Source of the DNA: Nitrospirota bacterium
Lineage (GTDB): Bacteria; Nitrospirota; Nitrospiria; Nitrospirales; NS-4
Assembly (NCBI GenBank): GCA_005877615.1
Contig: VBOD01000108.1
Coordinates: 18,750-82,749, forward strand
Reading direction: 5' to 3'
DNA: 64,000 nucleotides
Shown here: positions 1-64,000 of the stretch, piece by piece
Position numbering within the stretch: the first letter of the stretch is position 1
Layout: every line of letters begins with the position of its first letter
Notes under the pieces: generated by a model
What the model was told of the DNA's origin: nothing
Databases searched by the model: none
Seen by the model: the letters and a program-made list of their open reading frames with translations, nothing else
Made by a program: the position numbers and the translations under genes

Positions 1-1
1 G

Positions 2-715
2 CGCCAGATTCGTACCATCGATGCCAGCGCCGCCGTGATGATTCTGACCGCATGGGGATCTGATGCGCTAGAAAAGCAGGCCCGCCAGTTGGGCGTGACC
101 GATTTTCTGAGCAAAACGCTCGCGCTCGACACTATTATTACTTCCATGGAGCAGTTTCTCCCACCGGCAGCCGAGGCGGTGCAGCCGCCTTCACCGCCGC
201 CAGAACCACCTCCAGTTCATACGAAGTCTCCTTCACCGCCTGTCGAGAAACCAAAGGCAAAGAGCGTTCCCTCAGATCACGCGAGGTCTCTTTCACCACC
301 AGTAGAGAAACCGAAGGCAAAGAGCGCTCCGCCCAAGGTCCCAGGGACCAATCGTATTTTCCTCATAGAGAGCAACACCTATGTCAGCAAATACCTCAGA
401 CAGTTTTTGGCCCAGCGAGGGATTCCCGTAGAAGAAGTCAACGACGGCCCTACAGCCTTGGAACTCGTGAGCAAGGAAATGCCGCGGCTCATTGTTCTGA
501 ACATGGACCTTCAAGGGATGGAGGGACTGGAGGTCATGAGGGAATTGCGGGCCAAGAAGTACACTGGCGGAATCATCATGTTGTGCAGCTCTGAAGATGA
601 GACCTTGTTGAACCTGGCAATCGACATGGGGTCGGTCGACATTTTGGGAAAGCCTGTTGATCCCGAACGACTCGCGGTGGCGATCCAGGTCGGCTTGCTG
701 CTGGGGAAAGGGTGA
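2..715 (+). CDS. Response regulator with two receiver (REC) domains joined by a Pro-rich linker; 5' end outside window
   Basis: The frame of ORF 35..715 stays open back to base 2 (RQIRTIDASAAVMILTAWGSD, the end of a first REC domain). The second REC domain reads NRIFLIESN...LNMDLQGMEGLEVMRELR...GKPVD. Stop is at 713-715. Confidence 0.8.
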   Translation, partial: RQIRTIDASAAVMILTAWGSDALEKQARQLGVTDFLSKTLALDTIITSMEQFLPPAAEAVQPPSPPPEPPPVHTKSPSPPVEKPKAKSVPSDHARSLSPPVEKPKAKSAPPKVPGTNRIFLIESNTYVSKYLRQFLAQRGIPVEEVNDGPTALELVSKEMPRLIVLNMDLQGMEGLEVMRELRAKKYTGGIIMLCSSEDETLLNLAIDMGSVDILGKPVDPERLAVAIQVGLLLGKG

Positions 716-1017
716 GCGTGAACGGACGTCGCGAAATGGCACAAGAGAGACCGAAGTGCCCCAATGGGCATCCCGGTCAGATGACTCCTATGAAGAAGCA
801 TCCCTATGAGGTCGGTACTAATCCCCAGCCAGGGTGGATGTGCGAAGTGTGTGGGGCTACCGTGATGCGCTGTTTCTGTGGTTGGCCGCTGTACCGTGAT
901 CAATCAACGCTTGTCTTTGAGGATTGCAGGAATCCAGACTGCGTATTGGCGAAAAAGACTCTACCAAAGGCAATGAAGAAGAAACGTAGCGCCTCCAGGC
1001 GACCGCCACGACGCTGA
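712..1017 (+). CDS. Hypothetical small Cys/His-rich protein with basic C-terminal tail (possible zinc binding)
   Basis: ORF track, 101 aa. The GTG start overlaps the upstream stop as GTGA, with GGGGAAAGG just upstream. Motifs are CPNGH, CEVCG, CFCG and CRNPDC. No family recognised. Confidence 0.45.
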   Translation: MSVNGRREMAQERPKCPNGHPGQMTPMKKHPYEVGTNPQPGWMCEVCGATVMRCFCGWPLYRDQSTLVFEDCRNPDCVLAKKTLPKAMKKKRSASRRPPRR

Positions 1018-1085
1018 CAAACCTCTCGCGTTTTCCCTCGGATCGGACTACACTTAATTGGGTACGCTCAACGAAGGAGTCGCCT

Positions 1086-1484
1086 GTGCCACGCGGTCGC
1101 ATCCTAGTGGTGGATGATGAGGTGTCGGTCCGAGAGTCCGTGCGCCTCGTGCTAGACCAAGCCGGCTATGAGGTCATTGAGGCGGAGGACGGCGCCCGGG
1201 CGATGGAGACCGTCCAATCAGGTGATAACCCGTCGCGCCTGGATGCTGTCATCCTGGACCTGTACATGCCGAAAATTCATGGCCAGGAGGTCATCTTCTT
1301 CCTCCGGTCCAAGTTCCCTGCCATCCCCATCATCGTGCTGACCGGCAAACCGGATGTGCCCGACATCATCCGGTCGTTCGATGAAGGTGTGGTGGATTTT
1401 CTGGTGAAGCCTGTGCACCCGGACAATCTACTGGCGTCGGTGGCCAAGGCGGTCCAGGGGCGCGGCCGCTCGCCTTCCCAGTAA
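1086..1484 (+). CDS. Single-domain response regulator (CheY-like receiver)
   Basis: ILVVDDE...DAVILDLYMPKIHG...LTGKPD...DFLVKP receiver motifs. GAAGGAG lies 6 nt before the GTG start. Confidence 0.85.
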   Translation: MPRGRILVVDDEVSVRESVRLVLDQAGYEVIEAEDGARAMETVQSGDNPSRLDAVILDLYMPKIHGQEVIFFLRSKFPAIPIIVLTGKPDVPDIIRSFDEGVVDFLVKPVHPDNLLASVAKAVQGRGRSPSQ

Positions 1485-1485
1485 C

Positions 1486-2157
1486 GTGTCCCCTTTCCCC
1501 TTCATTCCCATCCGTCTCGCTTGTCTTCTCCTGCTGATTGTTTACGGGTTGAGCGGGTGTGCGGGTCGTCAGCCGAAGTATGCCGCTTCCCCTGCCGACT
1601 ATCCTGTCGGGTACGTCGAGCGCGGATACGCCTCCTGGTACGGTCCAGGATTTCACGGGAATAAGACCGCCAGTGGCGAAGTGTACGACAGCCATCGGTT
1701 AACGGCAGCCCACCGGACCCTCCCACTGGGCACCGTGGTGCAGGTCCGATCCCTCACCAATGGGCGTCGGGTCACGGTGCGCATTAACGACCGCGGTCCC
1801 TTCGTCAGGGGTCGAATCATTGATCTGTCGTTGGCAGGGGCACAAGCCCTGGCGATGGCCGGGCCGGGCACCGATCAGGTCGAACTCCGGGTCGTCGGGC
1901 ACGGCGGGCGCCCAGGCACATTGGGCCCTCTCAGGGTCCAAGTCGCCTCGTTTGGCGAGCAGGCCAATGCCCAGGCGCTGGCACGGAAACTCAAAGAAAC
2001 GTACTCTGACGTGCGAATCGTGACTGTTGAGCTTTCGTCGAGGAGGCGCTACAGGGTGCAAGTCGGACAATTCGTCTCGGCACAACAGGCTGAAGAGCTG
2101 GCCGAGCGTCTGGCGTCACAGTTCGATGTGGACCCGGTAGTGATCCGGGATGACTGA
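1486..2157 (+). CDS. rlpA: Septal ring lytic transglycosylase RlpA family lipoprotein (DPBB + SPOR)
   Basis: Lipobox LSGC. DPBB core ASWYGPGFHGNKTASGEVYD...RINDRGPFVRGRIIDLS. C-terminal SPOR-like segment LRVQVASFGEQANAQALARKL...YRVQVGQF. Confidence 0.85.
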   Translation: MSPFPFIPIRLACLLLLIVYGLSGCAGRQPKYAASPADYPVGYVERGYASWYGPGFHGNKTASGEVYDSHRLTAAHRTLPLGTVVQVRSLTNGRRVTVRINDRGPFVRGRIIDLSLAGAQALAMAGPGTDQVELRVVGHGGRPGTLGPLRVQVASFGEQANAQALARKLKETYSDVRIVTVELSSRRRYRVQVGQFVSAQQAEELAERLASQFDVDPVVIRDD

Positions 2158-2181
2158 AAGAAAAAGTGGAAGGAGCCGAAG

Positions 2182-2391
2182 ATGGTTAGAAAATATTTGA
2201 TGTCCCTGGTGATGGTGTTGCTTTTCCTCATTCTGTTGTCTGTCAACGGCCTACCCCAGACCGAGCCGGATTGTTCTCCAGCTGTCGAAGGGGCCTGCCA
2301 AAGAGCATTTGGAGGGTGCCTCAATGCGTGCGGTGGGGGGGACTCAAGATGCCAACAGGCGTGTTCGTATGCACGTGGCTTGTGTCACTAG
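2182..2391 (+). CDS. Secreted Cys-rich miniprotein (signal peptide + 7 Cys, twin CX3C)
   Basis: Strong RBS GGAAGGAG 6 nt upstream of the ATG. Hydrophobic signal MSLVMVLLFLILLSVNG. The mature part contains CLNAC and CQQAC. Confidence 0.5.
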   Translation: MVRKYLMSLVMVLLFLILLSVNGLPQTEPDCSPAVEGACQRAFGGCLNACGGGDSRCQQACSYARGLCH

Positions 2392-2394
2392 GTT

Positions 2395-2925
2395 TTACTG
2401 CGCTTTGCTCGCGGCGAGCCCCTCCCCCAGCAGCCATCCCAACGCGTACAGGATCGGCATCACCACAAGCGCTACGAGCGGAGGAAGCCCCAACGCAATC
2501 GCAATGCCGAGAGACCCGCTCGACGACGTGAAGTATTCGCTCCAGGCGACGACCTGAATCCAGCACAACGCGACGAGCGACCCGCATCCGGCGACGATCA
2601 CGCCAGTCTTCCGTGGAATGAAGATCGTTGCTTCTTCGCCTGCCGACGACTCGTAGATGCTCTGCGCCAGCACCGCGAAGGCGACAAACGGCAAGGCAGA
2701 CCAGAGCGCCTGCGAGAGAAACAGGAGCAGGTAGAGTCCCGGGCTGTCGCTGTAGACGGCCAAGAAGACCTGCAGCCGACCGGTCTCCAGGTAGCTATCC
2801 ACGGCGACCACGAGCAACAACGGCCAGACACACCCCGTCGCAATGATCGACCAGAAGACCGTCCAGGAGAAACGAGGCGTCAGCGCTGCGACTCGCTCTG
2901 GTGGCTCATCCAGGCCTGGAACCAC
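2395..2925 (-). CDS. Hypothetical polytopic membrane protein (start uncertain)
   Basis: The C-terminal ~165 aa of ORF 2395..3165 form 4-5 clear hydrophobic helices (FSWTVFWSIIATGCVWPLLLVVAV...). The upstream part of the ORF is R/P-rich and overlaps the 276-aa gene, so an internal start is used (GTG at 2925; alternative ATG at 3006). Confidence 0.45.
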   Translation of the reverse strand: MVPGLDEPPERVAALTPRFSWTVFWSIIATGCVWPLLLVVAVDSYLETGRLQVFLAVYSDSPGLYLLLFLSQALWSALPFVAFAVLAQSIYESSAGEEATIFIPRKTGVIVAGCGSLVALCWIQVVAWSEYFTSSSGSLGIAIALGLPPLVALVVMPILYALGWLLGEGLAASKAQ

Positions 2926-3710
2926 TGGTAGTCGCTCTGGTAGGCGAACTCGGTGGGCAGGACGGCAGCGTCCTTGGTCGCCAGCAAGGCATAGGACCGC
3001 GGCCATTGCTTTGTCCACCAGGATTTGAGCTCGTCGGGCTGGTACGGATCGCCGTCCGCGTTGCGAACGCCGGCCGCCGTAATCACGTCGCGCACGATCG
3101 GCCAGGCCCGGTCCTTTCCCAGCCCCACCGTGCGCAGGTGCTCCTTGAGCAGAAAGACCACCCACACCTCGGTGCTGTGCTTCTTGTTGTGCCGGAAGTG
3201 GACGACCTGGCGGAATGGCGTGGAGTTCAGGCTCTTGATCACGGACGTGTAGTCCGGCCCGCCGAGCCGCCCGGCGGCACCGGCGATGCCCTCGAGCAGC
3301 GCCGATAGGTCCAGCTCCGGCGTCGAGGAACTGGCCTCCTGCGCCTGCGGGCTATGAGGCTGCGGGTTCGGGCCGGGATGGGACTCCGTCAGCATCTGCA
3401 GGAATGGACGCAGCTCACGCAGGCGCTTCACAGCCTGTTTGAGAAGCCGTTCGGATTCGATCCAGTAGTCGAGGTCGCTCTTCACCGTCCGCTCCTTGCC
3501 GGCGGGAGGCAGGATGGGCGGCACCCAATAGCGGATCAAGACGAAGAGGACATAATCGAGGTCGCCCTTGGCGCCGTGCGCCTTCATGAGGGCTTCCATG
3601 CCCCCGGACTCCGGCGCCAGAAAGCTCTCGCACTGGGCATCCACGCCCAGCCGCTTGGCCGTCTGCCGCCACCAGGAGGTGAACTGCATCCATTGCGACG
3701 GAGTGAGCAT
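2880..3710 (-). CDS. Hypothetical Trp-rich protein, no recognisable family
   Basis: ORF track, 276 aa with non-shadow-like composition. AAGGGG lies 5 nt upstream of the ATG. It is divergent from the ECF sigma gene. Confidence 0.55.
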   Translation of the reverse strand: MLTPSQWMQFTSWWRQTAKRLGVDAQCESFLAPESGGMEALMKAHGAKGDLDYVLFVLIRYWVPPILPPAGKERTVKSDLDYWIESERLLKQAVKRLRELRPFLQMLTESHPGPNPQPHSPQAQEASSSTPELDLSALLEGIAGAAGRLGGPDYTSVIKSLNSTPFRQVVHFRHNKKHSTEVWVVFLLKEHLRTVGLGKDRAWPIVRDVITAAGVRNADGDPYQPDELKSWWTKQWPRSYALLATKDAAVLPTEFAYQSDYQWFQAWMSHQSESQR

Positions 3711-3815
3711 CGCGACCCCTTGCGCGCGCCCGGACGGCGGCGGGCGGGCCCCGCCGGGCTCTCAAGGCATCGTACTCCACCATGTGTCCGATTTCAATTC
3801 ACCCCATACATCTTT

Positions 3816-3844
3816 TTGCCGTCTCTGGCCGTAAATGCTATGAT
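3816..3844 (+). promoter_or_regulatory. Candidate sigma70-type promoter upstream of the ECF sigma gene
   Basis: TTGCCG (3816-3821), 17-nt spacer, TATGAT (3839-3844), 38 nt before the ATG at 3883. Confidence 0.35.
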
Positions 3845-3882
3845 GCGTCCGTGAGATTTCCTTTAGGGACGATTCACGGCGC

Positions 3883-4491
3883 ATGGACGCGTTGAGCCCG
3901 AAACACCCATCCACCGTCGATCACACGCTCCTGGCGCGGGTCGCCAAAGGGGATCAGGAGGCGTTCGAGCGGCTCTACGCGCAGACCAGTTCGCTGCTCT
4001 ACGCCCTCGTGTTGCGGATCGTGGGGAAGCCGGCCGACGCAGCGGACCTCCTGCAGGAGGTGTACCTGGAAGCCTGGCGCAAGGCCTCGAACTACGACAC
4101 CGCTCGAGGCGCTCCGATGGCCTGGCTGGTGACGCTGGCGAGAAGCCGCGCCATCGATTGGGTCCGCGCGCTGGCCGCCCGCGGCAAGGACGTGACCGCC
4201 TCCCTCGACGACACGCCCGCCTCAGACCTCATCGCCCAGAACGCAGACGCCCTGGACATCCGCGCGGCCAACGAGCGCCAGGCCCTGGTCCGGGCTTCTC
4301 TCAAGTCCCTGCCGCCGGTGCAGCAGCAAGCGATCGAGCTCGCCTTCTATGAGGGATTGACGCACACGGAGATCTCCGAACGTTTGCATGTGCCCTTGGG
4401 AACGATCAAGACGAGAATCCGTCTGGGGATGGAAAAGCTCCGGGACGGCCTGCAGACTCTCTGGGAGGAGGAGTTGGGGATCCCCAACTAG
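3883..4491 (+). CDS. ECF (group 4) RNA polymerase sigma factor, SigK-like
   Basis: Region 2 DLLQEVYLEAWRKASNYD...AWLVTLARSRAIDWVR. Region 4 QQQAIELAFYEGLTHTEISERLHVPLGTIKTRIRLGMEKLR. Confidence 0.9.
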   Translation: MDALSPKHPSTVDHTLLARVAKGDQEAFERLYAQTSSLLYALVLRIVGKPADAADLLQEVYLEAWRKASNYDTARGAPMAWLVTLARSRAIDWVRALAARGKDVTASLDDTPASDLIAQNADALDIRAANERQALVRASLKSLPPVQQQAIELAFYEGLTHTEISERLHVPLGTIKTRIRLGMEKLRDGLQTLWEEELGIPN

Positions 4492-4499
4492 GCGATCAG

Positions 4500-5696
4500 G
4501 TGGACCACGAGCAACTGGAAGAGAACCTGAGCCTGTACGCACTGGGCGCCCTCGACCCGGACTCGGTCCGCGAGATGGAACAGCACCTCGCGGCCGGATG
4601 CCCGGCGTGCAGTACCCTGCTCCGGCAATACCAGGCCGCCGTGACCATGCTCCCGTACGCGCTGCCGCACCAGACGCCCCCGCCTACACTCAAGTCCAGG
4701 ATCATGACAGCACTCTCTGGACCTGCCGCCTCCACCACCAGCGCGAGAGCGGACAGGCCCGCGTCCCCGGTGCCTATCCCGACCGCGCCGCCGGACCTGG
4801 TCTCGTCGCGCCCCTTCTCCAGGATCCCACAGGACCTGCCCGAGATGCCGGCACCGCAGCCCCTATCACGCCGCAGTGCGTCTCCCACGTGGCGGGAGCA
4901 GTTGAGGGCGACGTCCCCGGCCTTGGCCCACGCGCTTGAAGCCCTGCTGAAGCGTCTATCCCGCCGCCATGAGTTTCACAAATGGCGGGAGCAGATGAAG
5001 GTAGAGTCTCCGGCCTTCGCCGCCGCGCTTGGAGTCCTGCTGCTAGGTGTGGCAGGCTACGCCGTTCACCAGTACAACACGTTTGAAGCGGAACGAACGG
5101 CGACAGCCCGGGAGAGAGCAGAGGCGGCCCAATCGAAGCAGGAGACCGCCGATCTCAAACGCCAGTTGGCGGATAAGGAAGCCGCACTCACCAAAGCGAC
5201 GGATGAGCTGAAACGCACCGTCGAAACTCTGGGGACCACGCGCGAGCAACTCGCCCGGCACCAGGAACAGATCGACACGCTCCGGGCGCAACTCAAAACG
5301 GGGCGCGGCCGCAAGGGCGCCGAGGTTCTGCTGGCCGGAGGGGAGGATCTCCTGCGCATCCTGTCCTCCCCCACCGCCAAGATGGCGGATCTGCACGGGA
5401 CCGACGAGGCCAAGGACGCGTATGCCCTGGTGTTTGTGGAACCGGAGACGCGGCGCGGGTTCTTCTACGCCAACAATCTCCCGTCTCTCCCAGCCGGCAA
5501 GACCTACCAGCTCTGGGTGATCACCGACAAACCCGTCAGCGCCGGGGTGTTCTCAATCGATCGCGGGCACAAGGGCCGCCTGCTGATGCGCAACATTCCC
5601 GTCGTGCGCCGCATCAAGAAATTCGCGGTGAGCCTCGAACCGGAAGGCGGCCTCCCGCAGCCGACCGGCAGCATCTACCTGGCCGGCGCGCCGTAA
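4500..5696 (+). CDS. Anti-sigma factor (N-terminal zf-HC2, one TM helix, C-terminal RskA-like domain)
   Basis: HLAAGCPAC zinc motif and TM helix AFAAALGVLLLGVAGYAV. The C-terminal motif YQLWVITDKPVSAGVF...FAVSLEPEGG is typical of anti-sigma-K RskA. It lies directly downstream of the ECF sigma gene. Confidence 0.8.
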   Translation: MDHEQLEENLSLYALGALDPDSVREMEQHLAAGCPACSTLLRQYQAAVTMLPYALPHQTPPPTLKSRIMTALSGPAASTTSARADRPASPVPIPTAPPDLVSSRPFSRIPQDLPEMPAPQPLSRRSASPTWREQLRATSPALAHALEALLKRLSRRHEFHKWREQMKVESPAFAAALGVLLLGVAGYAVHQYNTFEAERTATARERAEAAQSKQETADLKRQLADKEAALTKATDELKRTVETLGTTREQLARHQEQIDTLRAQLKTGRGRKGAEVLLAGGEDLLRILSSPTAKMADLHGTDEAKDAYALVFVEPETRRGFFYANNLPSLPAGKTYQLWVITDKPVSAGVFSIDRGHKGRLLMRNIPVVRRIKKFAVSLEPEGGLPQPTGSIYLAGAP

Positions 5697-5712
5697 GCGC
5701 CCCGAACCTTCC

Positions 5713-8700
5713 TTACAGAACGACCGGCACCGCCTGCCCCAGACGGAGGAAGATGACTTTGAACCCGGCGGGACAGTGACCCAACGCGTGGCGGACCGCC
5801 TCGGTGTAGATCCGGGCTTGCTCCCGGTAGGCCTCGGCCCGTTCCGCCACGTCAACCTCGGTAACGCGGTCAGTCTTGTAATCCGCCAGCCACACCGTGC
5901 CGTCCCTCTTATAAATGAGGTCGATGCGCCCTTCCATTAGAGCGGGAGAGGGCCCCGCTGACGCCCCTCCCGCACCCACTAGAGTGAGAGGGGGCCCCGG
6001 CCACGGCATGAGGAAGGGGACTTCGCGGCCGAGAATCGTGGCCTCTTTCAATTCGCCGTAGGCGTCGGAGCGCGCAAAGGCCTGCAGCACCTCACGGGCC
6101 TCTGCGAGAATCTCGTCACGATTCCCTTTGAACTCGTCCGGGAGCCAGCGTGCGGCGCGGCGATCTAATTGTTCAAGCAACACTTCAACCGTATCGCGAT
6201 AACTCCAGTCCTCTAGCGCTCTATGGACAAGGCCGCCGATGGCCGAAGCCAGCGTCGGGGAAGTTGTTGAAGTCGGCCCTTGGGGAGCGCCTTCGAGTGG
6301 GTGCGGGAGGGATGATGGTGTCAGGTAGAGGGATCGCTGGCGGCACTGCGACCACCGATCCTCACGGGCGCGCCAGCGGGCCTCAAACCCCGTGAGCTCG
6401 CGACGCGGCGCGGCGTCCTTCTTCTTCCGTCCTCCCCCGGCTCGCTTGCCGACGCCGGCGGGAATGACTGTCTTCGAGATGAGGTCGTCTGCAAGAGTAG
6501 GAGGGGGCCCCGCAGACACCCCTCCCACACCCACCTCCTCCTTGAGCAAGGCCAGGAAATTGCCCGGACTCTGCCGTCGCGTCAGCGCGCCCGAGAGCAC
6601 GAGCCGCTCCTTCGCGCGTGTCATCCCCACGTAGAGCAAGCGCCGCCGCTCGGCCTCGAGACGCGCCTCCAGCTTCTCCGCCACGTACGCCCCGCCCAGC
6701 GTGCAGCGCTCGCCCAGCCGCAGGCCCAAGACTCCCGTGGACCAATCCTGCTGGACTTGGATCGGCTCGTAGGGAGGCTTGGTGCCGGCATGCAACCCGA
6801 CCAGAATGACGATCGGGAACTCCAGCCCTTTGGCCTTGTGGACGCTCATGATCCGCACCGCCTCGCGGGATGTCTCCTCCGCCAGTCCGCTCTCGGACTC
6901 GTCCGGAGGGTCGGCGAGACGCGCTTTCAGCAGCTCCACGAAGCCGGCAAGCGTCATGCCGGGCTGATCCACGAGACCGTCGGCGAGCGCCCGCACCTTC
7001 CAGAGGTTCGCGACCGCCTGCTCGCCGTGCAAGGACGCCGCCGCCAGCTCCAGCAGGGGTAGCCGCTCGAAGATCAAGTCCAGCGCGTCCGGCAGCGGGC
7101 GCAGCGGGCAGTCCCGCTGCAGGGACGCGAGCGCCGCGTACAGCCGGCGTAGGTGACCGGCCTTGGGATGCGAGTCCAGACCGGACGGCCCCGTGCCGCG
7201 ATAATCCAGCGGCCCCAGCGCGACGAGGTCCATGATCTCCCGATCGGTCAGCGCGCCCACGGCCGAACGCAGCAGTCCCAACAGCGCGACCTGATCATGC
7301 GGATTCTGAACGCAGCACACGAGGTTGACGAGGTCAATCACCTCCTGCCGCTGGTAGAAATGTCGCTCCCCCTCCGCCACGTACGGCAGGCCGTGCCGGC
7401 GCAAGGCGCCCAGATACTCCCAGCTTTGCGTGAACGTCCGAAACAGCAGCGCCACATCCCCCGGCTCGACCGGACGGCGCCGTCCGTCCCGCTCGATCAG
7501 CACGTCCTGCCCGATGACCTCATGCTTCAGCCACCGCGCGACGGCTTCCGCTTCGGCCTCGACGCCTTCCTCGGCGCTGAGCGAAGCCCGCTCCTCATCG
7601 CGCGACGAGGATGCCACCAGCCGAAGCTCGACGCCCTGTGTCTGGGCGCCGGTCTTGCGGTCGGGGTCCGGCTCCAGGGGATCGTAGCGCGGCTGGAGGC
7701 CCGGGCGCTCGCGGATCAATCGCTCGAAGACCTGGTTGACGGCCATGAGGATCGTGCCATGACTGCGGAAATTCCGGGTGAGGGTGAGCGGCAGGCCGTC
7801 CTGGTCCTCCACCATCTGGCGGACGCGCTGGAACGCCTCGATATCAGCGCGACGGAACGCGAAGATCGACTGCTTGGGATCGCCGACGATGAACAGCTTG
7901 CCGGGATGCAGGCGTACGTTTGGCCAGGCCTCGGCCAGTCTGTCCTCATGCTCGGCCAGGAAGAGGAGGATCTCGTACTGAACCGGATCGGTATCCTGAA
8001 ACTCATCCACGAGGATGGCCTTGAACAGGCGCTTCAGCCGCGCCCGGACCTGCGGGTGGGTCTTCAGCAGGTCGCGGGCGCGGGCCAGGAGGCCGTCGAA
8101 CCGGACGTAGCCCGCATCGAGAAACCGTTGCCGGCACTGCGCGGCGAACGGCTCCAGCAGCCCGAGCAGGTCGCGGAAGAAGGCGTGATCGCTCGCCAGC
8201 ACCGCCTTGGCGGTCCTGACCAGATTGGCGGCGTCCTCAAACTCTTCCTCGCTCCAGCCGGCCGGAGGCTTCGCGCCTCCGTCCTTCTGCTCCAACAGCG
8301 TCCGCAGCTCCGCATCCAGTTCCGTAATGCCCGCAGGGCCGCCGCTGAGCACGCGGCCGAACAGACGGTCTGCGGCAGCCAGCAGCGCTTCGATTTGACG
8401 CGGCTTCTTCCCTCCCTCGCGGGAGGCCGACAAGAGCTCCCCTGCCCGCTGCTGCTTGCGTTCAAGCCAGGACCGGAGCGTCGGCGCGAGCCCGCCGCCG
8501 ACCTGGTCTTTGAGCGAATCGAGCGGGATGAGGTCATTGACCAGGGCCTTGGCGAACAACTCCAGCCCGGCCAGGTCCATGCCGCGCAGCACCCGTTTCC
8601 ACCGCTCCTGCCGGGGACAGGTGCCGCCGAGCTCGCCGTCCAGCCACTCACGCCACTCGCGCGTGAAGAAGTCGTCGAAGACGAACTCCTCATCAGGCGT

Positions 8701-9159
8701 GAACCGGGGATCCACGCCCGCTTCCAGGGGATAGAGGCGCAGGAGGTGCGCGGCGAAACTATGAATGGTCCCGATCTGGCTGTTCTCGAGCTCGCCCAGC
8801 GCCGCCTCGACCCGGCCCCGCAGCTCGTCGGTGGAGAGGCGATAGCGCGTGCGCAGGTCGGCGGCGGACAGGCGGTAGCGATCCCACAGCTCGCGGGCCG
8901 CCGGGGAGTCGTCCGGCGCCAGGACGCACTCCAGGCATTCCCGCAGGCGGATCTTGATCTCGTTGGCGGCCTTGTTCATGAACGTGAGCGCGACGACCTG
9001 CGACAGCGGCACCGCCTCGGGCGATTTGACGAGCAGGTGCACCAGGCGCGTGATCAGCAAGGTCGTCTTGCCGGTGCCCGCGCTGGCCGTCACCACCACG
9101 TTCCGATCGAAGGTCGTGGCGGCAAGAACCCGCGCCTGCTCGTCCCGTATCGCGGTCAC
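5713..9159 (-). CDS. addA: ATP-dependent helicase/nuclease subunit A (UvrD/Rep helicase + C-terminal PD-(D/E)XK nuclease)
   Basis: Walker A ASAGTGKTTLL. Helicase motifs ILVDEFQDTDPVQ, FIVGDPKQSIFAFRRAD and SVHKAKGLEFP...LLYVGMTRAKERL. Nuclease motif GRIDLIY...LADYKTD. Confidence 0.85.
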   Translation of the reverse strand: MTAIRDEQARVLAATTFDRNVVVTASAGTGKTTLLITRLVHLLVKSPEAVPLSQVVALTFMNKAANEIKIRLRECLECVLAPDDSPAARELWDRYRLSAADLRTRYRLSTDELRGRVEAALGELENSQIGTIHSFAAHLLRLYPLEAGVDPRFTPDEEFVFDDFFTREWREWLDGELGGTCPRQERWKRVLRGMDLAGLELFAKALVNDLIPLDSLKDQVGGGLAPTLRSWLERKQQRAGELLSASREGGKKPRQIEALLAAADRLFGRVLSGGPAGITELDAELRTLLEQKDGGAKPPAGWSEEEFEDAANLVRTAKAVLASDHAFFRDLLGLLEPFAAQCRQRFLDAGYVRFDGLLARARDLLKTHPQVRARLKRLFKAILVDEFQDTDPVQYEILLFLAEHEDRLAEAWPNVRLHPGKLFIVGDPKQSIFAFRRADIEAFQRVRQMVEDQDGLPLTLTRNFRSHGTILMAVNQVFERLIRERPGLQPRYDPLEPDPDRKTGAQTQGVELRLVASSSRDEERASLSAEEGVEAEAEAVARWLKHEVIGQDVLIERDGRRRPVEPGDVALLFRTFTQSWEYLGALRRHGLPYVAEGERHFYQRQEVIDLVNLVCCVQNPHDQVALLGLLRSAVGALTDREIMDLVALGPLDYRGTGPSGLDSHPKAGHLRRLYAALASLQRDCPLRPLPDALDLIFERLPLLELAAASLHGEQAVANLWKVRALADGLVDQPGMTLAGFVELLKARLADPPDESESGLAEETSREAVRIMSVHKAKGLEFPIVILVGLHAGTKPPYEPIQVQQDWSTGVLGLRLGERCTLGGAYVAEKLEARLEAERRRLLYVGMTRAKERLVLSGALTRRQSPGNFLALLKEEVGVGGVSAGPPPTLADDLISKTVIPAGVGKRAGGGRKKKDAAPRRELTGFEARWRAREDRWSQCRQRSLYLTPSSLPHPLEGAPQGPTSTTSPTLASAIGGLVHRALEDWSYRDTVEVLLEQLDRRAARWLPDEFKGNRDEILAEAREVLQAFARSDAYGELKEATILGREVPFLMPWPGPPLTLVGAGGASAGPSPALMEGRIDLIYKRDGTVWLADYKTDRVTEVDVAERAEAYREQARIYTEAVRHALGHCPAGFKVIFLRLGQAVPVVL
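5939..5997 (-). repeat. In-frame GC-rich palindromic repeat element, 1.5 units, inside the addA nuclease domain
   Basis: Core at 5944-5979; on the minus strand it reads GTGGGTGCGGGAGGGGCGTCAGCGGGGCCCTCTCCC. An extra half unit GAGAGGGGGCCCC lies at 5985-5997. Translated as PGPPLTLVGAGGASAGPSPAL. Confidence 0.8.
6494..6534 (-). repeat. In-frame GC-rich palindromic repeat element inside addA
   Basis: Core at 6499-6534; on the minus strand it reads GTGGGTGTGGGAGGGGTGTCTGCGGGGCCCCCTCCT. Translated as VGVGGVSAGPPP. Confidence 0.8.
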
Positions 9160-9163
9160 GGCG

Positions 9164-12100
9164 TCACCTCCCTCCGCCTGCTCGTTGCTGCCGGAGGTCC
9201 TCCAAGATTCGTTTCGCTACGTTGTCCCGCTGCCGCCACTTGGTCGGATGATGGGTCCGGCGGCAGGCCGGGGAAAACTCACAATAGTCGCAGTACTCGC
9301 CGGGCAGGATAAAGAAGCGCCCGTGCTGCACCCCCTCGAGGATCACGCGCACGGTCCCCTCCCCGCAGACCGCCGCGAGCCTCGTCCGCACCACCGGCCC
9401 GTTCGGCCAGTACGGGGCAAGGAAATAGAAGGCCGCCTCGTCCGGCACGGCCGGCTCCTCCTTTAAGACGCCGGTGGCGGCCAGCAAGTACAGCGGCGGC
9501 TGCAGGCGCTTCCCTCTGAGGGCCGCCGTCGCCAGATCGCGGTCTTCCAGTTTGGGCCCGCCCGACTCCGTGTACTTGTAGTCCACGATGCGGACATGGG
9601 CCTGCCCGTTCTCCCGACGCACATCCACCCGATCGAGGCGGCCGCGGATCGGCACGTGGCGCTGGGTGTCCGGCAACGTCGCGCCGAACGAGCCGGTCAC
9701 GGCCACCTCGAACAAGAGCGGACGGTAGCCGGACGCCCGCAGCTCCTGGAGGTCGTTCTCGATGAACGTCCGGACGAGGCGAGTGAGGTCTTCCTTGACC
9801 AGAGACCAGAGCAAGGGATAGCCGACGGGTTCGGTGGCTTCGAAATGGGTGAAGGCTTCGTCGGCAGCCGCACCCAGCCAGGCGTCGATGTCGGAGGAGG
9901 TCACCTGATCCGGAGCGACCTTGCGTTCAGTCAGCCGCTGGTAGAACAGTCGGAGGATGGCGTGGCACAGGGTGCCGCGGGCCCGCGCGTCCGGCACGAG
10001 GACGGAATCGGGCGTCTCCAGCGGCTCGAGCCGCAGGACTTTTTCGGCAAAATACTTGAAGGGACACTGCGCGTAGCGTTCCAGGGCCGTGGGCGAGACT
10101 CCGTGCCGCTCCAACATCCGCCAGTGGGCGCGGGCGACTCCGACCATGCCGTCATGGGGCGTCAGCGCCGGCTTCATCGAGTCAAGGGAGGCGACCGCCG
10201 CCAGCCCGTGCGCGAACAGCTCGGGCGGCTGATGCAGCCGCAACACCGACGTGAGGCTGGACGACGCGCCCCCTTGCAGGATCATCAGCAGGCCCGCCTC
10301 GCGCGGCGTGAGGACGGCGTAGTCGGACGGCCGCTGGGCAAACGGCCGCTCCGTCCACCGTAACGTCGGGCGACGCGTGATCCGGAGCTCGCTCTCGCCG
10401 ACGTGCGGCTTCAGCTCCGCCAGGTAGCCGGAGGGGACCATCATGCGGCCGTCGCGGTCGGCGCGTTGATGGCTGAGGACGACCCGCTCGCGGGCCGAGC
10501 GGAGCAGGAGCGCGACGAGCAGGCGCTCTTCCTCGAACCCCTCCAGCTTGCACGGGATCTTGAAGCCGAGATCGCGCGCCAGGACAACCCGGTCGGCATC
10601 GCGCAAGAACGGGTCCTCCTGGACGGAGCGCGGGAAGACCTTCTCATTGAGCCCGAGCACGAAGAGGGCGCGGAACGGCACGCCGCGGGCGTCCATCGCA
10701 TCCAGGACCTGGACTCCGTGGCGATCGCCAGCCGCGGACGGCACGCGGGCACGCTCTAGCACGCGGATGACATGCTCCACCCAGTCCGCCAGGGTGATGG
10801 CCTCGCTCAACTGCTCCAGCGACGCGACGGACTCCAGACACGCCTTGATGGCCGTCTGCACCCGGTCTGCGTGCGTGTCCGACGCGCCCGTCTCCCAGGC
10901 CGGCAGGTGGAAGTATTCCGGCAGCAGCTGTCGAAACTCTTCGGTGTAAGCATCCCATCCCGCCGTGCCGGGCAGCGCCGAGAGGGCCCGGTGCAGCCGC
11001 GCGACCAGGTCGAACAGCAGCGCCACCTGCTCGGCGGCGATGGCCGGCCGGGGCTGCTCCGCGTCATCGTCAACAGGCACGGCAAGGCCCGTCTTCGCGG
11101 CCCGCTCCAGGCGCAGCCAATCGCCCAGGCTGCCATCTTCCGGATTGCCCCGAACGATGCCCAGACGGCGGGTCGCCCAATCCCACAGGTCCGGGCGCAG
11201 ATTTGCATCAGCCGGACAGAGTTCTGCAACTCGGAAGGCGGGGGAAGTCAAAACCTCGATCACGAAAGCCCGCGGGAAGGCTTCCACCGGGAGGCGGAGA
11301 AACCGGATGATCGTCTTGACCAGCGGTTCATGGATCAGGGGCTCGCCCACCGGACAGGCGAAGGGAATCCGGTTGTCATCAAAGATGCGGCGGAGAGTCG
11401 GCATATAGGGGTCGAGCGTCCGCGCCACGACGCCGATCTCCAGCGGATCGCAGCGGGAGTCCTCGATCAGGCGGAGAATCTCCTTGGCCGCCGCCGCCAC
11501 CTCGTCCTCGACGCCGACGACGCTGACGATGCGGCAGGCCCCGCGAACAGCCGGTGCCATTTCATCAGCCAGCGATGACGTAGTGGGTGTGGGAGGGGCG
11601 CTTCGGGTGGGGCCCCCTCCCACTCTAATGGCCAACCCCTGGATGTACGTCTCAAAGAACCGCTGCGCGAACCGGTAGTCCGCGGATTCCGGTCGCACGG
11701 GGAAAAAGAGCGTGGTGGGGTACGCGCCCGCGACGGCCTTGAAGAAATCCAGTTGGCCTTGGGTCAAGTCGTAAAAGCCGTAGTAGCAGATGCGGGCCAT
11801 GCGGTTCAGGAACGCGGAGTCCGCCACGCGCTCCATGGCCAGGGCGGCCAGATCGTCCGGATCGGCGAGCCGCAGCGCCCGGTCCACTTCGAGAACGGCC
11901 GCGTACAGGCGAACCAGCGCGGCCAGGCGCGCCGGGTCGTCGGTCCTGAGCCGCCCCTCGTCCAGCGCCTGTAACACGGCGGACGGATCCACCCGCGCTT
12001 CCTTCAGGTCCTGGACCGTCGCCCAGAGACCGGTCCAGAGCCCCTGCATCCCCCGCCGGTCGCGGAATGCCTCCGCGCCGGGCACGCCGCGGTCCACGAG

Positions 12101-12391
12101 ATAGCGCAGCAGCTCTTCGCGGAAGGATCCGTTCACCAGGGCCGGCAGGATTTCTCCGCCCGCCTCCCGGAGCACGGTCATGGCCAGTTGATGGAACGTC
12201 AGCACGTGGCACTCAAGGAGCGCGCGCCCCTGCTCCACGGACAGGAGCCATTTCACGCGCCGCGCGAGCTGATGCGACGGGACCACGATGGCGAGCGGGC
12301 GGAGCGGATCGTCCTGTTTCAGCGAGTGGGATTCAGCGACGAGGGCGTTTTCGAGATCGGGATGGAACGGACCGGTGACGATCGAGAGCAT
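9164..12391 (-). CDS. addB: Helicase/nuclease subunit B (AddB-type, PD-(D/E)XK nuclease with Fe-S cluster cysteines)
   Basis: Lies 4 nt downstream of addA. C-terminal motif GRLDRVDV...IVDYKY and Cys cluster QCPFKY...CDYCEFSPAC. The size (1075 aa) is typical of AddB. Confidence 0.8.
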   Translation of the reverse strand: MLSIVTGPFHPDLENALVAESHSLKQDDPLRPLAIVVPSHQLARRVKWLLSVEQGRALLECHVLTFHQLAMTVLREAGGEILPALVNGSFREELLRYLVDRGVPGAEAFRDRRGMQGLWTGLWATVQDLKEARVDPSAVLQALDEGRLRTDDPARLAALVRLYAAVLEVDRALRLADPDDLAALAMERVADSAFLNRMARICYYGFYDLTQGQLDFFKAVAGAYPTTLFFPVRPESADYRFAQRFFETYIQGLAIRVGGGPTRSAPPTPTTSSLADEMAPAVRGACRIVSVVGVEDEVAAAAKEILRLIEDSRCDPLEIGVVARTLDPYMPTLRRIFDDNRIPFACPVGEPLIHEPLVKTIIRFLRLPVEAFPRAFVIEVLTSPAFRVAELCPADANLRPDLWDWATRRLGIVRGNPEDGSLGDWLRLERAAKTGLAVPVDDDAEQPRPAIAAEQVALLFDLVARLHRALSALPGTAGWDAYTEEFRQLLPEYFHLPAWETGASDTHADRVQTAIKACLESVASLEQLSEAITLADWVEHVIRVLERARVPSAAGDRHGVQVLDAMDARGVPFRALFVLGLNEKVFPRSVQEDPFLRDADRVVLARDLGFKIPCKLEGFEEERLLVALLLRSARERVVLSHQRADRDGRMMVPSGYLAELKPHVGESELRITRRPTLRWTERPFAQRPSDYAVLTPREAGLLMILQGGASSSLTSVLRLHQPPELFAHGLAAVASLDSMKPALTPHDGMVGVARAHWRMLERHGVSPTALERYAQCPFKYFAEKVLRLEPLETPDSVLVPDARARGTLCHAILRLFYQRLTERKVAPDQVTSSDIDAWLGAAADEAFTHFEATEPVGYPLLWSLVKEDLTRLVRTFIENDLQELRASGYRPLLFEVAVTGSFGATLPDTQRHVPIRGRLDRVDVRRENGQAHVRIVDYKYTESGGPKLEDRDLATAALRGKRLQPPLYLLAATGVLKEEPAVPDEAAFYFLAPYWPNGPVVRTRLAAVCGEGTVRVILEGVQHGRFFILPGEYCDYCEFSPACRRTHHPTKWRQRDNVAKRILEDLRQQRAGGGR
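11583..11627 (+). repeat. In-frame GC-rich palindromic repeat element inside addB, opposite orientation to the other copies
   Basis: Core at 11583-11621; on the plus strand it reads GTGGGTGTGGGAGGGGCGCTTCGGGTGGGGCCCCCTCCC. The gene reads the complementary strand as VGGGPTRSAPPTPT. Confidence 0.8.
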
Positions 12392-12513
12392 GACGGAAGT
12401 AGCCTAACGGAAAACCGAGAGGGGCACAAGAACGGATGTCACCTTTTGCACGCTGCCGTGTCTCATTGACAAGGAAAACAGTCCAGCATACTCTTTCCAA
12501 ACACGGATTCACG

Positions 12514-13107
12514 ATGGACCAGGAACTCGTTCAGTATCTCGATAGCCGATTCCAATCGGTTACCAGGCAATTCCAAGAGTTGCGGGGGGAGATGAGTGAA
12601 CAGCTCCAAGGGTTGCGCGGCGGGACGACCGAGGGGTTCCAAGGGTTGCGTGATGAGACGACTGCGGGGCTCCAAGAGTTGCGTGGCGAAATGACCGCGG
12701 GGTTCCAAGAATTGCGCGGCGAGATGACCGCAGGGCTCCAAGGGTTACGCGGGGAGATGACTGAGGCGCTCCAGGGGTTGCGCGGCGAGATGACCGCGGG
12801 GTTCCAAGGGTTACGCGGGGAGATGACTGAGGAACTCCAAGAGTTGCAGGGGGAGATGACCGCGGGGCTGGAAGAGGTCAAGCGGCACTCCGGCGTGCTG
12901 GTAGAAGGCCTCCGGCACGAGCTTCAGCTCGTGGCCGAAGGCTTCGCCATGCACGTCCAAGTTCAGCACGTGCAGGAACGGGAATACCACGACCGGCAGC
13001 ATCAGGAGACCCGCGCGCTCATCCGATCACTCTATGATGAGCTCCGGCAGCAGCACGACCACCTCCGCCAGCGTGTCGAGAACCTCGAACAGAAGAGACA
13101 GAACTAG
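12514..13107 (+). CDS. Repeat protein: nine tandem 11-residue units (LRGEMTAGxQG) followed by a His/Gln-rich coiled-coil tail
   Basis: ATG at 12514 within ORF 12436..13107. TTGACA (12466-12471), 17 nt, TACTCT lie upstream. The periodic sequence is visible in both DNA and protein. Confidence 0.7.
   Translation: MDQELVQYLDSRFQSVTRQFQELRGEMSEQLQGLRGGTTEGFQGLRDETTAGLQELRGEMTAGFQELRGEMTAGLQGLRGEMTEALQGLRGEMTAGFQGLRGEMTEELQELQGEMTAGLEEVKRHSGVLVEGLRHELQLVAEGFAMHVQVQHVQEREYHDRQHQETRALIRSLYDELRQQHDHLRQRVENLEQKRQN
12580..12876 (+). repeat. Tandem 33-nt coding repeat, 9 units
   Basis: Units TTGCG(C/G)GG(C/G)GAGATGAC(C/T)GCGGGG(T/C)TCCAAG(G/A)G with few substitutions. They encode LRGEMSEQLQG, LRGGTTEGFQG, LRDETTAGLQE, LRGEMTAGFQE, LRGEMTAGLQG, LRGEMTEALQG, LRGEMTAGFQG, LRGEMTEELQE and LQGEMTAGLEE. 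Confidence 0.9.
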
Positions 13108-13118
13108 GGCCGAGCGGC

Positions 13119-13523
13119 ATGGCAGACAGAAGATACAGCCAACGGGGCTATCGGGAACACGAGAAGGAGCGGCAGGGAAAGCCCAAGGACCCTGCGCGAT
13201 CGGGCGCGCCTGCGATGCCTCAAACTCTGACCGTCTCCCGCTGCACGGACTGCGGAACGCTGCTGCCGCCTCTCACCGACTCGCTCGGCCAGTGTCCCAA
13301 GTGCAGGTCAGAACTCCATTCCTGCCGGCAGTGCGCCCACTTCGATCCCGGCCAGCATTTTGAGTGCACCCAGCCTGTGCCGGAGCGCATCTCCAACAAA
13401 GGCGCTCGCAATGAGTGCACGTTCTTCTCGCTGCATGTCACGGTGGAACGTGATGCCTCGTCGGGGTCCGCGCGCCCTGAAGATGCTCGCCGCGCTCTTG
13501 ACAACCTCTTCAAGAAGAAGTAG
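13119..13523 (+). CDS. Hypothetical zinc-ribbon protein with basic N-terminus
   Basis: ORF track, 134 aa. Motifs CTDCG...CPKC...CRQCAHF...EC. It lies 11 nt downstream of the repeat-protein gene and is probably co-transcribed. Confidence 0.6.
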   Translation: MADRRYSQRGYREHEKERQGKPKDPARSGAPAMPQTLTVSRCTDCGTLLPPLTDSLGQCPKCRSELHSCRQCAHFDPGQHFECTQPVPERISNKGARNECTFFSLHVTVERDASSGSARPEDARRALDNLFKKK

Positions 13524-13681
13524 CTCGGCCTCCTAGCCCTCCGCCGGAGCCTGTCCCTGTCTTGTTCGATGTAGGGGCGCCGTGTGCTGCGTCCGTTCCT
13601 TCATGATCTGAAGAGTGCGGCGGGAGGAAGCGGAGCGGGAAATGGAGTCTGACCCTAATTTTCTTTTCCCGTGAGCAAAGA

Positions 13682-13710
13682 CACGGGGCGCCTGCAGCAG
13701 GCGCCCCGTG
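13682..13710. terminator. Perfect GC-rich hairpin between convergent genes (terminator-like)
   Basis: CACGGGGCGCCTG cag CAGGCGCCCCGTG, 13-nt arms. No clean U-tract on either strand. Confidence 0.4.
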
Positions 13711-13724
13711 GAGTGATTGTTGGC

Positions 13725-13991
13725 TTACTTCAGGTGCTTGCTGACGAGTTTCGTCATCTCGAACATCGACACCTGTGTCTTGCCGCGGAAAACCTCCTTG
13801 AGCGCGGCGTCAGCGTTGATCATGCGTCGGTTCTTGCGGTCCTGCAGCTTCTTGCGCTTGATGTAGGCCCAGAGCTTCTTGGTCACTTGGGTGCGCGGCA
13901 TGGGTTTGTTGCCGATCACCGCGCCGAGAGCGGCGCTGGGTTTCATCGGTTTCATGAATGCGGCACTCGGCTTCCTCTTCTTCTTAGCCAT
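13725..13991 (-). CDS. SWIB/MDM2 domain protein
   Basis: 88 aa. Basic N-terminus MAKKKRKP, then LGAVIGNKPMPRTQVTKKLWAYIKRKKLQD...INADAALKEVFG-like...MFEMTKLVSKHL, typical of the SWIB fold. RBS GAGAGGAGAG upstream. Confidence 0.8.
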   Translation of the reverse strand: MAKKKRKPSAAFMKPMKPSAALGAVIGNKPMPRTQVTKKLWAYIKRKKLQDRKNRRMINADAALKEVFRGKTQVSMFEMTKLVSKHLK

Positions 13992-14120
13992 CGTCTATCT
14001 CTCCTCTCAATAGAGTTGGGTGTAATGTTTCCGCGTGGACGGGTACGGCCAGCGCGAGATTGCGTCAACCCGAGTGAAAAGTCAACTACAACCCATTTTT
14101 CTGTCCTTGTCCCCGTCTGT

Positions 14121-14453
14121 CTACTTTCGCTGCTGGGCCGCGCGCAACGCCTCGGACCAGGCGTCGCGGACAGTCTTGACTTGCGGGTGATCCTCGGCCA
14201 GCACGCCCGCTTCGACCAGCACCGCGAGCCGCGGATTGGGATCCAATCGCAGTACGCCGCCGATGTCCAGCACGGCCTGCGCGTCCTTCAGGACTTGCAC
14301 GAAGGCCTCCAGCCAGGAATCCAGGATGGCGGCCAGGGCCGGCGAATCCTTGGGCATCCGCCCGAGCCGGACTTGCGGGAGCAGCTTGGGAATGGGGTCC
14401 GACCGCTGCAGTAATTTCATCGCGCGGTCGAGGAACTGCTCGGGAGTCTCCAT
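14121..14453 (-). CDS. Hypothetical protein (110 aa), no recognisable family
   Basis: ORF track. Same strand, tightly packed between the small zinc-ribbon ORF and the SWIB gene. Confidence 0.5.
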   Translation of the reverse strand: METPEQFLDRAMKLLQRSDPIPKLLPQVRLGRMPKDSPALAAILDSWLEAFVQVLKDAQAVLDIGGVLRLDPNPRLAVLVEAGVLAEDHPQVKTVRDAWSEALRAAQQRK

Positions 14454-14471
14454 CTACCCGGAGGGCGGTGG

Positions 14472-14636
14472 CTACCCAGTCTCGGGGCCGCAGTCCGTGC
14501 CGTTGCAGGGACCGCAAAACCAGGCGCCGTCATTGAACATCATCGGCTCGTCGCAGACCGGGCAGTTCGGCGGCTTTTCTCGCGGCAGGGCGCGCAGGGC
14601 ATCGAGGTCCAGCTCGTTCTCGGATTCGTCAGCCAC
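14472..14636 (-). CDS. Small zinc-ribbon protein, 54 aa (below the ORF-track length cut-off)
   Basis: Hand translation gives V(M)ADESENELDLDALRALPREKPPNCPVCDEPMMFNDGAWFCGPCNGTDCGPETG, then stop. AGGAG lies 6 nt upstream of the GTG at 14636. CPVC and CGPC pairs are present. Confidence 0.55.
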   Translation of the reverse strand: MADESENELDLDALRALPREKPPNCPVCDEPMMFNDGAWFCGPCNGTDCGPETG

Positions 14637-14645
14637 GTGCGGCTC

Positions 14646-14906
14646 CTACCTGTCCGGCGGCCTGACGCCCAGCGCCTTTTCCGCACTCTCGCGGGAGGGC
14701 ACGCCGATGAATTTCAGTTTGCCGTCGATGATCGTGGCCGGCGTGGCGCGGATCGCGTGCCGGTCCACCAGTTCCTGCCCGTCCGGGCTGAGGATATCCA
14801 CCTCCCGGTAGCTGAAGCTGTGCTTCACGCGCAGCCCCTTCCAGAGCTCCTTGGCGGCCGGGCAAGCTCCGCAGGTCTGCGAATAGAGTAATGTGACATT
14901 CGCCAT
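14646..14906 (-). CDS. Glutaredoxin-like / thioredoxin-fold protein (CGAC active site)
   Basis: Internal ATG at 14906 of ORF 14646..15035. MANVTLLYSQTCGACPAAKELW...ATPATIIDGKLKF is typical of small glutaredoxin-like proteins. Confidence 0.7.
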   Translation of the reverse strand: MANVTLLYSQTCGACPAAKELWKGLRVKHSFSYREVDILSPDGQELVDRHAIRATPATIIDGKLKFIGVPSRESAEKALGVRPPDR

Positions 14907-14961
14907 ACGTGTATCGTAACACCCGCCCTGCCCGCCTTCAAGATGAAGAATAGGGGACAGG

Positions 14962-16983
14962 CTACTGGTTCGTCTTGCGCGTCCGGAATGGGCGGAGAGG
15001 GTTGTGGCAGGTGGGGCAGAGATCCAGCGAGCCACGCTTCTCCAGATAGTCCAGGACAGTTTGGACGTACGTGGCGTGCGACCACGTGAGCGGCGACACG
15101 GACAGCGGCTCGTTCGTGTAGGGATGGACCTGCTCGGCCAGGACGCCGGAGGCCAGCGCCCGATCGGCCACCCACTCCAGCAGCGGCACCGCCTCCTTGA
15201 GCTGATCTGCGGTCGTCGCCTTCTTGATCAGCCATTGGGCGACCCACAGCGTGCAGACGAACCAGGGGTTGCCGGGCACGTTGTCGAGGTCCTGGCTGAC
15301 CTGGTGATAGTGGTCGTTCTCGTAGCGCGCGATCCCGCCCACCGCCGTCTTGCACCAGAGCCGGTCGCGGATGGCCTGCATGGTCCGCGTTACCCGCTCC
15401 TCCGCGGGATCGTAGACCCCGAAGCAGCCGACCGCGTACAGGCTCGCGTCGATCGTCGGATCCACGTTGTCCAGCGTCCCGTTCTTCTTGAAGGTGACCA
15501 TGCGCGCGAAGCGGTTCAGCTCCTGGCGGTACAAATAGCGGTCCATCCCCGCCTTCACTTCGGCCGCGGCGCGGCGGTAGGTGCCGGTCAGGCCGGCCTG
15601 GCCGAACCCCTCGGTGAAGTTCGACGCGGCCATCAGGCCGGCGTAGACCGCCGCGCAGGTGAAGGCCATCACCCCGTGGCGCTCTTCCCACAGATCATAT
15701 GAGGCGCGCGGCAGGCCGGTGACCGGATCGCGGTAAGCGGCCATCCAGTTGGCGGCCCGCTTGACCAGCGGCGCATAGAGCGGCGTGATGAACTCCACGT
15801 CGCGGAAGCGTTCGAAGTGATGCCACAGGGCCCAGATCACGAGCGCCGTCTCGTCCTCCTGGATCGGCAGTTGGGGCTCGCCGTCCTTGACCCAGGGGTG
15901 CCAGGAGGACGCCAGAGTCCCGTCCGGGTTGTACTTGTGGAGGAAATAGCCCTCCGGCGTCAGCAACTGCGAGCTGAGGCGGAAGAACCGCCGGGTGAGC
16001 TGCGGGTAGCCGGCGACGTCCAGCGCGTGCGCGACCAGCGCGCCGTCCCGTGGCCAGAGGTATGCGTAGGTGTCGCGCGCCTCGGTCGCGATGTCCGAGT
16101 CGTTCGCCGCGATGATCGCCCCGCTCTCGTCCACCTGGGTCCGGATGACCAGCAGGCTCCGGTAGTAGAGGTCCATGACCTTGCGCGAGAGATCGCCGAA
16201 GTTGATGCAATCCTGGTTGAGCCAGTAGCGCCAGTACTTGTCCGTCCTCGATAGATAGTACTCCGGCAGCCGCTCCTCAACCCGCTTGTTCAGGTTGTTG
16301 ACGCTGAACCAGTCCTCCCCCGCGACCATCCAGTACCACGCCTCCTGCGACCCCTGCTTCGGCACCTTGAGGAAGATGCCCAGCGTGGAGTCCACCGCGC
16401 CTTGCGTGATCGGGCCGGCCTCCAGACGGCCGTCCTCGGCGTCCCGCCAGGTTCCTTCCGCCCCCGGCACCTCCTTGCGGCCGGTGGCGAAGTGCTGGAC
16501 GCCGACCGTCCCGTTCGCCATGCAGTTCGTCAGGAAATACCGCCGCATCTTGTAGTGGGTGACGGTCTTGTGCTTGGGCTCGTAGGCCGCCGTGTCGCCG
16601 ACGTCGGATTCGTAGAGATGGAAGTCCTGGTGGAGGAACAGGCGGATGTCGCGCTCCCGATCGGCCAGGTTCCGCACGATGATCTTCCGGACATAGACCG
16701 ACTCATAGAAGTCCACGGCGTCCGAGCAGACGAGCCGGACCTGCAAGCCGGGATGATAGGCCTCGACCTGCGAGACCATCGTCCCCTCCTGGTACTTGAG
16801 GGAGATCTGCCAGTCGGGCCCCAACCAGGAGAGTTGCCCGTCCACCCACACGCCGAAACGGGACGGATGGCCGACCGTCTGGTTTTCCTTGCCGACGTGG
16901 GGGAAATAGATGTCGCGGATTTGATAGTAGCGGTCGAAGGTGACGAGGAGCTTGCCGTTGCCGAGAGGGATGTCCCGCGGCAT
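14962..16983 (-). CDS. Glycoside hydrolase family 15 (glucoamylase/glucodextranase-like)
   Basis: 673 aa. YAYLWPRDGALVAHAL, ETALVIWALWHH and LWEERHG motifs of the GH15 (alpha/alpha)6 catalytic domain. Confidence 0.85.
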   Translation of the reverse strand: MPRDIPLGNGKLLVTFDRYYQIRDIYFPHVGKENQTVGHPSRFGVWVDGQLSWLGPDWQISLKYQEGTMVSQVEAYHPGLQVRLVCSDAVDFYESVYVRKIIVRNLADRERDIRLFLHQDFHLYESDVGDTAAYEPKHKTVTHYKMRRYFLTNCMANGTVGVQHFATGRKEVPGAEGTWRDAEDGRLEAGPITQGAVDSTLGIFLKVPKQGSQEAWYWMVAGEDWFSVNNLNKRVEERLPEYYLSRTDKYWRYWLNQDCINFGDLSRKVMDLYYRSLLVIRTQVDESGAIIAANDSDIATEARDTYAYLWPRDGALVAHALDVAGYPQLTRRFFRLSSQLLTPEGYFLHKYNPDGTLASSWHPWVKDGEPQLPIQEDETALVIWALWHHFERFRDVEFITPLYAPLVKRAANWMAAYRDPVTGLPRASYDLWEERHGVMAFTCAAVYAGLMAASNFTEGFGQAGLTGTYRRAAAEVKAGMDRYLYRQELNRFARMVTFKKNGTLDNVDPTIDASLYAVGCFGVYDPAEERVTRTMQAIRDRLWCKTAVGGIARYENDHYHQVSQDLDNVPGNPWFVCTLWVAQWLIKKATTADQLKEAVPLLEWVADRALASGVLAEQVHPYTNEPLSVSPLTWSHATYVQTVLDYLEKRGSLDLCPTCHNPLRPFRTRKTNQ

Positions 16984-16988
16984 GCGGG

Positions 16989-17951
16989 CTAACTGGCGGT
17001 GGCGAGGGCCGCGAGCTTCGGTTGGCCGCTCAGCACGGCCACGACGTTCTCAGCCGCCATCACGGCCTGCCGACGGACCGACTCCTCCGTGTTGGAGCCG
17101 GCATGGCAGGACACCAGCACGTTTTCCTGGGTCAGGAGAGGCACCGTGAACAGGTTCTCCTCGCTCGGCAGGTCGAATGCCGCCCCGCGCAGGCGCTGCC
17201 CGCGCAGCGCGTCCAGGACGGACCCTTCGTCGATGAGTTCCGGGCGGCCCGTGTTGATCAGGTACGATCCGGGGCGGATCCGTCCGACCCGCATCTTGGA
17301 GAGCCAGCCCCGCGTCTCGGGATTGAGGCCCAGGTGCAGGGTCACGATGTCAGAATTCTTGAGGAGCTCGTCGGCCGGGACATACTCGATCCCGTGATGC
17401 TCGGCGAAGGACACGTCCGGATGCATGTCGAACCCCAGGACGTTCATCCCCAGGGCCAGCGCGCGCTTGGCGACCTCCTTGCCGATCCCGCCCATGCCGA
17501 CGATGCCCAGGGTCTTCCCCATAAGCTCGACCCCGGCAACGGACGACCACTTGCCGTTGCGGATGTCGCGGTCCATCTGCGGGATGCCGCGCAGCAGCGC
17601 GAACATGAGGCCGAGCGTCAGCTCGGCCACCGCCGCATGGGTGACGCCCGGCGTGAAGGTCACGGGAATGTGCCGCGCGGCGGCCACGTCCACGTCGATG
17701 TTGTCCACGTGAGTGCCGAACTTGGAGATGACTTTGAGCCCGGTCGCCCGATCAAGCACCCGGTGCGTCACTGGATCATCCCCGACGATGACGGCGTCCA
17801 TGCCGACGATATAGGCCGCCATTTCGTCTTCCGTCAGGGTCCGGGGGCGGGGGTTTGCGATGACTTCGTACCCTGCCTGCTTCAGGATGCCCAGATGCTC
17901 CCCCTCGAGATCCAGAAACCCCCTGGGGGTGACGAGTACGCGCGCTGCCAT
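16989..17951 (-). CDS. D-isomer-specific 2-hydroxyacid dehydrogenase (phosphoglycerate dehydrogenase-like)
   Basis: NAD motif GIVGMGGIGKEVAKRA and catalytic region LLKNSDIVTLHLGLNPETRG...VSCHAGSNTEE. Start taken at MAARVLV (codon 51 of the ORF), preceded by GGAGG. Confidence 0.85.
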   Translation of the reverse strand: MAARVLVTPRGFLDLEGEHLGILKQAGYEVIANPRPRTLTEDEMAAYIVGMDAVIVGDDPVTHRVLDRATGLKVISKFGTHVDNIDVDVAAARHIPVTFTPGVTHAAVAELTLGLMFALLRGIPQMDRDIRNGKWSSVAGVELMGKTLGIVGMGGIGKEVAKRALALGMNVLGFDMHPDVSFAEHHGIEYVPADELLKNSDIVTLHLGLNPETRGWLSKMRVGRIRPGSYLINTGRPELIDEGSVLDALRGQRLRGAAFDLPSEENLFTVPLLTQENVLVSCHAGSNTEESVRRQAVMAAENVVAVLSGQPKLAALATAS

Positions 17952-18106
17952 GCCATTGCCTCCTGCCGAGCCTTGCCGGACGGGACCTGCTCTGTGCGCC
18001 GGGATTCTACCATCGTTTGCGAAACACCTCAACCAGATAATCATTTTTGTTCCGGGGGCCTGCCCAGTTGTTTCGCCGCCCCGGAATGGGCTATGGTACA
18101 CGCCGC

Positions 18107-19714
18107 ATGCTGCGTCGGTTCACACACCTGCTGCTCCTCCCTGTCCTGTCCGGAACGCTGCTCGTCCTGAGCTTTCCGACGTACGACCTGGACTTCCTGG
18201 CCTGGATCGCTCTGGCCCCCCTCCTGATTGCCATCCGGGAGAAGCCCTGGAAGACGGCGTTCGGACAGGGCTGGCTGGCGGGCCTCGTGTTCTTCGTCGG
18301 GACCTTGTCGTGGGTGATCAACGCCATGCACCAGTACGGGAAGATCCCCTTCCCTGTCAGCTTCTTCGTCATGCTGCTCCTGGCGGGGTACTGCGCCCTG
18401 TTCGTCGCGCTGTTCGCCGCCATCCTGGTCGCGCTCACGGATGCCCGCGGTTTGCTCCGGCCCTGGACCGCCGCGGCCCTGTGGGTCGCGCTGGAATGGC
18501 TGCGCGGCCATCTCTTCTCCGGCTTCCCCTGGGCGCTGCTCGGCTACAGCCAATACCACACCCTGTCAGTCATTCAGATCGCGGACGTGACCGGCGTCTA
18601 CGGCGTCTCATTCCTCCTCGTGCTCGTGAACGCGCTGGTGGCCCGGTTCGTCGAGGCGCTCGCATCGCGGGTCGGGCGCGGTGCCAAGCCGATCCCCTTT
18701 CCCTGGGTGACCGTCGCGCTGGCCGCTGGGCTCGTCGCCTTCGTCGTGGACTACGGGTACTGGCGCCTGGACCCGCGCAACAACCCGACGAACGAGCACT
18801 CCCTTCGCATCGGCCTCGTCCAGCCCAACATCGACCAGGCGCAGAAATGGGACGTCGCCTTCCGCCGGCAGGCCATTGACCGCTATAAGAAATTGACGGC
18901 CCAGGTCGTGCAGGAAGTCGATCTGGTGGTCTGGCCGGAAGCGGCGACCCCGTTCTTCTTCGACGTGGAGACCGACTATCGCGAAGAGCTGCTGCGGTTC
19001 GTGCGGGAGCGCGGCGTTCCGCTGCTCTTCGGCTCCCCGGCCCTGGACAGCAAATCCGAAGGCAGTCCGCGCCTGTTCAACAGCGCGTATCTGGTCAGCA
19101 GCACTGGCACGGTGCTGGACCGGTACGACAAGGTCCACCTGGTGCCGTTCGGCGAGTACATCCCGCTCAAGCCGGTTTTCTTCTTCCTGAACAAGCTGGT
19201 CGTAGGCCTCGGGGACTTCGTGCCGGGGTCGGATCCCCGCGTGATGAGCGGGCCCAGCGGCCACCTGGGCGTGGTGATCTGTTTCGAGGTCATCTTCCCA
19301 GACCTCGTGCGCCAGTTCGTAGACCGGGGCGCAGACTACGTGGTGACGATCACCAACGACGCCTGGTTCGGCCGGACCAGCGCGCCGTACCAACACTTCG
19401 CCATGGTCGTGTTCCGCGCCGTCGAGAACCGGGTGCCGTTCGCCCGCGCCGCCAACACCGGCATCTCAGGCTTCATCGATGCCGAGGGGCACATCCTGCG
19501 CACGACGGACATCTTCGTGGAGGGCGCGCTGAGCGGCGAGGTCCGGATCGGCGGCACGCGCACCATCTACACGGCGTACGGGGACCTCTTCACGTTGGGC
19601 TGTGCTATACTGACGCTGTTCGTGGCAGCGCGGATGTGGCGCCAGGGCGCATTTAGGGGAGACTATGCTCGACGACCTGAAAGCTCGCCTAGCGAGCCTC
19701 ACTACCCGTTTTGA
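18107..19714 (+). CDS. lnt: Apolipoprotein N-acyltransferase
   Basis: N-terminal polytopic membrane domain plus CN-hydrolase domain ([33 protein letters not shown]). Start taken at MLRRFTH (18107). Confidence 0.85.
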
Positions 19715-20772
19715 CGAACTGCGGGGGCATCTTTGACCTCGCCTCGCTGAAATCCCAGATCCAGACATTGGAAGCCCGCATGGCCGCCCCAGACTTCTGG
19801 GGGGACCGTCGCGCGGCCCAGAGCACCATCCGGAAGAAGAACCTCCTCGAACGGGAGCTCAAGAGCTGGGGCGACATGGAGCGCCGGCTCGACGACCTCC
19901 GCGCGATGGTCGAGCTGGCGGAGTCCGAGCACGACGCCTCGCTGGAAGAGGAGCTGGCCGCCGAACTGGTCCAGGCCGAGCAGGCCCTGACCCGGCTTCG
20001 CGTCAATCACCTGCTGCGCGGCGAGATGGACGCGAACAACGCAATCCTCTCGATCCATCCGGGCGCCGGGGGGACGGAGTCCCAGGACTGGGCGGAGATG
20101 CTCATGCGCATGTACGTGCGATGGGCGGAGAACCGGGGCTACAAGGTCGAGACGCTGGACTATCTTCCCGGGGAGCAGGCCGGCATCAAGAGCGTGACGC
20201 TGAACATCGCCGGCGAGAACGCCTACGGCTACCTCAAGGCTGAGGCCGGCGTCCACCGCCTGGTGCGCATCTCCCCGTTCGACGCCAACAAGCGGCGGCA
20301 CACCTCCTTCGCCTCCGTCTTCGTCTATCCCGAGATCGAGGACGACGTGGAGGTGACCCTCGAGGAGAAGGACCTCAAGATCGACACCTTCCGCTCAGGC
20401 GGGGCCGGCGGCCAGAACGTCAACAAGGTGGAGACCGCCATCCGCATCACGCACATCCCCACCGGCATCGTCGTGCAGTGCCAGAACGAGCGCTCCCAAC
20501 TCAAGAACAAGTCCGGCGCGATGAAGGTGCTGCGGGCGCGCCTCTACGAGCTGGAACGGAAGAAAAAGGAGGAGGAGTTCAACGCCTTCGTCGGGGAGAA
20601 GAAGGAGATCGGCTTCGGCAGCCAGATCCGCTCCTATGTCTTCCAGCCCTACCAGCTCGTCAAGGACCACCGGACCAACGTGGAGGTGGGCAATATAAAC
20701 GCCGTCATGGACGGCGACCTCGACCCGTTCATCGAGGCGTACCTGCTGCAATCGGTGAAGCAGGAGCGGTAG
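19665..20772 (+). CDS. prfB: Peptide chain release factor 2, requires programmed +1 frameshift at 19734
   Basis: ORF0 [23 protein letters not shown] ends at in-frame TGA 19734-19736 within CTT TGA C. The +1 frame continues DLASLKSQI... with the SPF motif (RISPFD) and the GGQ motif ([10 protein letters not shown]). Confidence 0.9.
19722..19737 (+). promoter_or_regulatory. RF2 autoregulatory +1 frameshift site
   Basis: CGGGGGCATCTTTGAC: an internal SD-like GGGGG, a 3-nt spacer, then the slippery CTT TGA C. The architecture matches E. coli prfB. Confidence 0.85.
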
Positions 20773-20804
20773 GGGCAGACCTATGTGTCTGCCCATCAAT
20801 CCTT

Positions 20805-20813
20805 TGATATAAT
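20805..20813 (+). promoter_or_regulatory. Extended -10 promoter element TGaTATAAT immediately upstream of lysS
   Basis: TG at 20805-20806 and TATAAT at 20808-20813. The ATG of lysS is at 20823 (9-nt gap, no SD). Confidence 0.4.
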
Positions 20814-20822
20814 GCCGGCCCG

Positions 20823-22331
20823 ATGGAAGAATTGAACGACCAGATCGCCCAGCGGTTCAAGAAGCTGGACCAGCTTCGAAGCCTGGGGATCGATCCGTTC
20901 GGCGGGAAGTTCGACGTCCAGGACCGCGCCGGCGATCTGATCGCGCGCTACGGCACAGCGACCAAGGATGCGCTCGAGCAGAAGCCCGTCACCACCACCA
21001 TCGCCGGCCGGGTGATCGCCCTGCGCTGGTTCGGCAAGGCCGCCTTCGCCTCCCTCCAGGACGGCGTGGACGCCATCCAGGTGTACTTGAAAAAAGACGT
21101 CCTGGGCGAGCAGGGCTTCGCCCTGGCGGACCTGCTCGACATCGGCGACTGGATCGGCGTCAGCGGCCGGCTCTTTCGGACCAAGACGAACGAGCTGACG
21201 GTCGAAGTCAAACAGCTCACCCTGCTCTGCAAGGCCCTCCGCCCGCTCCCGGAAAAATGGCACGGCCTGACCGACGTCGAGACGCGGTACCGCCAGCGCT
21301 ACGTGGACCTGATCGCGAACCCGGAGGTCAAGCGCATCTTCATCACGCGCAGCCGGATCATCCAGGCCATCCGCACCTTCCTCGTCGGCAAGGGCTTCCT
21401 GGAGGTGGAGACGCCGATGATGCACCAGATCCCCGGCGGCGCCACCGCGCGCCCGTTCGTCACGCATCACAACACGCTCGGGACCGATCTGTACCTGCGC
21501 GTCGCCCCGGAGCTCTACCTCAAGCGGCTGATCGTCGGCGGGCTGACCCGGGTGTACGAGATCAACCGCAACTTCCGGAACGAGGGCATCTCGACCATTC
21601 ACAACCCCGAATTCACGATGCTCGAGTTCTACATGGCGTACGCGGACTACACGGACCTGATCCCTCTGACCGAGGAGCTGATCGTGGAGCTCGTCGAGAC
21701 CGTCCACGGCAAGGGGACGCAGGCCATCCCCTACCGCCTGCACCCGAACGAGGACACGACGACCATGATCTCGTTCGCCCACCCCTGGAAACGCGTCAGC
21801 TACCGGGCCGCGATCGCCGATCGGCTCGGCGCGACGCTCCAGCAGATCACCGACCCCGCGTACGTCCTGAGCGAGGCCAAGAAGCACCGGTGCGAGCTGA
21901 AGGGCGGCGAATCGTACTGGCAGCTGATGGTCCTGCTGTTCGGGCAGGTGGTCGAGCCCACGCTGATCCAGCCAACGTTCATCACCGACTTCCCGGTCGA
22001 GATCTCCCCCCTGGCCAAACGCAAGGCGCGCGACCCGGAGCTCACCGACCGCTTTGAGCTCTACATCGCCACCCGCGAGATCGCCAACGCCTTCTCGGAG
22101 CTGAACGACCCCATGGACCAGCGCAAGCGCTTCGAGGCGCAGATGGCCGAGCGGGCCAAGGGCGATTTGGAGGCCCAGCGCCTGGACGAAGACTTCCTGC
22201 GCGCGCTCGAGCACGGCATGCCGCCGACGGCCGGGGAAGGGATCGGCATTGACCGGCTCGTCATGCTACTGACCAACCAGACGTCCATTCGCGACGTGAT
22301 CCTCTTCCCCCAACTGCGTCCGGAAAAATAA
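20823..22331 (+). CDS. lysS: Lysine--tRNA ligase, class II
   Basis: 502 aa. OB-fold N-domain and class II motifs ([37 protein letters not shown]). Confidence 0.95.
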
Positions 22332-22334
22332 TCC

Positions 22335-23575
22335 GTGAACCTCCCGTACGAAGCCTTCATCGGTCTCCGCTACCTCCGGGCCAAGCGCCGCAATCGCACC
22401 ATCTCGTTCAACACGCTCATCTCCATGATCGGCGTGACCATCGGCGTGGCGGCCCTGATCGCCACGCTGGGCATCATGACGGGCTTCAAGGAGGACCTGC
22501 AATCCAAGATCCTCGGCACGAACTCGCACATCATCGTCACCACCCGCACTGGCGAGACGATCAAGGACTACGCCGCGCTGACGGACAAAGTGGCCGCCGT
22601 CCCCGAGGTGGTAGCCGCCACCCCGTTCATCTTCAAGCAGGTCCTGCTCACGTCGGAGAGCGGCTCGCACGGCGTCGTGCTGCGCGGCATCGACGTGCGG
22701 CGCGAGCCGACGGTCACGGAGATCGCGAAGAACCTCCGCGCCGGCAGGCTGGAAGAGCTGGAACACGCCAGGTCGCCCGGCTCCCCGTCTTTGCTCCCCG
22801 GCATGATCATCGGCAAAGAGCTGGCGTTGCGGCTGGGCGTCTTCATGGGCGACCGGCTGAACGTCGTCTCCCCGGTGGGCCCCCTCACTGCCCTGGGCAT
22901 GCTCCCGAAGGTACGGGGCTACCGCGTGGCCGGCGTGTTCGAGTCCGGGATGTACGAGTACGATTCGTCGCTGGTCTACGTGTCGATCAAGCAGGCGCAG
23001 GAGTTCTTCAACATGGGCAACACGGTGACCGGCATCGAGGTGAAGGTCGCGGACATCTTCGCGGCGGACCGCATCGCCAAGGCGATCGAGCACACGATCG
23101 GCGTCCCCTACTGGGCGCGCGACTGGATGAAGCTCAACAAGAACCTGTTCTCGGCGCTCAAGCTGGAGAAGTTCATGATGTTCATCCTGCTGGTACTGGT
23201 CGTGATCGTCGCCTCCTTCAACATCGTGAGCACGCTCACCATGATCGTCGTGGAGAAGCACCGGGAGATCGCCATCCTGAAGGCGATGGGCGCGACCGGC
23301 CAGGCCGTGACGCGCATCTTCATGCTGAACGGGCTCGTGATCGGCATCGTCGGGACGGTGATCGGCATACCGCTGGGCTACAGCTTCTGCTGGGCGATCC
23401 AGACCTTCTACACCCTGCCGGGGGACGTCTACTACCTGAGCCGCATCCCGGTGAACATCAAGATCGTGGACGTCGTGACCGTCGCCGTGTCGGCGATCAC
23501 CATCACGTTCCTGGCCACGATCCATCCCTGCCGGCAGGCGGCTCGCCTGGACCCGGCCGAGGCGATCCGGTACGA

Positions 23576-23579
<4 letters not shown>
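22335..23579 (+). CDS. lolC: Lipoprotein-releasing system transmembrane subunit (LolC/LolE family, FtsX-type permease)
   Basis: 414 aa. N-terminal [13 protein letters not shown], a large periplasmic domain and the C-terminal FtsX helices, followed by lolD. Confidence 0.85.
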
Positions 23580-24241
<662 letters not shown>

Positions 24242-24264
24242 CGAAATCAGGAGGAGCGCGAGTT

Positions 24265-25401
24265 ATGCTTGCCACGCGGGTCCGTCAGAAAGACGGCGTC
24301 TTCTACTTCGTCTCCTATCCGGCGGAGGATCTGCTCCGGAAGATCCAGTTCGTCAGCCGGTTCTACGGCGAGGGCGAGCAGATCGCGCCGGCCGAGATTG
24401 CCGAGGAGGACGAGATCGCCCAATTCATCGCCAGGATCGAGCGCAGCGACAAAGCCTTTCAGCGCCAGCTTTCGCGCGCCAAGGTCAAGGCCATCACGAA
24501 CTTCTACGAGACCGCCGTCAGCCAGCCGCCGATCCCGGGCACCGTGTTGCTGTTTACACCGGAACGACTCCACTTCAGAGCCCTTGGATCCTCCGAGGAA
24601 ATCGGTCACCTGGAGGAACCAAGCGGCAGGTACCTGGTCATTGACGGCCAGCACCGCCTGGCTGCGCTGCACTTCTACCGCCGGTACCACCCCGATGACG
24701 CGCACACCATCAACATCCCCTGCGTCATCTTCGACGGCCGCAGCGAGGACTTCGCGACCGAGATGTTCGTCATCATCAATTCGACGCCGACCCGGATCAA
24801 CAAGAGCCACCTGGTGGACCTGTACGAGCGCGTGTCCTGGGCGGCGCCCGACAAGAAGTTCGCCGCGCGCGTCGTCGAGCACCTGTACAGCGAAGGAGAC
24901 AGCCCGCTCCGCTACCGGATCAACCGGCTGGGGGGACGCAGCCAGCAGGAGAAATGGATCCTCCAGGCCGAGCTGTTCAACGAGATCCACCGGTGGGTGT
25001 ATAAGAATTGGAAGACCATCCAGCGCGAAGGTGGCGGCGCGCGGGAGGCCCTGCGGTTCTACAACCTGGTGCGGGACTTCTTCAAAGCGGCGGAGCGCGT
25101 CTGGGGCGACGCCTGGGGGAATCCGAACTACATGGTGACCAAGCCGGTGACGCTCAAGGCGATGGTGCGGGTCTGCACGGGCCTCGCGTCACAGGAGCGC
25201 GGATCGGGCGAGGATCGCATCAAACGCTGGGAGCGCCTCCTCGCGCCATGGAAGGAGCGCGTGCGCGACTTCCGCGCGGAGGGGTTCTACGAGCGCTTCC
25301 CCGCCAAGGGTCAGGTCGAGCGCGTCGGCCGCATCCACCGCGAGCTGGCCCGCGCCATTGGCCTCGAGCCGGCCCGCGCCGCCAAAGGCGCGGACGACTG
25401 A
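24265..25401 (+). CDS. DGQHR-domain protein (DndB-like, ParB/Srx-fold superfamily)
   Basis: Literal motif VIDGQHRL (DGQHR codons at 24643-24657), followed by FVIINSTPTRINKSHLVDL. AGGAGG RBS. It lies 23 nt after lolD. Confidence 0.75.
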   Translation: MLATRVRQKDGVFYFVSYPAEDLLRKIQFVSRFYGEGEQIAPAEIAEEDEIAQFIARIERSDKAFQRQLSRAKVKAITNFYETAVSQPPIPGTVLLFTPERLHFRALGSSEEIGHLEEPSGRYLVIDGQHRLAALHFYRRYHPDDAHTINIPCVIFDGRSEDFATEMFVIINSTPTRINKSHLVDLYERVSWAAPDKKFAARVVEHLYSEGDSPLRYRINRLGGRSQQEKWILQAELFNEIHRWVYKNWKTIQREGGGAREALRFYNLVRDFFKAAERVWGDAWGNPNYMVTKPVTLKAMVRVCTGLASQERGSGEDRIKRWERLLAPWKERVRDFRAEGFYERFPAKGQVERVGRIHRELARAIGLEPARAAKGADD

Positions 25402-25420
25402 GGCTGCATGACGAGCGTGA

Positions 25421-26218
25421 CTAGGCCGGGAGGGTCGCGGATTTGAGGGAGCGCGTGAAGGAGCTGAGGCGGTCGGTGACGGCGGCGTGGCTGCCTTCGG
25501 CGATGATCTTGACCAGCGCGCTGCCGACGATCACCCCGTCCGCGATGCGCGCGACCTCGCGGGCGTCATCGGGCGTCGCGATGCCAAACCCCACCGCGAC
25601 TGGCGTCTTGGTGTAGCCCCGGATCTCGCGCACCTTCTTTTCCACATCCGCCTTGTCCGTCAGCTTCGCGCCGGTGATCCCCGTCAGTGACACATAGTAG
25701 ATGAAGCCACGCGACAACCGGGCCACCGCCGTTTCGCGCCTGGCCGTGCTGGTCGGAGCTAGGAGGAAGATCACATCGAGGCCGGCGGCTTCAGCCAACG
25801 GATGGATCGTCCCGGCCTCGTCCGGCGGCATGTCGGGTACGATCAGCCCGTCCACGCCCGCCGCGACCGCGTCGCGGCAGAAGGCCGCCTCCCCGTACCG
25901 GAAGATCGAGTTGTAGTAGGCCATGACCACGAGCGGAACCTGGGTCTTCGTTCGGAGCGACCGGACCGTGGCCAGGATTTTCTTCAGCGTGGTCCCCGAG
26001 CGGAGCGCGCGCTCCGCGGCCTGCTGGATGACCGGCCCGTCGGCGATGGGGTCGGAGAACGGCACGCCCAGTTCGATGACATCGGCCCCGGCCGCCGCCA
26101 ACTGCTGAACGTACGTCTCCGTATCTTCCAGCGTCGGATCGCCAGCCATCACATAGGCGATCAACGCCTTCTCGCCCCGCGCAGCTAGACGTTGGAAGGT
26201 GGGCTGGATGCGGCTCAC
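25421..26218 (-). CDS. trpA: Tryptophan synthase alpha chain
   Basis: [24 protein letters not shown] and [10 protein letters not shown] motifs. Confidence 0.95.
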
Positions 26219-27408
26219 AGACTTACACCTTTGATGCGCGCCACCTGATGCACGTCCTTGTCGCCCCGACCGGAAAGATTGATGACGATGATCTGGCTGC
26301 GCTTGAGCTTCGGCGCGAGCTTCATCACATGGGCGACGGCGTGGGCAGGTTCGAGCGCGGGCATGAGGCCTTCGGTCTGGGACAGCAGGTCGAACGCCGT
26401 CATGGCTTGCTCATCCGTGGCATAGGTGTAGCTGATGCGGTCCCGCTCCTTATAGAAAGCGTGTTCCGGTCCGACCGCCGCGTAGTCCAGCCCGGCCGAG
26501 ACCGAATGGGTCAGTTGGATCTGCCCGTCGTCGTCCTGGAGGAGATACGTCATGGTCCCGTGGAGGACGCCGACCGAGCCCGTGGCGAAGCGCGCCGCAT
26601 GCTTGCCGCTCTCAATGCCAAGCCCGCCCGCCTCGACCCCGACCATCTTGACCTTCTTGTCCTTGAGGAACGCCGTGAACATGCCGATCGAGTTGCTCCC
26701 CCCGCCCACGCATGCGACGAGGTAATCCGGGAGCTTGCCTTCGGCCTGGAGGATCTGCTTGCGCGTCTCCCGGCCGATCACGGACTGGAAGTCCCGGATC
26801 ATCATCGGATACGGGTGCGCGCCCAGGACCGACCCGAGGATGTAGTGCGTGGTCCGGACGTTGGTCGTCCAGTCCCGCATGGCCTCGCTGATGGCGTCCT
26901 TCAGCGTGCGGCTCCCGGCGTTGACGGCCGTTACGGTCGTCCCGAGCAGGCGCATCCGGAAGACATTCAGGGCCTGGCGCTCCATGTCCTCCGTGCCCAT
27001 GTACACTTCGCATTGCAGGCCAAACAGCGCCGCCACCGTGGCCACGGCCACGCCGTGCTGGCCCGCGCCGGTCTCGGCGATCACCCGCTTCTTCCCCATG
27101 CGGCAGGTCAGGAGCGCCTGGCCGATCGTATTGTTGATCTTGTGCGCGCCGGTGTGGCAGAGGTCCTCGCGCTTGAAGTAGATCTTCGCTCCGCCGAGCT
27201 TCTTGCTCAGCCGCCCGGCATAGTAGAGCGGCGTCGGGCGCCCCACGTACTCTCGGAGGTAGTAGTCCAGCTCGGTCTTGAATTGCGGAGCGCGGCGCGC
27301 CTTCTCGTACTCCCGGGCGAGCTCATCGAGGGCGGGAATCAACGTCTCGGGGACGTAACGCCCGCCGAAGGCGCCGAAGCGGCCCCGTGCATCAGGAAGT
27401 GACGTCAT
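26215..27408 (-). CDS. trpB: Tryptophan synthase beta chain
   Basis: [24 protein letters not shown] (PLP lysine) and GVEAGG motifs. Confidence 0.95.
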
Positions 27409-27433
27409 AGAGCGCAGTATAGGCTACGGGGCG

Positions 27434-28051
27434 TTACCAGGTCCAGCTTTGGGCATTCGTGATGAAGGCCCGCACCTTCGCATGGTCCTTCTTGCCCGGC
27501 GAGGCCTCCACTCCGCTGGTGACGTCCACGGCATACGGCCGGACCTGGCGGACAGCTTCCAGCACATTGTCGGGAGTCAGGCCGCCGGCCAGGATGACGG
27601 GGCCCAGCATCTGGGCCTGCGCGGCCAGGTCCCAGTCGATCGTGACGCCCGTCCCGCCCGGCTTCCCCTCGATGAAGGCGTCCAGGACGAATCCGCTGAC
27701 CTGGTACGCGGCCATGCGCTCGAGGTCCCGGCTGTCGCGGACGCGGATGGCCTTGATGACCGGACGCCCGAGTTCGGCGCAATATTGAGGAGACTCATCG
27801 CCATGCAGTTGGGCCAGGGGGATGTTGCACTCCTCCATGATCCGGCGGACGATCCTCAGCTCCTCGTTCACGAATACTCCGACCGGCGCCACGAACGGCG
27901 GCAGGCGGGAGATGATCTCGGCAGCCGTCTTCGGGTCCACCGCCCGCGGACTCTTGGCATAGAACACGAACCCGACCGCGTCCGCGCCGGCCTGCACCGC
28001 CGCCATCGCATCGTCCAGATTGGTGTTCCCGCAGATCTTGACCTTGACCAT
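27434..28051 (-). CDS. trpF: Phosphoribosylanthranilate isomerase
   Basis: Internal ATG at 28051. MVKVKICGNTNLDDA...GADAVGFVF...QLHGDE...LAGGLTPDNV. Confidence 0.85.
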   Translation of the reverse strand: MVKVKICGNTNLDDAMAAVQAGADAVGFVFYAKSPRAVDPKTAAEIISRLPPFVAPVGVFVNEELRIVRRIMEECNIPLAQLHGDESPQYCAELGRPVIKAIRVRDSRDLERMAAYQVSGFVLDAFIEGKPGGTGVTIDWDLAAQAQMLGPVILAGGLTPDNVLEAVRQVRPYAVDVTSGVEASPGKKDHAKVRAFITNAQSWTW

Positions 28052-28156
28052 AGGGCCGGCATTGTAGAGAAGCCCGCGAACTGTTGCAAATACGAGTGCC
28101 TTGAATGAATTGCGAGAACCGTTTATGCTGGGACATCCACATGAGGGAAACACGCA

Positions 28157-29515
28157 ATGCAGGTTGAGTTCCTCGGCCACGCCGGGTTCATCATCACATT
28201 CGGCAAGATGCGCGTGGCGTGCGATCCGTGGCTCTCCCCGCGCGGGGCCTTTCACGCGAGCCGGTTCCAGTTTCCGTGCAACCATCACTTATGGGAACGC
28301 GACGACCGCGATCTCGCCGCCGTCGTCATCACCCACGAGCAGCAGGATCATCTCGATGCCGCGTTCCTCTCGCAGAAGATCGCGCCGGGCATTCCGGTCA
28401 TCATTCCCCACCACCCCTCCCGCTCGCTCCGGAACAAAATTCGAGCTGCCTGCGCGAATCCCATCACGGAAGTGAACCCCGGTGTTGACCATCAACTCGG
28501 CGAAGGCTTGCGGGTTCTGTTCACTACCGAAGACACGCCGATCACCCCGTGCGCGGCAGCGACCTTCCAAACCCGAGAGGCCGTGTTGATCAACATGAGC
28601 AACGCCCGGCTTTCGGTTAAGCAGCGCGACACCTTGAAATATCGCCTCCGGAGCCGGAACGACGCGCTGCTCGTCCAGTGTGCCGAGGCGGACTGGAATC
28701 CGACCTGCTACCGGCATCCCGAAGACAGACGGCAGGCCCTTTCCGTGCAGAGTCGCGTCGAGCAGCTTGAATATGCCTTCCAGACGCTAGACCGGATGCC
28801 GCCGCGGATCGGGCTGCCCTACGCCGGTCCTCCTGCCTTCCTGGAGGACCCGCTGTTCCGTTTCAACGATGACCTCGGCGGGAAAGGCATCGTGCCGGAC
28901 CAAAAGCGCGCTCACGATTGGCTGCGCGTCCGCGGCTACACGCGTCGCCTGGAGATCCCCCTGCCGGGGGATCGGCTGAATTTGATCAACGGCGAGTTCA
29001 TGCCCGATCAGGCGGTCCGGAGGGAGTTCTCATTCGACCGGAAGGACGCGTATCTCAAAGCCTATGCCGACCGGATGCGCCCGGCCATCGCCGCCTACCT
29101 GGGAAGCCTGCCGCAGCCGGCAGGAGATCTCTTCGAGCCATTCCGGGCATACGTGCTGCGCCTGGGCGAGACGAAGGAGTCCATGGTGGAAGAGCTCAAG
29201 ATGGAGCTCCGGTTCGTGGTGGAAGGCTCCCACGGCGGGGACTTCCTCGTGCGATGCGATGCCGGCGCGCTGACGTTCGAGCGCACTGGCGATCAGACCG
29301 CCGCGTGTACGGTCACCCTCGATAGTGTTTGGCTGAACCAGATTCTGCGCCACAACTTGCCATGGAAGGACTTCTTTCTCTCGCTTCGCTTTTCGGTGGA
29401 GCAAGACCCTGCGGCGGAGGACGGTCACGTGCTGTCCTGGCTCCAGCTGGTCGAGCCCCAGGCGCTCTCAGACGACGTGATGGAAACGCCCAGGGAGAAG
29501 CCGGCCCATGCGTGA
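28157..29515 (+). CDS. Metallo-beta-lactamase-fold protein with extended C-terminal domain (variant metal motif)
   Basis: MQVEFLGHAGFII...VACDPWL...VVITHEQQDHLD resembles the MBL-fold HxHxDH region, but with Gln at the second His position. SD GAGGGA upstream. Confidence 0.6.
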   Translation: MQVEFLGHAGFIITFGKMRVACDPWLSPRGAFHASRFQFPCNHHLWERDDRDLAAVVITHEQQDHLDAAFLSQKIAPGIPVIIPHHPSRSLRNKIRAACANPITEVNPGVDHQLGEGLRVLFTTEDTPITPCAAATFQTREAVLINMSNARLSVKQRDTLKYRLRSRNDALLVQCAEADWNPTCYRHPEDRRQALSVQSRVEQLEYAFQTLDRMPPRIGLPYAGPPAFLEDPLFRFNDDLGGKGIVPDQKRAHDWLRVRGYTRRLEIPLPGDRLNLINGEFMPDQAVRREFSFDRKDAYLKAYADRMRPAIAAYLGSLPQPAGDLFEPFRAYVLRLGETKESMVEELKMELRFVVEGSHGGDFLVRCDAGALTFERTGDQTAACTVTLDSVWLNQILRHNLPWKDFFLSLRFSVEQDPAAEDGHVLSWLQLVEPQALSDDVMETPREKPAHA

Positions 29516-29527
29516 CCGCATCTAACC

Positions 29528-30595
29528 ATGCCTGCATTCTTCGTCCCAGTCGAAGAGATCGCTGCTCTCACACAGGGGACGCTCCTGGGACGTCCCGATC
29601 TCGTCATCACCGGCGTGGCCGGGCTGAGCGAGGCTGGCCCCGGCGATCTCTCCTTTGTGACCGGCGAGGCCGCATCCAAGGAGGCCACGTCCACGCAGGC
29701 CATCGCCCTGCTGGTCCCCCGGCCTATCGACGGACTGGCGTGCGCCCAGATCGTCGTGACCAACCCCGCCTTGGCCATGGCGCGGGTCGTAGAGAAGTTT
29801 TTCGTCCCCCAGCGTCCTGCCCTCGGCGTCAGCAAGCTCGTCAGTCGCGGAAACGATGTCGTCCTCGGCGAAGGCGTGTCGATCTGGCCGTTCGTCACGC
29901 TCGACGACCGCGCGTCCATCGGACGTGGCACGACACTCTATCCCAACGTCTTCGTCGGCGAAGGCAGCGTCATCGGCGAGGACTGCGTGATCTATCCCAA
30001 CGTGACGATCCGCGAACGGGTGACCATCGGCAATCGGGTGATCATCCACTCGGGGACGGTCATCGGCAGCGACGGGTTCGGCTACATTCAGGAAGGCGGG
30101 CGGCATCACAAGATCCCCCAGGTGGGCACTGTGGTCATCGAGGACGATGTGGAGCTGGGGGCCAACGTGACCGTGGACCGCGCCACCTTCGGCCAGACGA
30201 TCGTCCGTCGCGGCACGAAAGTGGACAACCTGGTCCAGATCGCCCACAACGTCGAAGTCGGCGAGCACAACATCCTAGTGGCGCAGGTGGGCATCGCGGG
30301 GAGCAGCCGGACGGGCCATCACGTGATGGTCGGCGGGCAAGCGGGCATCGCCGATCACGTGACGGTCGGCGACTTCGCCATGATCGCCGCGCGCTCGGGC
30401 CTGAACCGCGACGTGCCCGCCAAGGAGGTCGTCGCCGGCACCCCCGCCCTGCCGCGCATGGAGTGGCTCAAGGCCATGGCTATCGTGGCCAAGCTCCCCG
30501 AGCTCCGCCAGCAGGTCCGCGATCTGGAAGAACGGCTGAAGATGTTGGAGAAGGCGGCTTCAAAACGCAAAGCGAAACCCCGCAAGCGGAAATAG
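29528..30595 (+). CDS. lpxD: UDP-3-O-acylglucosamine N-acyltransferase
   Basis: Left-handed beta-helix hexapeptide repeats, HHKIPQVGTVVIEDDVELGAN and a C-terminal helical extension. Confidence 0.9.
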   Translation: MPAFFVPVEEIAALTQGTLLGRPDLVITGVAGLSEAGPGDLSFVTGEAASKEATSTQAIALLVPRPIDGLACAQIVVTNPALAMARVVEKFFVPQRPALGVSKLVSRGNDVVLGEGVSIWPFVTLDDRASIGRGTTLYPNVFVGEGSVIGEDCVIYPNVTIRERVTIGNRVIIHSGTVIGSDGFGYIQEGGRHHKIPQVGTVVIEDDVELGANVTVDRATFGQTIVRRGTKVDNLVQIAHNVEVGEHNILVAQVGIAGSSRTGHHVMVGGQAGIADHVTVGDFAMIAARSGLNRDVPAKEVVAGTPALPRMEWLKAMAIVAKLPELRQQVRDLEERLKMLEKAASKRKAKPRKRK

Positions 30596-30604
30596 GAGAA
30601 TCCC

Positions 30605-30964
30605 ATGGCTGAACCAGAACGTCGAGTCGCGCCGCGGTTCTATCTCGTCTCTCGTCTGGACGTGTTGGTGGCCGGCAGCGCCGATCCGATGTGGGGAGCG
30701 GTCGCCAATATCAGCCGAACCGGGATCACGCTGTACATCCGGCAAACTCTGAAGCCGCAAAGCAAGGCCACGCTGCGGTTCCGTTTCCAAGCTGCGGGTG
30801 GGCGGGAAGTTATCGAGGACGTGAACGCGACACTTGTGTGGCAGCGTGGAGAGACGGTGGGGATGGAATTCGAGGCGCCGCTGCTCGCCGGCTCGCCGAC
30901 CGCGCAGAAGTGCCCTCTGCTGGCAAAGCACATCGCCGAGAAAGAGGCGACGGGCGGAAAATAA
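30605..30964 (+). CDS. PilZ domain protein
   Basis: RRVAPRF (RxxxR) and NISRTGI (D/NxSxxG), the c-di-GMP-binding PilZ motifs. Lies 9 nt after lpxD. Confidence 0.7.
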   Translation: MAEPERRVAPRFYLVSRLDVLVAGSADPMWGAVANISRTGITLYIRQTLKPQSKATLRFRFQAAGGREVIEDVNATLVWQRGETVGMEFEAPLLAGSPTAQKCPLLAKHIAEKEATGGK

Positions 30965-31171
30965 AGACGTAGCCGGTCCTGTTCATTCCTGAACGCAAAA
31001 GCCTTCACGAATGGGGTTTCTGACACACGTGCCGCCCGTCATGGACTGGCTGTCATTCACCCCATCTCCTTTTATTTCATAGAGATACGTGCCCCTTGCA
31101 AAAGGCCCGTAGTTTGCACACTCCAAGAGGCAAGCGTGGAGACATCACCACTGCACGAAGGAGTGTGTGCT

Positions 31172-31465
31172 ATGGTTACGAAGCGGAAGAGTGGAATTCT
31201 CGTCTTTGTTGTGACGCTGGCCACAGCGACCCTCTTGGCTACCAGTGCCATCAGCGCGACGCCCACACCAACGGCAACTCAACCTCAGGTGGAAGCGACC
31301 GCACCGACGACTACCCCGGAAACCAAGACGGCCCCCGCGAGCGAGCAGAAGAACTCCGACGAGCAGTCTAAAAACGGGAAGAACGACAAGAAGAAGGGGC
31401 GCGTCACGGGTATGATGCTGACCCTCTTCGCCATCATCACCGGCCACCAAGGCGGCACCCGCTAA
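31172..31465 (+). CDS. Hypothetical secreted Thr/Pro-rich protein with C-terminal hydrophobic segment
   Basis: GAAGGAG lies 8 nt upstream of the ATG at 31172. Signal-like GILVFVVTLATATLLATSAISA, low-complexity middle, C-terminal GMMLTLFAIITG. Confidence 0.4.
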   Translation: MVTKRKSGILVFVVTLATATLLATSAISATPTPTATQPQVEATAPTTTPETKTAPASEQKNSDEQSKNGKNDKKKGRVTGMMLTLFAIITGHQGGTR

Positions 31466-32133
31466 GCCGAACTTTCGATCGCCTTCACCAATTCTACCAT
31501 TGCTTTGCTAGGGTCAGTAGCCGCGAGCACCGCGGAGATTACCGCGCAGCAGTCGGCGCCCGCGGCCACGACCTCGCGGACATTCTTGGTAGTGATGCCG
31601 CCGATTGCCACAATCGGCACCCGCACCTTCGCCCGCACCTCCCGCAGTCCGGCTATGCCGACAACCGGGGCCGGATGCTCCTTCGTGGAGGTCGGAAAGA
31701 TCGGCCCGAAGCCGACGTAGTCCGCTCCACCAGCGTCGGCTTCGAACGCCTGCTTCATCGTATGCGTCGAGATCCCGATCAGCTTGTCGGATCCCAGGAT
31801 CGCCCGTGCATCGGCCAGCGGCAAGTCCTCCTGCCCCAGATGCACTCCATCTGCGCCAACCGCCTGCGCAACATCCACCCGGTCGTTCACGATGAACGTT
31901 CCCCCACCGGCCCGGACCAGCGCGCAGACCTGAGCCGCCAGGTCGTAGAACTCGCCCGCGTGCGGGGTTTTCATACGCAGTTGAAAAAAGCGCACTCCGG
32001 TCGTGAGCGCGGTCTTGACGAGATCGGGCAACGACAGGGAGCCCGCGACGGCCGGATCCAGGATCAGATAGAGCCCTGCCGGGAAAGGGACGCGTCTCGG
32101 CGCGTCCGGGGCGGGTGGGTGCAATGGGCGCAT
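31462..32133 (-). CDS. thiE: Thiamine-phosphate synthase
   Basis: FFQLRMK, NDRVDVAQAVGADGVHLGQEDL, IGISTH and GADYVGFGPIFPTSTK. Start taken at MRPLHP (32133), 15 nt after the accC stop. Confidence 0.85.
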   Translation of the reverse strand: MRPLHPPAPDAPRRVPFPAGLYLILDPAVAGSLSLPDLVKTALTTGVRFFQLRMKTPHAGEFYDLAAQVCALVRAGGGTFIVNDRVDVAQAVGADGVHLGQEDLPLADARAILGSDKLIGISTHTMKQAFEADAGGADYVGFGPIFPTSTKEHPAPVVGIAGLREVRAKVRVPIVAIGGITTKNVREVVAAGADCCAVISAVLAATDPSKAMVELVKAIESSA

Positions 32134-32147
32134 TGGCCCCACCACGC

Positions 32148-33500
32148 TCAGCTTGTCGGCGGCGGAGAGGAGAAGCGCTCGAGAAAAGAGGTGGAGAAGC
32201 GGCCCTTCTGGAAGTCGGGATCGTCGAGGATGCGGCGGTGCAGCGGGATCGTGGTCTTGATGCCTTCCACCACGCACTCATCCAACGCGCGACGCATCCG
32301 GGCCAGCGCCTCCTCGCGCGTCATGCCGTGGACGATCAGTTTCGCAATCAGCGAGTCGTAGTGAGGGGTGATCTCGGACCCCGGTTCAATCGCCGAATCC
32401 ACTCGGACCCCCGGACCTCCCGGCGGATGGCAGCGCGTGATCCGCCCCGCGCACGGTTGGAAGGTGTCGGGACACTCGGCATTGATCCGGCACTCGATGC
32501 TGTGGCCGATCATCTTCACGTCCTGCTGCTTCCAGGACAGCGGCAGACCCGCGGCGATCCTGATCTGCTCCTTGACGAGATCGATGCCGGTGACCTCTTC
32601 GGTGATGGGATGCTCGACCTGGATCCGCGTGTTCATCTCCATGAAATAGAACCGGTGCTCCTTGTCCAGCAGGAACTCCACGGTCCCCGCGTTCCGGTAC
32701 CGGACCGCCTGGGCAGCTTCGACCGCCACACGGCCGAGTTCGCGCCGGAGGCGGTCGTCCACCGCCGGCGACGGCGTCTCCTCGATGAGCTTCTGGTAGC
32801 GGCGCTGGACGGAACAGTCTCGCTCTCCGAGATAGATCGTCCGACCGCGCTCGTCCGCCAGGATCTGGACTTCAATGTGGCGCGGCTCGAGGAAGTACCG
32901 CTCCACGTACACGCTCTGGTTGCCGAACGCCGCGTTGGCCTCCGCGCGGGCCGCCTCAAAGGCGTGCGCCAGTTCATCCTCCTTGTTCACCACCCGCATC
33001 CCGCGTCCCCCGCCGCCCGCCGACGCCTTGATGATCACCGGGTAGCCGATTTTGGCCGCCACAGCCGCGGCCTCCTGCTCGCTCGTGATCTCTCCCTCGC
33101 TGCCGGGCAGCACCGGCAAGCCCTGGCGGATCATGATGTCGCGCGCCTTCGCCTTGTCCCCCATTGTGCCAATGCTCTCGGAGGTCGGCCCGATGAACTT
33201 GATGCCGATCGACTCGCATACCTCGGCGAAGTGGGCGTCCTCGGCTAGGAAGCCGTACCCCGGGTGGATGGCGTCGCAGGCGGTGATCTCCGCCGCGCTC
33301 AGGATGTTCGGGATGTTGCGGTAGCTGAGCGCCGGATCGGCCGGTCCGATGCACAGGTGCTCGTCCGCGAGCCGCACGTGCAGGGCGTCCTTGTCCACTT
33401 CGGAATGGACGGCCACGCTGCGGATGCCCAGTTCCTTGCAGGCCCGGATGACCCGCACCGCGATCTCGCTGCGGTTGGCCACGAGGATTTTCTTGAACAC
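32148..33500 (-). CDS. accC: Acetyl-CoA carboxylase, biotin carboxylase subunit
   Basis: [35 protein letters not shown] and [14 protein letters not shown]. Confidence 0.95.
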
Positions 33501-33503
33501 CCC

Positions 33504-34043
33504 TCAGCCCTCCGGTTGGGCGCCCGGCGCGATCAGAAAGAGCGGCTCGCCGTACTCGACCGGCTTGGCGTTCTCCACTAGAATCTTGGCCACGCGCCCG
33601 TCGGCGTCGGACTCGATCTCGTTCATCAGCTTCATGGCCTCGACGATGCAGAGCACCTGGCCTTTCTTCACGTACGTGCCTTCTTCCACATACACCTCGG
33701 AATAAGGAGACGCCGACCGGTAGAAGGTCCCCACGATGGGCGAGCGCACGGTCACCAGCCCTTCCGTAGACGGCTCGGCCGTCGGCGCGTCGGTCGGAGC
33801 GGCGGTAAGCCCGGCAGCGGGAACGGGCACGGACACCTCGAGCGCCGGGGAAGACGCGGCTGCGCCTTCGCGCCGCAAGCGGATCCGGAGCCCATTGCGC
33901 TCGACCTCGAGGTCGCTGACGCCCGCGTTCTGGAACACCGCGATCAGGTCCTGCAGGAGCGCGGGATCCACCAGGGCGTCCGGACGCGGCTTGGGCTGCG
34001 CCGTGGCGGGCTTCCTGGCGGATTTGGCGGGGTGGCGTTTCAT
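33504..34043 (-). CDS. accB: Acetyl-CoA carboxylase, biotin carboxyl carrier protein
   Basis: C-terminal biotinyl domain with the CIVEAMKLMNEIE motif. Confidence 0.9.
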   Translation of the reverse strand: MKRHPAKSARKPATAQPKPRPDALVDPALLQDLIAVFQNAGVSDLEVERNGLRIRLRREGAAASSPALEVSVPVPAAGLTAAPTDAPTAEPSTEGLVTVRSPIVGTFYRSASPYSEVYVEEGTYVKKGQVLCIVEAMKLMNEIESDADGRVAKILVENAKPVEYGEPLFLIAPGAQPEG

Positions 34044-34600
34044 CAGGCCCGTTCCACGTATTCGCGCGTGCGGGTGTCTACCTTGACCATCACACCTTCC
34101 TCGAGATACAGCGGCACCTTGACCGTCGCCCCGCTCTCCAGGATCGCCGACTTCGAGCCGCCGGACGCCGTGTCGCCGCGAACGCCCGGCTCCGTCTTCA
34201 CGATCCTGAGCTCCACAAACACCGGCAACTCCATCCCGATCGGCGTCCCGTTATGGAGCAGCAGCGTGACGGTCATATTTTCCTTGAGCAGGTCCCAGCC
34301 GTCACCCAGGTGCGCCCGGTCAAACGTCAACTGCTCGTAGGTCGTCGTGTCCATGAACGTGTACTGGTCGCCCTCCGCGTAGAGAAAGGTCATCTCCCGC
34401 TCGTCGAGATCGGGCGTGGGCAGCTTTTCTCCCGAGCGGTAGGTCCGTTCGATGACGTTCCCGGTCCTGAGACTCTTGAGCTTGGTCCGTACGAAGGCTC
34501 CGCCCTTCCCGGGCTTGACATGCTGAAATTCGACGATCGTGTAGGGCTCCCCGTCCAGCTCGAGCTTCGCCCCGTTGCGAAATTCCGACGTTGAGATCAC
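34043..34600 (-). CDS. efp: Elongation factor P
   Basis: FRNGAKLELDGEPYTIVEFQHVKPGKGGAFVRTKLK; 185 aa. Confidence 0.95.
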   Translation of the reverse strand: MISTSEFRNGAKLELDGEPYTIVEFQHVKPGKGGAFVRTKLKSLRTGNVIERTYRSGEKLPTPDLDEREMTFLYAEGDQYTFMDTTTYEQLTFDRAHLGDGWDLLKENMTVTLLLHNGTPIGMELPVFVELRIVKTEPGVRGDTASGGSKSAILESGATVKVPLYLEEGVMVKVDTRTREYVERA

Positions 34601-34632
34601 GGGTCTGTCTTGCCTCCTCCTGATCCATCTTG

Positions 34633-35088
34633 CTACTTCTTCGCTGTGGCCTGTTGCGCCCGCACGTGCGCGACGGCGGCCCGCAGCCCCAGCGCATAGC
34701 TGTCAGGGCCGAACCCTGAGATCTGCCCGACCGCCACGCCGGCGATGTAGGAATGCTGCCGGAACTCCTCGCGCCGATAGAGATTGGAGAGGTGCACCTC
34801 GACGGTCGGCATGCCGACCGCCGCGATCGCGTCGCGCAGGGCGATGCTCGTGTGGGTGTACGCGCCGGGATTGATCACCAGCGCTTCGTACTGGCCCGCC
34901 GCTTTCTGAACCCACGCCACCAGATCGCCCTCGTCATTGGACTGATGGATCGTGAGGCCCGCTCCCAGCTCCTTCGCCAGCGCGTGCAGGTCGCGGTTGA
35001 TCCCGTCCAGCGTGACCGCCCCGTAGATGTGGGTTTCGCGGGAGCCCAGCAGGTTGAGGTTCGGCCCATGGAGGACCAGGATCTTCAC
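34633..35088 (-). CDS. aroQ: 3-dehydroquinate dehydratase, type II
   Basis: [35 protein letters not shown] and VEVHLSN. Confidence 0.95.
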
Positions 35089-35906
35089 TTCCGGCGACGC
35101 TCCCGGATCACGGCGAGCCAGCCTTCCAGCCGGCGGATACGGGTCTTGCGCTTGGCCTGGTCCGAGGTCTCCTGTGATGCCTTCGCCGGGGCCTGACTGG
35201 CTCCCGCTCCTTCTTCCGCGAGCGCCATGATCTTCTCGTGCAACCGGCGATTGTCGGGCTCCTTGGCGGCAAGGCGGCGATAGACCTCCAAGCCTTTCTC
35301 ACGGTGCCCCTGCGAGATGTAGAGCTCGGCCAGGGTCTCGCTATCGGTGATGCCCCCGGGACCGTGACCGTACATGGCCAGCGAGAGCCCTTCTGCGGCA
35401 GCATCACTCGCGACGTGGTCCGCAACCGGGGACTTTGCCATGCGCACGGTCGGATGCATCTCTTTGGCCTTCGCGTCCGCCGCTTTGGCAGCCTCGTGCG
35501 TCTCGGCGTGCGTGGCCTTCTTGGCGTGGGCCGCCTTGGCTCCGCCGCCCTGCAATTCCTCGAGCAGATGGCCCATCTCACGGTCCTTGGGATTGGCGTG
35601 CAGGATGGTCTCGCAGGCCTTGATCGCCAACGCCGTATCCCCGAGCTCGTGATACACCTGCGCGAGCTTCCGGAAAGCGGCGAAGTTATCCGGCGCGGCC
35701 TTGATCACCTGCTCCAGCTCCACACGGGCCAGCGCAAGGTCCCCGGAGGTGCAATAGACTTCGCCCAGCATGACCCGGGCGCTGACCATCTTCGGGAACT
35801 TCTTCAGCCCCTGCTGGAGCACCTCAATGGCCTTGCCAAACTGTCCCGCGTCGACGAGTTCCTTGGCATGAGCCATGAAAGCGTGGGATGCTGATTCGCT
35901 TGCCAT
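35085..35906 (-). CDS. TPR repeat protein with His/Lys/Ala-rich linker and basic C-terminus
   Basis: Several 34-residue TPR-like units ([54 protein letters not shown]). Confidence 0.7.
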
Positions 35907-35957
35907 CAGGGACTCCCTTCTGTTCGCCTCCGAGTGATCTGTGCGAGGCTTCCCAGC

Positions 35958-37232
35958 CTACGGAAGAATGAGCACCGCGTCAAGAATTCGATGCGCCAGC
36001 TCATGCTTGGACATGAGCGGCAATGCCTCACAACGGCCCGCACGGTCCAGCAAGGTCGCGCGGTTCGTGTCCGTGCCGAACCCGGCTCCGGGCTCTGAGA
36101 CGTCGTTGGCGACGATCAGGTCCAGCGCCTTGTCGAGCAGCTTGCCTCTGGCGCGCGCGACCAGATCGCCCGTCTCGGCCGCGAACCCGACCACGAGCTG
36201 CCCGGCCCGTCGCGGCGGCAGGTCCTTCAAAATGTCCTTGGTCGGCTCCAGTGCCAGCGTCCGCACGTCGCGGCCTTTCGGTACCTTGCCCTGGGCCGGG
36301 CGCGCCGGCCGGAAATCGGCGACCGCCGCCGCCATGATCAGCACATCGGTGCCTGGGAAACGGGTGACGACTTCTTTACGCATCTCCTCGGACGTGACCA
36401 CCGAGACGTACGCGACGTTGGGAACGGGCGCAAGACTGGTCGGCCCCGCGACCAGGACGACGTCAGCGCCGCGATCCCGTGCGGCTTCCGCCAGCGCCCA
36501 GCCCATCTTCCCGGACGAGCGGTTCGACAGGAACCGCACCGGATCGAGCGGTTCCTGCGTGGGCCCGGCCGTGATGAGGACCCGCCGGCCGCGAAAGTCC
36601 TTGGCGCAGAGAGCCCCGAAGATCGCCGATAGGATGGCGTCCTCCTCGGGAAAGCGCCCCTGGCCGACCCGGCCCGACGCCAACGGCCCGACCTCCGGCT
36701 CCAGCACGGTGACCCCGCGCTGACGGAGCGTCCGCACGTTGGCGCAGACCGCCGGGTGGGTCCACATGCCGCCGTCCATGGCGGGAACCACCACCACCGG
36801 GCACTCCGCCGCAAGCACCAGCGTCGTGAGGAGATCGTCGGCGAGGCCATGCGCCAGCTTGGCGACGCAGTGAGCCGAGGCCGGCGCGATCGCGATCAGA
36901 TCGGCTCCGTCCGCGAGCGCAAGGTGCGGCATGACATTCACAGCGGGAGGGGGCCCCGCGGAACGCGCCCCTCCCGCACCCACCTCTCCGCTCGACGACG
37001 GAAACAGATCGGTGCCGACGGGGTGGCCCGTGAGCGCCTCAAAGGTCAGCGGTGCGACGAAGCGCTGCGCGGTGTGGGTCATGACCACGCGCACCGTCGC
37101 TCCTTCGGTCATCAGGCGGCGCGCCAGCGACGCCGCCTTGTAGGCGGCGATGCTGCCGGTCACTCCGAGCACGATGGTCTTCCCCGCCAAGCGCGCGGCA
37201 GGCGCGAGGGGGGTGCGTTTAGTCGTCTTCAC
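35958..37232 (-). CDS. coaBC: Bifunctional phosphopantothenoylcysteine decarboxylase / phosphopantothenate--cysteine ligase
   Basis: N-terminal flavoprotein domain (IVLGVTGSIAAYKA, PAMDGGMW) and C-terminal CoaB domain (ITAGPTQEPLDPVRFLSNRSSGKMG, AAAVADFRP). Confidence 0.9.
   Translation of the reverse strand: MKTTKRTPLAPAARLAGKTIVLGVTGSIAAYKAASLARRLMTEGATVRVVMTHTAQRFVAPLTFEALTGHPVGTDLFPSSSGEVGAGGARSAGPPPAVNVMPHLALADGADLIAIAPASAHCVAKLAHGLADDLLTTLVLAAECPVVVVPAMDGGMWTHPAVCANVRTLRQRGVTVLEPEVGPLASGRVGQGRFPEEDAILSAIFGALCAKDFRGRRVLITAGPTQEPLDPVRFLSNRSSGKMGWALAEAARDRGADVVLVAGPTSLAPVPNVAYVSVVTSEEMRKEVVTRFPGTDVLIMAAAVADFRPARPAQGKVPKGRDVRTLALEPTKDILKDLPPRRAGQLVVGFAAETGDLVARARGKLLDKALDLIVANDVSEPGAGFGTDTNRATLLDRAGRCEALPLMSKHELAHRILDAVLILP
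36942..36983 (-). repeat. In-frame GC-rich palindromic repeat element inside the coaBC flavoprotein domain
   Basis: Core at 36945-36983; on the minus strand it reads GTGGGTGCGGGAGGGGCGCGTTCCGCGGGGCCCCCTCCC. Translated as VGAGGARSAGPPP. Confidence 0.8.
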
Positions 37233-37578
37233 TCGCCTCCGCCGGCTTGGAGTCGTCCACGATGACGCTCAAGTCCTTCTTGATCTCGTTCGCGTCTTCA
37301 CCGCCCACGTGCGCCAGGGTCAGCCGTTCAAGCTCGCGCTCCCGTTGCTTGCGCGCTTCCTTCATGGCTTGGCGGGCCTCCTTCCCGACCAGGAACTTCA
37401 CCTTGCCCTTCAGCACCTCTTCGAGCGCCATCGTCGTCGGCTTGGTGTGCTTGGTCGCGATCGACGGCCGGGTGCCTTGCATGAACTGCCGGGCCCGCTG
37501 GGCCGCAATGATCACCAGCCGGCTCCGTGATTCGATCGGCAAGTCCTGATACTCGGGCATCAGCGATAACGTTTCCAT
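37219..37578 (-). CDS. rpoZ: DNA-directed RNA polymerase subunit omega (extended C-terminus)
   Basis: SRSRLVIIAAQRARQ core. Located between gmk and coaBC, as in many bacteria. Confidence 0.85.
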   Translation of the reverse strand: METLSLMPEYQDLPIESRSRLVIIAAQRARQFMQGTRPSIATKHTKPTTMALEEVLKGKVKFLVGKEARQAMKEARKQRERELERLTLAHVGGEDANEIKKDLSVIVDDSKPAEASEDD

Positions 37579-38240
37579 TAACGATCCTCCTGCGTTTCCC
37601 TTTCATTTACCATCAAGGCCTGTTCCACGGCGGATAGGTCCAGCAAGGCCGTCCGGCTGCGCTCGGCCAGCACGATGGCTTCGAGCTGCCGCACGGCAGA
37701 CTTAAAGTCTTCGTTGATGATTACGTAGGCATAGTCGCGATAATTCTTCACTTCATCCCGGGCCTTTTTCAGCCGTCTGGCGATCTCGTCCGGCGCGTCT
37801 CCTTTTCGGTCCTCCAGGCGCTGGCGCAGCACCTCTAGCGACGGCGGCAAGATATAGATCGACACCGCGTCCGGTTCGTGCCGCCGGATCTGCAAGGCCC
37901 CCTGGGTATCGATGTCGAGGAGGACGTCGATCCCCTGCGCGATCCATTCCTTGAGGGGGGCTCTGGGGGTCCCGTAGAGATGGCCGTAGACCTCGGCCCA
38001 CTCCAAAAAGGCGCCTTCCTTGATCATGTCCCGGAACGCGGCTTCCTCCACGAAGTGGTAATGCCGGTCCGCGATTTCCGCCGGACGCGGCTTGCGGGTG
38101 GTGTAGGAGACCGAGTAGCGCAAATCCGGCACCTGGCTGACGAGCTCCTGACACAGGGACGTCTTGCCGGCGCCGGAGGGAGCCGACACCACGAACAGGA
38201 TGCCCTGACGGCGCTTCACGATGGCGTCCTTATTCGACAT
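37578..38240 (-). CDS. gmk: Guanylate kinase
   Basis: GILFVVSAPSGAGKTSL, SVSYTTRKPRPAE and LEWAEVYGHLYGT. Confidence 0.95.
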   Translation of the reverse strand: MSNKDAIVKRRQGILFVVSAPSGAGKTSLCQELVSQVPDLRYSVSYTTRKPRPAEIADRHYHFVEEAAFRDMIKEGAFLEWAEVYGHLYGTPRAPLKEWIAQGIDVLLDIDTQGALQIRRHEPDAVSIYILPPSLEVLRQRLEDRKGDAPDEIARRLKKARDEVKNYRDYAYVIINEDFKSAVRQLEAIVLAERSRTALLDLSAVEQALMVNERETQEDR

Positions 38241-39123
38241 TCTGCACCTGCTCGCGGATCTTCTCGAGCTCCGCCTTCACAGCGACGACCTCCTGGGTCA
38301 CCACCGTGTCGCCGACCTTCGACCCGATGGTGTTGATCTCGCGGTTCATCTCCTGCAACAGGAAATCCAGGCTCCGCCCTACCGGCTCGGTCTTTCGGAG
38401 GAACGCCCGGAACTGGTCCAGATGGCTGTCCAAGCGGGTCAGCTCTTCGCTCACGTCGCTGCGATCGGCTAGGAGCGCCACCTCCTGCGCCAAACGGCTC
38501 TGATCCACGCTGTCCCTGCCCGCCCCCGCGCCCTCCAGGAGCCGTTTGACCCGTTCCTGCAAGCGCGCGGCGCGCTCGTCCACGATGGCTGGGAGTCGTT
38601 GGCGGATCGTGCGCAGGCGCCCTTCTACCTCCTGCAATCGCGCCAGGAGATCCCGCTCCAGCGTGCGGCCCTCATGGCGGCGCATCTGGTCGAGCGCCTT
38701 CAGCGCCCGGCCCAGCACGAGCTCCACCGCGCGGACCGCGCCCGGCTCTTCGGCCGCCAGCTCCGCCGGCCTGATGACGTCCCGGAAGCTGGCGAGCAGG
38801 GTCGCCTCCGGCGAGCCCTTGAGCCCGAGCTCCCGCTGCAACTCTTTCAGCAATGCGTGATAGCGGCGCGCGAGCGCCCGGTCCAGGACAATCCCGCGCC
38901 CGGGGTCCCGTTCGCCGCTGAAATTCACCGTCACATCCACGCGCCCGCGGGCCACCCGGCCCTGGACCAGGTCACGGATCCGGTCCTCATGGGCCTGCAA
39001 GGCGCGTGGCAGTTTGGCCATCACCTCGCTGTGCCGGTGGTTCACCGAGCGGACTTCCACGGTAATGGGCGTGCCCTTATGCCGTCCCTCAGCGCGCCCG
39101 TACCCCGTCATGCTCCGGATCAT
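38230..39123 (-). CDS. yicC: YicC family stress-induced protein
   Basis: MIRSMTGYGRAEG start (39123), VEVRSVNHRH and the C-terminal LDFLLQEMNREINTIGSK motif. Confidence 0.85.
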   Translation of the reverse strand: MIRSMTGYGRAEGRHKGTPITVEVRSVNHRHSEVMAKLPRALQAHEDRIRDLVQGRVARGRVDVTVNFSGERDPGRGIVLDRALARRYHALLKELQRELGLKGSPEATLLASFRDVIRPAELAAEEPGAVRAVELVLGRALKALDQMRRHEGRTLERDLLARLQEVEGRLRTIRQRLPAIVDERAARLQERVKRLLEGAGAGRDSVDQSRLAQEVALLADRSDVSEELTRLDSHLDQFRAFLRKTEPVGRSLDFLLQEMNREINTIGSKVGDTVVTQEVVAVKAELEKIREQVQNVE

Positions 39124-39800
39124 GCCGTCCGCTTTCCTTCCCACGGGCAGAGGTCGTACAGACGGCACTCATGGCACTTGGGCGCGCGCGCCTGACAGAT
39201 ATGCCGTCCGTGGAGCAGCAACTGATGCGAGGCCCTTGTCCAGATGCCCTTCGGCAACAGGCGCTGCAACGCGACTTCGATCTTCTCCGGATCGTCCGTG
39301 TCGACCAGGCCCAGCCGCTGCGTGACCCGTGTGACATGAGTGTCGACCACCACCCCGGGGACTCCGAAGCAGTTGCCCAGAATGACGTTGGCCGTCTTCC
39401 GCCCGACGCCCTGCAGAGTGACCAACTCCTCCATGGTCCGGGGCACTTCCCCGCCGAACCGGCTGACCAAGGCCTGGCCGGTCTTGATAAGGCTCCGGGC
39501 CTTCGCCTTGTAGAACCCGGTCGGTCGAATCTCCTCCTGTAGTCTGGCCGGGTCCGCCTCCGCGTAGTCCTTGGCCGTCTGATACCGGGCAAAGAGCCCC
39601 TTCGTCACCTGGTTCACCCGCTCATCCGTGCACTGGGCCGACAGGATGGTCGCCACCAGCAACTGGAGCGGTGTCTTGTAGTGAAGAGCCACCTGGGGGC
39701 TGGGAAACTCTTCATCCAGCAGCTTTAGGAGCCGGTCCGTGGTCCTCAATGGCTCCCCCTCGTCGAAACCTCCGCGGGACCGACGACCTAGGCCAAACAA
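39120..39800 (-). CDS. nth: Endonuclease III (DNA glycosylase/AP lyase)
   Basis: HhH-GPD region LVTLQGVGRKTANVILG..VVDTHV and Fe-S cluster C-x6-C-x2-C-x5-C (CQARAPKCHECRLYDLC). Confidence 0.9.
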   Translation of the reverse strand: MFGLGRRSRGGFDEGEPLRTTDRLLKLLDEEFPSPQVALHYKTPLQLLVATILSAQCTDERVNQVTKGLFARYQTAKDYAEADPARLQEEIRPTGFYKAKARSLIKTGQALVSRFGGEVPRTMEELVTLQGVGRKTANVILGNCFGVPGVVVDTHVTRVTQRLGLVDTDDPEKIEVALQRLLPKGIWTRASHQLLLHGRHICQARAPKCHECRLYDLCPWEGKRTA

Positions 39801-39887
39801 TTCATGACCGACCTACGTGAGAGTCACGAGACCGGGCGAGGCCATCTCCACGGAGGGACCCACAACCCTTGGAAAAGTGGGCCTATG

Positions 39888-41480
39888 CTAGCAGGAAAGG
39901 CCGGCCTGGGTCAAACTCCAGAGCTGCTTTTCGACCGCGTCCAGCAGGGGGATCAGCGTGTCGGGCCGCACGGCCGAGACCGCCAGCCCACCGAGGCGCG
40001 CGCTCACCACCGTAGCCTGTGCCGGGTCCACCAGGTCAGCCTTGTTCAGGACCAGCAGGCGCGGCAGGCGATCAAGCCCCAGCTCCCGTAGAATGTCCTC
40101 CACGACTGCCACCTGCCGCTCCAAGGTCGGGCTGCTCAGGTCCGCCACGTGCAGCAACAGGTCTGCGTCGTGCAGTTCCTCGAGCGTGGCGCGGAACGCG
40201 CCCATCAGCTCCTCGGGCAGATTCCGGATGAACCCGACCGTATCGGTCACGATCGCTTCCCGCTCCTCCGGAAAGCGCAGGCGACGGCTCGCCGTGTCCA
40301 GCGTCTCGAAGAGGCGGTTGTTCGCCGTCACCCGGCTGTGCGTCAGGACGTTCAGCAGCGTGGACTTGCCGGCGTTGGTGTAACCCACGATCGAGATGAT
40401 CGGCACCGCCCGACGCAGGCGCCGAGCCCGCTGCTGCATGCGGGTCCGCGCCAGCGCCTCCATCTGCTTCTCGAGATGGCTGATACGGTCCCGCACGCGG
40501 CGCCGATCCACTTCCAGTTTCGTCTCGCCGGGTCCGCGTCCGCCGATGCCCCCCGCCAACCTCGACATCGCCGTGCCGTGTCCGGTGAGGCGCGGCAGGA
40601 GGTACCGCAATTGCGCGAGCTCCACCTGCAGCTTGCCCTCACGGCTGTGCGCCCGCCGGCTGAAGATGTCGAGAATCAACTGGGTCCGGTCGATGACCTT
40701 CAAGTCGGTCACGGCGGCGATGGCCGTGGCCTGCGCGGGCGACAGATTCTGATCGAAGACGAGGTAGTCCACCCCGTGTTGCAAGGCCTTGATGACGACC
40801 TCCTTGAGCTTGCCACTGCCCAGCAGGTACTTGGGATGCAGCGCCTGAGGCCGCTGAACGACCGTGTCCAGCACCATGAGGCCGGCCGAGCGGGCCAGTT
40901 CGGCAAGCTCCGCCAGCGACTCTTCCTGATCCGCGTGGCTCTGCCGCGACACGCTGACCAAAATCGCCTGCTCTTGGAGGTTGTCCACGAGATGCACGGT
41001 GCGGGTCCGGCTCAGCTCCTCATCGAGAGCGCCGAGAAATTCGCTCAGGCGGACCTGGCAGTCCTGCGCGGCGACCGGCGACCAGACCTCGTAGGATTTG
41101 CCGGTCGGATTCGGCGGGAGGATGTTCGCCGCATACAGATGGCCTGGCTCGCCGTCGGCGCGCACGCCGAGGGCCGCGATCAGGTCCAAGCGCAGGAGCG
41201 CCAAGTCGGTCAGGTCGTCCTGACTCAACGGTTCGTCGCGCAGATGCGTGTGGATCAGCCGAATGCCGCGGAGCGATTGCCGGCCGAGGCGATAGTCCGA
41301 GAGGTCGGGCAAGACGACCTCTCGGTCGTTCCCGACGATGACGTCTTCGATCATGCCCCGACGATTGATGAGCAGGCCGATCTGGCGCCCGATCTCGCGG
41401 GAGAGCCCTGTGCAGAACCGGGCCAGCTCCCAGGAGATGATGGCATCTTCGGGCACCCGGCGGCGGTAGACATGCTCCAA
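39888..41480 (-). CDS. hflX: GTPase HflX
   Basis: HflX N-domain (LVFDQNLSPAQ, LQVELAQLRY) and G-domain (IVGYTNAGKSTL, DTVGFI, NKAD). Confidence 0.9.
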   Translation of the reverse strand: MEHVYRRRVPEDAIISWELARFCTGLSREIGRQIGLLINRRGMIEDVIVGNDREVVLPDLSDYRLGRQSLRGIRLIHTHLRDEPLSQDDLTDLALLRLDLIAALGVRADGEPGHLYAANILPPNPTGKSYEVWSPVAAQDCQVRLSEFLGALDEELSRTRTVHLVDNLQEQAILVSVSRQSHADQEESLAELAELARSAGLMVLDTVVQRPQALHPKYLLGSGKLKEVVIKALQHGVDYLVFDQNLSPAQATAIAAVTDLKVIDRTQLILDIFSRRAHSREGKLQVELAQLRYLLPRLTGHGTAMSRLAGGIGGRGPGETKLEVDRRRVRDRISHLEKQMEALARTRMQQRARRLRRAVPIISIVGYTNAGKSTLLNVLTHSRVTANNRLFETLDTASRRLRFPEEREAIVTDTVGFIRNLPEELMGAFRATLEELHDADLLLHVADLSSPTLERQVAVVEDILRELGLDRLPRLLVLNKADLVDPAQATVVSARLGGLAVSAVRPDTLIPLLDAVEKQLWSLTQAGLSC

Positions 41481-41555
41481 CCGCCTCAGTTGGTTGGGCT
41501 TGAGCCCCGTGAGATAACCGTGAGGAGAAGGAATCGGGCGCCCTCCTTGCGCTCG

Positions 41556-42560
41556 TCAGACTCCGATGACCCAGTCCGCTCGAGGTTCGAAGTCCAGTGA
41601 CGCGACACGACCTTCGCGCAACAGCCTCGCACCGGCTGCAGCGATCATGGCCCCGTTGTCGGTGCAATAGCGAACCGGGGGGATATGGACCGTGATCCCC
41701 TCGTCGCGCCCGCGCGCCTCGAAGCGCGCCCGGAGCTGCGAGTTGGCGGCCACGCCGCCGGTCACGACGACGTGGCGCACGCCGCAGCGTTTGGCGGCGG
41801 CCAGCGATTTCTCCACCAAGACGTCCACGATGGCCTGTTGGAACCCTGCCGCCACGTCCGGCACATGCCAGGAACGCTCCTCGGCCGCCCGATCCCGCAG
41901 GTAATACAGTAACGCGGTCTTGATGCCGCTGAAGCTGAAGTTGAGGTCCTCGCACGTCGGGTACGGACGGGGGAACGGCGCCCGCTCCGGGTCGCCCTCG
42001 CCCGCCAGCCGGTCAATCACGGGACCGCCGGGATAACCCAAGCCGAGCATCTTGGCGGCCTTGTCGAAGGCCTCCCCTGCCGCGTCGTCCAGCGTCCGTC
42101 CCAGTAGCTCCGGCTCGCCCCACGTTTTGACATGATAGAGATTCGTGTGGCCGCCCGAGGCGATCAACGCCACGAAGGGCGGGGCCACGGCTCCAGCGCC
42201 CAGGCCGGCCGCGCACAGATGGCCTTCCAGGTGATTGACGGGCAACAACGGTATCTGCAACGCGTAGGCCAAGGCCTTGCCGTAGGCGACTCCGACCAGC
42301 AGGGCGCCGATGAGTCCGGGGCCCCCGGTCACCGCGACCGCGCTCAGCTCGCGCGGGCCAATCCCCGCACTGGTCAAGGCCTCCCGCACGACCTGGTCGA
42401 TGGTCTCGATGTGGCGGCGGCCGGCCAATTCGGGCACCACGCCCCCGTAGCGGGCATGGGTCTCCACCTGCGAACGCACGACCTCGGCGAGCAGGGCGCC
42501 ATCCGCACGGGCGACGGCGACGGCGGTTTCGTCACAGGATGTCTCGATGCCCAGTATCAC
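41556..42560 (-). CDS. tsaD: tRNA N6-adenosine threonylcarbamoyltransferase
   Basis: ILGIETSCDETAVAV, GPGLIGALLVG, NHLEGH and VTGGVAAN. Confidence 0.95.
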   Translation of the reverse strand: MILGIETSCDETAVAVARADGALLAEVVRSQVETHARYGGVVPELAGRRHIETIDQVVREALTSAGIGPRELSAVAVTGGPGLIGALLVGVAYGKALAYALQIPLLPVNHLEGHLCAAGLGAGAVAPPFVALIASGGHTNLYHVKTWGEPELLGRTLDDAAGEAFDKAAKMLGLGYPGGPVIDRLAGEGDPERAPFPRPYPTCEDLNFSFSGIKTALLYYLRDRAAEERSWHVPDVAAGFQQAIVDVLVEKSLAAAKRCGVRHVVVTGGVAANSQLRARFEARGRDEGITVHIPPVRYCTDNGAMIAAAGARLLREGRVASLDFEPRADWVIGV

Positions 42561-42693
42561 GGAGGTGGCTCAGACAGGGCGGGGGAGACGGCGCAGTCCA
42601 CACAGCAGCGAACTGGGAGGCGTGGTCGCACTCAGAATCAACAGAGCGGAGCGGCCAACGGTGGGAACAAACCCGCGACGCCTGGCCGGCCGG

Positions 42694-45120
<2,427 letters not shown>

Positions 45121-45170
45121 CCTGTGTCTCCTCCAGGTGGGGCGGCCGTTCGTGGAGAATCCGTGATCGT

Positions 45171-45199
45171 ATTCTACCGGGTGATCGGGAGAGTGTCAA
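45171..45199 (-). promoter_or_regulatory. Near-consensus sigma70 promoter for clpC
   Basis: The minus strand reads TTGACA (45199-45194), a 17-nt spacer and TAGAAT (45176-45171). The leader is about 43 nt, with GGAGGA 8 nt before the ATG. Confidence 0.55.
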
Positions 45200-45437
45200 G
45201 GGCGCCCCCCGCGCGACCGCCGCCACACGCGTGCACACACCACAAAAATCACTGTAGGTACTACCCCGAAATCGTCTGCGTTGACAATCAATCGGCGCGG
45301 ATAGCCCGGATTATTCACGAATGTCGTAGCGAGGCGTTCGAGACCGAAGCCATGGCCCATTGCGACTTGAAGAGCAATGGGCAACCCCCGAGAGGATTGG
45401 GCGACATAGTAGATATTCATGAACAATCCAGGCTAAA

Positions 45438-46301
45438 ATGCCGCCCATGAAACGCATCGGCATCCTCGTCAAAGCGGAGTCGCCCGATACCAACCCTCTC
45501 TTGAAGGAGCTCGTCCCCTGGTTACGGGCTCGGGGCAAGGACCCACTGCTCGATCCGGCCACAGCCAAGCTCGCCGGGGAAACCGCTTCCTATCCCAAGA
45601 AGGACCTCGCCGCGCTCGCCGATATGCTGGTGGTCCTCGGCGGGGATGGCACCATGCTGGCGGCGGCCCGCCTCGTCGAGGACCGTCCCATCCCAATCTT
45701 GGGCGTCAACACCGGGGGGCTGGGCTTCCTCACCGCAGTCACGCGCGACGCGCTCTTCAAGGCGTTAGAACAGGTGTTCGCCAATGCCTTCGCGGAAGAG
45801 GAACGCCTCATGCTGCGGTCCCGCATCGTCCGGATGGGCAAGGAGATCGCCGCGGCCTCCGTGCTGAATGACGTGGCGCTCAGTAAGGGCGCGTTGTCCC
45901 ACATGGTCCAACTGGAGATCTCCATCAATGGCCAATTCGTCACGGGATTGCGGGGCGACGGGCTCATCATCTCGACTCCAACCGGTTCGACGGCGTATTC
46001 CATGGCCGCAGGCGGGCCGATCCTCAACCCCGCCGTCCACGCGCTGATCCTCACCCCCATCAGTCCCCACACCCTCACCAACCGTCCGATTGTCATCCCC
46101 CAAGAGGCGCACGTCGAGGTGGTGCTGGTCAGCAAAGACGAGGGCGCCATGGTGACGTTCGACGGGCAGGCCGGCATCACGCTCCAGCCCCGCGACCTGA
46201 TCGAGGTCCGCGCGTCGGAGAAGAAGACACGGCTGATCCGCTTCGCGGACCGCACCTACTACGATATGTTGCGCAACAAACTGAAGTGGGGGGAGAGCTA
46301 A
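45438..46301 (+). CDS. nadK: NAD kinase
   Basis: VVLGGDGTML, GVNTGGLGFL and ISTPTGSTAYSMAAGGP. The true start may be the second ATG at 45447 (MKRIGILV). Confidence 0.9.
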   Translation: MPPMKRIGILVKAESPDTNPLLKELVPWLRARGKDPLLDPATAKLAGETASYPKKDLAALADMLVVLGGDGTMLAAARLVEDRPIPILGVNTGGLGFLTAVTRDALFKALEQVFANAFAEEERLMLRSRIVRMGKEIAAASVLNDVALSKGALSHMVQLEISINGQFVTGLRGDGLIISTPTGSTAYSMAAGGPILNPAVHALILTPISPHTLTNRPIVIPQEAHVEVVLVSKDEGAMVTFDGQAGITLQPRDLIEVRASEKKTRLIRFADRTYYDMLRNKLKWGES

Positions 46302-47668
46302 CGGGACGCTGACACCTTCGCCATGGACTTCTTCCGGCGAATGGCAACGAGCATCTCCTCGTTGGTGGGAAACTTGAACTCCTCGATATCGCGGCGTTGC
46401 CCTTCTTCCTGCTCCATCTCGCTCAACGCCAGCAGATCATCGACCTGCACGGCATCCGGTTGCCGGCTCTTTACCAAGGCCTCCAGCCGTTTCAGCTTGT
46501 GTGCGATCTCCTCTGCAGTCAAAGGCGCTTTGTCCGCCAGATGCCGCAGGACGACTTCACTGCACCACTCCCCGTCCCGCTTGGCCACGCCGACCAGCCC
46601 TTCACTGGCCTTGCGGGCCCACCCGCAGAGAAAAACCTCCGGGATGACCGCGCCGGTCGCTTCGTCGTAGGCCTGGAACAGACTGTCGTCAGGATCGTTC
46701 TGCGTCCGGGTGGGGTTTGTGACAAAGACGCCGTTCTTGTATGGAAGCCCGACCGCCTCATCCACACGGTCTCCGACGGCGAACACGACGCTGTCGCACG
46801 GGATCGTGTAGTAGGTCTTCAGCCCGACCGCCGCGGGATCCGTGCCTTTGAGCTCAAGCTTCGTATCTTCCACCTCCAGGCCAGTGACCTGGATTTGGCC
46901 ATCGGTGAGGACGCGCTTCGGGGAGGACAGGAAATGGAAGTGCATGCGGGTGTGGCTCTCCGGCGGCTCGCACTTCGTGAACTCCGCCCGCATCTCGGCC
47001 AGGATCTTCTCGGGCAACTGCCCTACCGCCTCCAGGCGTGGAGTGATCCGTGCGATCTCCTTCTGGAGGGAGTCCTGATCGATAGAGGCGCAGACGGCGC
47101 GAATCTCCTTGGGGTTGTACTTGCGCTCGGCCGGCCCGCGCCGGACGATCACGTGGACCTCTGCAACGCGGCGGCGAGACAGCCAGTGCGCGATGTCCAC
47201 CATCACGTCCCCGATGCCGATCACCGCCACGCGCTGGCCCATCTCGAACGGGCGGGTGCTGAAGCCCGGCAGCAGATTATAGTGGTAGACGCAGTCTTTG
47301 GCGTGATAGACGCCTTTGGCAGTGTCCCCCTCCACGCCGATGGTCTTGGTGCCCTGGGCCCCAGTCGAGAAGACCAACGCGCTGGGTCCCAGCGCGCGCA
47401 GCTCTGACACGGTCAGATGGAAGCCGTTGCCGACCGTCACGTTGCCGAAGTAACGGACGTTGGGGCGCGTCAGGATTTCCCAGTAGCCCTTGCGCAAGCC
47501 GCCGCGCAACTTGTGTTTGTTGGGGAAAATGCCGTACTCGGCGAGCCCGCCGACTTTGATGTCCCGGTTGAGCACCACCACCTCATGTCCCTGCTTGGAC
47601 ATGACGTTGGCGACGGACAGGCCGGCTGGTCCGGCGCCGACGACGATAATCAAATGTTTCGTACTCAT
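46298..47668 (-). CDS. FAD/NAD(P)-dependent oxidoreductase, adrenodoxin-reductase (FprA)-like
   Basis: N-terminal IIVVGAGPAGLSVA dinucleotide motif and a second GxGxxxxD motif (VAVIGIGDVMVD). The overall layout resembles ferredoxin-NADP reductase or the glutamate synthase small-chain family. Confidence 0.7.
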   Translation of the reverse strand: MSTKHLIIVVGAGPAGLSVANVMSKQGHEVVVLNRDIKVGGLAEYGIFPNKHKLRGGLRKGYWEILTRPNVRYFGNVTVGNGFHLTVSELRALGPSALVFSTGAQGTKTIGVEGDTAKGVYHAKDCVYHYNLLPGFSTRPFEMGQRVAVIGIGDVMVDIAHWLSRRRVAEVHVIVRRGPAERKYNPKEIRAVCASIDQDSLQKEIARITPRLEAVGQLPEKILAEMRAEFTKCEPPESHTRMHFHFLSSPKRVLTDGQIQVTGLEVEDTKLELKGTDPAAVGLKTYYTIPCDSVVFAVGDRVDEAVGLPYKNGVFVTNPTRTQNDPDDSLFQAYDEATGAVIPEVFLCGWARKASEGLVGVAKRDGEWCSEVVLRHLADKAPLTAEEIAHKLKRLEALVKSRQPDAVQVDDLLALSEMEQEEGQRRDIEEFKFPTNEEMLVAIRRKKSMAKVSASR

Positions 47669-47754
47669 CCGAAGAATCTTCGTGCCAGGGAGAACCTACC
47701 TAGCAAAAAATAAGCGCCGAAGCTAGCATGGCCAAAAAGAAATTGTCAAAAAGA

Positions 47755-49266
<1,512 letters not shown>

Positions 49267-49323
49267 GCATCCCCCTTTTGCAATGGACTCACCATTGGTG
49301 GAACAGCTTTGTCCAGCGCGGGG

Positions 49324-49352
49324 ATTGTAATCCAGTCCGGGGAGCCGCTCAA
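49324..49352 (-). promoter_or_regulatory. Candidate sigma70 promoter for aspA
   Basis: The minus strand reads TTGAGC, 17 nt, TACAAT. Confidence 0.3.
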
Positions 49353-49388
49353 GCAACAAGCGCGGGAGCAGCCGGGCCGCGACTGTAA

Positions 49389-50525
49389 TCAGCCGCGCTG
49401 GTCGAGCGGCAGGTACCGACGCCCGTGCTCCCCCTCGTAGATCTGGTCAGGCCGGTAGAGCTTGTTCTCCTTCAACTGCTCGAGCCAGTGGGCCAGCCAA
49501 CCTGCGACCCGGGCCATGGCAAAGATCGGGGTGAACGTGTCGCTGGGAATGCCCATCTGGTCAAAGATGATGCCAGAGTAGAAGTCCACGTTGGAGTACA
49601 CCTTCTTGTGGGCCAGCAGCTCCAGTCCGACCCGTTCCACCTCCTCGGCCAGTTCATAGAGCGGGGACCTCCCGTACTGGGCAAAGAGCTTCTGCGCGAG
49701 TTGCTGGAGGACCACGGCGCGCGGGTCCTTGACCTTGTAGACCCGGTGGCCGAACCCCATGATCGGCTCCTTCCGGTCCAACTTCATCTGTAGGTAAGGA
49801 CGCACGCGCTCGACCGTGCCGATCTCGCGCAGCATGGCCACGACCTCCTCATTGGCCCCGCCGTGCAGCGGCCCTTTCAGGGCGCCGATCGCCGAGGCGA
49901 CGACAGTGTAGGGATCGGCGAGGGTTGAAGCGGTGACGAGCCCGCAGAATGTGGAGGCGTTCATCGTGTGCTCGGCGTGGAGGATCAGACTCACGTCGAG
50001 GACGTCCGCGGCGAGCCGGTCGGGTATCCGCTCGGTCAGCATGTACAGGAAGTTCTCGCTGAAGCTCAGCTCGTCCCGCGGCGGGACGTGGTCGTCGCCG
50101 TGGCGGATGCGCGCGAAGGCCGCCACGACGGTCGGGAGCTTTGCGATGAGCCGCACGGCCGACCAGTAGTTGTTCTCCTGATCGCGGACGTTCCGGCCAG
50201 GGTAGAACATCCCCAAGGCCGCCACGGCCGCCTGGAGCGCATCCATGGGATGCCCGGTCTCGGGCAGACACTTGATCAGGTCAATGATCTTGAACTTGAT
50301 CCGCCGGTGCCTTGTGATATCGGCAGTGAACCGTTCCAGTTCCAGACGGGTCGGCAAGCGGTTGAAGAGGAGGAGGAAGGCCGTCTCGAGAAAGGTGCTT
50401 TTCGCGGTGAGCTCTTCGATGCGGATGCCGCGGTACTCCAGAACGCCAGCCTGGCCGTCCACATCGCTGATCCTGGAGCGGGCGGCAGGCACGCCCGCCA
50501 ATCCCGGCATGAAGTCATGCGGCAT
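49389..50525 (-). CDS. gltA: Citrate synthase
   Basis: GPLHGGANEEV and MGFGHRVYK..DPR motifs. The ATG at 50525 is preceded by GAAGGGAGG with a 7-nt spacer. Confidence 0.9.
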   Translation of the reverse strand: MPHDFMPGLAGVPAARSRISDVDGQAGVLEYRGIRIEELTAKSTFLETAFLLLFNRLPTRLELERFTADITRHRRIKFKIIDLIKCLPETGHPMDALQAAVAALGMFYPGRNVRDQENNYWSAVRLIAKLPTVVAAFARIRHGDDHVPPRDELSFSENFLYMLTERIPDRLAADVLDVSLILHAEHTMNASTFCGLVTASTLADPYTVVASAIGALKGPLHGGANEEVVAMLREIGTVERVRPYLQMKLDRKEPIMGFGHRVYKVKDPRAVVLQQLAQKLFAQYGRSPLYELAEEVERVGLELLAHKKVYSNVDFYSGIIFDQMGIPSDTFTPIFAMARVAGWLAHWLEQLKENKLYRPDQIYEGEHGRRYLPLDQRG

Positions 50526-50646
50526 GTCCGTGCCTCCCTTCAATCAATGAAGCGGTATTGTGCGGGGCTCTCGGCAACCTGTCAAGACAACAACGGCCCC
50601 GTGCCTTGCCTTGCAAGAGGACAGCCGCTCGGCCATACTGGACGCG

Positions 50647-52788
50647 ATGCCGCTGCCCCACGCCGCCAAGAAGTGGTTCGCCGCATCCGGCATCGGGCTG
50701 GCCGTGTTCATCGCCGCAATGACGCTTCACGCCTCCGGCCTCCTCACCATCGCAGAGTTGAAGTCCCTGGACCACCGCTTCAACCAGTACGCTGATCCGG
50801 CCAAGGCCGACAAGAGTCTCGCGTTGGTCGCCGTTGACGAGGCCAGTCTCGAGGCGTTCGGCCGCTGGCCTTGGCCTCGGGACCGCTTCGGCTATGTCGT
50901 GCACTATCTTCACACAGCGGGGGCCAGGGCGATCGTCGTCGATATTTTGTTCCTGGAGCCCGACGCCAACGACCAGGAATTTGACGTGGTCTTCGCAGAG
51001 GAAGTCCGCGCCGCTGGAAACGTCTTCTTTCCGTTCTTGCTCCAACACGATTCATCACCCGCGCTCTCCGCCCCACTCCTGAGCAAGGCGACGATTCCGT
51101 TGGACTCGCAGCCGGAGCGACTGGCCAACGCCGCGAGTCCGTACCAAGGGCTGAAGCTGCCCATCCCACCGCTGGCAGAAGCCGCCCGAGGACTAGGGCA
51201 CATCACTCTGACGCCTGATCAGGACGGGACGATGCGCCGCCTGCCGCCGTTGGTGCCGACTGCGCAGGGCGCCGTTTCCCAATTGGCTACGGCGGTGGCC
51301 CGGTACATCCTGAGAGCGGAGCAGGCCGTACAGGATGGCCGCACGCTCCGCCTGGGCCCGACGACAGTGCCCGTCACTCGGGATGGCGATATCGTCCTCG
51401 ACTGGCACGGCGCGCTCGAGCAGAAGGTTTACCCGGCCTACTCCATCGGGGCGGTTCTGCGCTCCTACACCGAAATGCAGAAGGGTGAACGCCCCCTGCT
51501 CGATCCTGCCCTCTTCAAGGACAAGATCGTGTTCGTGGCGACGACCGCCGCCGGCACCTATGACCTCCGGGTGACCCCGCTCTCTCCGTTCACGCCCGGC
51601 GTCGTGATCCACATGACCGCGCTGGACAACCTGCTCCACGGCCATGCCATCGCACTGGCCCCACCTTGGGCCTTTGTCCTGACCACGCTGGTGCTCTGCA
51701 TCGGCACCGCATGGGCCTTCGTGCTGGTCCAACGCCAAGCTCTCAAATTCCTACTCATCGCCGGGCTGGCCGTCGCGTATTACGGGCTCGTCGTCCACGC
51801 CTTCTCAGGCCACGGGGTCTGGATGAAACTGGTCTTTCCCGAAGGGGCCCTGGCCTTGACCTACGCCGTCTCGGCCACCGTGGAGTATCTGACCGAGGGC
51901 CGGCAACGCCGCGTGCTGCGGGCCGTCTTCGATAAGTACATGGCCGCGGAAGTCGTGGATGAGATCATGCGCAACCCGGCGAGCATCAAGCTCGGCGGCG
52001 AAAAAAAGGAGCTGACCGTCTTCTTCTCCGACGTGGCTGGGTTCACCACGATCTCCGAGAAACTGGACCCAGAGGACCTCGTTTTCCTGCTCAACGAATA
52101 TCTGTCATCCATGACGGACATCATTCTTCGGTACCGGGGGAACGTGAACAAGTATCTTGGCGACGGCATCATGGCGATCTTCGGCGCGCCGCGCGGCGAG
52201 CCCGACCACGCCTCGCGGGCCTGCGTCGCGGCCCTGGAGAACCAGGCGGCGCTCGCCCAACTGCGAAAGGAGTGGGCAGCGCGAGGCTATCCGGAGATCG
52301 TCGCGCGCATTGGGATCAACTCCGGACCGTTGGTCGTAGGGAACATGGGCTCCCAGACGCGGATGGAGTATACTGTCATGGGCGACAGCGTGAACCTGGC
52401 GTCCCGTCTGGAAGGGGCGAACAAGTTCTACGACACGTTGATCCTTCTGGGCCCGCGGACGTACGAGCTGGCCCAACCCGATATCGAGGCGCGGGAAGTG
52501 GATATGCTGCGGGTGAAGGGCAAGCTGGAGCCGGTGGTGGTGTACGAACTGCTGGCCCTGAAAGGGGCGCTGCCGGCGGAGAAGCAACGCGTGGTCGCCA
52601 TGTACCAGGACGGTCTCGCCGCCTACAAGCGACGGGAGTTCGTCAGGGCTAAGGAACGCTTCGAAGCCGCGCTGGCGCTGGACCCGTCCGATGGGCCGTC
52701 CAAGGTCTGCCTGCATCGGGTGCAGGAGTACTTGGCAACCCCTCCTCCGCCCGACTGGGATGGCGTGTACGTGCTGCAGTCTAAATAG
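50647..52788 (+). CDS. CHASE2 sensor domain adenylate/guanylate cyclase (class III)
   Basis: N-terminal TM helix, a periplasmic CHASE2-like region (VAVDEASLEAFGRWPWPR), three TM helices, then the cyclase domain (TVFFSDVAGFT, KYLGDGIMAIFGAP, GDSVNLASRLEG). Start uncertain (ATG 50647 or GTG 50560). Confidence 0.85.
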   Translation: MPLPHAAKKWFAASGIGLAVFIAAMTLHASGLLTIAELKSLDHRFNQYADPAKADKSLALVAVDEASLEAFGRWPWPRDRFGYVVHYLHTAGARAIVVDILFLEPDANDQEFDVVFAEEVRAAGNVFFPFLLQHDSSPALSAPLLSKATIPLDSQPERLANAASPYQGLKLPIPPLAEAARGLGHITLTPDQDGTMRRLPPLVPTAQGAVSQLATAVARYILRAEQAVQDGRTLRLGPTTVPVTRDGDIVLDWHGALEQKVYPAYSIGAVLRSYTEMQKGERPLLDPALFKDKIVFVATTAAGTYDLRVTPLSPFTPGVVIHMTALDNLLHGHAIALAPPWAFVLTTLVLCIGTAWAFVLVQRQALKFLLIAGLAVAYYGLVVHAFSGHGVWMKLVFPEGALALTYAVSATVEYLTEGRQRRVLRAVFDKYMAAEVVDEIMRNPASIKLGGEKKELTVFFSDVAGFTTISEKLDPEDLVFLLNEYLSSMTDIILRYRGNVNKYLGDGIMAIFGAPRGEPDHASRACVAALENQAALAQLRKEWAARGYPEIVARIGINSGPLVVGNMGSQTRMEYTVMGDSVNLASRLEGANKFYDTLILLGPRTYELAQPDIEAREVDMLRVKGKLEPVVVYELLALKGALPAEKQRVVAMYQDGLAAYKRREFVRAKERFEAALALDPSDGPSKVCLHRVQEYLATPPPPDWDGVYVLQSK

Positions 52789-52794
52789 CCGACT

Positions 52795-53325
52795 GTGGAG
52801 GTGCCGTTGAAACGCCCTTCACGACTTGCCGCTCCGCTCATCACCCTACTGTTGTTGAGCCTGTATCTTCTGACCGTTGTCGCGCTGGCAGAAACCGTTT
52901 TCGTCCAGAGCAAGACCGCGAAGCTCCGCTCCGGGAAAACGTCGCTGGACAGCGTGGTGGCCGACCTGAAGTTCGGGGAGCCGCTGGAGGTGCTCGGCAA
53001 GGAGGGAAACTGGCTGGCCGTCCAGACCGCGCGTGGGGCCAAGGGCTGGATCTTCGCCGGCAAGACGACGCCCACCAAGCCCGCCAGCAGCGAGGATGAT
53101 GTGCTGGCCAAGCTCGGCAAAAGCTTCAGGAGGACCGAAGCCGGAGACGTGACGGCGTCAGCCGGCGCCCGCGGCCTAGACAAGGTCTCGGAAGGCTACG
53201 CCAATCACGTTGGCATCACCCAGCAGCATCGGAACGCGATCGATCGCATGGCAGGGTACCGAATAACCGACCAAGAGGTCGAAGATTTTCTGAAGAACGG
53301 GGGGCTCGGCGAGTATGCAAAGTAG
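52795..53325 (+). CDS. Secreted SH3b-domain protein
   Basis: Signal/TM LITLLLLSLYLLTVVALA, then a bacterial SH3-like segment VQSKTAKLRSGKTSLDSVVADLKFGEPLEVLGKEGNWLAVQTARGAKGWIF. Confidence 0.6.
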   Translation: MEVPLKRPSRLAAPLITLLLLSLYLLTVVALAETVFVQSKTAKLRSGKTSLDSVVADLKFGEPLEVLGKEGNWLAVQTARGAKGWIFAGKTTPTKPASSEDDVLAKLGKSFRRTEAGDVTASAGARGLDKVSEGYANHVGITQQHRNAIDRMAGYRITDQEVEDFLKNGGLGEYAK

Positions 53326-54172
53326 AACCACAAAGACAATCGCCGCCGCGTGCGTTGCGCTCGCAATGGCCGGAGGATGGGGTGGATGCGCTGAGATGCA
53401 GATCTCTACCGGGAACGAGCGGCTGGATATGATGATTCACGGCGGAGGAACCCTGCTCAGCGGGCTCCTGCCGATCGGGTATGAGGAAGAGCAGTCTATA
53501 GGCGCAGCCATCGCCCTCCAGGTCGTCGCCCGTTACGGGGGAGTGTATGATCAGCCGGAGCTCACCCGCTATGTCAATCTGGTTGGCCGGGCCGTGGCCC
53601 TCACCTGCGACCGGCCGGACATTCCCTACCACTTCGCCGTGCTCAACTCCGACTCGATCAACGCGTTCGCAGCGCCGGCCGGCTATGTCTTCGTGACCCG
53701 CGGCTTGTTCAAGCAGATCCGCAACGAAGCCGAGCTGGCCGCGGTGCTGGGACACGAGATCGCGCACGTCTCCCAGAAGCACATCCTTGAGGTCATCCAG
53801 CGTAGCAAGCGCCTCGCCGGCGTCTCCGAGGCCGGGCTGGCCTACGCGCATCAGAATCCCGACGTGTTCAAGAACCTGATCGATGCGGCCGCCAAGAAAT
53901 TGCTCGACGAAGGGCTCGACCAGGAGAAGGAGCTCGAAGGGGACAGCCTCGGTGAGGTGTTTGCCGCCCGCGTGGGATACGATCCCACTGCCTATGTCGT
54001 GCTCTTAAACCGGCTGCGTGCGCTGAAGGGCGACGATAAGGCCTTCTTCAAGACCCACCCGAACTTTTCCACTCGCATCAACGCCGTCCAGGAGGTCATC
54101 CAGACGCACGGCTGGAAACCGACCGGCGTGCTGCTGGAGAATCGCTTCGCTCGACTGCGCGGGAAGGTCTAG
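53315..54172 (+). CDS. M48 family zinc metalloprotease lipoprotein
   Basis: Lipobox-like MAGGWGGC. INAFAAPAGYVFVTRG and HEIAHV (HExxH) with a downstream E. Overlaps the SH3b gene by 11 nt. Confidence 0.8.
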   Translation: MQSRTTKTIAAACVALAMAGGWGGCAEMQISTGNERLDMMIHGGGTLLSGLLPIGYEEEQSIGAAIALQVVARYGGVYDQPELTRYVNLVGRAVALTCDRPDIPYHFAVLNSDSINAFAAPAGYVFVTRGLFKQIRNEAELAAVLGHEIAHVSQKHILEVIQRSKRLAGVSEAGLAYAHQNPDVFKNLIDAAAKKLLDEGLDQEKELEGDSLGEVFAARVGYDPTAYVVLLNRLRALKGDDKAFFKTHPNFSTRINAVQEVIQTHGWKPTGVLLENRFARLRGKV

Positions 54173-54582
54173 AATTCCAGGCAGGCGGGGCAACGGGCGG
54201 GCTCTCTCTTTTCTTCGATTTCCCCCTGCGTCAAGGTGAACGCCACGCGGCACAACTCGCAGGCGCGGACCTCGAACACCGGCTTGCCATTGTCAAAGCG
54301 GGTCGGCAGGAGCAGATCGGCCGGGTCGTACCCCAATACCGCACCGTCCTCGAACTTCACGACCGCCAGCCGGACGTTGAACTTCTCCCAGGTGGCCGTC
54401 TGTCCCTTCCGGGCCAGAGGATGGTCCGAGCTCACATAGACCGGCTGCCCGTACTTCCGCTGCCGGAGATCCCGGAGGTTTCGCGCCTGGGAGATCGCCA
54501 CCGAAAAATTGCTCGCCTGTGCAAACGGCCCTTCCTCAGTGCCCACGCGGTATCTATACCACCCGCTTTCCGAGAGGGTCAA
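54169..54582 (-). CDS. Hypothetical protein with C-terminal zinc-ribbon (CELC...CPAC)
   Basis: ORF track, 137 aa. Has a 4-nt overlap with the upstream oxidoreductase gene. Confidence 0.5.
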   Translation of the reverse strand: MTLSESGWYRYRVGTEEGPFAQASNFSVAISQARNLRDLRQRKYGQPVYVSSDHPLARKGQTATWEKFNVRLAVVKFEDGAVLGYDPADLLLPTRFDNGKPVFEVRACELCRVAFTLTQGEIEEKREPARCPACLEF

Positions 54583-55589
54583 GCCGGCCAGGATGGAATT
54601 ACCACCGGCACCGGCCGTCCCTCGCGCGCGGCGCGGTAGCAGGCATCAGCCATCGCCACGGCGCGCAAGCCGTCCTCTCCCGACACCGGTACAGGGACTC
54701 TCGCTGAGAGGCTCTTAGCGAACGTCTCGAGGACCGCGATGACGGTCGGCCGATCCGGTACTGCCTCCGTTTCCGTGACCATACGTCCCTCGATCCAGGT
54801 CAGCAGGCTCCGATCGACGTCTGCAATCAATTGACCGGCCCTGCCGACCGCCTCCACGCGGCAGAGGCGCCCTCCCGACACCCGCGAGACTTCTACATAA
54901 CAGGAGACTCCATTGGACAACCGGAACCGGGCCAGCGCGAGGTCTTCGACTCGAGTGGTGTGACGCTGCTCCAAGTCGGCGACCGCTTCCACCGCCTCGG
55001 CGCCCGTCAGAAAACGGATGAGATCCAGCAGGTGAATCCCAATCTCCAGAAGGACACCCCCGCCCGCCTGACCCGGATCGTCCAACCAGCGGTGCGGCGG
55101 CCGGTCGGCCCGCATTGCCAGGACAAGGTACTCCAGCGGGCCGACGTCCGCCAGACAATCCCGCAGACGCACCAGGACGGGCGTGAAGCGGAGCGTCTGG
55201 GCCGTCATGAGCGCGACGCCGGCCTCGCGCGCAGCCCGAACCATCTCCCGAGCATCGGCGACCGTCAACGCCAGCGGCTTCTCGATCAGCAGCGGCTTGC
55301 CGGCCCGTACGGCCGCCAGGCAGATTTCCCGGTTCAACGCCGGGGGCGTCACGACCGCCACCGCCTCCACCTCCTCGCACGTCACCAGCTCGCGCCAGTC
55401 CGGCACGAAGAGCAGTCCATGCCGCTCGGCGAAGGCGCGTCCAGCGCCCACATCCCGCCTGGAGACGGCCGCCAAATGGCACCCCGGAATCCCCTCCAAC
55501 AGGTGCTGCGCATACCGGCTCCCGTGACGGCCCAGCCCCACCAGTCCGATGCCGATGCTTCCCGACACCTCACCCGCTCGAGGTTTCAC
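54579..55589 (-). CDS. Gfo/Idh/MocA family oxidoreductase
   Basis: N-terminal Rossmann IGIGLVGLGRHGSRYAQHL and EKPLALT motif. Confidence 0.8.
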   Translation of the reverse strand: MKPRAGEVSGSIGIGLVGLGRHGSRYAQHLLEGIPGCHLAAVSRRDVGAGRAFAERHGLLFVPDWRELVTCEEVEAVAVVTPPALNREICLAAVRAGKPLLIEKPLALTVADAREMVRAAREAGVALMTAQTLRFTPVLVRLRDCLADVGPLEYLVLAMRADRPPHRWLDDPGQAGGGVLLEIGIHLLDLIRFLTGAEAVEAVADLEQRHTTRVEDLALARFRLSNGVSCYVEVSRVSGGRLCRVEAVGRAGQLIADVDRSLLTWIEGRMVTETEAVPDRPTVIAVLETFAKSLSARVPVPVSGEDGLRAVAMADACYRAAREGRPVPVVIPSWPA

Positions 55590-55660
55590 CGGTTGCTTGA
55601 CAACCTGTCTGCTCCATTGCTACACGTACCGAGGGCACCGACAGACGGGAGGCTCCATTC

Positions 55661-56011
55661 ATGGAAAAGATGACAGTCTATCAGAAGCCGAGCTGCTCCA
55701 CCTGCCGCCAAGTACTGACCCTCTTGCGCGAAGCCAAGGCCAAGTTTGAGACCATCGACTATATCGCAACTCCCATGTCGGCGACGACCTTGCGCCGCTT
55801 GATCAAGAAGCTCGGCGTGTCCCCTCGCGACCTGCTGCGCACCAACGAAGAGCGCTACAAGAAGCTGGAGTTGAGTAACAAAGACGTGAGCGATGAGGAG
55901 CTGATCAGGCTGATGGTGGTCTATCCGGAGTTGATCCAGCGCCCAATCATCGAGAAAGGGGAGCAGGCCGTCCTCGCCCGCCCTCCCGAGAACGTTAAAA
56001 CGTTGCTGTAA
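55661..56011 (+). CDS. ArsC/Spx-family thioredoxin-fold protein (arsenate reductase-like)
   Basis: MTVYQKPSCSTCRQ...LIQRPII, typical of the ArsC family. GGGAGG SD 8 nt upstream. Confidence 0.8.
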   Translation: MEKMTVYQKPSCSTCRQVLTLLREAKAKFETIDYIATPMSATTLRRLIKKLGVSPRDLLRTNEERYKKLELSNKDVSDEELIRLMVVYPELIQRPIIEKGEQAVLARPPENVKTLL

Positions 56012-56025
56012 GCGGTCCCGCCTTG

Positions 56026-56064
56026 AAAAAAGAAGGGCCGCCCGATGTGTCATGGCGGCCCTTC
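56026..56064 (-). terminator. Rho-independent terminator of the HU gene
   Basis: Hairpin GAAGGGCCGCC (56032-56042) paired with GGCGGCCCTTC (56054-56064). On the minus strand it is followed by TTTTTT (56031-26). Confidence 0.6.
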
Positions 56065-56095
56065 CCCGAAAAGACTCCGGTAAGTACTGCTGTCG

Positions 56096-56383
56096 TTATC
56101 TTTTCCCTAAGACAGCCTCCTTGCAGGCCTTCGCAACCCGAAACTTCACCACTCGCTTGGCCGGGATCTTGATCGGCTCTCCGGTCTGGGGGTTACGACC
56201 CATCCGGGCTTTCCGGTTGACCAGCACCAACTTGCCGATCCCGGGCAAGGTGAAGGTGTTCTTGGCCTCCTTATAAGCCAGGGAGGCCAGCTCGTCTAGA
56301 AACTGGCCTGCCGCCTTTTTGGTAATTCCACCTTTGCCGGCTAGGTGCTCGGTAACCTGAGACTTCGTCATCGCTTTGGCCAT
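56096..56383 (-). CDS. hup: HU family DNA-binding protein
   Basis: LPGIGKLVLVNRKARMGRNPQTGEPIKIPAKRVVKFR, the HU/IHF beta-arm signature. Confidence 0.9.
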   Translation of the reverse strand: MAKAMTKSQVTEHLAGKGGITKKAAGQFLDELASLAYKEAKNTFTLPGIGKLVLVNRKARMGRNPQTGEPIKIPAKRVVKFRVAKACKEAVLGKR

Positions 56384-56485
56384 ACCTGACTCCTTTCCAC
56401 TGGTGAACCGCCGTGCGGTTCGTCAACTTGTTGAAAGCCCTTCCCCGATCCCAACGGGATCTCAGGGGTGAATGTCACAATCCGC

Positions 56486-57361
56486 CTACGCCTGATAACG
56501 GATACGCTCCGGCTGCATCCGATAGAGATTCCATGCCAGCCCGGTCAACGACAGCCAGAAGATGAACCACTTGGAGGGGTCGAAATTGTACCAGCGGGGC
56601 CCGTTGCGGTAATCCCGCTGATGCGCATGATGGTAATTGTGATAGCCCTCGCCGAGCGTGACAAGCGACACCAGCCAATTGTCCCGGCTTGAATCCGCCG
56701 ACGTGTGGGGCTGATCTCCCCAGAGATGGCAGACGGAATTGATGCAGAAGGTGGAATTGAGAACGAGGAACATCCGGGCCACCCCGGCCAGCAGGAAGCA
56801 CCCAAACCCGCTCTTCCACCCGCCGTAGGCCGTCCCCGCTGCGAACGGTAGCGCCAGTCCGGACAGCATAATGATGGCATAGTAGCGATGCTGCCACATC
56901 ACGATCGGATCCTTGCGAAACGGCGCTTCGTATTTTTCACGAAGGTCTTGCGGGGCCTTGTTGAAGATCCATAACAAGTGACTGTGCCAGAAGCCAAGCG
57001 TGGCGTTGTACGGGTCTTCCTCTTGATCACACCGCGCATGGTGCCGGACATGGTCGGCCGCCCACTTGTAGGCCGAATTCTCCAGCGCCCAGCCCCCCGC
57101 AATCAACAACGCCCCCTTGACCCATGCCCTGCACTCGAAGCTCCGATGGGCGATCAGCCGGTGATACCCCACGGTAATCCCCAGCCCCGAAGCGAAATAC
57201 AGGACAATCAGGAGCGCCCAGTCTATCCAGGTATAGCCAACGTAATACCCGAACACCGGCACAGCCACCAATGCACCGGCCGCGACTAGCCCGAACAACG
57301 ATAGGGCAAGGTAATCAGATGAGACGCGCACGTGCTCACCGCCTTCTGCACCATACTCCAC
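56486..57361 (-). CDS. Acyl-CoA (delta-9-type) fatty acid desaturase
   Basis: Three His boxes: HRLIAHR, HVRHHARCD and HNYHHAHQ. Confidence 0.9.
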   Translation of the reverse strand: MEYGAEGGEHVRVSSDYLALSLFGLVAAGALVAVPVFGYYVGYTWIDWALLIVLYFASGLGITVGYHRLIAHRSFECRAWVKGALLIAGGWALENSAYKWAADHVRHHARCDQEEDPYNATLGFWHSHLLWIFNKAPQDLREKYEAPFRKDPIVMWQHRYYAIIMLSGLALPFAAGTAYGGWKSGFGCFLLAGVARMFLVLNSTFCINSVCHLWGDQPHTSADSSRDNWLVSLVTLGEGYHNYHHAHQRDYRNGPRWYNFDPSKWFIFWLSLTGLAWNLYRMQPERIRYQA

Positions 57362-57550
57362 GCCTAATCCCTCATGCGTTAATGAAATGAACCGCAGCTA
57401 CGAAGCTTTTTGATGTGCTCTGTGCTAGCAGTACCTTCTTCTGAGGCCCTCTGGAGGCAGCCGAACGCCGTGACTCTACAGAAAGACGGGACAGAAAGCA
57501 AGAGGAAAGATTGGTCGAAATGTGCTCGGACAGGGCTCTTGCAATCTCCG

Positions 57551-57559
57551 TGCTATAAT
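57551..57559 (+). promoter_or_regulatory. Extended -10 promoter element TGcTATAAT immediately upstream of the M28 peptidase gene
   Basis: TATAAT at 57554-57559 and ATG at 57568 (8-nt gap, no SD). Confidence 0.4.
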
Positions 57560-57567
57560 CCCGCGCC

Positions 57568-58995
57568 ATGCGCGTGCCAGGAGTCTTGTCGGTCCTCATC
57601 CTGACTTGCATCGCCTCACCAGGGTACTCGGCCGAACCTGACGAATTCGCCACGCTGGCCGCCCATATCTCCCCCGCTCAACTCATGCAAACCGTCCGGG
57701 AGCTTTCCAATTTCGACGGGCGACAATCCGGGACAGCCGGCGGCCAAGCAACCGCGGCCTACATCGCACGCCACTTACCTGAGGCCGCGTTGCAACCGTT
57801 TCCGATCACTACGGTGCAAATCGACACGCTTGTGCGTGCGGAGATTCGGGTCGACCGGCGCGTGGTAGCGCTCGAAAAGGGCCAGGACTTCCTCCCGATC
57901 ATAAGCCTGGCCCCCACGGAGCAAGTCTCAGCCCCGGTGGTCTTTGTTGGTTATGGCATCGCCGCTCCCGGCCAGGGGCTCGATGAGTACCAGGGCCTCT
58001 CGGCAGCCGGGAAGGTTGTGCTTTTCCTCCGCGGACAGCCCAAGGGTTTTCCAGGGCGCTTGACCCACGCGGACAAAGTCCGGACCGCCCACGCCAAGGG
58101 CGCTGTGGCCTACCTGACCGTGACCGGTCCGATCCTGAGCCCTTACGAGGAGCGCCGTGGAATGACGACCCGGCCGGCGGCCCTCTACGAAGGGCCGGCG
58201 CCTCCCGCTCTGCCTGGACTGTGGATCACGCCCGTCGCAGCGGATGCCATCCTGCACCCCCTCGGTCGCTCCGTTCGGTCCTTTCAAGAGGAGATGGACC
58301 GTCAACTCGCAGCACGATCCGCGGACACAGGCACGGAACTGCGCATGGAGATGGTTGCACGCCGACTCGACGCGACGGCCTCGAACATCCTCGCGCTATG
58401 GCCCGGCTCCGATCCGACGCTTCGCAAGGAGACCATCATTCTGGGCGCCCATCACGACCACTTCGGGATCCAAGCCGGCCTGGTCTTCCCCGGCGCAGAC
58501 GACAACGCGTCCGGCACAGCCGTGGTGCTGGAGATCGCCCGCGTCCTCGCGACCACCGGCAGCAGACCCAAGCGGAGCCTCCTGTTCCTGTCCTTCGCTG
58601 GCGAAGAGCAGGGCCTCCTGGGTTCACGGTTCTATGTGGCCCACCCGCGCTATCCCCTCAGCGCCGCCAAGGCGATGATCAATGTCGATCACGCGGGGGT
58701 CGGAAACGGCCACATCGTGGTGGGGCTTGCGAAACTCGAGAAGGCGGCCGCGCAGGCTGCGGCCGAGAAGGTCGCAGCAGGCGACAAGCTGGAACTGTAC
58801 GGCCTGTTTCCAGGCGGGGACCACGTGCCGTTCGCAGAAGCCGGCCTGCCCACCGCCGCAATCGTGACGGCAGGGTCCCACCCGGACTTCCATCAGCCGA
58901 CCGATACGCCCGAAAAGATCAAGCCCGAGTTACTCGCTTTGATCGCGCGCTACGCCCTCGCCCTGGTGTGGGCCCTCGCCAACGACGAGCGGTGA
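57568..58995 (+). CDS. M28 family aminopeptidase with PA domain, secreted
   Basis: Signal peptide MRVPGVLSVLILTCIASPGYSA. HHDHFG, GADDNASG and FAGEEQGLLGS metal-ligand motifs. Confidence 0.85.
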   Translation: MRVPGVLSVLILTCIASPGYSAEPDEFATLAAHISPAQLMQTVRELSNFDGRQSGTAGGQATAAYIARHLPEAALQPFPITTVQIDTLVRAEIRVDRRVVALEKGQDFLPIISLAPTEQVSAPVVFVGYGIAAPGQGLDEYQGLSAAGKVVLFLRGQPKGFPGRLTHADKVRTAHAKGAVAYLTVTGPILSPYEERRGMTTRPAALYEGPAPPALPGLWITPVAADAILHPLGRSVRSFQEEMDRQLAARSADTGTELRMEMVARRLDATASNILALWPGSDPTLRKETIILGAHHDHFGIQAGLVFPGADDNASGTAVVLEIARVLATTGSRPKRSLLFLSFAGEEQGLLGSRFYVAHPRYPLSAAKAMINVDHAGVGNGHIVVGLAKLEKAAAQAAAEKVAAGDKLELYGLFPGGDHVPFAEAGLPTAAIVTAGSHPDFHQPTDTPEKIKPELLALIARYALALVWALANDER

Positions 58996-59007
58996 GACGC
59001 GTGGGAA

Positions 59008-59769
59008 TTACTTCAGCGGCAGCTTGACGCTGATCGCTCCGCCTAAATCCCCTTCCTTCGCCCCCTCTTTCTTATAACCCGAGATGTCCTTCTCGCCCTT
59101 GGGCTCCCCATGGCACGTGAGGCATCCCTTGCCGTAAAAGAGGGGCAGCATCACACGGAGGGTTTTCCCGCCATCTGCTGACTCGCTGACAATTTTCTCG
59201 CCCTGGCGGGGGTACGCCGGATCGGCAAACTTTTGCAGCACGTCCGCTTCGAACCCGTCGGCCTTGTTCGCAGGATTCCGCAACAACCCGTCGTGCGTGG
59301 TCTGCTTGAGGTAAATGCCTGCCATGCCACTGAACTTGGCGGCCGCTTGGGTGCCGAAGGTCGCCGGGATGAAGCCCTTAAAGCCGACCCCCTTCTTATT
59401 AATGGTCGATTGATTCTCAGCGACGGTCCGTTTGGACGCTTCTACCAGTTGAGGCAACAGTTTTTTGGCCATCTCGGGTACGTTGGCAGATTTGAGGTTG
59501 GTCAGGTCCACTCCGGACCGTTCCTTGAACTTCTCGACCAACTGCTTTTCGAACACCTCGGGCGTAAAGCCCTTGTCGCCCTTTTCGGCATCGTTGATGA
59601 GCGCTTGGTTGGCCCCCACTGTGACCCGACCGGAGTCCAAGAGAATCGCCAAGAGCCGACCGGTTTCCGCGGCGTCCTGCTCCGGGCCCGCAAGTGCCAC
59701 GCTTGGGGCAGAGACGAGCCCGACAATAACCCAAAAGAGGTAGAGGACGGGCACTCTTAATTTCATCAT
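59008..59769 (-). CDS. Haem-binding periplasmic protein (DUF3365/Tll0287-like, one CxxCH)
   Basis: Start MMKLRV at 59769 behind GGAAGGAGG. Signal peptide present. C-terminal GKGCLTCHGEPKGEKD. Confidence 0.65.
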   Translation of the reverse strand: MMKLRVPVLYLFWVIVGLVSAPSVALAGPEQDAAETGRLLAILLDSGRVTVGANQALINDAEKGDKGFTPEVFEKQLVEKFKERSGVDLTNLKSANVPEMAKKLLPQLVEASKRTVAENQSTINKKGVGFKGFIPATFGTQAAAKFSGMAGIYLKQTTHDGLLRNPANKADGFEADVLQKFADPAYPRQGEKIVSESADGGKTLRVMLPLFYGKGCLTCHGEPKGEKDISGYKKEGAKEGDLGGAISVKLPLK

Positions 59770-59814
59770 TGCTGGCCTCCTTCCGAAAAGGATGATGGAT
59801 GAAAATGGGTCAAG

Positions 59815-59890
59815 TGGAGCCGGCGAGTGGAATCGAACCACCGACCTGCGGTTTACGAAACCGCTGCTCTGCCAACTGAGCTACGCCGGC
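59815..59890 (-). tRNA. tRNA-Thr (anticodon CGT), CCA encoded
   Basis: The minus strand reads GCCGGCGTAGCTCAGTTGGCAGAGCAGCGGTTTCGTAAACCGCAGGTCGGTGGTTCGATTCCACTCGCCGGCTCCA. It folds by hand into a 7/4/5/5 cloverleaf with anticodon loop TTCGTAA. Confidence 0.9.
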
Positions 59891-59925
59891 CCGGGCGCCC
59901 ACTCTAACAAGCCGTCTTAGGGAAT

Positions 59926-61803
59926 TCAACCCCGCCGCCGCGCCTTGCTGAAGGGGAAGGTCCCGATCGGGCCGTTCGGTTCCACCTCCGGGCTCACCGC
60001 CGGCATCTGCTCCTTTTTCAGCTCGGCCGCGCCCTTGGGTACCTGCTCCCGCAGATAGGTGATGATCTCTCCCACGTCTACCCAGCCGTTGTCGTCGGCG
60101 TCGCCTTGGCCCCGAATGGCCTTGAGAAAGTGATAGGTGAACAGCCCGTGCTGTCCGGCATCCCAGGAGAGGCTGGGCCCGTTCGTGGAGGACGACCCGA
60201 TAACGACGGTGCGGCGCTTGTCGCCAGGCTTGCCCGCACTCCATGGGAGATGTCGCGGGTCGCCCTTGCCGTCCCCGGCTTGAAACGAGAGGTCGGCCAA
60301 GACCAAGTTCAGCCGGGACGGCAAGCGCGCCAGGACGTCCTGCAGCCGGTTCAGCGAGTAGCCACGGCGCGCGAGGTCGGGCCGGCCTTCGTAGGGCATC
60401 AGGATGATGTCGGTGCCCTCCGCATCCAGGACGGCGTTGCCGATCAGATAGACGAAGACGATCCCTGACGCGTTGGCCTGGCGGGGCAGCCAGTCTTCGA
60501 GGGTGTCCTGAAGATCGACCAGGAGCGCGTGCTCGTCCGTCAAGACCCTCACGTTCTCTAACGGGAACCCCGCCAGTGTGGTCAAGTGCTTGGAGACGAC
60601 CTCGGCATCGCGCCGGGCATGTTTCAGACGCGGGATACTTTCCTCCCGATAGCCTCCGAGGCCGACCACCAACGCATACGAAGTGCGACGTTCAAATCCC
60701 TGCACTTTGGCAGGAATCTGATCCACGTCGACCGAGAGCACCTCAACCGGTTCGCGGGCGCCCGCGCCGGACATGATGGACGCCACGAACCGCTTGCGGG
60801 TTGGCGGCCCATGGCCTCCGGCTTCGGTGACCTGCACCAGCAGTTCCGCCTGCTGCGCGGGGAAAGTGGCGGGTAGCTTCGTGGTGATCGTCGCCTGTTT
60901 TTTCTCGCCTGGTTGGATATCGCCGAGCAACGTCGGATTGACGAATTCCTTCACAAGAGCCGGCGTACCCGAGAGCTCGACCGCCACGCCGCGCGCGACG
61001 CCCGGACCGGCGTTGGCAACCTCCACGCGGACGACGACCTTCTCACCGGCCTCCAGCACTTGATTGCGGTTCTCATCTTCGAGGGACGCCAGGAAGCTGA
61101 GAGTCGGCGCCTCGGCAGTCGCTGTCGGCGGCGCGCCCGTGCCCCCGCTCCCGCCAGGCCGGCCTGCGGCCATCATCTCCTTGCGAGTCCCCAAGCGAAT
61201 GGCCCAGTCGCGAATCTTGACCGACTGGGTCAGGCTGTCTACCAACCGATCCGACAGTTTCTCCAATGCCTCTGTCACCGGCAGCATCAGCCCCTGAACC
61301 GTGCAGTTGGTGCCGTCGGTCGTCACGGTCCACTTGCCTTCGCCCTTGACCGGCTCGTTGAGAAGGGTCTTGCCCTCCATATCGACCACCGTGACCCGCA
61401 AGCGCACCAATACTTTGAGCGGGTACTCTCCGATCTCCCGTCGAGGGATGGCCAGGTTCATTTCCCCGGTCTCGAGCGCGGCGCTGAGCACGGCATCCGC
61501 GGGATCTTTCGGGTTTCCCTCGAAGGTCTTCTCAAAGACTCCAGTCGCATCCGCCTTCACTTGCTCGGCGAGCCGTTCCCCCAGAGGAATCGCCTGGGGC
61601 ACCCCGCACGAATCCCTATAGAACAACTGAGCGTGCTTGAGGGCCTCGGGGATCTCGAGACGGACCGACAAAGGGATGCTGGGGGACTTCGCCTCGTCGG
61701 ACTTGAACTCCAATCGCGGGAAGACGAGCTTCTGCCCGCAGCCGAGCGTGACCACGACCGTCGCCACAACGAAGAAGCGCATGAGGGGCCGAAGGGTCGA
61801 CAT
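59926..61803 (-). CDS. Caspase-fold (peptidase C14-like) lipoprotein with Ig-like middle domain and C-terminal EF-hand loop
   Basis: Start at MSTLRPLMRFFVVATVVVTLGC (lipobox). C14-like block YALVVGLGGY...RRDAEVV...VFVYLIGNAV...NLVLADLSF. EF-hand loop DADDNGWVDVGE. Confidence 0.65.
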   Translation of the reverse strand: MSTLRPLMRFFVVATVVVTLGCGQKLVFPRLEFKSDEAKSPSIPLSVRLEIPEALKHAQLFYRDSCGVPQAIPLGERLAEQVKADATGVFEKTFEGNPKDPADAVLSAALETGEMNLAIPRREIGEYPLKVLVRLRVTVVDMEGKTLLNEPVKGEGKWTVTTDGTNCTVQGLMLPVTEALEKLSDRLVDSLTQSVKIRDWAIRLGTRKEMMAAGRPGGSGGTGAPPTATAEAPTLSFLASLEDENRNQVLEAGEKVVVRVEVANAGPGVARGVAVELSGTPALVKEFVNPTLLGDIQPGEKKQATITTKLPATFPAQQAELLVQVTEAGGHGPPTRKRFVASIMSGAGAREPVEVLSVDVDQIPAKVQGFERRTSYALVVGLGGYREESIPRLKHARRDAEVVSKHLTTLAGFPLENVRVLTDEHALLVDLQDTLEDWLPRQANASGIVFVYLIGNAVLDAEGTDIILMPYEGRPDLARRGYSLNRLQDVLARLPSRLNLVLADLSFQAGDGKGDPRHLPWSAGKPGDKRRTVVIGSSSTNGPSLSWDAGQHGLFTYHFLKAIRGQGDADDNGWVDVGEIITYLREQVPKGAAELKKEQMPAVSPEVEPNGPIGTFPFSKARRRG

Positions 61804-61911
61804 GGGAAGCCACATGTGTGCCGCGTTATACAAGAAATGTGAGCCAATCGCAACGAAAACCCTCACGGCCGTCTCCTTGACACCCCGCAACCGATTCGAT
61901 ACCGTGCGCCC

Positions 61912-62790
61912 ATGGCCGCTCTTGGAGGACTGTCGCTCTCCTGGTCCGACTTGGCCGACCTCATTCGCCTCCGCAATCAAACCGGTTCCCTCCTGCTGCT
62001 CTTGCCGACCCTGTGGGCGCTAGTCCTCGCCGGCGACGGGCACCCGCCGCTTTCGCTGACCGCCATCTTCGTGGCAGGCGTGTTTGTCATGCGGAGCGCG
62101 GGGGTCACCGTCAACGACCTCTGGGACCGCGACCTGGACCGGCGAGTCCAGCGCACTCGCGAGCGTCCCCTTGCGTCCGGCCGCATGCAACCAAGAGCGG
62201 CCGTGACCGTCTTTCTCGCGCTGATCGTGCTCGCCGCCGGCCTGGTCTTCCTGCTCAACTCCCTCACAATCACCCTGGCACCCATCGCGCTGCTCCTGGC
62301 CGTCCTGTACCCGCTGGCCAAACGGGTTCTGCCGCTACCCCAGGCCATTCTGGGCATGGCGTTCGGGTGGGGCGCGATCATGGCCTGGTCGGCCGTGCGC
62401 AACGAGATCGCCTGGCCAGCCGTCGGCCTCTTCGTCGCTACCATCTTCTGGGCCATTGGCTACGACACGATCTACGCCTTGCAGGACCAGGAAGATGACC
62501 AACGGGCCGGCGTGCATTCCGCCGCCCTTCTCTTCGGGCCATGGGCATGGGTGGCGGTCGGCAGCGCGCTGTCCGTGATGGTGGCGCTGTTGGGCTTGGT
62601 TGGCCTGGCGACGGGCCTCGCCTGGCCGTTCTACGTGACGCTCCTCCTGACGGGCGCGCTGTTTGCCGGCCAGGTGCGCCGGATCAAACACCCGATCGCG
62701 CCCGCCCAGGCCCTCGCCTTGTTCAAGCAGCACGTCTGGGCCGGCGCGCTCATCCTCGCGGGGTTCTGGAGCGGCGTGCTGCTCAGGTAG
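61912..62790 (+). CDS. ubiA: 4-hydroxybenzoate polyprenyltransferase (UbiA family)
   Basis: NDLWDRDLDRRVQRTRERPLASG and YDTIYALQDQEDD Asp-rich motifs; about 8 TM helices. Confidence 0.9.
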   Translation: MAALGGLSLSWSDLADLIRLRNQTGSLLLLLPTLWALVLAGDGHPPLSLTAIFVAGVFVMRSAGVTVNDLWDRDLDRRVQRTRERPLASGRMQPRAAVTVFLALIVLAAGLVFLLNSLTITLAPIALLLAVLYPLAKRVLPLPQAILGMAFGWGAIMAWSAVRNEIAWPAVGLFVATIFWAIGYDTIYALQDQEDDQRAGVHSAALLFGPWAWVAVGSALSVMVALLGLVGLATGLAWPFYVTLLLTGALFAGQVRRIKHPIAPAQALALFKQHVWAGALILAGFWSGVLLR

Positions 62791-62802
62791 ATGCTGTGTC
62801 GA

Positions 62803-63600
62803 TCAGGAAGAGGCCGGCGGCGGCCTGTCGGGCGGCGGGGCGTTCAGCGTTTTCAGGAAAAACATGATGGCCTTGGCATCGTCGTCGCTGACGCCCAGAT
62901 TCGGCATCTTGGTGTGCGGCTTCATGATCTGCGGATATTTGATCCAACGATACACCCAGGACGAGTTCAAGCGGAACCCGGCCCGATCCAAGGGCGGGCC
63001 GACCTCTCCCCCGCTCTGCCCGATCTTGTGACAGGCGTTGCATCCGTACTTGTTGTAATAGAGTTGCTTGCCACGCGCCGCGAGCTTGGCTTCCTCGGAG
63101 GAGGACGCCGTCACCATGGGCTTGGGAACCGGCGCGAATTTCGGGCGTTCCTTTTTAAGCGAGGCCCAGTCGGCCTTCTCCAGCTTCATCCCATGGAGCG
63201 TGCGCACAAAGGCCACCAGGGACCAGAGCTCTTCCTCCGACAGCGTGTTTTTGAACGTGGGCATGGTCGGCACGGCGAATTCGTCGTCACCGATGTTGTC
63301 GCCGACCTCTGGCGTTGTGTCCTTCATATCGCGCGCGATGGTCGCAAAGATCTCCTCGTCCTTCAGGGTGCTCATCTCGTCCTTGTTGGACAGGTCCTTG
63401 GGCTTGGGATCGGGCATGAACTTCCAGTTGAAGCCCTCGCCGGGCCTACCGTGCTCGCCGTGGCAGTGGGAGCAGTAATAGGCATAGAGGCTGCGCCCCT
63501 TGGCGACGTGCTCGTTCTCGAACAGAGCGCACCCGCCCAGCCCGACCAGCACCGCCACCGCCGCGACCGCGACCGCCCTCACGCTATGCTGCCTGCTCAT
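62803..63600 (-). CDS. Dihaem c-type cytochrome lipoprotein
   Basis: Start MSRQHS at 63600. Lipobox LGGC. Two CxxCH motifs (CSHCH, CNACH). Confidence 0.85.
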   Translation of the reverse strand: MSRQHSVRAVAVAAVAVLVGLGGCALFENEHVAKGRSLYAYYCSHCHGEHGRPGEGFNWKFMPDPKPKDLSNKDEMSTLKDEEIFATIARDMKDTTPEVGDNIGDDEFAVPTMPTFKNTLSEEELWSLVAFVRTLHGMKLEKADWASLKKERPKFAPVPKPMVTASSSEEAKLAARGKQLYYNKYGCNACHKIGQSGGEVGPPLDRAGFRLNSSWVYRWIKYPQIMKPHTKMPNLGVSDDDAKAIMFFLKTLNAPPPDRPPPASS

Positions 63601-64000
63601 GCCGGCTGCCCCTTCCTCACCTTGCGGATGATGACGTACTCCACCCCTGCAGCCACCACCACCGCGATGAGCCCGTAGAGGTAGATCGAATAGTTGGTCG
63701 GCGGCTCCGCGTTGAAGTACCACCACGAGGTGACGGCTTTCTGCGAGCCCGACTCCTTCAGATCACCGCTTTCCAGCTTCTTGCCGTCCCAGACCGCAAA
63801 GGCGATGTTCGGGAACGTGCCGAGCTGGAATTGGGCGTCGTTCGGATCGGTCGTGGTGAGCGCCCGGGTGAACACGACGTGCCACACGCCAGTGGCGTCC
63901 TGCTCGACGACTTTCGTCTCCTCATCGAAGAGCGGTTCGCCCGTCTTGGGGTCCTTCGCCGGCTCTCCCTTGGCGTCCTTCCGGAGGATGAGTTTCCGTT
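63597..64000 (-). CDS. EB_dh-like haem-b subunit of a type II DMSO-reductase-family enzyme (NxrC-like), C-terminal TM anchor; N-terminus outside window
   Basis: The frame is open from 63998 (hand translation RKLILRKDAKGEPAKDPKTGEPLFDEETKVVEQDATGVWHVVFTRAL...). NIAFAVWDGKK...GSQKAVTSWW resembles the EB_dh family. C-terminal helix IYLYGLIAVVVAAGVEYVII. Has a 4-nt overlap with the cytochrome c gene. Confidence 0.5.
   Translation of the reverse strand, partial: RKLILRKDAKGEPAKDPKTGEPLFDEETKVVEQDATGVWHVVFTRALTTTDPNDAQFQLGTFPNIAFAVWDGKKLESGDLKESGSQKAVTSWWYFNAEPPTNYSIYLYGLIAVVVAAGVEYVIIRKVRKGQPA

Follow-up and report, generated by a model that had tools for sequence, protein, structure and literature searches.

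Why does almost the same short GC-rich sequence stand in frame inside three conserved genes of a Nitrospirota bacterium, and how did it get there? The window, by which we mean the whole 64-kb stretch of DNA that was analysed, contains four full and two partial copies of this repeat. They are distributed over addA (5713..9159, minus strand; 1148 aa, UvrD helicase and PD-(D/E)XK nuclease domains; three element sites), addB (9164..12391, minus strand; 1075 aa, ADDB_N and PD-(D/E)XK domains) and coaBC (35958..37232, minus strand; 424 aa, Flavoprotein and DFP domains). An earlier note on this DNA had located the four full copies in these genes, leaving the two partial ones without separate entries; the given positions, strands and bases proved exact, the translations were correct, and Pfam searches confirmed the hosts as AddA, AddB and CoaBC. 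With up to two mismatches, the 16-mer GTGGGTGYGGGAGGGG has five matches in the window versus 0.29 expected, a number reached by none of 100 shuffled sequences. The 3′ 12-mer by itself is without significance in the window (5 matches versus 2.64 expected; 15 of 100 shuffles reach 5), and its spacing from the 5′ arm is always fixed.

Three of the sites lie in addA. The full copy addA1 (5934..5979, minus strand) has a 36-nt core of the C-G variant at 5944-5979 and a tail, GCTCTAATGG, at 5934-5943; the encoded peptide is VGAGGASAGPSPAL(M), which lies within the PD-(D/E)XK nuclease domain, just before GRIDLIY, as had been noted before. Abutting it upstream is a partial copy (5980..5998, minus strand) that consists of the 3′ arm and tail only, GGGGCCCCCTCTCACTCTA, and that forms with addA1 a head-to-tail array of ∼1.45 units. 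The 19-nt direct repeat reported at this locus (5980-5998 versus 5941-5959) is indeed identical at 16 of 19 positions. Of the two readings offered for these "1.5 units", a partial tandem reduplication holds, given 42/45-nt arrays in relatives, and a target-site-like duplication is not supported, as there is no signal for target-site duplications (TSDs). A truncated copy in opposite orientation (6297..6312, plus strand) retains only the 5′ arm, GTGGGTGCGGGAGGGA, and encodes ..LPHPLEGA.. in AddA. The second full copy, addA2 (6493..6534, minus strand; 36-nt core of the T-A variant at 6499-6534, tail ACTCTT), encodes VGVGGVSAGPPPTL, which belongs to a linker of AddA.

The addB copy (11583..11631, plus strand; 39-nt core of the T-A variant at 11583-11621, tail ACTCTAATGG) is antisense to its gene and is translated as IRVGGGPTRSAPPTPT, and the coaBC copy (36933..36983, minus strand; 39-nt core of the C-G variant at 36945-36983, tail GCTGTGAATGTC) yields VGAGGARSAGPPPAVNV in the CoaC (flavoprotein) domain. 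Mapping onto AlphaFold2 models, a step proposed in the earlier note, assigned the inserts of CoaBC and AddA to coil of low confidence: addA1 forms a coil between two strands (block-mean pLDDT 60-64), addA2 has a pLDDT below 50, and the coaBC insert falls within residues 77-99, which have a pLDDT below 50 and no secondary structure. The repeat is predicted to add a floppy Gly/Ala/Pro loop to its host proteins AddA, AddB and CoaBC.

A pattern search beyond the window revealed a family of at least 230 copies in the retrieved contigs, which are intragenic, at gene ends or intergenic and occur in both orientations. Matching stretches numbered over 112 in genomes and over 115 in metagenomes, and six MAGs harbor at least 6-15 copies each (tallied by hand). 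All labelled genomes with a full element are Nitrospirales/Nitrospiraceae MAGs, except for the "Acidobacteriota" contig L109, which is probably mis-binned. Matches in actinomycetes, Streptomyces among them, and in other phyla fit only a loose pattern without the CCTCCC arm and were treated as chance. The Nitrospirota include important nitrite oxidisers, and the Nitrospirales clade that carries the repeat is known from MAGs only. An Rfam scan of the window at gathering thresholds returned tRNA-Thr as the sole match and no family for the repeat, and, in agreement with the earlier note, we found no description of the family in Nitrospirota in the literature searched. What is new is therefore the repeat family; in-frame intragenic elements of the REP kind are already known in other bacteria.

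From 5′ to 3′, the unit comprises a GTGG head, a 10-bp GC basal stem, a GGGC bulge, an inner stem of 2-4 bp, a loop of 3-4 nt and a tail. Within the basal stem G-Y-GGGAGGGG pairs with CCCCTCCC-R-C, so that the 8-bp GC stem proposed earlier has to be replaced by this 10-bp stem, followed by the inner stem beyond the bulge. Of 95 copies, 94 have the GTGG, and the stem begins 2 nt downstream, at G7. The 5′ edge is sharp at GTGG, and the 10-nt 3′ tail, RCTNNR(ATGG), is conserved, which makes the conserved unit longer than 36/39 nt. Copies of exactly 36 or 39 nt, as described before, are what the window contains; across the family, cores of 38, 40, 41 and 42 nt occur as well.

Comparison of the copies supports this fold. 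Stem cells are paired in 97% of cases overall (basal stem 98%, inner stem 93.5%) versus 59-68% in slid controls, and none of 500 shuffles reached the observed covariation score. Each pair of the inner stem is represented by 3-5 standard pair types. Pair 12-47 is C-G in 47 copies, U-A in 36, U-G in 3 and something else in 2, a tally in which descent from two founder subfamilies could account for part of the covariation. RNAalifold returned the same basal stem, and the predicted energy of the G-strand hairpin is -27 to -31 kcal/mol as RNA and -9 to -17 kcal/mol as single-stranded DNA.

The GGG of the head and the GGG of the bulge are unpaired in this hairpin yet invariant, which the hairpin model alone leaves unexplained. 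None of the four G tracts shows more than minimal variation and the G strand fits G3+N1-7G3+N1G4N7-11G4, as would be expected if the repeat were kept because a G-quadruplex (G4), or a switch between hairpin and G4, is of use to the host, e.g., by modulating transcription, translation or recombination of the carrier genes. Such a role could also draw on the G strand being the sense strand in 60 of the 88 genic copies and on an asymmetric stem variation with ∼30 G.U cells, which are assigned to C-to-T changes in the 3′ arm, given that the G columns of the 5′ arm are invariant. However, we consider it quite improbable. The G4 alone is predicted at -8 to -13 kcal/mol versus the -27 to -31 kcal/mol of the hairpin, and permitting G4s during folding leaves the predicted minimum-energy structure unchanged. 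Moreover, the C-rich arm is conserved as strongly as the G tracts, and the Y in loop 1 covaries with the R after the 3′ arm, neither of which a G4 explains. Finally, insertion sites that are polymorphic and often lost speak against the idea that each gene needs the repeat for a host function. From the description of the repeat as G4-prone we thus retain the conserved pattern GGG-TGY-GGG-A-GGGG-N7-11-GGGG, whose last loop is longer than 7 nt in forms of 39 and 40 nt, with the qualification that the hairpin is predicted to be ∼15-20 kcal/mol more stable.

Among 188 non-redundant sites, 88 (47%) are intragenic and in frame, 60 of them in sense and 28 in antisense orientation. The remaining copies lie at gene ends, ∼27 of them at 3′ ends, or between genes, such as a copy directly following the CCA end of a tRNA. 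Hosts confirmed by Pfam include ValS, PriA, CarA, MurF, MurG, MazG, MPG glycosylase, PurL, ThiC and TruB. Cores with a length divisible by three are found in 80/88 genic copies and in 80/100 of the others (Fisher p = 0.04), a difference so weak that these lengths mostly reflect the two main variants. In sense orientation the repeat encodes VG[AV]GGA..AGPPP, and the commonest antisense frame reads (I/V)xVGGGP..APP(A/T)PT. The similar peptides in three window proteins, together with the fact that all inserts are in frame, might suggest a selected Gly/Ala/Pro peptide module, or chance convergence of GC-rich Gly/Pro codons, rather than a DNA element. This is extremely unlikely and is already contradicted by the antisense and intergenic copies: both orientations of the same DNA give unrelated peptides, and copies are also found at gene ends and between genes. 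Furthermore, nucleotide identity includes silent positions, as had been pointed out for synonymous sites, the stem covaries, the inserts are predicted to be disordered and the five matches in the window far exceed the 0.29 expected. The earlier proposal of a nucleotide-level palindromic family, inserted in frame into unrelated genes in both orientations, is borne out by more than 200 copies, by stem covariation and by presence/absence polymorphism among orthologues.

This polymorphism became apparent from alignments of AddA, AddB and CoaBC orthologues, which carry filled, truncated, tandemly expanded and expanded-loop states, with empty sites found in CoaBC and at two AddA sites. CoaBC alleles are empty, filled, truncated or expanded; the closest empty one, P0017, has 89% identity, and the filled/empty comparison used L118 and L119, which are empty alleles more distant than P0017. 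In AddB orthologues the insert is the same, is expanded in its loop, is partly deleted or is a different one, and only distant homologues (42% identity) are without one. The addA1 insert is absent from distant AddA homologues, and relative L064 has only the half corresponding to 5980..5998 and therefore differs from the window by exactly 42 nt. At addA2, the empty allele of L073 also differs from the window by exactly 42 nt, and other orthologues have empty and expanded-loop alleles. The site of the truncated copy at 6297..6312 is filled by full copies in L004, L127 and P0123/125/126/130/133. Relatives commonly have head-to-tail arrays with a period of 42 or 45 nt, microhomology deletions frequently leave solo 3′ arms, and one site can hold different subfamily variants in related lineages (36 versus 39 nt, T-A versus C-G, expanded loop).

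Clean filled/empty pairs exist with a flank identity of 90-95%. Their net insert size relative to the core is +0, +3, +6, +7 or +12 nt, indicating a fuzzy 3′ boundary of the mobile unit; this is untidy and sits awkwardly with precise cut-and-paste. A tail-like motif is already present at three of the five clean empty sites (judged by eye rather than computed), and the ATGG after the addA1 copy belongs to a conserved Met-Glu-Gly of the host. The distal tail is therefore read as a target preference, and landing next to ..RATGG appears to be favoured.

REPs have been defined by four nucleotides, GTAG or GTGG, lying 0-2 nt from the hairpin foot, a basal stem of 7-20 bp, a bulge of 1-3 nt, a second stem and a loop of 2-5 nt (Quentin et al. 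2018, PMC6006769). Judged by its sequence, our repeat fits this published definition of a GT[AG]G-tagged REP, with a bulge of 4 nt (GGGC) that is one beyond the rule. It shares with such REPs a length of 36-42 nt, a GTGG that precedes the hairpin foot by 2 nt, a GC-rich basal stem (here of 10 bp), a bulge and a short second stem, as well as stem variants that allow G.U pairs, subfamilies that differ in complementary stem residues and copies at gene 3′ ends. Many copies per genome, a further trait of REPs, may also apply, judging by the at least 6-15 copies in each of six MAGs. Also like them, it contributes 12-30 extra residues inside ORFs, notably of recombination/repair genes (RecBCD-class nucleases, UvrD-type helicases) and TruB. 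Intragenic REPs are known in recBCD, uvrD and truB (Di Nocera et al. 2013, PMC3733652), and a GTGG-tagged family, GTAG-20, is known in Opitutus terrae (PMC3733652). In contrast to the known GT[AG]G REPs, the Nitrospirota repeat is a different sequence family in a different phylum, and 47% of its sampled sites are in-frame intragenic, whereas REPs are predominantly extragenic and often just downstream of ORFs.

The earlier note had likened the repeat to Rickettsia palindromic elements (RPEs), and the likeness is apt insofar as both are palindromic, lie in frame in many unrelated and apparently functional ORFs, are tolerated as an extra peptide and vary in presence between related species. However, the closest precedent is the GT[AG]G-tagged REPs and not RPE-1. 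RPEs belong to an AT-rich, obligate intracellular lineage, and the Nitrospirota repeat, compared by description, differs from them in size, base composition and host lineage; no sequence relatedness is expected. RPE-1 is roughly 100-150 bp long. Its insertions are longer than REP-size elements, and RPE-4 and RPE-6 have been equated with CGTC-tagged rather than GT[AG]G-tagged REPs (PMC3733652).

How could such a repeat have been dispersed? Direct repeats of 4, 5 and 6 nt flanking the element were no more frequent than in shuffled pairings (16 versus 12.1, 4 versus 3.5 and 1 versus 1.0, respectively). A TA duplication, suggested by two window copies that are bracketed by TA, was dropped given this lack of a TSD signal. 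The same TA brackets and the two arms, which are inverted repeats, might instead recall a DDE-type MITE with terminal inverted repeats, TSDs and an IS-encoded transposase. We give this reading next to no credence: it is already contradicted by the absent TSD signal, the ends are asymmetric (GTGG head versus RCTNNR tail), and the element, at 36-51 nt, is far under the 70-300 bp given for bacterial MITEs (PMC3733652).

RAYT genes were searched for in the window and 234 loci, using tblastn with an approximate E. coli RayT sequence, and an HxH...YxxNP/Q regular expression in six frames. No RAYT gene flanked by the repeat was found in 1.63 Mb of element-bearing contigs, where the sole Y1/RAYT-like gene, located in L182, has 22-nt inverted repeats of its own on both sides, unrelated to the element. 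Neither were close inverted doublets (REPINs) seen; unlike the inverted dimers of REPs, the copies are singletons or direct tandem arrays. The only inverted pair examined, in L127 (also in L161), was rejected as a doublet, as it represents two separate AddA sites, 218 nt apart. The repeat resembles REPIN-RAYT and IS200-IS605 Y1 HUH systems in its subterminal hairpin, its 5′ guide-like tetranucleotide, the lack of TSDs and an apparent short target preference beside one end, and differs from REPIN-RAYT in that both partner enzyme and inverted doublet were not found in our sample.

Hundreds of unrelated sites have received a copy of the repeat, in one orientation or the other. We consider it probable that the copies belong to a REP-type repeat family of Nitrospirales, which was dispersed by RAYT-like copy-and-paste and then filtered by selection. 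In this model, a folded single strand would be copied and pasted without target duplication, with a Y1 HUH (RAYT-like) enzyme acting in trans as for REPs, and insertion would be somewhat favoured just 5′ of ..RATGG-like sequence. Such a target preference, together with the GTGG head, would account for the head-to-tail arrays too. Selection would then purge every genic copy with a broken frame or a harmful peptide. That sites turn over is seen from their empty and filled states, 42/45-nt tandem expansion, microhomology deletion to solo arms and replacement by other subfamily variants.

Alternatively, the repeat could have spread without a dedicated transposase by recombination- or repair-templated copying, i.e., gene conversion, template switching at hairpin-stalled forks or microhomology-mediated insertion, similar to a proposal made for CGTC-type REPs, with which no enzyme is associated. 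This would be consistent with the absence of a linked RAYT gene in the 1.63 Mb and of TSDs, the varying net insert sizes and frequent deletions to solo 3′ arms, the different subfamily variants at one site in related lineages and the exact period of the tandem arrays. Yet gene conversion can swap a resident copy and leaves unexplained how the repeat, with its sharp 5′ boundary, first reached hundreds of unrelated sites. The conserved GTGG head lies as far from the hairpin foot as is usual for RAYT-type enzymes, and the simplest reading is that an enzyme recognises it. We therefore regard transposase-free spread as unlikely.

A tentative and rather doubtful possibility is a REP lineage that is specialised for life inside genes and moved by something other than an element-flanked RAYT gene. 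The main units are multiples of three (36/39-nt cores, 42/45-nt periods) and both orientations are open frames for disordered Gly/Ala/Pro loops, which is consistent with such a lineage, as is the repeated exchange of resident copies for other subfamily variants at hot spots, with three sites in AddA alone. In a high-GC3 genome ..RATGG is mostly an in-frame Met codon, so that insertion next to it would set the dominant reading frame automatically. The invariant unpaired G tracts would then be part of enzyme recognition, or G4-forming.

The repeat extends in-frame "protein decoration" of the REP/RPE type to Nitrospirota. Its copies in AddAB, PriA, MPG glycosylase and TruB echo the pattern of other phyla, where REPs occur in recombination/repair genes and TruB, a bias that to our knowledge has never been explained. 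In conserved marker proteins, the 12-21-residue inserts give rise to artefactual indels and to differences in length, and the repeats are likely to break or confuse metagenome assemblies. At the same time, the empty, filled, truncated and expanded alleles provide rich natural data on the arrival, expansion and decay of an element inside essential genes.

The four sequences that the earlier note quoted for this repeat were recovered exactly on re-reading the window, in addA (cores 5944–5979 and 6499–6534, minus strand; here addA1 and addA2), addB (11583–11621, plus strand) and coaBC (36945–36983, minus strand). The 5′ 16-mer GTGGGTGYGGGAGGGG, allowing two mismatches, has five matches compared with 0.29 expected in 64 kb, and none of 100 dinucleotide-preserving shuffles reaches five. 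The 3′ 12-mer is not significant by itself (5 observed versus 2.64 expected in the window) and follows the 5′ arm at constant spacing at every occurrence. The fifth 16-mer match, at 6297–6312 on the plus strand, is a truncated copy within addA absent from the earlier list. The proposed translations of the copies proved right, and the addA nuclease locus does contain the imperfect 19-nt direct repeat (5980–5998 versus 5941–5959, 16/19 identical). The AddA (5713–9159), AddB (9164–12391) and CoaBC (35958–37232) reading frames, all on the minus strand, are unbroken and keep their Pfam domains. The reported family is real, and its main interpretation, an in-frame nucleotide-level element, is right. 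An Rfam scan of the window revealed no family matching the element; the sole Rfam/ARAGORN match is a tRNA-Thr (CGT) at 59815–59890 (minus strand). A 33-nt tandem repeat at 12572–12876 (∼9.2 copies, 76% matches; a 99-nt period is also a possible reading), apparently within an ORF at 12436–13107 (plus strand), has no relation to the hairpin element.

Pattern scans detected the element in at least 112 genome stretches (one genome per species) and at least 115 further metagenome stretches, and a CoaBC identical to that of the window is encoded on soil metagenome scaffolds. Among the matches listed, all complete elements are in MAGs labelled Nitrospirales, Nitrospirae or Nitrospiraceae, from soil, groundwater and lakes, except for a typical copy on one contig (L109) of a bin labelled Acidobacteriota; this contig is probably mis-binned, since the bin shares a co-assembly with a Nitrospirales bin. 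Matches in Streptomyces and other phyla fit the loose pattern only, without the CCTCCC arm, and were rejected as family members. Across the retrieved DNA (1.63 Mb), a relaxed pattern identified 230 copies, with core lengths of predominantly 36 and 39 nt and a minority of 38, 40, 41 and 42 nt.

Sites were classified as in frame if a spanning open frame was accompanied by a same-frame coding signal on both flanks, scored by a log-odds model of codon usage for which the genes of the window served as training set. By this definition, 88 of 188 non-redundant sites (47%) are in-frame intragenic. The G strand is sense in 60 of these, reading VG[AV]GGA..AGPPP, and antisense in 28, which mostly read (I/V)xVGGGP..APP(A/T)PT. 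The other 100 sites comprise ∼27 gene 3′ ends, ∼15 gene 5′ ends and 18 non-coding sites, the remainder being ambiguous or tandem arrays. The hosts are ordinary conserved genes; Pfam confirmed ValS, PriA, a MacB/FtsX permease, CarA, MurF, MurG, MazG, methylpurine DNA glycosylase, PurL, an SLT transglycosylase, ThiC (two copies), TruB and others. Among genic copies, 80/88 have a core length divisible by three, compared with 80/100 of the others (p = 0.04), indicating that frame preservation is for the most part an inherent property of the two main variants and that any extra filter in genes is mild. One retrieved stretch (L067, 3–7661) is a single open frame of >2553 aa with four in-frame sense copies.

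Information content across 95 non-redundant copies places a sharp 5′ edge at the first G of GTGG, and a conserved tail, RCTNNR(ATGG), follows the 3′ arm and fades at +10. In an alignment of 88 sequences, the element folds into a 10-bp basal stem, a GGGC bulge and an inner stem of 2–4 bp, with standard pairs in 97% of stem cells compared with 59–68% in slid controls. Pair 12–47 is C-G in 47 copies, U-A in 36 and another combination in just 5, and each inner-stem pair shows three to five standard pair types. None of 500 shuffles gave as high a covariation score, and RNAalifold independently recovered the basal stem; because the aligned copies are paralogous, subfamily descent may contribute to this signal. 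The GGG tracts of head and bulge are invariant though unpaired, for which the hairpin gives no explanation. For the window copies, predicted energies are −27 to −31 kcal/mol for the G strand as an RNA hairpin, −16 to −27.5 kcal/mol for the C strand as RNA, −9 to −17 kcal/mol for the G strand as single-stranded DNA, and −8 to −13 kcal/mol for the excised G-tract segment with G-quadruplex folding allowed. Enabling this option left the minimum-energy structure of the window copies unchanged in every case.

Comparison of 120 CoaBC homologues revealed an empty site (..DLFAPDAG/MPHL..) in distant and some close relatives, e.g., P0017 at 89% identity, and the 36- or 39-nt form in others. Further alleles carry the 3′ arm alone (412-aa proteins, L115), the 5′ arm alone (L116) or an expanded loop with a nested 8-bp hairpin (L117, 3611–3679). 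In this last subfamily, found in other lineages at the same four sites, the apical loop is swapped for ∼30 nt bearing its own 8-bp hairpin, ACCCGTTGC..GCAACGGGT, encoding ..ARVPVAPxNATGD.. (CoaBC: P0009, P0013, P0027, P0029, P0034; AddA: P0129, P0130, P0141; AddB: P0247). The TPR gene beside coaBC (∼35085–35906, minus strand) also differs greatly in length among close relatives, with 273 aa in the window, L001 and L002, 258 aa in L116, 504 aa in L117 and an apparently broken gene in L115.

All three AddA sites vary among homologues. The addA2 site is empty in several relatives at 78% identity, with a gap of exactly 42 nt in L073, and relatives have antisense copies at the 6297 site, either full or of 1.4 units. 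Homologues at ∼35% identity lack addA1 (..PWNGQ/IMEGVIDL..), P0121 has lost nearly all of it, P0131 has it in duplicate, and P0123 and P0125 have the expanded-loop form. L064 has only the 3′ half at this locus and differs from the window by exactly one 42-nt unit, in agreement with the "1.5 units" of the earlier note. The AddB site is filled in close relatives and element-free in homologues at 42% identity; other alleles have an expanded loop, are partly deleted or carry a different insert. This last insert, ..LSPQGGRGKGEG.. or ..RGEGEG.., occurs at the AddB site (P0244, P0246) and the AddA nuclease site (P0142), and may represent a second repeat family sharing the hot spots.

Clean filled/empty pairs with 90–95% identical flanks gave net inserts of 39, 42, 45 and 46 nt. 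At one non-coding site, L226 and L011 carry one to two copies directly after a putative tRNA 3′ CCA end, ..TTCGACTCCCACTCTCTTCCGCCA, and L135 is empty; the 46 nt gained at this site are not divisible by three. Many solo 3′ arms resemble microhomology deletions. Related lineages commonly carry different variants at a single site (36 versus 39 nt, T-A versus C-G), which suggests replacement of resident copies over simple inheritance.

No target-site duplication was detected, flanking direct repeats being no commoner than in shuffled pairings. A DDE-type MITE is thereby excluded, and both HUH/Y1-type single-stranded DNA transposition and recombination are compatible with the result. At least part of the distal tail appears to have been in the target before insertion: the ATGG 3′ of addA1 belongs to a conserved Met-Glu-Gly of AddA, and a tail-like motif is already present in three of five clean empty sites in alignments judged by eye. 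A preference for insertion 5′ of RTGG would also yield the observed head-to-tail arrays, because the head itself is GTGG. Neither inverted doublets nor an element-linked partner enzyme were found in the 1.63 Mb; the sole Y1 gene, a Y1/RAYT-like transposase gene (L182, 561–1377; HVHLVV...YVELNPVRAGLV) 2.5 kb from an element-bearing AddA gene, is flanked by its own, unrelated 22-nt inverted repeats, GAATCAGGGACAGATTTATTTT.

The element fits the published operational definition of "long-hairpin" REPs (GTAG/GTGG 0–2 nt from the foot, a 7–20 bp basal stem, a bulge and a second stem; PMC6006769), save for a bulge of 4 nt instead of 1–3 nt. GT[AG]G REPs within ORFs are known in several phyla, with most in Opitutus terrae (the GTAG-20 family of this species carries a GTGG tag); they typically encode 20–30 residues and show a striking excess in replication/repair genes (uvrABCD, recBCD, UvrD/Rep helicases) and truB, and Rickettsia RPE-4 and RPE-6 were equated with CGTC REPs (Di Nocera et al. 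2013, PMC3733652). AddA, AddB, PriA, MPG and TruB repeat this host pattern here. In contrast to classical REPs, the Nitrospirales element has a high in-frame fraction, a tandem rather than inverted arrangement and no RAYT link in the retrieved DNA. Our literature search found no paper on this family in Nitrospirota; the sequence family is new, whereas elements of this kind have been described before.

AlphaFold2 models built from homologue alignments place the inserts in low-confidence coil. In CoaBC (mean pLDDT 84.8), the insert-bearing residues 77–99 are below 50 and without secondary structure. In the AddA C-terminal fragment, whose nuclease core reaches pLDDT ≥90, the addA1 insert forms a coil between two strands (block means 60–64), addA2 falls within a stretch below 50, and the 6297 site spans blocks averaging 67 and 49.

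Follow-up and report, generated by a model that had tools for sequence, protein, structure and literature searches.

An in-frame linker in Nitrospirota AddA as a probable copy of a lineage-specific REP-like palindromic repeat

Results

Repeat copies in addA, addB and coaBC

Three genes in the window (the whole 64-kb stretch of DNA analysed here), addA, addB and coaBC, contain copies of a short palindromic repeat (Table 1). By gene, the tally is two full and two half copies in addA, one full copy in addB and one full copy in coaBC, and addAB holds four of the five occupied sites. When the window was searched with the addA site-1 copy, allowing up to three mismatches, the only match was the copy itself, so its relatives in the window are not near-identical to it. 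A gapped stem pattern and a profile were needed before the family became visible in the window. The stem pattern detected relatives at 5944-5979, 11583-11621 and 36945-36983, and a half copy at 6297-6312. The profile, built from 67 copies all lying outside the window, gave six matches, comprising four full copies (E between 9e-13 and 5e-11) and two weak halves (5979-6000 and 6297-6311). The sequence-only reading had counted two copies and a half within 600 nt; the two full copies stand, while the profile finds two halves in addA, not one.

The full copy at addA site 2 is read as VGAGGASAGPSPAL and lies in a loop of the nuclease domain before the LMEGRIDL motif. The addB copy is read as IRVGGGPTRSAPPTPT, and the coaBC copy is a 54-nt in-frame insertion read as EVGAGGARSAGPPPAVNV.

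Table 1. Host genes and repeat copies in the window
Feature	Position	Strand	Remarks
addA host gene, 1148 aa	5713..9159	(-)	UvrD-type helicase and PD-(D/E)XK nuclease domains intact
Full copy, addA site 2	5934..5979	(+)	tag CCATTAGAGC and 36-nt core; E = 9e-13, fold z = -4.0
Left-arm half copy (TAGAGTGAGAGGGGGCCC), addA site 2	5980..5997	(+)	directly abuts the site-2 full copy
Right-arm half copy, addA site 3	6297..6312	(-)	TCCCTCCCGCACCCAC on the minus strand, read SLPHP
Element copy, addA site 1	6487..6537	(+)	tag 6487-6498 (GTCTGCAAGAGT), core 6499-6534 and ~3 nt
addB host gene, 1075 aa	9164..12391	(-)	
Full 39-nt copy and tag in addB	11583..11631	(-)	E = 6e-12; orientation relative to gene opposite
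coaBC host gene, 424 aa	35958..37232	(-)	
Full 39-nt copy and tag in coaBC	36933..36986	(+)	E = 5e-11; empty allele L124 compared

The site-1 copy in addA

The plus strand at 6494-6534 reads AGAGT AGGAGGGGGCCCCGCAGACACCCCTCCCACACCCAC, with the AGAGT of the tag at 6494-6498 followed by the core. Read in frame on the minus strand, the core and tag give VGVGGVSAGPPP in the linker between the helicase and nuclease of AddA, and LLKEEVGVGGVSAGPPPTLADD is present in the translation of the addA ORF. These letters, the ORF translation and a match to the repeat-family profile (E = 3.4e-11) establish that the repeat copy noticed here from the sequence alone is genuine. Between query residues 861 and 1013 the alignment with B. 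subtilis AddA (3u44_A) is interrupted, and the insert falls at about 875-891, in agreement with the proposal that a copy of a dispersed repeat lies in frame in the AddA linker after the helicase. The minus strand of the whole element copy reads EVGVGGVSAGPPPTLAD; its outer bounds in Table 1 are set by analogy with empty and filled coaBC alleles and by the flank logo of the sites.

The site-1 copy is degenerate, with AGGAGGGG in place of GGGAGGGG and A, not G, as the first stem base, and its core differs from the site-2 core (5944-5979) at 5 of 36 positions. Its predicted fold is no better than that of shuffled sequence (z ~0), whereas the other window copies reach z of -2.2 to -4.0. The copy is probably old and decaying, with no evident function of its own.

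Layout and predicted hairpin of the element

The element consists of a 10-nt tag (C-N-A-T-Y-N-N-A-G-Y), Y-GGGAGGGG, GCCC, an inner stem-loop, CCCCTCCC and RCACCCAC. The inner stem has 2-4 bp plus a loop, and the total length is ~46-54 nt. Intact copies are predicted to fold into a significantly stable hairpin with a stem of ~10 bp (z of -2.2 to -4.0). Loci L001-L113 were retrieved with a pattern fixing the outer stem and tail, and base conservation of these parts within L001-L113 is circular, because the retrieval pattern fixed those bases. At positions left free in the search pattern, the observed covariation score was reached in 0 of 500 shuffles, and it collapsed in slid registers. At the pair that closes the outer stem, 20 copies have U-A, 7 have C-G and 2 are unpaired, and in each of the four inner-helix pairs both sides have changed. 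A search of Rfam returned a single chance-level match, to IRES_VEGF_A, with 20 bits against a gathering score of 160.

Flanks were compared across 61 sites after orthologous duplicates had been dropped. Positions -10 to -1 are conserved and the other flank is not. The tag has A at -3 in 79%, G at -2 in 70% and Y at -1 in 100% of sites, with further conserved C, A, T and Y at -10, -8, -7 and -6, respectively; a literal GTAG occurs in few copies only. The recurrence of flanks proposed from the sequence thus holds for the left side, including the flank shared by the addB and site-1 copies (TAGAGT in both), and fails for the right-hand GAG, which is not conserved once the orthologous duplicates are removed.

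Distribution, host genes and reading frames

In all, 66 sequences (the window and 65 loci, the latter from at least 21 Nitrospirota assemblies) carry 87 copies, which occupy 61 distinct sites. Apart from the tag, the flanks of these sites have no similarity in common. Most copies appear intragenic, and some lie at gene ends or between genes. At no fewer than 24 of the 61 sites, coding sequence continues in one frame through both flanks, and most of the others are coding on one flank. These calls were made with a codon-usage likelihood model, which replaced an earlier GC3 classifier that was too crude; the model is conservative, scoring the site-1 copy itself as coding on one flank only.

Among the 24 sites with both flanks coding, 14 are read as VGxGGxSAGPPP, 7 as VGGGPxxAPPxPT and 3 as EWEGAP..PLPHP, and none in the other three frames. 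In the consensus tag, two of the unused frames carry the stops TAG and TAA, and the third encodes two Cys and an Arg. Intragenic survivors are limited to stop-free frames encoding small or flexible residues. The intact reading frames suggest that these copies are translated in frame as parts of the host proteins.

The hosts are ordinary genes, confirmed with Pfam, and include those for AddA, AddB, CoaBC, MurG, a BioF-like protein, PurL, ThiC, NuoL, CarA and TruB, as well as a secretin, FtsX/MacB permeases, an S58 peptidase and a giant Ig-domain protein with four copies. Copies are singletons or form head-to-tail arrays with a period of 42 or 45 nt (L006, L116, L047), and inverted copy pairs in L059 and L077 lie in or beside ordinary genes. 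The junctions within arrays are 6 nt long and the other copies are solitary within genes, and a CRISPR array, with repeats separated by unique spacers of ~25-40 nt, was rejected on these grounds.

Insertion, loss and turnover among relatives

The empty coaBC allele of L124 reads GCG GGC / CTG CCG CAC, the slash marking the point at which filled alleles carry 54 nt (window, L044) or 51 nt (L014, L078). Comparison of the empty and filled alleles revealed no target-site duplication (3 nt or longer) in coaBC, and copies enter without such a duplication. The conserved 10-nt tag lies inside the inserted DNA. AGAG(T/C), earlier suggested as a target motif, is therefore the element's own tag, and the alternative that a CAT/ATG flank represents a native Met codon and hence a target motif was rejected on the same allele. 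We likewise rejected TAGAG on both sides of 5944-5979 as a target duplication; it reflects a half copy abutting a full one and is not general. CoaBC homologues display empty, full 36- and 39-nt, nested, left-half and right-half alleles, and P0137 is the closest clean empty one.

Site 1 of addA is occupied in the window, in L119 (39-nt variant) and in L118 and L120 (nested), and is without the element in L114, L115, L116 and L117. A segment universal to AddA would speak against an insert; this objection fails, because AddA relatives of 83-91% identity (P0006, P0008, P0010, P0011) lack the segment. Close AddA relatives have no segment, other variants or half remnants, and all changes preserve the frame. 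The expected gap is not a clean 12 residues: by analogy with coaBC, the inserted unit would be ~17 aa (51 nt), and AddA proteins further removed show an unrelated linker, 16-17 aa in length, in this position. In L121-L123 the linker here is unrelated to the element. Both at addA site 1 and in addB, the element takes the position of a native linker that is unrelated to it and about as long, and is not added to it, so simple insertion does not explain these two sites.

Sites 1-3 of addA are each common to other genomes and separately polymorphic, and the two full copies differ as given above; the local spread within addA that had been proposed finds no support. At site 2, most orthologues, down to 61% AddA identity, have the half site alone, and the half and full copies stand in direct repeat in the window and L121. 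At site 3, the half copy is what is left of a full copy, which L115, L116 and L003 still have intact. Where flanking DNA is 87-95% identical, orthologous copies differ in their loop variants and have identical stems. Turnover takes place by in-frame deletion to halves, head-to-tail amplification, replacement of variants and nesting of a second palindrome.

Conservation of intragenic copies

At the addB site, 4-fold degenerate positions in the stems are conserved in 9 of 9 columns against a background of 65% (p ~0.02), and the addA site-2 half site likewise exceeds background (p ~0.006); both statistics rest on few columns and related sequences. Rare codons are kept in the element (GGA, 13% usage; CCT, 9% usage). 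Neutral decay of a dead insertion predicts neither the 4-fold conservation of the stems nor the persistence of the half site to 61% identity.

Search for a mobilising transposase

A search of the ~0.93 Mb around the copies found no RAYT or IS200-type gene with copies on its flanks. We used tblastn with RAYT-like and IS608 TnpA sequences, whose matches serve as leads only, and with a RAYT fragment from L052. The search yielded metagenomic relatives and a single Nitrospirota match, L121. The sole Y1 transposase (Y1_Tnp) family in the same contigs (L121/L125, L126, L127) has no member adjoining a copy, and is bounded by 21-nt inverted repeats, AAACCGGGACAGATTTATTTT, unrelated to the element.

Discussion

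Comparison with known elements

The element resembles intragenic REPs and the Rickettsia coding palindromes already described; our literature search found no report of it in Nitrospirota. Intragenic REPs are known, many of them in uvrABCD, recBCD, polA and truB (Di Nocera, De Gregorio and Rocco 2013, PMC3733652), and REP tags that supply stop codons have been described in the same work. Like REPs, the Nitrospirota element appears as a short GC-rich hairpin with a conserved tag at one end, dispersed in variant copies without target duplication. In both, the tag can give stop codons to neighbouring ORFs and some copies lie within genes, in the recBCD, uvrD and truB classes for REPs and in addA, addB and truB here. 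REPs are imperfect palindromes of ~20-40 nt and predominantly extragenic, whereas the Nitrospirota copies mostly appear intragenic and translated. Their tag, NNAG-Y after C-N-A-T-Y, is loosely GTAG-like and not a clean GTAG/CGTC; the copies are singletons or head-to-tail arrays, in contrast to the inverted doublets of REPINs; and they differ from REP/RAYT systems in that the ~0.93 Mb around them holds no repeat-flanked RAYT.

Rickettsia palindromic elements (RPE) range from about 100 to 150 bp. They lie in frame in functional housekeeping genes (Ogata et al., as cited in PMC3733652), and from that citation the two families appear alike in being palindromic, in frame and translated, and in being tolerated because they sit within loops or linkers. 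This likeness is functional only. The Nitrospirota element is probably unrelated in sequence, is very GC-rich and 46-54 nt long, and its hosts are free-living environmental bacteria, whereas the Rickettsia genome is reduced, AT-rich and that of an obligate intracellular organism. IS200/IS605 elements share hairpin-based ends, the lack of target duplication and one-sided conservation; they differ in that no transposase linked to the Nitrospirota element was found in the ~0.93 Mb around its copies, and in that the conserved 10-nt motif at coaBC lies inside the insertion and is therefore not an external target sequence.

Origin and maintenance of the element

We consider it probable, at roughly 0.7, that the AddA segment represents a member of a lineage-specific family of REP-like palindromic repeats, on which selection for harmless linkers has acted as a filter. 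Such an element would move as a single-stranded DNA hairpin served in trans by a tyrosine HUH transposase (RAYT/IS200 type), and the complementarity of its arms may be maintained by hairpin self-templating or gene conversion. Purifying selection would spare only insertions with a length that is a multiple of three within tolerant linkers or loops, such as the AddA helicase-nuclease linker.

Spread and homogenisation could instead proceed by templated DNA synthesis with no transposase, through gene conversion or template switching from one dispersed copy to another, together with self-correction within the hairpin. The apparent ground state of site 2 in most orthologues, the half site GGGCCCCCTCCCRCTNTAATGG, whose DNA is conserved down to 61% protein identity, would fit such a process, as would the half and full direct repeats in the window and L121, the loops that vary over constant stems in otherwise 87-95% identical DNA, the arrays of 42- or 45-nt period and the absence of a cognate transposase near the copies (~0.93 Mb). 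New copies would then start where the sequence already resembles one arm, yet the empty coaBC allele resembles neither arm and was filled, and the 61 sites are alike in their flanks only by the tag. Moreover, the homology arms of the element are 13-16 nt, which is short for RecA-dependent conversion, and we judge this route rather unlikely. That REPs evolve by gene conversion is an old proposal, as cited in PMC3733652. A hairpin with a host nucleic-acid function, in mRNA translation or decay or as a DNA recombination or repair signal, with the peptide as a by-product, would account for compensatory changes that hold the stems paired, the excess of 4-fold-site conservation, the retained rare codons and the four of five occupied window sites in addAB. 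We regard it as improbable: close relatives freely lose or halve copies with no sign of compensation, the site-1 copy has lost its own fold, the host genes are functionally unrelated, and the conservation statistics come from few columns of related sequences.

The short, dispersed, palindromic element, non-coding by itself, also recalls a MITE, a deletion derivative of a DDE-transposase IS with terminal inverted repeats and target-site duplications. This is very improbable, and we disfavour it, given the 51/54-nt coaBC insertion lacking a duplication of 3 nt or more, the single conserved flank, an inverted repeat that forms one contiguous hairpin and not two termini, and a length of 46-54 nt, below the usual 70-300 nt of MITEs (PMC3733652). 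Distant AddA proteins do have a linker of similar length at the site-1 place, as expected of a native Gly/Pro linker that evolved where it stands and resembles other genes by convergent low complexity. That reading is scarcely credible and is refuted by DNA-level profile matches in unrelated genes (E ~1e-11), in three different frames and both orientations, with some copies at gene ends or in intergenic DNA.

It is tentatively possible, if doubtful, that the translated hairpin is more than tolerated junk and is kept palindromic at orthologous intragenic sites over ~60-95% AddA identity. The signs are the compensatory stem changes, the 4-fold conservation, the rare codons, the half site held at the DNA level and the four addAB sites. 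If true, this would mean that the hairpin either serves the host as a nucleic acid or propagates with self-correction, independently of an adjacent RAYT.

Implications

So-called 'protein-coding palindromes', known from Rickettsia and a small number of proteobacteria rich in REPs, are here extended to free-living Nitrospirota of high GC content. Essential enzymes can acquire linkers of 14-18 residues from a selfish hairpin repeat, either as additions or in place of existing ones. Alignments of AddAB, CoaBC, MurG and further proteins from this lineage are lengthened and broken up by the inserts, which can be taken wrongly for lineage-specific motifs. The concentration of copies in addAB recalls an unexplained bias, known from earlier literature, towards genes of recombination and repair. 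The alleles at orthologous sites, which may be empty, full, half, tandem or nested, form a natural data set on which the birth and decay of such elements could be measured.

Copies of the repeat in the window

The plus strand at the site under study reads AGAGT AGGAGGGGGCCCCGCAGACACCCCTCCCACACCCAC, which in the frame of addA is translated as ...LLKEE VGVGGVSAGPPP TLADD.... No second copy of this sequence was found in the window at up to 3 mismatches. A repeat profile was built from 67 copies taken from other genomes and then run on the window, giving exactly six matches, four full copies and two half copies (single arms of the element). The full copies had E-values from 9e-13 to 5e-11, and the match at this site (E = 3.4e-11) bears out a repeat copy there, far beyond chance. 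The copy is degenerate: the first stem base is mutated, and 5 of its 36 positions do not match the other full copy in addA. Its fold is not better than that of shuffled sequence; the remaining copies have fold z-scores of −2.2 to −4.0. The G+C content of the window is 64.5%, and the AddA homologues have source names Nitrospirae or Nitrospirota. The sole Rfam match in the region, IRES_VEGF_A at 6272-6406, scored 20 bits where the gathering score is 160, and was rejected as a chance match to GC-rich sequence.

Features and repeats in the window
Feature	Coordinates	Host or strand	Details
AddA ORF	5713..9159	minus	UvrD-helicase and PD-(D/E)XK domains; best solved relative B. subtilis AddA, 3u44_A
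Repeat copy (addA site 1)	6494-6534	addA	profile match
Full copy	5944-5979	addA	gapped stem pattern
Half copy	5979-6000		profile match
Half copy	6297-6312		gapped stem pattern and profile (profile extent 6297-6311)
Full copy	11583-11621	addB, opposite orientation	gapped stem pattern
Full copy	36945-36983	coaBC	gapped stem pattern
33-nt tandem repeat	12516-12910	plus-strand ORF	about 9 copies; also scored with a 99-nt period
Adjacent direct repeat	4858-5042		92 nt, 76% identity
Adjacent direct repeat	213-330		58 nt, 83% identity

Two other kinds of repeat were observed. The tandem-repeat ORF lies just upstream of addB and divergent from it, and its 33-nt unit encodes the 11-residue repeat (F/L)QELRGEMTAG. 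The two adjacent direct repeats lie within or beside ORFs downstream of addA.

Sequence and hairpin structure of the element

Scanning a collection of species-representative genomes with the pattern GGGAGGGG-N(4-30)-CCCCTCCCRCACCCAC yielded at least 113 loci, and about 65 loci among the matches listed, from at least 21 Nitrospirota assemblies, contain the same element. At least 87 copies were gathered with a relaxed pattern, most commonly with core lengths of 36 nt (39 copies) or 39 nt (28 copies), and these represent at least 61 distinct genomic sites after merging of orthologous duplicates. The element consists of an outer stem G-Y-GGGAGGGG / CCCCTCCC-R-C, a GCCC bulge, a small inner stem-loop and a 3′ tail ACCCAC. 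Because the outer-stem bases were fixed by the search pattern, their conservation in the retrieved set is circular, and the free positions are the informative ones. At the closing pair of the outer stem, 20 copies have U-A, 7 have C-G and 2 are unpaired, and the inner helix shows two-sided changes at all four pairs. The observed covariation was reached by none of 500 shuffles, and sliding the register destroyed the pairing. With duplicates removed, conservation in the left flank covers −10 to −1 (C 77%, then A, T 79%, Y 93%, then A 79%, G 70%, Y 100%), with no signal beyond −10 or anywhere in the right flank of the distinct sites.

The same outer stem GGGAGGGG/CCCCTCCC and a GCACCCAC tail also occur in repeat families of unrelated phyla, which differ in their loops and downstream sequence (CCCAAGAAA or CCCGCCA). 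These include loci in Clostridia MAGs (L002, L005, L013, L017-L019, L021, L022, L024 and others), Acetobacteraceae (L008, L015, L045, L063, L108) and a deltaproteobacterial MAG (L004, L052). The common tail may be a coincidence of the search pattern or a common recognition feature.

Empty and filled sites in coaBC

The cleanest series showing that the element is an insertion comes from CoaBC homologues and from empty and filled coaBC alleles. Many homologues have a plain DLFxxxxx-MPHL sequence without the element, others contain the full 36- or 39-nt form, and half forms are present as the left half (EVGVGG) or the right half (PPTKMV) alone. The empty allele of locus L124 reads GAT GCG GGC / CTG CCG CAC, and the filled allele of the window reads AGC GGA / GAG GTGGGT...CCC GCT GTG AAT GTC / ATG CCG CAC. 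The insertion is 54 nt long in the window and 51 nt in loci L014 and L078, and it includes the conserved tag. Comparison of the empty L124 allele with the filled alleles showed no duplicated target sequence of 3 nt or longer.

At several orthologous sites, the loop of the first element contains another palindromic repeat, CCCGTTGC...GCAACGGG, translated as RVPVAPxNATGDG. It was observed at L120 6126-6193 and L117 3110-3178, and in protein homologues of CoaBC (P0129, P0133, P0147, P0149, P0154) and AddA (P0004, P0013, P0019). This nesting makes the hairpin loop an insertion target in its own right.

Occupancy of the addA and addB sites in relatives

Site 1 of addA lies directly past the last helicase motif, where the alignment to 3u44_A has a break between query residues 861 and 1013. 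It is occupied in the window and in loci L118, L119 (94% AddA identity, a 39-nt loop variant) and L120 (a copy with the nested palindrome). The segment is not universal in AddA, since L114, L115, L116 and L117 (83-91% identity) have no element, and the more distant L121-L123 have an unrelated linker of 16-17 aa. The gap in AddA orthologues comes to about 17 aa, against the 12 aa of the sequence-only reading. At this site and at the addB site, the element seems to stand in for a native linker and not just to lengthen it. We suppose that insertion was followed by trimming of the linker.

Site 2, a nuclease-domain loop preceding LMEGRID, contains the half site GGGCCCCCTCCCRCTNTAATGG alone in most orthologues, down to 61% identity. 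The window and L121 have this half site plus a full copy as a direct repeat, L120 has one copy of a different variant, and L116 has three copies of 45 nt each, head-to-tail. Site 3 is reduced to a right-arm remnant in the window, L119 and L120, and to a left-arm remnant in L114 and L118; L115, L116 and L003 have a full copy there. The window, L115, L116, L120 and L121 have a copy at the addB site, which is unoccupied in L122 and L123. All of the changes at these sites are frame-preserving. In addA, the three sites are old, shared with other genomes and separately polymorphic, which argues against recent local spread within the gene; local spread was one of two possibilities raised in the sequence-only reading.

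AddA homologues from more distant Nitrospira (P0044-P0059) contain other, unrelated inserts at the site-2 loop (window 5934-6000), for example RLWAMGYGAGKVQADSSLSPIAYRPLPAS and GEGRGARGKGLEEKEGPIASGPGPRAF. These peptides look like translations of palindromes, and insertions may be tolerated in this loop as a general hot spot.

Conservation of the inserted copies

Loci retrieved via the AddA protein, which are unbiased with respect to the element, were used for the conservation tests. In the addB copy, 9 of 9 four-fold degenerate columns are identical, compared with 65% in the rest of the gene (p ~0.02), and the rare codons GGA (13% usage) and CCT (9% usage) are kept. In the half site of addA site 2, four four-fold degenerate columns are identical in five genomes, against a background of 27% (p ~0.006). 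The loops of orthologous copies diverge far more than their flanks, as between the window and L119 at addA site 1, or CACC..GGTG and CGCT..AGCG at the addB site. Neither the four-fold-site conservation nor the loop divergence is accounted for by a dead insertion. Three explanations fit: that half sites were retained and repeatedly re-filled by insertion, that copies underwent gene conversion with one another, or that the hairpin corrects itself. A host-level function of the element is possible, but finds weak support because close relatives freely lose or halve copies. In our view, a real function or an unusual mode of propagation is an unlikely source of the conservation at the DNA level.

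Comparison with known elements and possible mobilisation

By analogy, the element would work like a REP and behave in coding sequence like the Rickettsia palindromic elements. It shares the short hairpin of REPs and has many dispersed copies, counted across assemblies rather than per genome; unlike REPs, it is not predominantly extragenic. Few copies have a literal GTAG in the tag. It does not have the doublet organisation of REPINs, and comparison with MITEs and CRISPRs excluded both classes. Intragenic REPs in repair genes and truB, and stop codons from REP tags, have been described already (PMC3733652). Notably, four of the five occupied sites in the 64-kb window are in addAB, which matches a published tendency, as yet unexplained, of intragenic REPs to lie in uvrABCD, recBCD and polA (PMC3733652). 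We found no published report of this element in Nitrospirota in the literature.

Four features suggest that the element would move by a single-strand hairpin mechanism of the REP/IS200 type: its hairpin, its tag on one side, the lack of a target duplication and the arrays in head-to-tail order. A tblastn search with approximate RAYT-like and IS608 TnpA queries, good for leads only, revealed no transposase adjacent to any copy in 0.93 Mb.

A Y1_Tnp gene (IS200-like, RAYT-related) was observed directly downstream of addA in L121 (7426-8219; same contig as L125), as a pseudogene with an in-frame TAG. The gene is intact in L127 (2892-3707) and also present in L126. The gene has perfect 21-nt inverted repeats at its two ends, AAACCGGGACAGATTTATTTT, and one more copy inside. 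Its relatives occur in 80 metagenomic loci, with the same ends in contigs of 37-65% G+C, and are likewise bounded by this 21-nt repeat, which is different from the element. L052 (700-1370, from the deltaproteobacterial MAG) has the classical arrangement, a RAYT-like gene (HUH motif MPDHIHLLL; YIWENPVRAG) between inverted GTAG-GGGCGGGGTTTATCCCCGCCC REPs on both sides.

Reading frames and host genes

A codon-usage likelihood model, trained on long ORFs of element-bearing loci, identified 24 distinct sites with both flanks coding in one continuous frame. The element is read as VGxGGxSAGPPP at 14 of these, VGGGPxxAPPxPT at 7 and EWEGAP..PLPHP at 3; the three remaining frames are used at none of the 24. 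Two of these are unused because the consensus tag CCATTAGAGT gives TAG in one and its complement TAA in another. Some copies are located at gene ends and provide the stop codon there, as in L006, L059 and L068. The third unused frame is open and encodes G-C-G-R-G-V-C-G, with two Cys and an Arg. By our own arithmetic, the counts 14/7/3/0 depart from uniform use of the four open frames (chi-square ~18, 3 d.f., p ~4e-4).

The hosts are ordinary genes, encoding AddA, AddB, CoaBC, MurG, PurL, ThiC, NuoL, CarA, TruB, a BioF-like protein, a secretin, FtsX/MacB permeases, an S58 peptidase and a giant Ig-domain protein with four copies. Such a pattern of hosts and frames would be expected of roughly indiscriminate insertion followed by selection that retains only in-frame, stop-free, small-residue inserts within tolerant linkers.

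Follow-up and report, generated by a model that had tools for sequence, protein, structure and literature searches.

Palindromic repeats that lie in frame within bacterial genes have already been described (PMC10969869, PMC3733652). The RPEs (Ogata et al. 2000, 2002, as related in PMC10969869 and PMC3733652) are about 100-150 bp long and belong to AT-rich, obligately intracellular Rickettsia; in the accounts given there, about half of the copies are reported to be intragenic. REPs are stem-loops of 20-40 bp, tagged with GTAG or CGTC, and a minority of them lie inside genes, notably those of replication and repair, with recBCD and uvrABCD among them (Di Nocera et al. 2013, PMC3733652). Two Xanthomonas species carry different REPs at one site in recB, and the ends of REPs can give stop codons (PMC3733652). 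MITEs such as Correia/NEMIS, ERIC and BOX are small, non-autonomous, bounded by inverted repeats, and sometimes form in-frame fusions (PMC10969869). DNA uptake sequences are genic, found in both orientations and in preferred reading frames, but they arise by substitution and add no residues (PMC2817400).

The window considered here, 64,000 nucleotides of a contig from a Nitrospirota bacterium, contains four full copies of a repeat, all in frame in genes of the minus strand. The copy in addB is the only one of the four on the strand opposite to the others (Table 1). The family resembles RPEs in that it is palindromic, lies in frame in many unrelated housekeeping genes, is presumed to be translated and to be compatible with protein structure, and appears to be selfish and filtered by selection. 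It differs from them in length and lineage: the unit is only 42 or 45 nt and very GC-rich, and the hosts are free-living and uncultured. Its copies also take either orientation while keeping one phase with respect to the arms, and about 82% of them are intragenic. Like REPs, it is a short imperfect palindrome in many copies (a 35-nt hairpin, about 107 copies, 22 MAGs). However, of 105 copies 3 have GTAG and 8 have CGTC near their ends, and ahead of the stem the consensus is NAG; the copies are mostly intragenic; they occur singly or head to tail and not as inverted dimers; and there is no RAYT among the ORFs inspected, which lie between a few nearby copies. Like MITEs the repeat is small and has inverted-repeat arms, but there is no target-site duplication, its 42-45 nt fall short of the usual 70-300 bp, and no parent IS is known. 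It shares with DNA uptake sequences its shortness, its genic location, its two orientations and its preferred frames, but the elements of Nitrospirales are clear insertions of 14-18 residues. The byp elements of yeast mitochondria, which Lang et al. reportedly described in 2014, are also short, GC-rich, palindromic inserts within protein-coding genes, but they are said to break the frame and to be bypassed by the ribosome. The present repeat has open frames, and the strong selection on which of them is used implies translation.

Table 1. Coordinates of the repeat copies, their parts and their host genes in the window
Feature	Position	Strand	Basis or remark
addB repeat copy, one 45-nt unit	11583-11627	-	sequence and covariance model match
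Outer 10-bp stem of addB copy, one arm, GTGGGAGGGG on plus strand	11589-11598	.	
Outer 10-bp stem of addB copy, second arm, CCCCTCCCAC on plus strand	11614-11623	.	
Variable inner stem-loop and 4-nt bulge, addB copy	11599-11613	.	
Left-flank motif (G)CCAT, conserved, directly 5' of addB unit	11628-11632	-	position matrix
Host gene addB-like, helicase-nuclease subunit, 1075 aa	9164-12391	-	
Host gene addA-like, UvrD-type helicase and PD-(D/E)XK nuclease	5713-9159	-	
Sister copy A, 42-nt unit, in addA	5938-5979	+	model match 5933-5982; minus-strand peptide VGAGGASAGPSPAL
Half copy with leader, left arm and bulge, adjoining copy A head to tail	5980-6003	+	
Possible degenerate piece in addA (right arm and tail, TCCCTCCCGCACCCAC), weak call	6297-6312	-	7.1-bit model match 6294-6319
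Sister copy B, 42-nt unit, in addA	6493-6534	+	model match 6488-6537; peptide VGVGGVSAGPPPTL
Host gene coaBC	35958-37232	-	TIGR00521, 423 bits
Sister copy D, 45-nt unit, in coaBC	36939-36983	+	model match 36934-36986; peptide VGAGGARSAGPPPAV

On the plus strand, the addB unit reads GTGGGT-GTGGGAGGGG-CGCTTCGGGTG-GGGC-CCCCTCCCAC-TCTA. In the orientation of the element, on the minus strand, this becomes leader TAGA, left arm GTGGGAGGGG, bulge GCCC, inner stem-loop CACCCGAAGCG, right arm CCCCTCCCAC and tail ACCCAC. An earlier note on this DNA took the unit to be an inverted copy of the repeat, and that claim holds. A strand-specific covariance model, trained on 94 copies of the family, matches the minus strand at 11580-11632 with 64.7 bits (E about 7e-15), against 15.9 bits for the plus strand, a score that comes from the symmetric stem alone. 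The three full sister copies, two in addA and one in coaBC, match on the plus strand with 57-68 bits. An independent repeat search of the window found 11583-11624 to be 83% complementary to 36942-36983, in the coaBC copy; for the exact 35-mer, the number expected in shuffled sequence is 0. The possible degenerate piece in addA has the orientation of the addB copy, the half copy in addA is kept in the orthologue at locus L003, and a weak match to the model at 32112-32156 was unconvincing when inspected. The left flank TAGAGT, which the earlier note gave as common to the copies in addB and addA, is matched only in part: addB has CCATTAGAGT, copy A CCATTAGAGC, the half copy CACTAGAGT and copy B GCAAGAGT.

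The frame assigned to addB also stands. The ORF runs uninterrupted through the element (its translation includes ...QGLAIRVGGGPTRSAPPTPTTSSLADEM...), homologues align with it in the same frame on both sides of the insert, the repeat is read out as AIRVGGGPTRSAPPTPTTSS, and the peptide of the element is RVGGGPTRSAPPTPT. A peptide spanning the junction would read ...GLAIRVGGGPTR..., and its CoaBC counterpart ...GEVGAGGAR...; in CoaBC, the peptide of copy D directly precedes the conserved MPHL motif. As for the identity of the host, the protein has an N-terminal ADDB_N domain (PF21445, residues 23-219), a C-terminal PD-(D/E)XK nuclease domain (PF12705, residues 765-1044) and an adjoining ORF with UvrD and PDDEXK domains. 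Its best NCBIfam matches are AddB families, under the equivalog cut-offs, and it is therefore to be regarded as a distant member of AddB. The insert occupies residues 254-271, in the linker that joins the N-terminal domain to the one after it. AlphaFold, applied to residues 1-500 (mean pLDDT 79.6), gives a single long stretch of low confidence, 258-284, which overlaps the insert and runs on into the linker that follows. The insert is modelled as a disordered loop.

Throughout the family, the unit of 42 or 45 nt consists of a 4-nt leader, a 10-bp outer stem (consensus GYGGGAGGGG/CCCCTCCCRC), a GCCC bulge, a covarying inner stem-loop and a tail, ACCCAC, with the hairpin making up 35 nt of either length. 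One outer pair is CG in 48 copies and UA in 40, and an inner pair is GC in 77, AU in 10 and GU in 5. The covariation score of the stems, 0.120, compares with 0.064 in shuffled alignments, and none of 500 shuffles reached it. Hairpins predicted on either strand are stable (-25 to -32 kcal/mol), with modest z-scores for folding (-1.6 to -2.7). In the addB copy, pairing of the inner stem is imperfect on the mRNA strand (A.C, C.A), and G.U pairs are found on the plus strand. Wobble pairs were considered as a means of telling selection on RNA from selection on DNA, but the test was dropped, as the scan pattern fixes the right arm and tail and leaves only the left arm free. Rfam has no family that matches the element. 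A frequent G-to-A variant (GTGGAAGGGG) is a subfamily marker and not a set of independent mutations.

The earlier note raised the possibility that a G-quadruplex forms and that its orientation relative to transcription matters. The canonical motif (G3+N1-7 x4) does occur in 50 of 105 copies, always on the G-rich strand, the C-rich strand having none, and in addB it lies on the template strand. It is missing, however, from copies with long loops, and the G tracts face a C-rich arm of the same strand that complements them perfectly and sequesters them. A hairpin accounts for the covariation seen in the inner stem and at position 2 of the outer stem; a quadruplex does not. A census of orientation against the strand of the host gene did turn up a bias, but a weak one (53:34, p = 0.05). 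Since both stems covary as a hairpin and the canonical motif is found in only 50 of 105 copies, the quadruplex is unneeded, and I consider it very improbable.

How widespread is the repeat? A genome-wide scan with a pattern, biased towards copies with intact right arms, returned 90 stretches, of which 86 are in 22 Nitrospirota MAGs. The remainder comprise one true copy, in a bin labelled Acidobacteriota, and three chance-like stretches that lack the left arm. The family is found almost only in uncultured Nitrospirales; there were no copies in viral contigs, and I found no earlier description of it in the literature on Nitrospira/Nitrospirae. Every source is a metagenome assembly, as one would expect if the copies were artefacts of assembly or binning. 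Against this, the gene context is consistent in 22 independent MAGs from differing studies and assemblers, copies are present also in raw ENA, JGI and NCBI contigs, and both orthologous placement and graded decay are observed. The chance of an artefact is therefore negligible.

A coding-like ORF spans 87-89 of the approximately 107 copies (about 82%; coding-like coverage of the loci is 82.5%), and the other 18% or so are intergenic or at the ends of genes. The intragenic copies represent 69 independent sites in 57 families of host proteins, with the frame kept in all of them. The hosts are unrelated: PriA, AddA, AddB, CoaBC, MurG, ValRS, AlaRS, CarA, AroA, PurL, NuoL, a secretin and BioF. The 69 sites divide among the frames 41, 15, 9, 2, 1 and 1, far from uniform use (chi-square p = 8e-25), and 56 of them read the arms in a single codon phase (GTG GGA GGG ... 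CCT CCC ACN). Peptides in this phase are VGxGGA..AGPPPT or RVGGGPA..APPTPT, the dominant frame encoding GPPP. The element is palindromic, presenting its G-rich arm first either way, and so the two dominant frames amount to a single arm-relative phase. The earlier note had taken openness in both orientations to be expected of an element selected or filtered for tolerance in frame. The frames are open, but this is weaker evidence than the note took it to be, since openness both ways is largely automatic in a GC-rich palindrome: of random 42-mers in the window, at 65% GC, 21% are free of stops in all six frames. It is thus the census and not the absence of stops that carries the argument, and by their non-uniform use of frames the surviving copies look filtered for tolerable translation.

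The census also bears on the view that the similarity is one of proteins, with low-complexity Gly/Pro linkers, convergent or homologous, and no DNA element at all. The peptides are rich in Gly, Ala and Pro and located in linkers, as that view would have it. But one nucleotide sequence gives differing peptides, being read in either orientation and in three frames or more, of which three are the main ones, and some copies lie between genes. Conservation of the nucleotides extends to synonymous positions, the stems covary, and the family belongs to a single lineage and is missing from orthologues elsewhere. Similarity at the level of protein is effectively refuted by the census and scarcely to be credited, as the earlier note had argued.

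There is also evidence from orthologous sites. Orthologues of coaBC show an empty site, full copies with two classes of loop, half-deleted remnants and a nested insertion. Among those of addB, one has a copy at the same site, one a copy in the opposite orientation, and in a third the same linker holds another kind of hairpin repeat. Compared with empty orthologues, the element is an insertion of 14-18 residues, whose boundaries are not fixed to the base because the closest empty orthologues have already diverged: the closest for coaBC, P0136, is 85% identical, and the coaBC orthologue at L094 is too divergent for a base-exact junction. A second addB site, in L023, was considered as a clean empty site and proved to be an old one, decayed in the window. 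In the same-site copy in the addB of L095, 38 of 39 bases of arms and flank are kept, and third codon positions of the gene pair are only 52% identical. (It replaced L053, which is uninformative for this comparison, with third-position identity of 83%.) Such conservation exceeds simple neutral decay and needs selection, gene conversion, hairpin-templated repair or re-insertion.

Mobility of the copies is judged solely from their distribution, as no transposase or mobilising gene lies near them among the ORFs inspected between a few nearby copies. Between nearby inverted copies (L042, L056), where a transposase was sought, the intervening genes are only murG and a bioF-like gene. No direct repeat of 2-4 nt rises above shuffled controls at any offset. 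In 10 of 107 copies another copy follows head to tail, with a constant 4-nt leader, against a background of 0.6%, and a CCAY motif flanks one side only, moderately conserved (0.3-0.8 bits). The (G)CCAT next to the addB unit may represent a preference for target sites or a part of the element. Single-strand transposition of the IS200/IS605 type involves hairpins, no target-site duplication and a short flanking motif on one side. The hairpin, the lack of duplication, the one-sided CCAY and insertion beside existing copies make this an analogy of mechanism, though there is no TnpA/Y1 transposase among the ORFs inspected and the flank motif reaches just 0.3-0.8 bits. The repeat seems to have spread by a mechanism dependent on hairpins or single strands, after CCAY-like sequences and with no target duplication, possibly moved by a Y1/HUH-type transposase.

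I propose, and think it quite likely, that this is a DNA-level repeat akin to REPs and RPEs, flipped in the addB copy and filtered for tolerable translation. The family would be a DNA-level insertion sequence, probably selfish or near-neutral, that entered many unrelated genes and some spacers. With a unit that is a multiple of three and a core free of stops, it would leave the reading frame of its host unbroken. The palindrome would present a G-rich and then a C-rich arm in either orientation, and the favoured phase would then yield, both ways, a flexible peptide rich first in Gly and then in Pro. Such a peptide, presumably translated from the copies, would be tolerated in surface loops and inter-domain linkers, that of addB for instance, and copies in phases that yield peptides rich in Cys, Arg and Trp, or stop codons, would be purged by selection. 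Later, copies may undergo partial deletion or gain a nested hairpin. They would have no function of their own.

The rival to be taken most seriously grants the repeat a function as nucleic acid: it would be under selection as such, and its compatibility with coding would be a secondary adaptation. It could be an mRNA hairpin which, possibly together with the polyproline it encodes, makes ribosomes pause between domains or alters the decay of mRNA, or else a site in the DNA on which a protein or recombinase acts. Compensatory changes in both stems, the stable hairpins on both strands, the GPPP of the dominant frame, the lack of any depletion of copies from genes and the addB arms, unchanged at 38 of 39 bases against 52% at near-saturated synonymous positions, all speak for it. 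But half or the whole of the element has been lost and not replaced in many orthologues of coaBC and addB, presence varies between close relatives, the hosts and the positions within their proteins are heterogeneous, the fold z-scores are only modest, and subfamily structure can also produce covariation, as can mismatch repair in an extruded hairpin. I hold such a function to be unlikely. The same doubt attaches to the more specific notions of a coding-compatible hairpin module actively maintained by selection or by conversion or homing, serving as a pause in linkers or an element of mRNA structure, and of a substrate for an undescribed recombinase that targets CCAY without target duplication. 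If the conservation of the arms does reflect function or a new mechanism of mobilisation, the repeat would be of greater interest still.

If the repeat is selfish DNA filtered for tolerable translation, then selfish DNA in coding genes, of which Rickettsia and a minority of REPs offer the best-known cases, extends to free-living, high-GC Nitrospirales, a lineage of environmental importance. It does so in an extreme form, a module of 14-15 codons found in genes at the rate of chance placement, core enzymes included (PriA, AddAB, CoaBC, MurG and aminoacyl-tRNA synthetases). This would account for the odd insertions rich in Gly and Pro that face annotators and structure predictors of these MAGs, and such repeats may also fragment assemblies. 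The equivalence of orientations that comes from the palindrome would be a general principle by which hairpin repeats achieve compatibility with coding, and the copies would constitute a natural map of the loops in the proteins of Nitrospirales that tolerate insertion.

On the plus strand, window positions 11583-11627 read GTGGGT GTGGGAGGGG CGCTTCGGGTG GGGC CCCCTCCCAC TCTA. This is exactly one 45-nt unit, lying where the earlier note had placed an inverted copy of the repeat, translated from the opposite strand within addB. The frame read there is also correct: the unit falls within a minus-strand ORF of 1075 codons (9164-12391) that translates without a break through the element (...QGLAIRVGGGPTRSAPPTPTTSSLADEM...). 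That ORF carries an ADDB_N domain (residues 23-219) and a PD-(D/E)XK nuclease domain (765-1044), and the ORF preceding it carries UvrD-helicase and PD-(D/E)XK domains. Their best NCBIfam matches are the AddB and AddA models, both below the equivalog cut-offs, so the gene can reasonably be called "addB", as a distant member.

Is the copy truly inverted? A covariance model made from 94 family members, strand-specific owing to the leader, bulge, and tail, gives the addB copy 64.7 bits on the minus strand but only 15.9 bits on the plus, while for the three sister copies it is the plus strand that scores high, at 57-68 bits. These scores establish the inversion. I consider it quite probable that the element is an inverted copy from a lineage-specific family of palindromic repeats compatible with coding.

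Parts of the repeat unit (orientation with the C-rich 3' end) and positions of copies and other repeats
Feature	Position	Sequence, size or strand	Context
Flank		CCAT	moderately conserved
Leader		4 nt, e.g. TAGA	A before stem in 88/105 copies
Left arm		10 nt, GYGGGAGGGG	
Bulge		GCCC	
Inner stem-loop		8, 11 or 12 nt	
Right arm		CCCCTCCCRC	complementary to left arm
Tail		ACCCAC	
Sister copy	window 5938-5979	plus-strand element	in addA, minus-strand gene, in frame
Sister copy	window 6493-6534	plus-strand element	in addA, minus-strand gene, in frame
Sister copy	window 36939-36983	plus-strand element	in coaBC, minus-strand gene, in frame
Head-to-tail arrays	L004 1782-1954; L033 7111-7373; L089 5217-5305; window 5938-6003	period exactly 42 nt	
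Nested hairpin	L065 about 4440-4510; L080 about 1600-1672	DNA	
Nested hairpin	P0113, P0114, P0137	protein	CoaBC
Nested hairpin	P0001, P0005	protein	AddB
Second addB site	window about 11150-11200	addB codons about 397-412	'AELCPADANL'
Unrelated hairpin repeat	L097 about 1250-1330		addB of Nitrospirae MAG NS_3
Tandem array	window 12572-12876	33 nt, 9.2 copies, 76% matches	within ORF 12436-13107 (+), just upstream of addB
Adjacent direct repeat	window 4858-5042	92 nt x2, 76% identity	within ORF 4500-5696 (+)
Adjacent direct repeat	window 213-330	58 nt x2, 83% identity	near window start

The anatomy comes from an alignment of about 105 copies, with units of 42 or 45 nt; where the loop is 12 nt the leader is one base shorter, bringing the total again to 45. 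Both stems covary. At outer pair 2, 48 copies have C-G, 40 have U-A, and 6 are exceptions; at one inner pair the counts are 77 for G-C, 10 for A-U, and 5 for G-U. None of 500 shuffles (0.064) reaches the observed covariation score of 0.120, and slid partners give at most 0.031. Either strand is predicted to form a stable hairpin (-25 to -32 kcal/mol), though the high GC content keeps the z-scores modest (-1.6 to -2.7). A search of Rfam with the element gave no matching family. Some copies have a second hairpin, CCCGTTGC...GCAACGGG, nested within the loop, adding 9-10 residues (PVA...ATG) whichever the orientation. The 33-nt tandem array upstream of addB probably encodes an 11-residue protein repeat.

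The G-rich strand, which in the addB copy is the template strand of the gene, might instead act as a G-quadruplex, and a canonical motif is indeed found on that strand in 50 of 105 copies, that of addB included, and never on the C-rich strand. The covariation of the hairpin, the presence of the complementary arm in cis, and the weakness of any orientation bias make such a role unnecessary, though computation leaves it a small probability. The census of orientation against host gene, which the earlier note had proposed, yields only a mild bias (53 to 34, p = 0.05).

It had also been claimed that the element is open in both orientations, as would be expected if it were filtered for tolerance in frame. 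The 42-nt core does lack stops in all six frames, and the common CCATTAGAG flank introduces them in two (TAG in one orientation, TAA in the other). The same openness is found in 21% of random 42-mers from the window, so lack of stops is by itself weak evidence. Frame use is a better witness. By a GC3-based criterion, coding-like ORFs span 87-89 of about 107 copies, and 82.5% of the loci are coding, thus the family is not depleted from genes. Collapsing orthologues leaves 69 independent intragenic sites, spread over 57 families of host protein; the hosts include, by Pfam or gene context, PriA, AddA, AddB, CoaBC, MurG, ValRS, AlaRS, CarA, EPSP synthase, PurL, NuoL, a secretin, a MacB/FtsX permease, an SLT transglycosylase, and a BioF-like enzyme. 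At 41 of the sites the element is antisense to the orientation with the C-rich 3' end and encodes VG(A/V)GGA..AGPPP(A/T); 15 give (R)VGGGPA..APP(T/A)PT, the addB type, 9 give EWEGAP..PLPHP, and 4 are spread over the three remaining frames. Over all copies this use is far from uniform (chi-square p = 8e-25).

Being palindromic, the element has a reverse complement that likewise starts GYGGGAGGGG and ends CCCCTCCCRC, and the two dominant frames share one phase relative to the arms (GTG GGA GGG ... CCT CCC ACN). Read directly, 56 of 69 sites (81%) therefore give Val-Gly-Gly ... Pro-Pro-Thr, in either orientation. Few sites use the other phases, in which the peptide would be rich in Cys, Arg, and Trp or cut short by a stop. 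Phase-blind insertion followed by selection that spares only flexible Gly/Pro loops would leave just such a pattern, and the idea of filtering is to that extent supported, with the caveats given.

Copies in the dominant frame (window 6493-6534 and 36939-36983 among them) contribute GPPP to the host protein, those in the addB-type frame PP. Polyproline is a stalling motif dependent on EF-P; efp lies three genes downstream of coaBC (locus L001), probably by coincidence. The roughly 20 remaining copies are intergenic or at gene ends, several occupying a stop-to-start spacer or, as at the 3' end of murG, providing a C-terminal tail and stop codon. Copies at the 3' ends of genes belong disproportionately to the 12-nt-loop subfamily (L004, L042, L089, L039), and it is such copies that furnish murG with its tail and stop.

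Homologues of coaBC were fetched by protein similarity, hence free of bias from a DNA pattern. Among them are empty sites, with FESS running directly into MPHL (in L094, GAATCATCC into ATGCCC), complete copies from each of the two loop classes, others in which 27 nt (ARVPVAPSNATGDGPPP) are nested, this piece being the small second hairpin described above, and half-deleted remnants (NAPPTKMV in L093; EVGVGGG..GV). Relative to the solved M. smegmatis structure, the CoaBC of the window has 18 additional residues right before the conserved His loop. The copy directly precedes the MPHL motif of the decarboxylase domain, whose histidine is the active-site histidine of this enzyme family; the site is surprisingly sensitive for a tolerated insert.

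The addB insert occupies a linker that differs in both length and sequence from one distant homologue to another. An AlphaFold model of residues 1-500 (mean pLDDT 79.6) has only one long stretch of low confidence, 258-284, overlapping the insert and running into the linker beyond. [quoted passage not shown] A fragment of an IS110-family transposase lies upstream of addB in L097. At a second addB site the copy is intact in L023 but has decayed both in L053, to ILVGGGDEG, and in the window, where a faint trace, CPADA, may persist.

When the window is compared with L095, identity at third codon positions of addB is only 52%, yet the element, its inner stem-loop set aside, matches at 38 of 39 positions. 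This is unpredicted by simple neutral decay and would suit a functional structured element under selection. Partial deletions are frequent among coaBC and addB orthologues, which speaks against a strong need at any site and leaves that account a rather unlikely minority view. The conservation could stem from selection acting on the hairpin, from gene conversion between dispersed copies, from insertion more than once at a favoured site, or from correction of mismatches in the extruded hairpin, which would also produce covariation.

How might the repeat spread? No target-site duplication was found around the copies, and none of the ORFs inspected between a few nearby copies was a transposase. 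CCAT is preferred on the left. In 10 of 107 cases a copy is directly followed by a second, full or partial, which may belong to another subfamily and always has a 4-nt leader; the background rate is 0.6%, suggesting that the tail, ...CCCAC, might serve as a CCAT-like target for the next insertion. By analogy, I infer hairpin-dependent single-strand transposition of the IS200/IS605 and RAYT type, which these features resemble, although the tags of classical REPs are lacking.

A scan for GGGCCCC-N5-12-CCCCTCCCRCACCCAC, with one genome per species, found 90 stretches, 86 of them in 22 MAGs assigned to Nitrospirota, Nitrospirales or Nitrospiraceae, whose sources were soil, groundwater, lakes, and rock fractures. 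Three are chance-like matches with no left arm (Planctomycetaceae, Streptomyces, and Sericytochromatia). The last is a true copy in an Acidobacteriota-labelled MAG, CAZRND01 (L078 4286-4337), filling exactly the gap between one gene's stop codon and the next gene's start. That bin is from a co-assembly that also gave a Nitrospirales MAG, and the copy could be there through mis-binning or horizontal transfer. The viral contigs scanned had no copies; soil metagenome scaffolds match the window itself.

The family works like the in-frame palindromic repeats (RPEs) of Rickettsia, which are about 150 bp long and number 44 in R. conorii, roughly half of them inside ORFs (PMC10969869), and like the intragenic REPs described by Di Nocera et al. 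in several species, many of which sit in genes for replication and repair, recBCD and uvrABCD among them (PMC3733652). There, two Xanthomonas species have different REPs at the same recB site, and stop codons can come from REP ends (PMC3733652). It differs from RPEs in size and lineage, from MITEs in size and in lacking a target-site duplication, and from classical REPs in being largely without their GTAG/CGTC tags (3/105 and 8/105), in not being mainly extragenic, and in having no inverted dimers. The most fitting description is that of a new family within a known kind, the coding-compatible palindromic repeat, notable for its small modular size, a length that is a multiple of three across subfamilies, an undiminished presence in essential genes, and two orientations equivalent in arm phase.

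Follow-up and report, generated by a model that had tools for sequence, protein, structure and literature searches.

The 64,000-nt stretch of Nitrospirota DNA analyzed here (the window) contains a real and conserved gene, most likely spanning 12514-13107 on the plus strand (stop codon included), for a repeat protein of 197 aa in which nine 11-residue units (hendecads) lie between an N-terminal cap and a C-terminal core, both of them conserved. The locus is a coding variable-number tandem repeat with stable haplotypes, and its copy number changes in register between relatives. Judged by sequence similarity, the gene is a member of a family, hitherto undescribed, whose proteins measure 90-220 aa and which has several copies per genome. 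The explanation that we favor, and consider probable, is that the product is a soluble, acidic one-helix protein that assembles into a nearly straight hendecad coiled coil, i.e. an extensible rod between cap and core.

An earlier note on this DNA had described nine in-frame tandem units of 33 nt at 12580-12876, encoding 11-mers of the LRGEMTAGFQG type, and this description holds. Tandem Repeats Finder reports a period of 33 over 12572-12876 (9.2 copies, 76% matches, 0 indels), together with an additional 99-nt row covering the same array. The lag-33 identity of the array is 0.765, against 0.305 +/- 0.032 (maximum 0.417) in 1262 other 297-nt stretches of the window; the repeat is therefore real and far above chance. 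The 33-nt consensus on the plus strand, TTGCGCGGGGAGATGACCGCGGGGCTCCAAGGG, encodes LRGEMTAGLQG, and the plus frame reads as nine 11-mers of that type: LRGEMSEQLQG, LRGGTTEGFQG and LRDETTAGLQE (units 1-3), LRGEMTAGFQE, LRGEMTAGLQG and LRGEMTEALQG (units 4-6), and LRGEMTAGFQG, LRGEMTEELQE and LQGEMTAGLEE (units 7-9). The units are not near-identical, as had been stated, since pairs of them share 21-31 of the 33 bases (64-94%, mean 77%), and the mean residue identity is 66%. Nor did we find the general recent expansion that had been supposed. The sole clearly recent event is the duplication of a 66-nt, two-unit block within units 5-8 (12712-12843, plus strand), recognized from the unit-pair identities (31/33 bases alike for units 5 and 7, 29/33 for units 6 and 8) and from a 30-nt exact in-register match at lag 66, which starts at 12737 and marks the copying of units 5-6 into 7-8. 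In every allele, the final unit, or the single one where there is just one, is the positional ortholog of unit 9 of the window (12844-12876, LQGEMTAGLEE). The array also leaves open an antisense ORF of 116 aa (12531-12881, minus strand), which we rejected as a coding frame and regard as a by-product of the repeat, because in more than 500 homologs it is the plus frame that contains the conserved cap and core.

The longest ORF in the frame of the gene is 12436-13107. The homologs examined, drawn from the more than 500 that a search of clustered proteins gave, start with MDQELVQYLD; in the window, the matching start codon is the ATG at 12514. Several database entries use the upstream ATG at 12436, beginning MSPFARCRVSLTRK..., and thereby read through the promoter; given where the homologs start, and that the promoter lies inside 12436-12513, these starts are probably mis-called. 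The cap, MDQELVQYLDSRFQSVTRQFQE (12514-12579, plus strand), was delimited by invariant residues and by comparison of orthologous alleles: E4, L5, L9 and F13 are invariant in 82 family members, and the cap DNA is 95-98% identical across the orthologous alleles. The core, VKRHSGVLVEGLRHELQLVAEG...ETRALIRS...RQRVENLEQKRQN (12877-13104, plus strand), emerges from the family alignments. The exact 197-aa product is present on at least 23 contigs, from different assemblies and more than one source, so the array is not an assembly artefact. For the non-repeat parts, comparison with close alleles gives a dN/dS of 0.2-0.55, a range computed from only 6-14 differences. No second copy of the family was found within the 64-kb window, and an Rfam scan of 12000-14000 returned no relevant match.

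The length variation expected of such a locus is indeed present. With the allelic series defined as those loci that share the intergenic sequence of the window, orthologous alleles were found with two (L070, L006/L062), three (L051, L141), four (L042, L076, L150), six (L041, L139) or nine units (the window and L156), their flanks being 96-99% identical; the window represents the longest allele seen. Compared segment by segment with the window, the flanks of L070, L076, L150, L139, L041, L141, L093 and L156 are mostly 96-99% identical, with single segments at 88-95%. A more distant syntenic ortholog (L025) has a single unit. The short alleles retain recognizable parts of the array: in P0007, unit 1 precedes a chimeric unit made of units 2 and 9, and L076 has kept units 1 and 2 (32/33 and 31/33 bases identical, respectively) and lacks the internal units. 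The reading frame is always kept, because the unit is 33 nt long. Whole units would be added or removed in register, through unequal recombination among the 33-nt repeats or through slippage during their replication, so that related strains would have rods of differing length.

Arrays of equal length are near-identical between strains, with 1 difference in 297 nt in one case and 0 in 198 in another. Concerted evolution, the other process that had been put forward, is not seen: mean unit identity within arrays is 25.3/33, as against 25.4-25.8/33 between arrays, i.e. there is no homogenization. A phase-variable contingency locus was considered and rejected, as the frame is preserved whatever the number of units, at least 23 contigs have the identical nine-unit allele, and arrays do not change from strain to strain to the extent just given.

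Certain other loci depart from the simple allelic series. In L093, where the gene starts at about position 1033, exactly one 11-mer, VKRHSGVLVEG, has been lost in register, and with it the near-invariant KRH motif of the core; this allele could reflect relaxed selection. L108 and L127 occupy the locus of the window: they share its intergenic region and are 93% identical in the C-terminal part, and their variable segment is of heptad type, VDQRFDRVEQRLDAHDQRF. This segment resembles that of the paralog L008, which suggests segment exchange between paralogs. Finally, L166 has a frameshifted copy in a rearranged locus, with the N-terminal match on the opposite strand and two zinc-ribbon matches, and may be a pseudogene or a mis-assembly.

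These data also bear on whether the length of the array matters at all. It could be a slippage-prone insertion that is tolerated in a permissive part of the protein and whose copy number simply drifts, with no length-dependent role. One to nine units occur in relatives at no obvious cost, the KRH-less and frameshifted copies just described exist, and the ribosome-binding site of the window is weakened (GGATTC, as compared to GGAGGC in relatives), all of which speaks for drift. We nevertheless judge it an unlikely explanation: the variable segments of the wider family are mostly of helix-compatible sizes, haplotypes are stable to the extent given above, the nine-unit allele recurs across different assemblies, and dN/dS is below 1 in the non-repeat parts.

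The sequence of the repeat itself points to a helix, and the 11/3 periodicity proposed in the earlier note is confirmed by the hydrophobicity spectrum, which for the repeat has its maximum at 3.68 residues. On an 11/3 helical wheel, L1, M5 and L/F9 fall on one narrow stripe, at 0, 33 and 65 degrees, with arginine along one edge of the stripe, glutamate along the other, and glycine, alanine, threonine and glutamine on the opposite side. Only 3 of the 11 repeat positions are hydrophobic. For the C-terminal part the hydrophobic period is 3.65, and for the variable segment of a paralog with heptads it is 3.50. The repeat contains 8 K+R and 19 D+E (net charge -11), 20% glycine and no proline, and the whole protein has a pI of 5.1, a GRAVY of -0.88 and 11.7% glycine. 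No membrane segment (highest 19-residue Kyte-Doolittle mean 0.72) and no signal peptide or anchor were detected in the protein, which has an acidic N-terminus and is predicted to be cytoplasmic.

AlphaFold2 models the window protein as two helices, at residues 3-34 and 40-196, interrupted within the atypical unit 2; the mean pLDDT is 86.9, with values mostly above 90 over the second helix. The one-unit ortholog P0009 is modeled as a single helix (2-108, pLDDT 94.4). The pTM values of these single-chain models (0.34 and 0.45) are as expected for an isolated rod. Hendecads place hydrophobic residues at positions a, d and h and give almost no supercoiling (PMC9858780). This a/d/h pattern on a continuous helix is what the 3.68-residue period, the wheel and the AlphaFold single chains display here. 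We infer coiled-coil oligomerization, and for the repeat a role as spacer or rod. The fold would be one very long alpha-helix, which would then oligomerize as a nearly straight 11/3 coiled coil, and the segment between cap and core would be extensible, with nine 11-residue units in the window strain and a rod length of about 1.6 nm per unit, as calculated from helix geometry.

The contents of the variable slot in relatives are in line with this geometry. They include LRGEMTAGLQG 11-mers, other 11-mers, LRGEFQG 7-mers and (I/V)DQRF(D/E)x 7-mers, and LRGEFQG equals the 11-mer minus MTAG, the classical four-residue stutter relation. Slot lengths peak at +0, +11, +14, +15, +21, +22, +28, +32, +35 and +39 residues over the minimum, i.e. 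they cluster at sums of 7 and 11, with +15 (16 sequences) as the main exception. In the core, 144 out of 152 sequences have a KRH-to-RVENLE distance of 57, 64, 71 or 78 residues, values that differ by multiples of 7. In more distant members the units measure 7, 11 and 18 residues, and in one relative 13. As the sequences are mutually related, this length quantization is descriptive and not a statistical test. Indels in the family are mostly of sizes compatible with a coiled coil, mainly 7 and 11 residues, and 18 in one distant relative. Against the rod stand the +15 class and the 13-residue unit, neither of which is a sum of 7s and 11s. AlphaFold also gives helices for sequences whose folding is conditional, which likewise counts against it, as do the KRH-less allele L093 and the glycine content of the repeat (20%), unusual for a stable coiled coil.

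It is this glycine content, set against what a very stable coiled coil would have, that keeps alive a conditional-folding alternative of the LEA/hydrophilin/CAHS kind. In that case 11-mers so rich in glycine would have no fixed structure in dilute solution, would become helical or form fibres or gels upon drying or osmotic stress, and would protect a soil bacterium. The 11-residue period, the glycine and the low GRAVY of the protein agree with such a stress protectant, and the lineage is known only from genomes of uncultured Nitrospirales, several of them from soil. That a genome has several copies, each of them behind a near-consensus promoter, suggests an abundant product. Fibres of this type are reported for a CAHS protein of tardigrades whose sequence combines hendecads and stutters (PMC12887604). 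Yet no LEA model was matched at E up to 1 in a Pfam scan, most paralogs are poor in glycine (3.7-4.6%) with crisp heptads and a clear hydrophobic seam, and the conservation of cap and core speaks for a defined structure. The promoter also counts against this reading, as it resembles, by its consensus only, the housekeeping sigma-70 type. Hydrophilins are defined by more than 6% glycine and very high hydrophilicity (index >1). The glycine content of the window protein is above that limit and its GRAVY is borderline; the glycine content of the paralogs lies below the limit. On balance, a protectant function seems to us rather improbable.

The earlier note had instead drawn an analogy to helices that bind lipid surfaces, as in apolipoproteins, LEA group 3 proteins, perilipins and synucleins, and this analogy found no support: the corresponding models are unmatched at threshold, the protein is acidic with a narrow stripe, and paralogs have heptads. 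An amphipathic helix on a lipid or granule surface, of apolipoprotein, perilipin, synuclein or phasin type, would share the 11/3 periodicity; there is a sub-threshold match to Apolipoprotein (PF01442, E 8e-9), and one JGI auto-annotation of a distant relative reads phasin. The PF01442 match, at 35.9 bits, is to be compared with a gathering cut-off of 90, however, and the LEA_4, perilipin and synuclein models were absent from the Pfam scan at E up to 1. The repeat lacks proline punctuation, the protein lacks a signal peptide, and the strongly negative charge, with arginine on one edge and glutamate on the other, is not a class A pattern. A class A amphipathic helix as such (a wide non-polar face, basic edges, proline-punctuated 11/22-mers, secreted) was thus rejected. 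With just three hydrophobic positions in eleven, with heptad paralogs filling the same slot, and with no lipid or storage-polymer genes recurring in the neighborhoods of family members read in detail, surface binding of this sort appears highly improbable. What the window protein has in common with apolipoprotein A-I/A-IV/E, LEA group 3, perilipin and alpha-synuclein is the 11-residue repeat with 3.67 residues per turn; it differs from them in being acidic and in its narrow stripe, the missing lysine-rich edges and the heptad paralogs.

The hendecad rod that we prefer was further compared to known rod-forming and length-varying proteins. In Actinobacteria, FilP and Scy form long hendecad helices with hydrophobic a, d and h positions, and their rods have been lengthened in evolution by added hendecads (PMC9858780). 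The window protein shares the 11-residue period, the hydrophobic a/d/h positions and the long helix, and has a weak compositional match to the Scy model, with 17.8 bits as against an equivalog cut-off of 1040 (NF041483). It differs in lacking the DivIVA-like N-terminal motif (the Pfam scan gave no DivIVA domain), in being shorter by a factor of 5-10 and glycine-rich where those are alanine-rich, in coming from another phylum, and in having several copies per genome. Streptococcal M proteins are coiled coils whose size varies between strains through in-register recombination between intragenic tandem repeats; they are secreted, anchored to the cell wall, and vary under immune pressure. The window protein, in contrast, has neither signal peptide nor anchor; its predicted location is the cytoplasm. 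Lpp, the needle-length ruler YscP and phage tape-measure proteins are helical proteins whose length changes by whole repeat units, and the likeness of the window protein to these, in its whole-unit length change, is by analogy only. It differs from ruler proteins in that no conserved neighboring genes surround the family members read in detail. Tape-measure models gave weak matches in the relatives P0061, P0375 and P0396 (E 2e-4 to 7e-3), confined to the coiled-coil part, and no match to the window protein itself.

A search of 5.8 billion clustered proteins yielded 546 relatives, those among the 120 listed being 109-191 aa long. Their common architecture consists of the cap, MDQELVQYLDxRF, a slot of variable length, and the core, EEVKRHxGVLVEGLRxxxxLVAEG...ETRALIRS...RQRVENLE. 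Pfam and NCBIfam scans of the window protein and its relatives gave no model at its cut-off, only sub-threshold coiled-coil matches. A profile search of PDB sequences returned nothing meaningful (the best was a designed helical repeat protein, E 0.004), and Foldseek found no match of the AlphaFold model in the PDB, as expected for a single helix. Among PADLOC and PHROG models there was likewise no specific match: weak ones concerned the coiled-coil segments of ZorA, JetC and DruC, and in the PHROG scan only PHROGs of unknown function. Literature searches turned up no paper on the family.

A scan of species-representative genomes located 35 loci, of which almost all belong to genomes of uncultured Nitrospirales or Nitrospiria. 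Copies number at least six in one genome and at least five or three to five in others, and are sometimes in tandem. Distant relatives with the core E(E/D)xKRHTGVLxEDL..LVxEG occur in other Nitrospirota, in Terriglobia and in Clostridiales. An exhaustive profile search of 1.84 billion representative proteins gave 333 representative clusters at E <=1e-10 and 1872 at E <=0.001. The best 150 matches listed are 66-219 aa long, and ten of them, which were examined, consist of repeats plus core without any further conserved domain. Distant relatives (P0375, P0388, P0440 and P0498) have their own tandem units, namely at least 17 GRFEQID-type heptads, 18-mers, 13-mers and C-terminal 11-mers; repeat expansion is therefore a family-wide habit. 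Within one cluster of the wider family, member lengths are 176, 187-188 and 199 aa.

The gene neighborhoods of the members read in detail are mutually unrelated, and no neighbor family recurs among them. They comprise e.g. a toxin-antitoxin island, genes for a WD40 protein and a sigma-54 regulator, ScpAB, Mg-chelatase-like genes and molybdenum-cofactor genes. In the window, the neighbors are as previously described: a divergent upstream gene (9164-12391, minus strand) codes for an AddB-like protein with ADDB_N and PD-(D/E)XK domains, followed by an AddA-like helicase gene, and a zinc-ribbon gene of 134 aa (13119-13523, plus strand) begins after an 11-nt gap downstream of the end of the repeat gene at 13107. 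We found no terminator-like site between the latter two genes, which at this locus are probably co-transcribed. Whether the pair forms a conserved unit had been raised as a question. It is present at 16 out of 115 family loci, all of which represent one orthologous locus in close relatives, and is missing in the more distant ortholog L025. The zinc-ribbon gene, in turn, is found without a family gene in L169 and L170 and is conserved by itself in Nitrospiraceae, Nitrospirota and Rokubacteria. A zinc-ribbon partnership as a feature of the family was hence rejected in favor of a lineage-specific neighbor. Convergent to the zinc-ribbon gene lies a stand-alone SWIB/MDM2-domain gene (13725-13991, minus strand, E 4e-29), with a 13-bp GC-rich hairpin between the two (13682-13710). 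In L027, a family paralog adjoins a SWIB gene that is 90% identical to the one in the window.

The family genes share a promoter cassette. In the window, the cassette and short leader are predicted by consensus match, as read from the sequence, at 12432-12513 on the plus strand. A T-rich element, TCACCTTTTG, is followed by CGTGTCTCATTGACA, with a -35 box TTGACA at 12466-12471, a 17-nt spacer and a -10 box TACTCT at 12489-12494, i.e. a near-consensus promoter that looks like the housekeeping sigma-70 type. The CCGTGTCTCATTGACA region is part of this cassette. The nine-unit allele of the window has the weak ribosome-binding site GGATTC (12500-12513), L156 and L041 have GGAGTC, and most relatives GGAGGC. 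The promoter 15-mer has one match in the 64-kb window, and the same 15-mer occurs, exact, upstream of the family genes in 31 of the 35 loci that were found by protein alone. The cassette precedes nearly every paralog (L006-L036), with the consensus tTTTacCtTTt, about 9 nt, CCGTGTCTYATTGACA, 17 nt, TAnnCT and a GGAGG ribosome-binding site, and its approximately 45 nt are almost invariant, whereas the proteins are only about 50% identical. As this conservation reaches well beyond the two promoter hexamers, it suggests an extra binding site or a UP-like element.

The same cassette was also found before antitoxin genes of toxin-antitoxin modules in the same lineage (L009, 5365-5962; L093, 2677; L156, 3816; L113), where the modules involve an Unstab_antitox antitoxin with a ParE toxin, or a HicB-like antitoxin. 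A more far-reaching proposal would make the family members abundant cytoplasmic spacers or rulers tuned in length, co-regulated as a lineage-specific system through the cassette that also drives the toxin-antitoxin modules, with coiled-coil length as the selected trait. We regard this as distinctly unlikely; if true, the alleles would amount to rods of about 16-29 nm segregating within one species.

Apart from its repeat and its family, the locus is that of an ordinary hypothetical gene. The family, in contrast, is widespread and was previously without description, as illustrated by the 333 representative clusters mentioned above. For coiled-coil research it offers a natural series, in which one and the same slot is filled by one to nine hendecads, by heptads (equal to the hendecad shortened by four residues) or by further units compatible with a helix. 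As this takes place among very close relatives, the series constitutes a ready-made test of periodicity and length tolerance in a rod.
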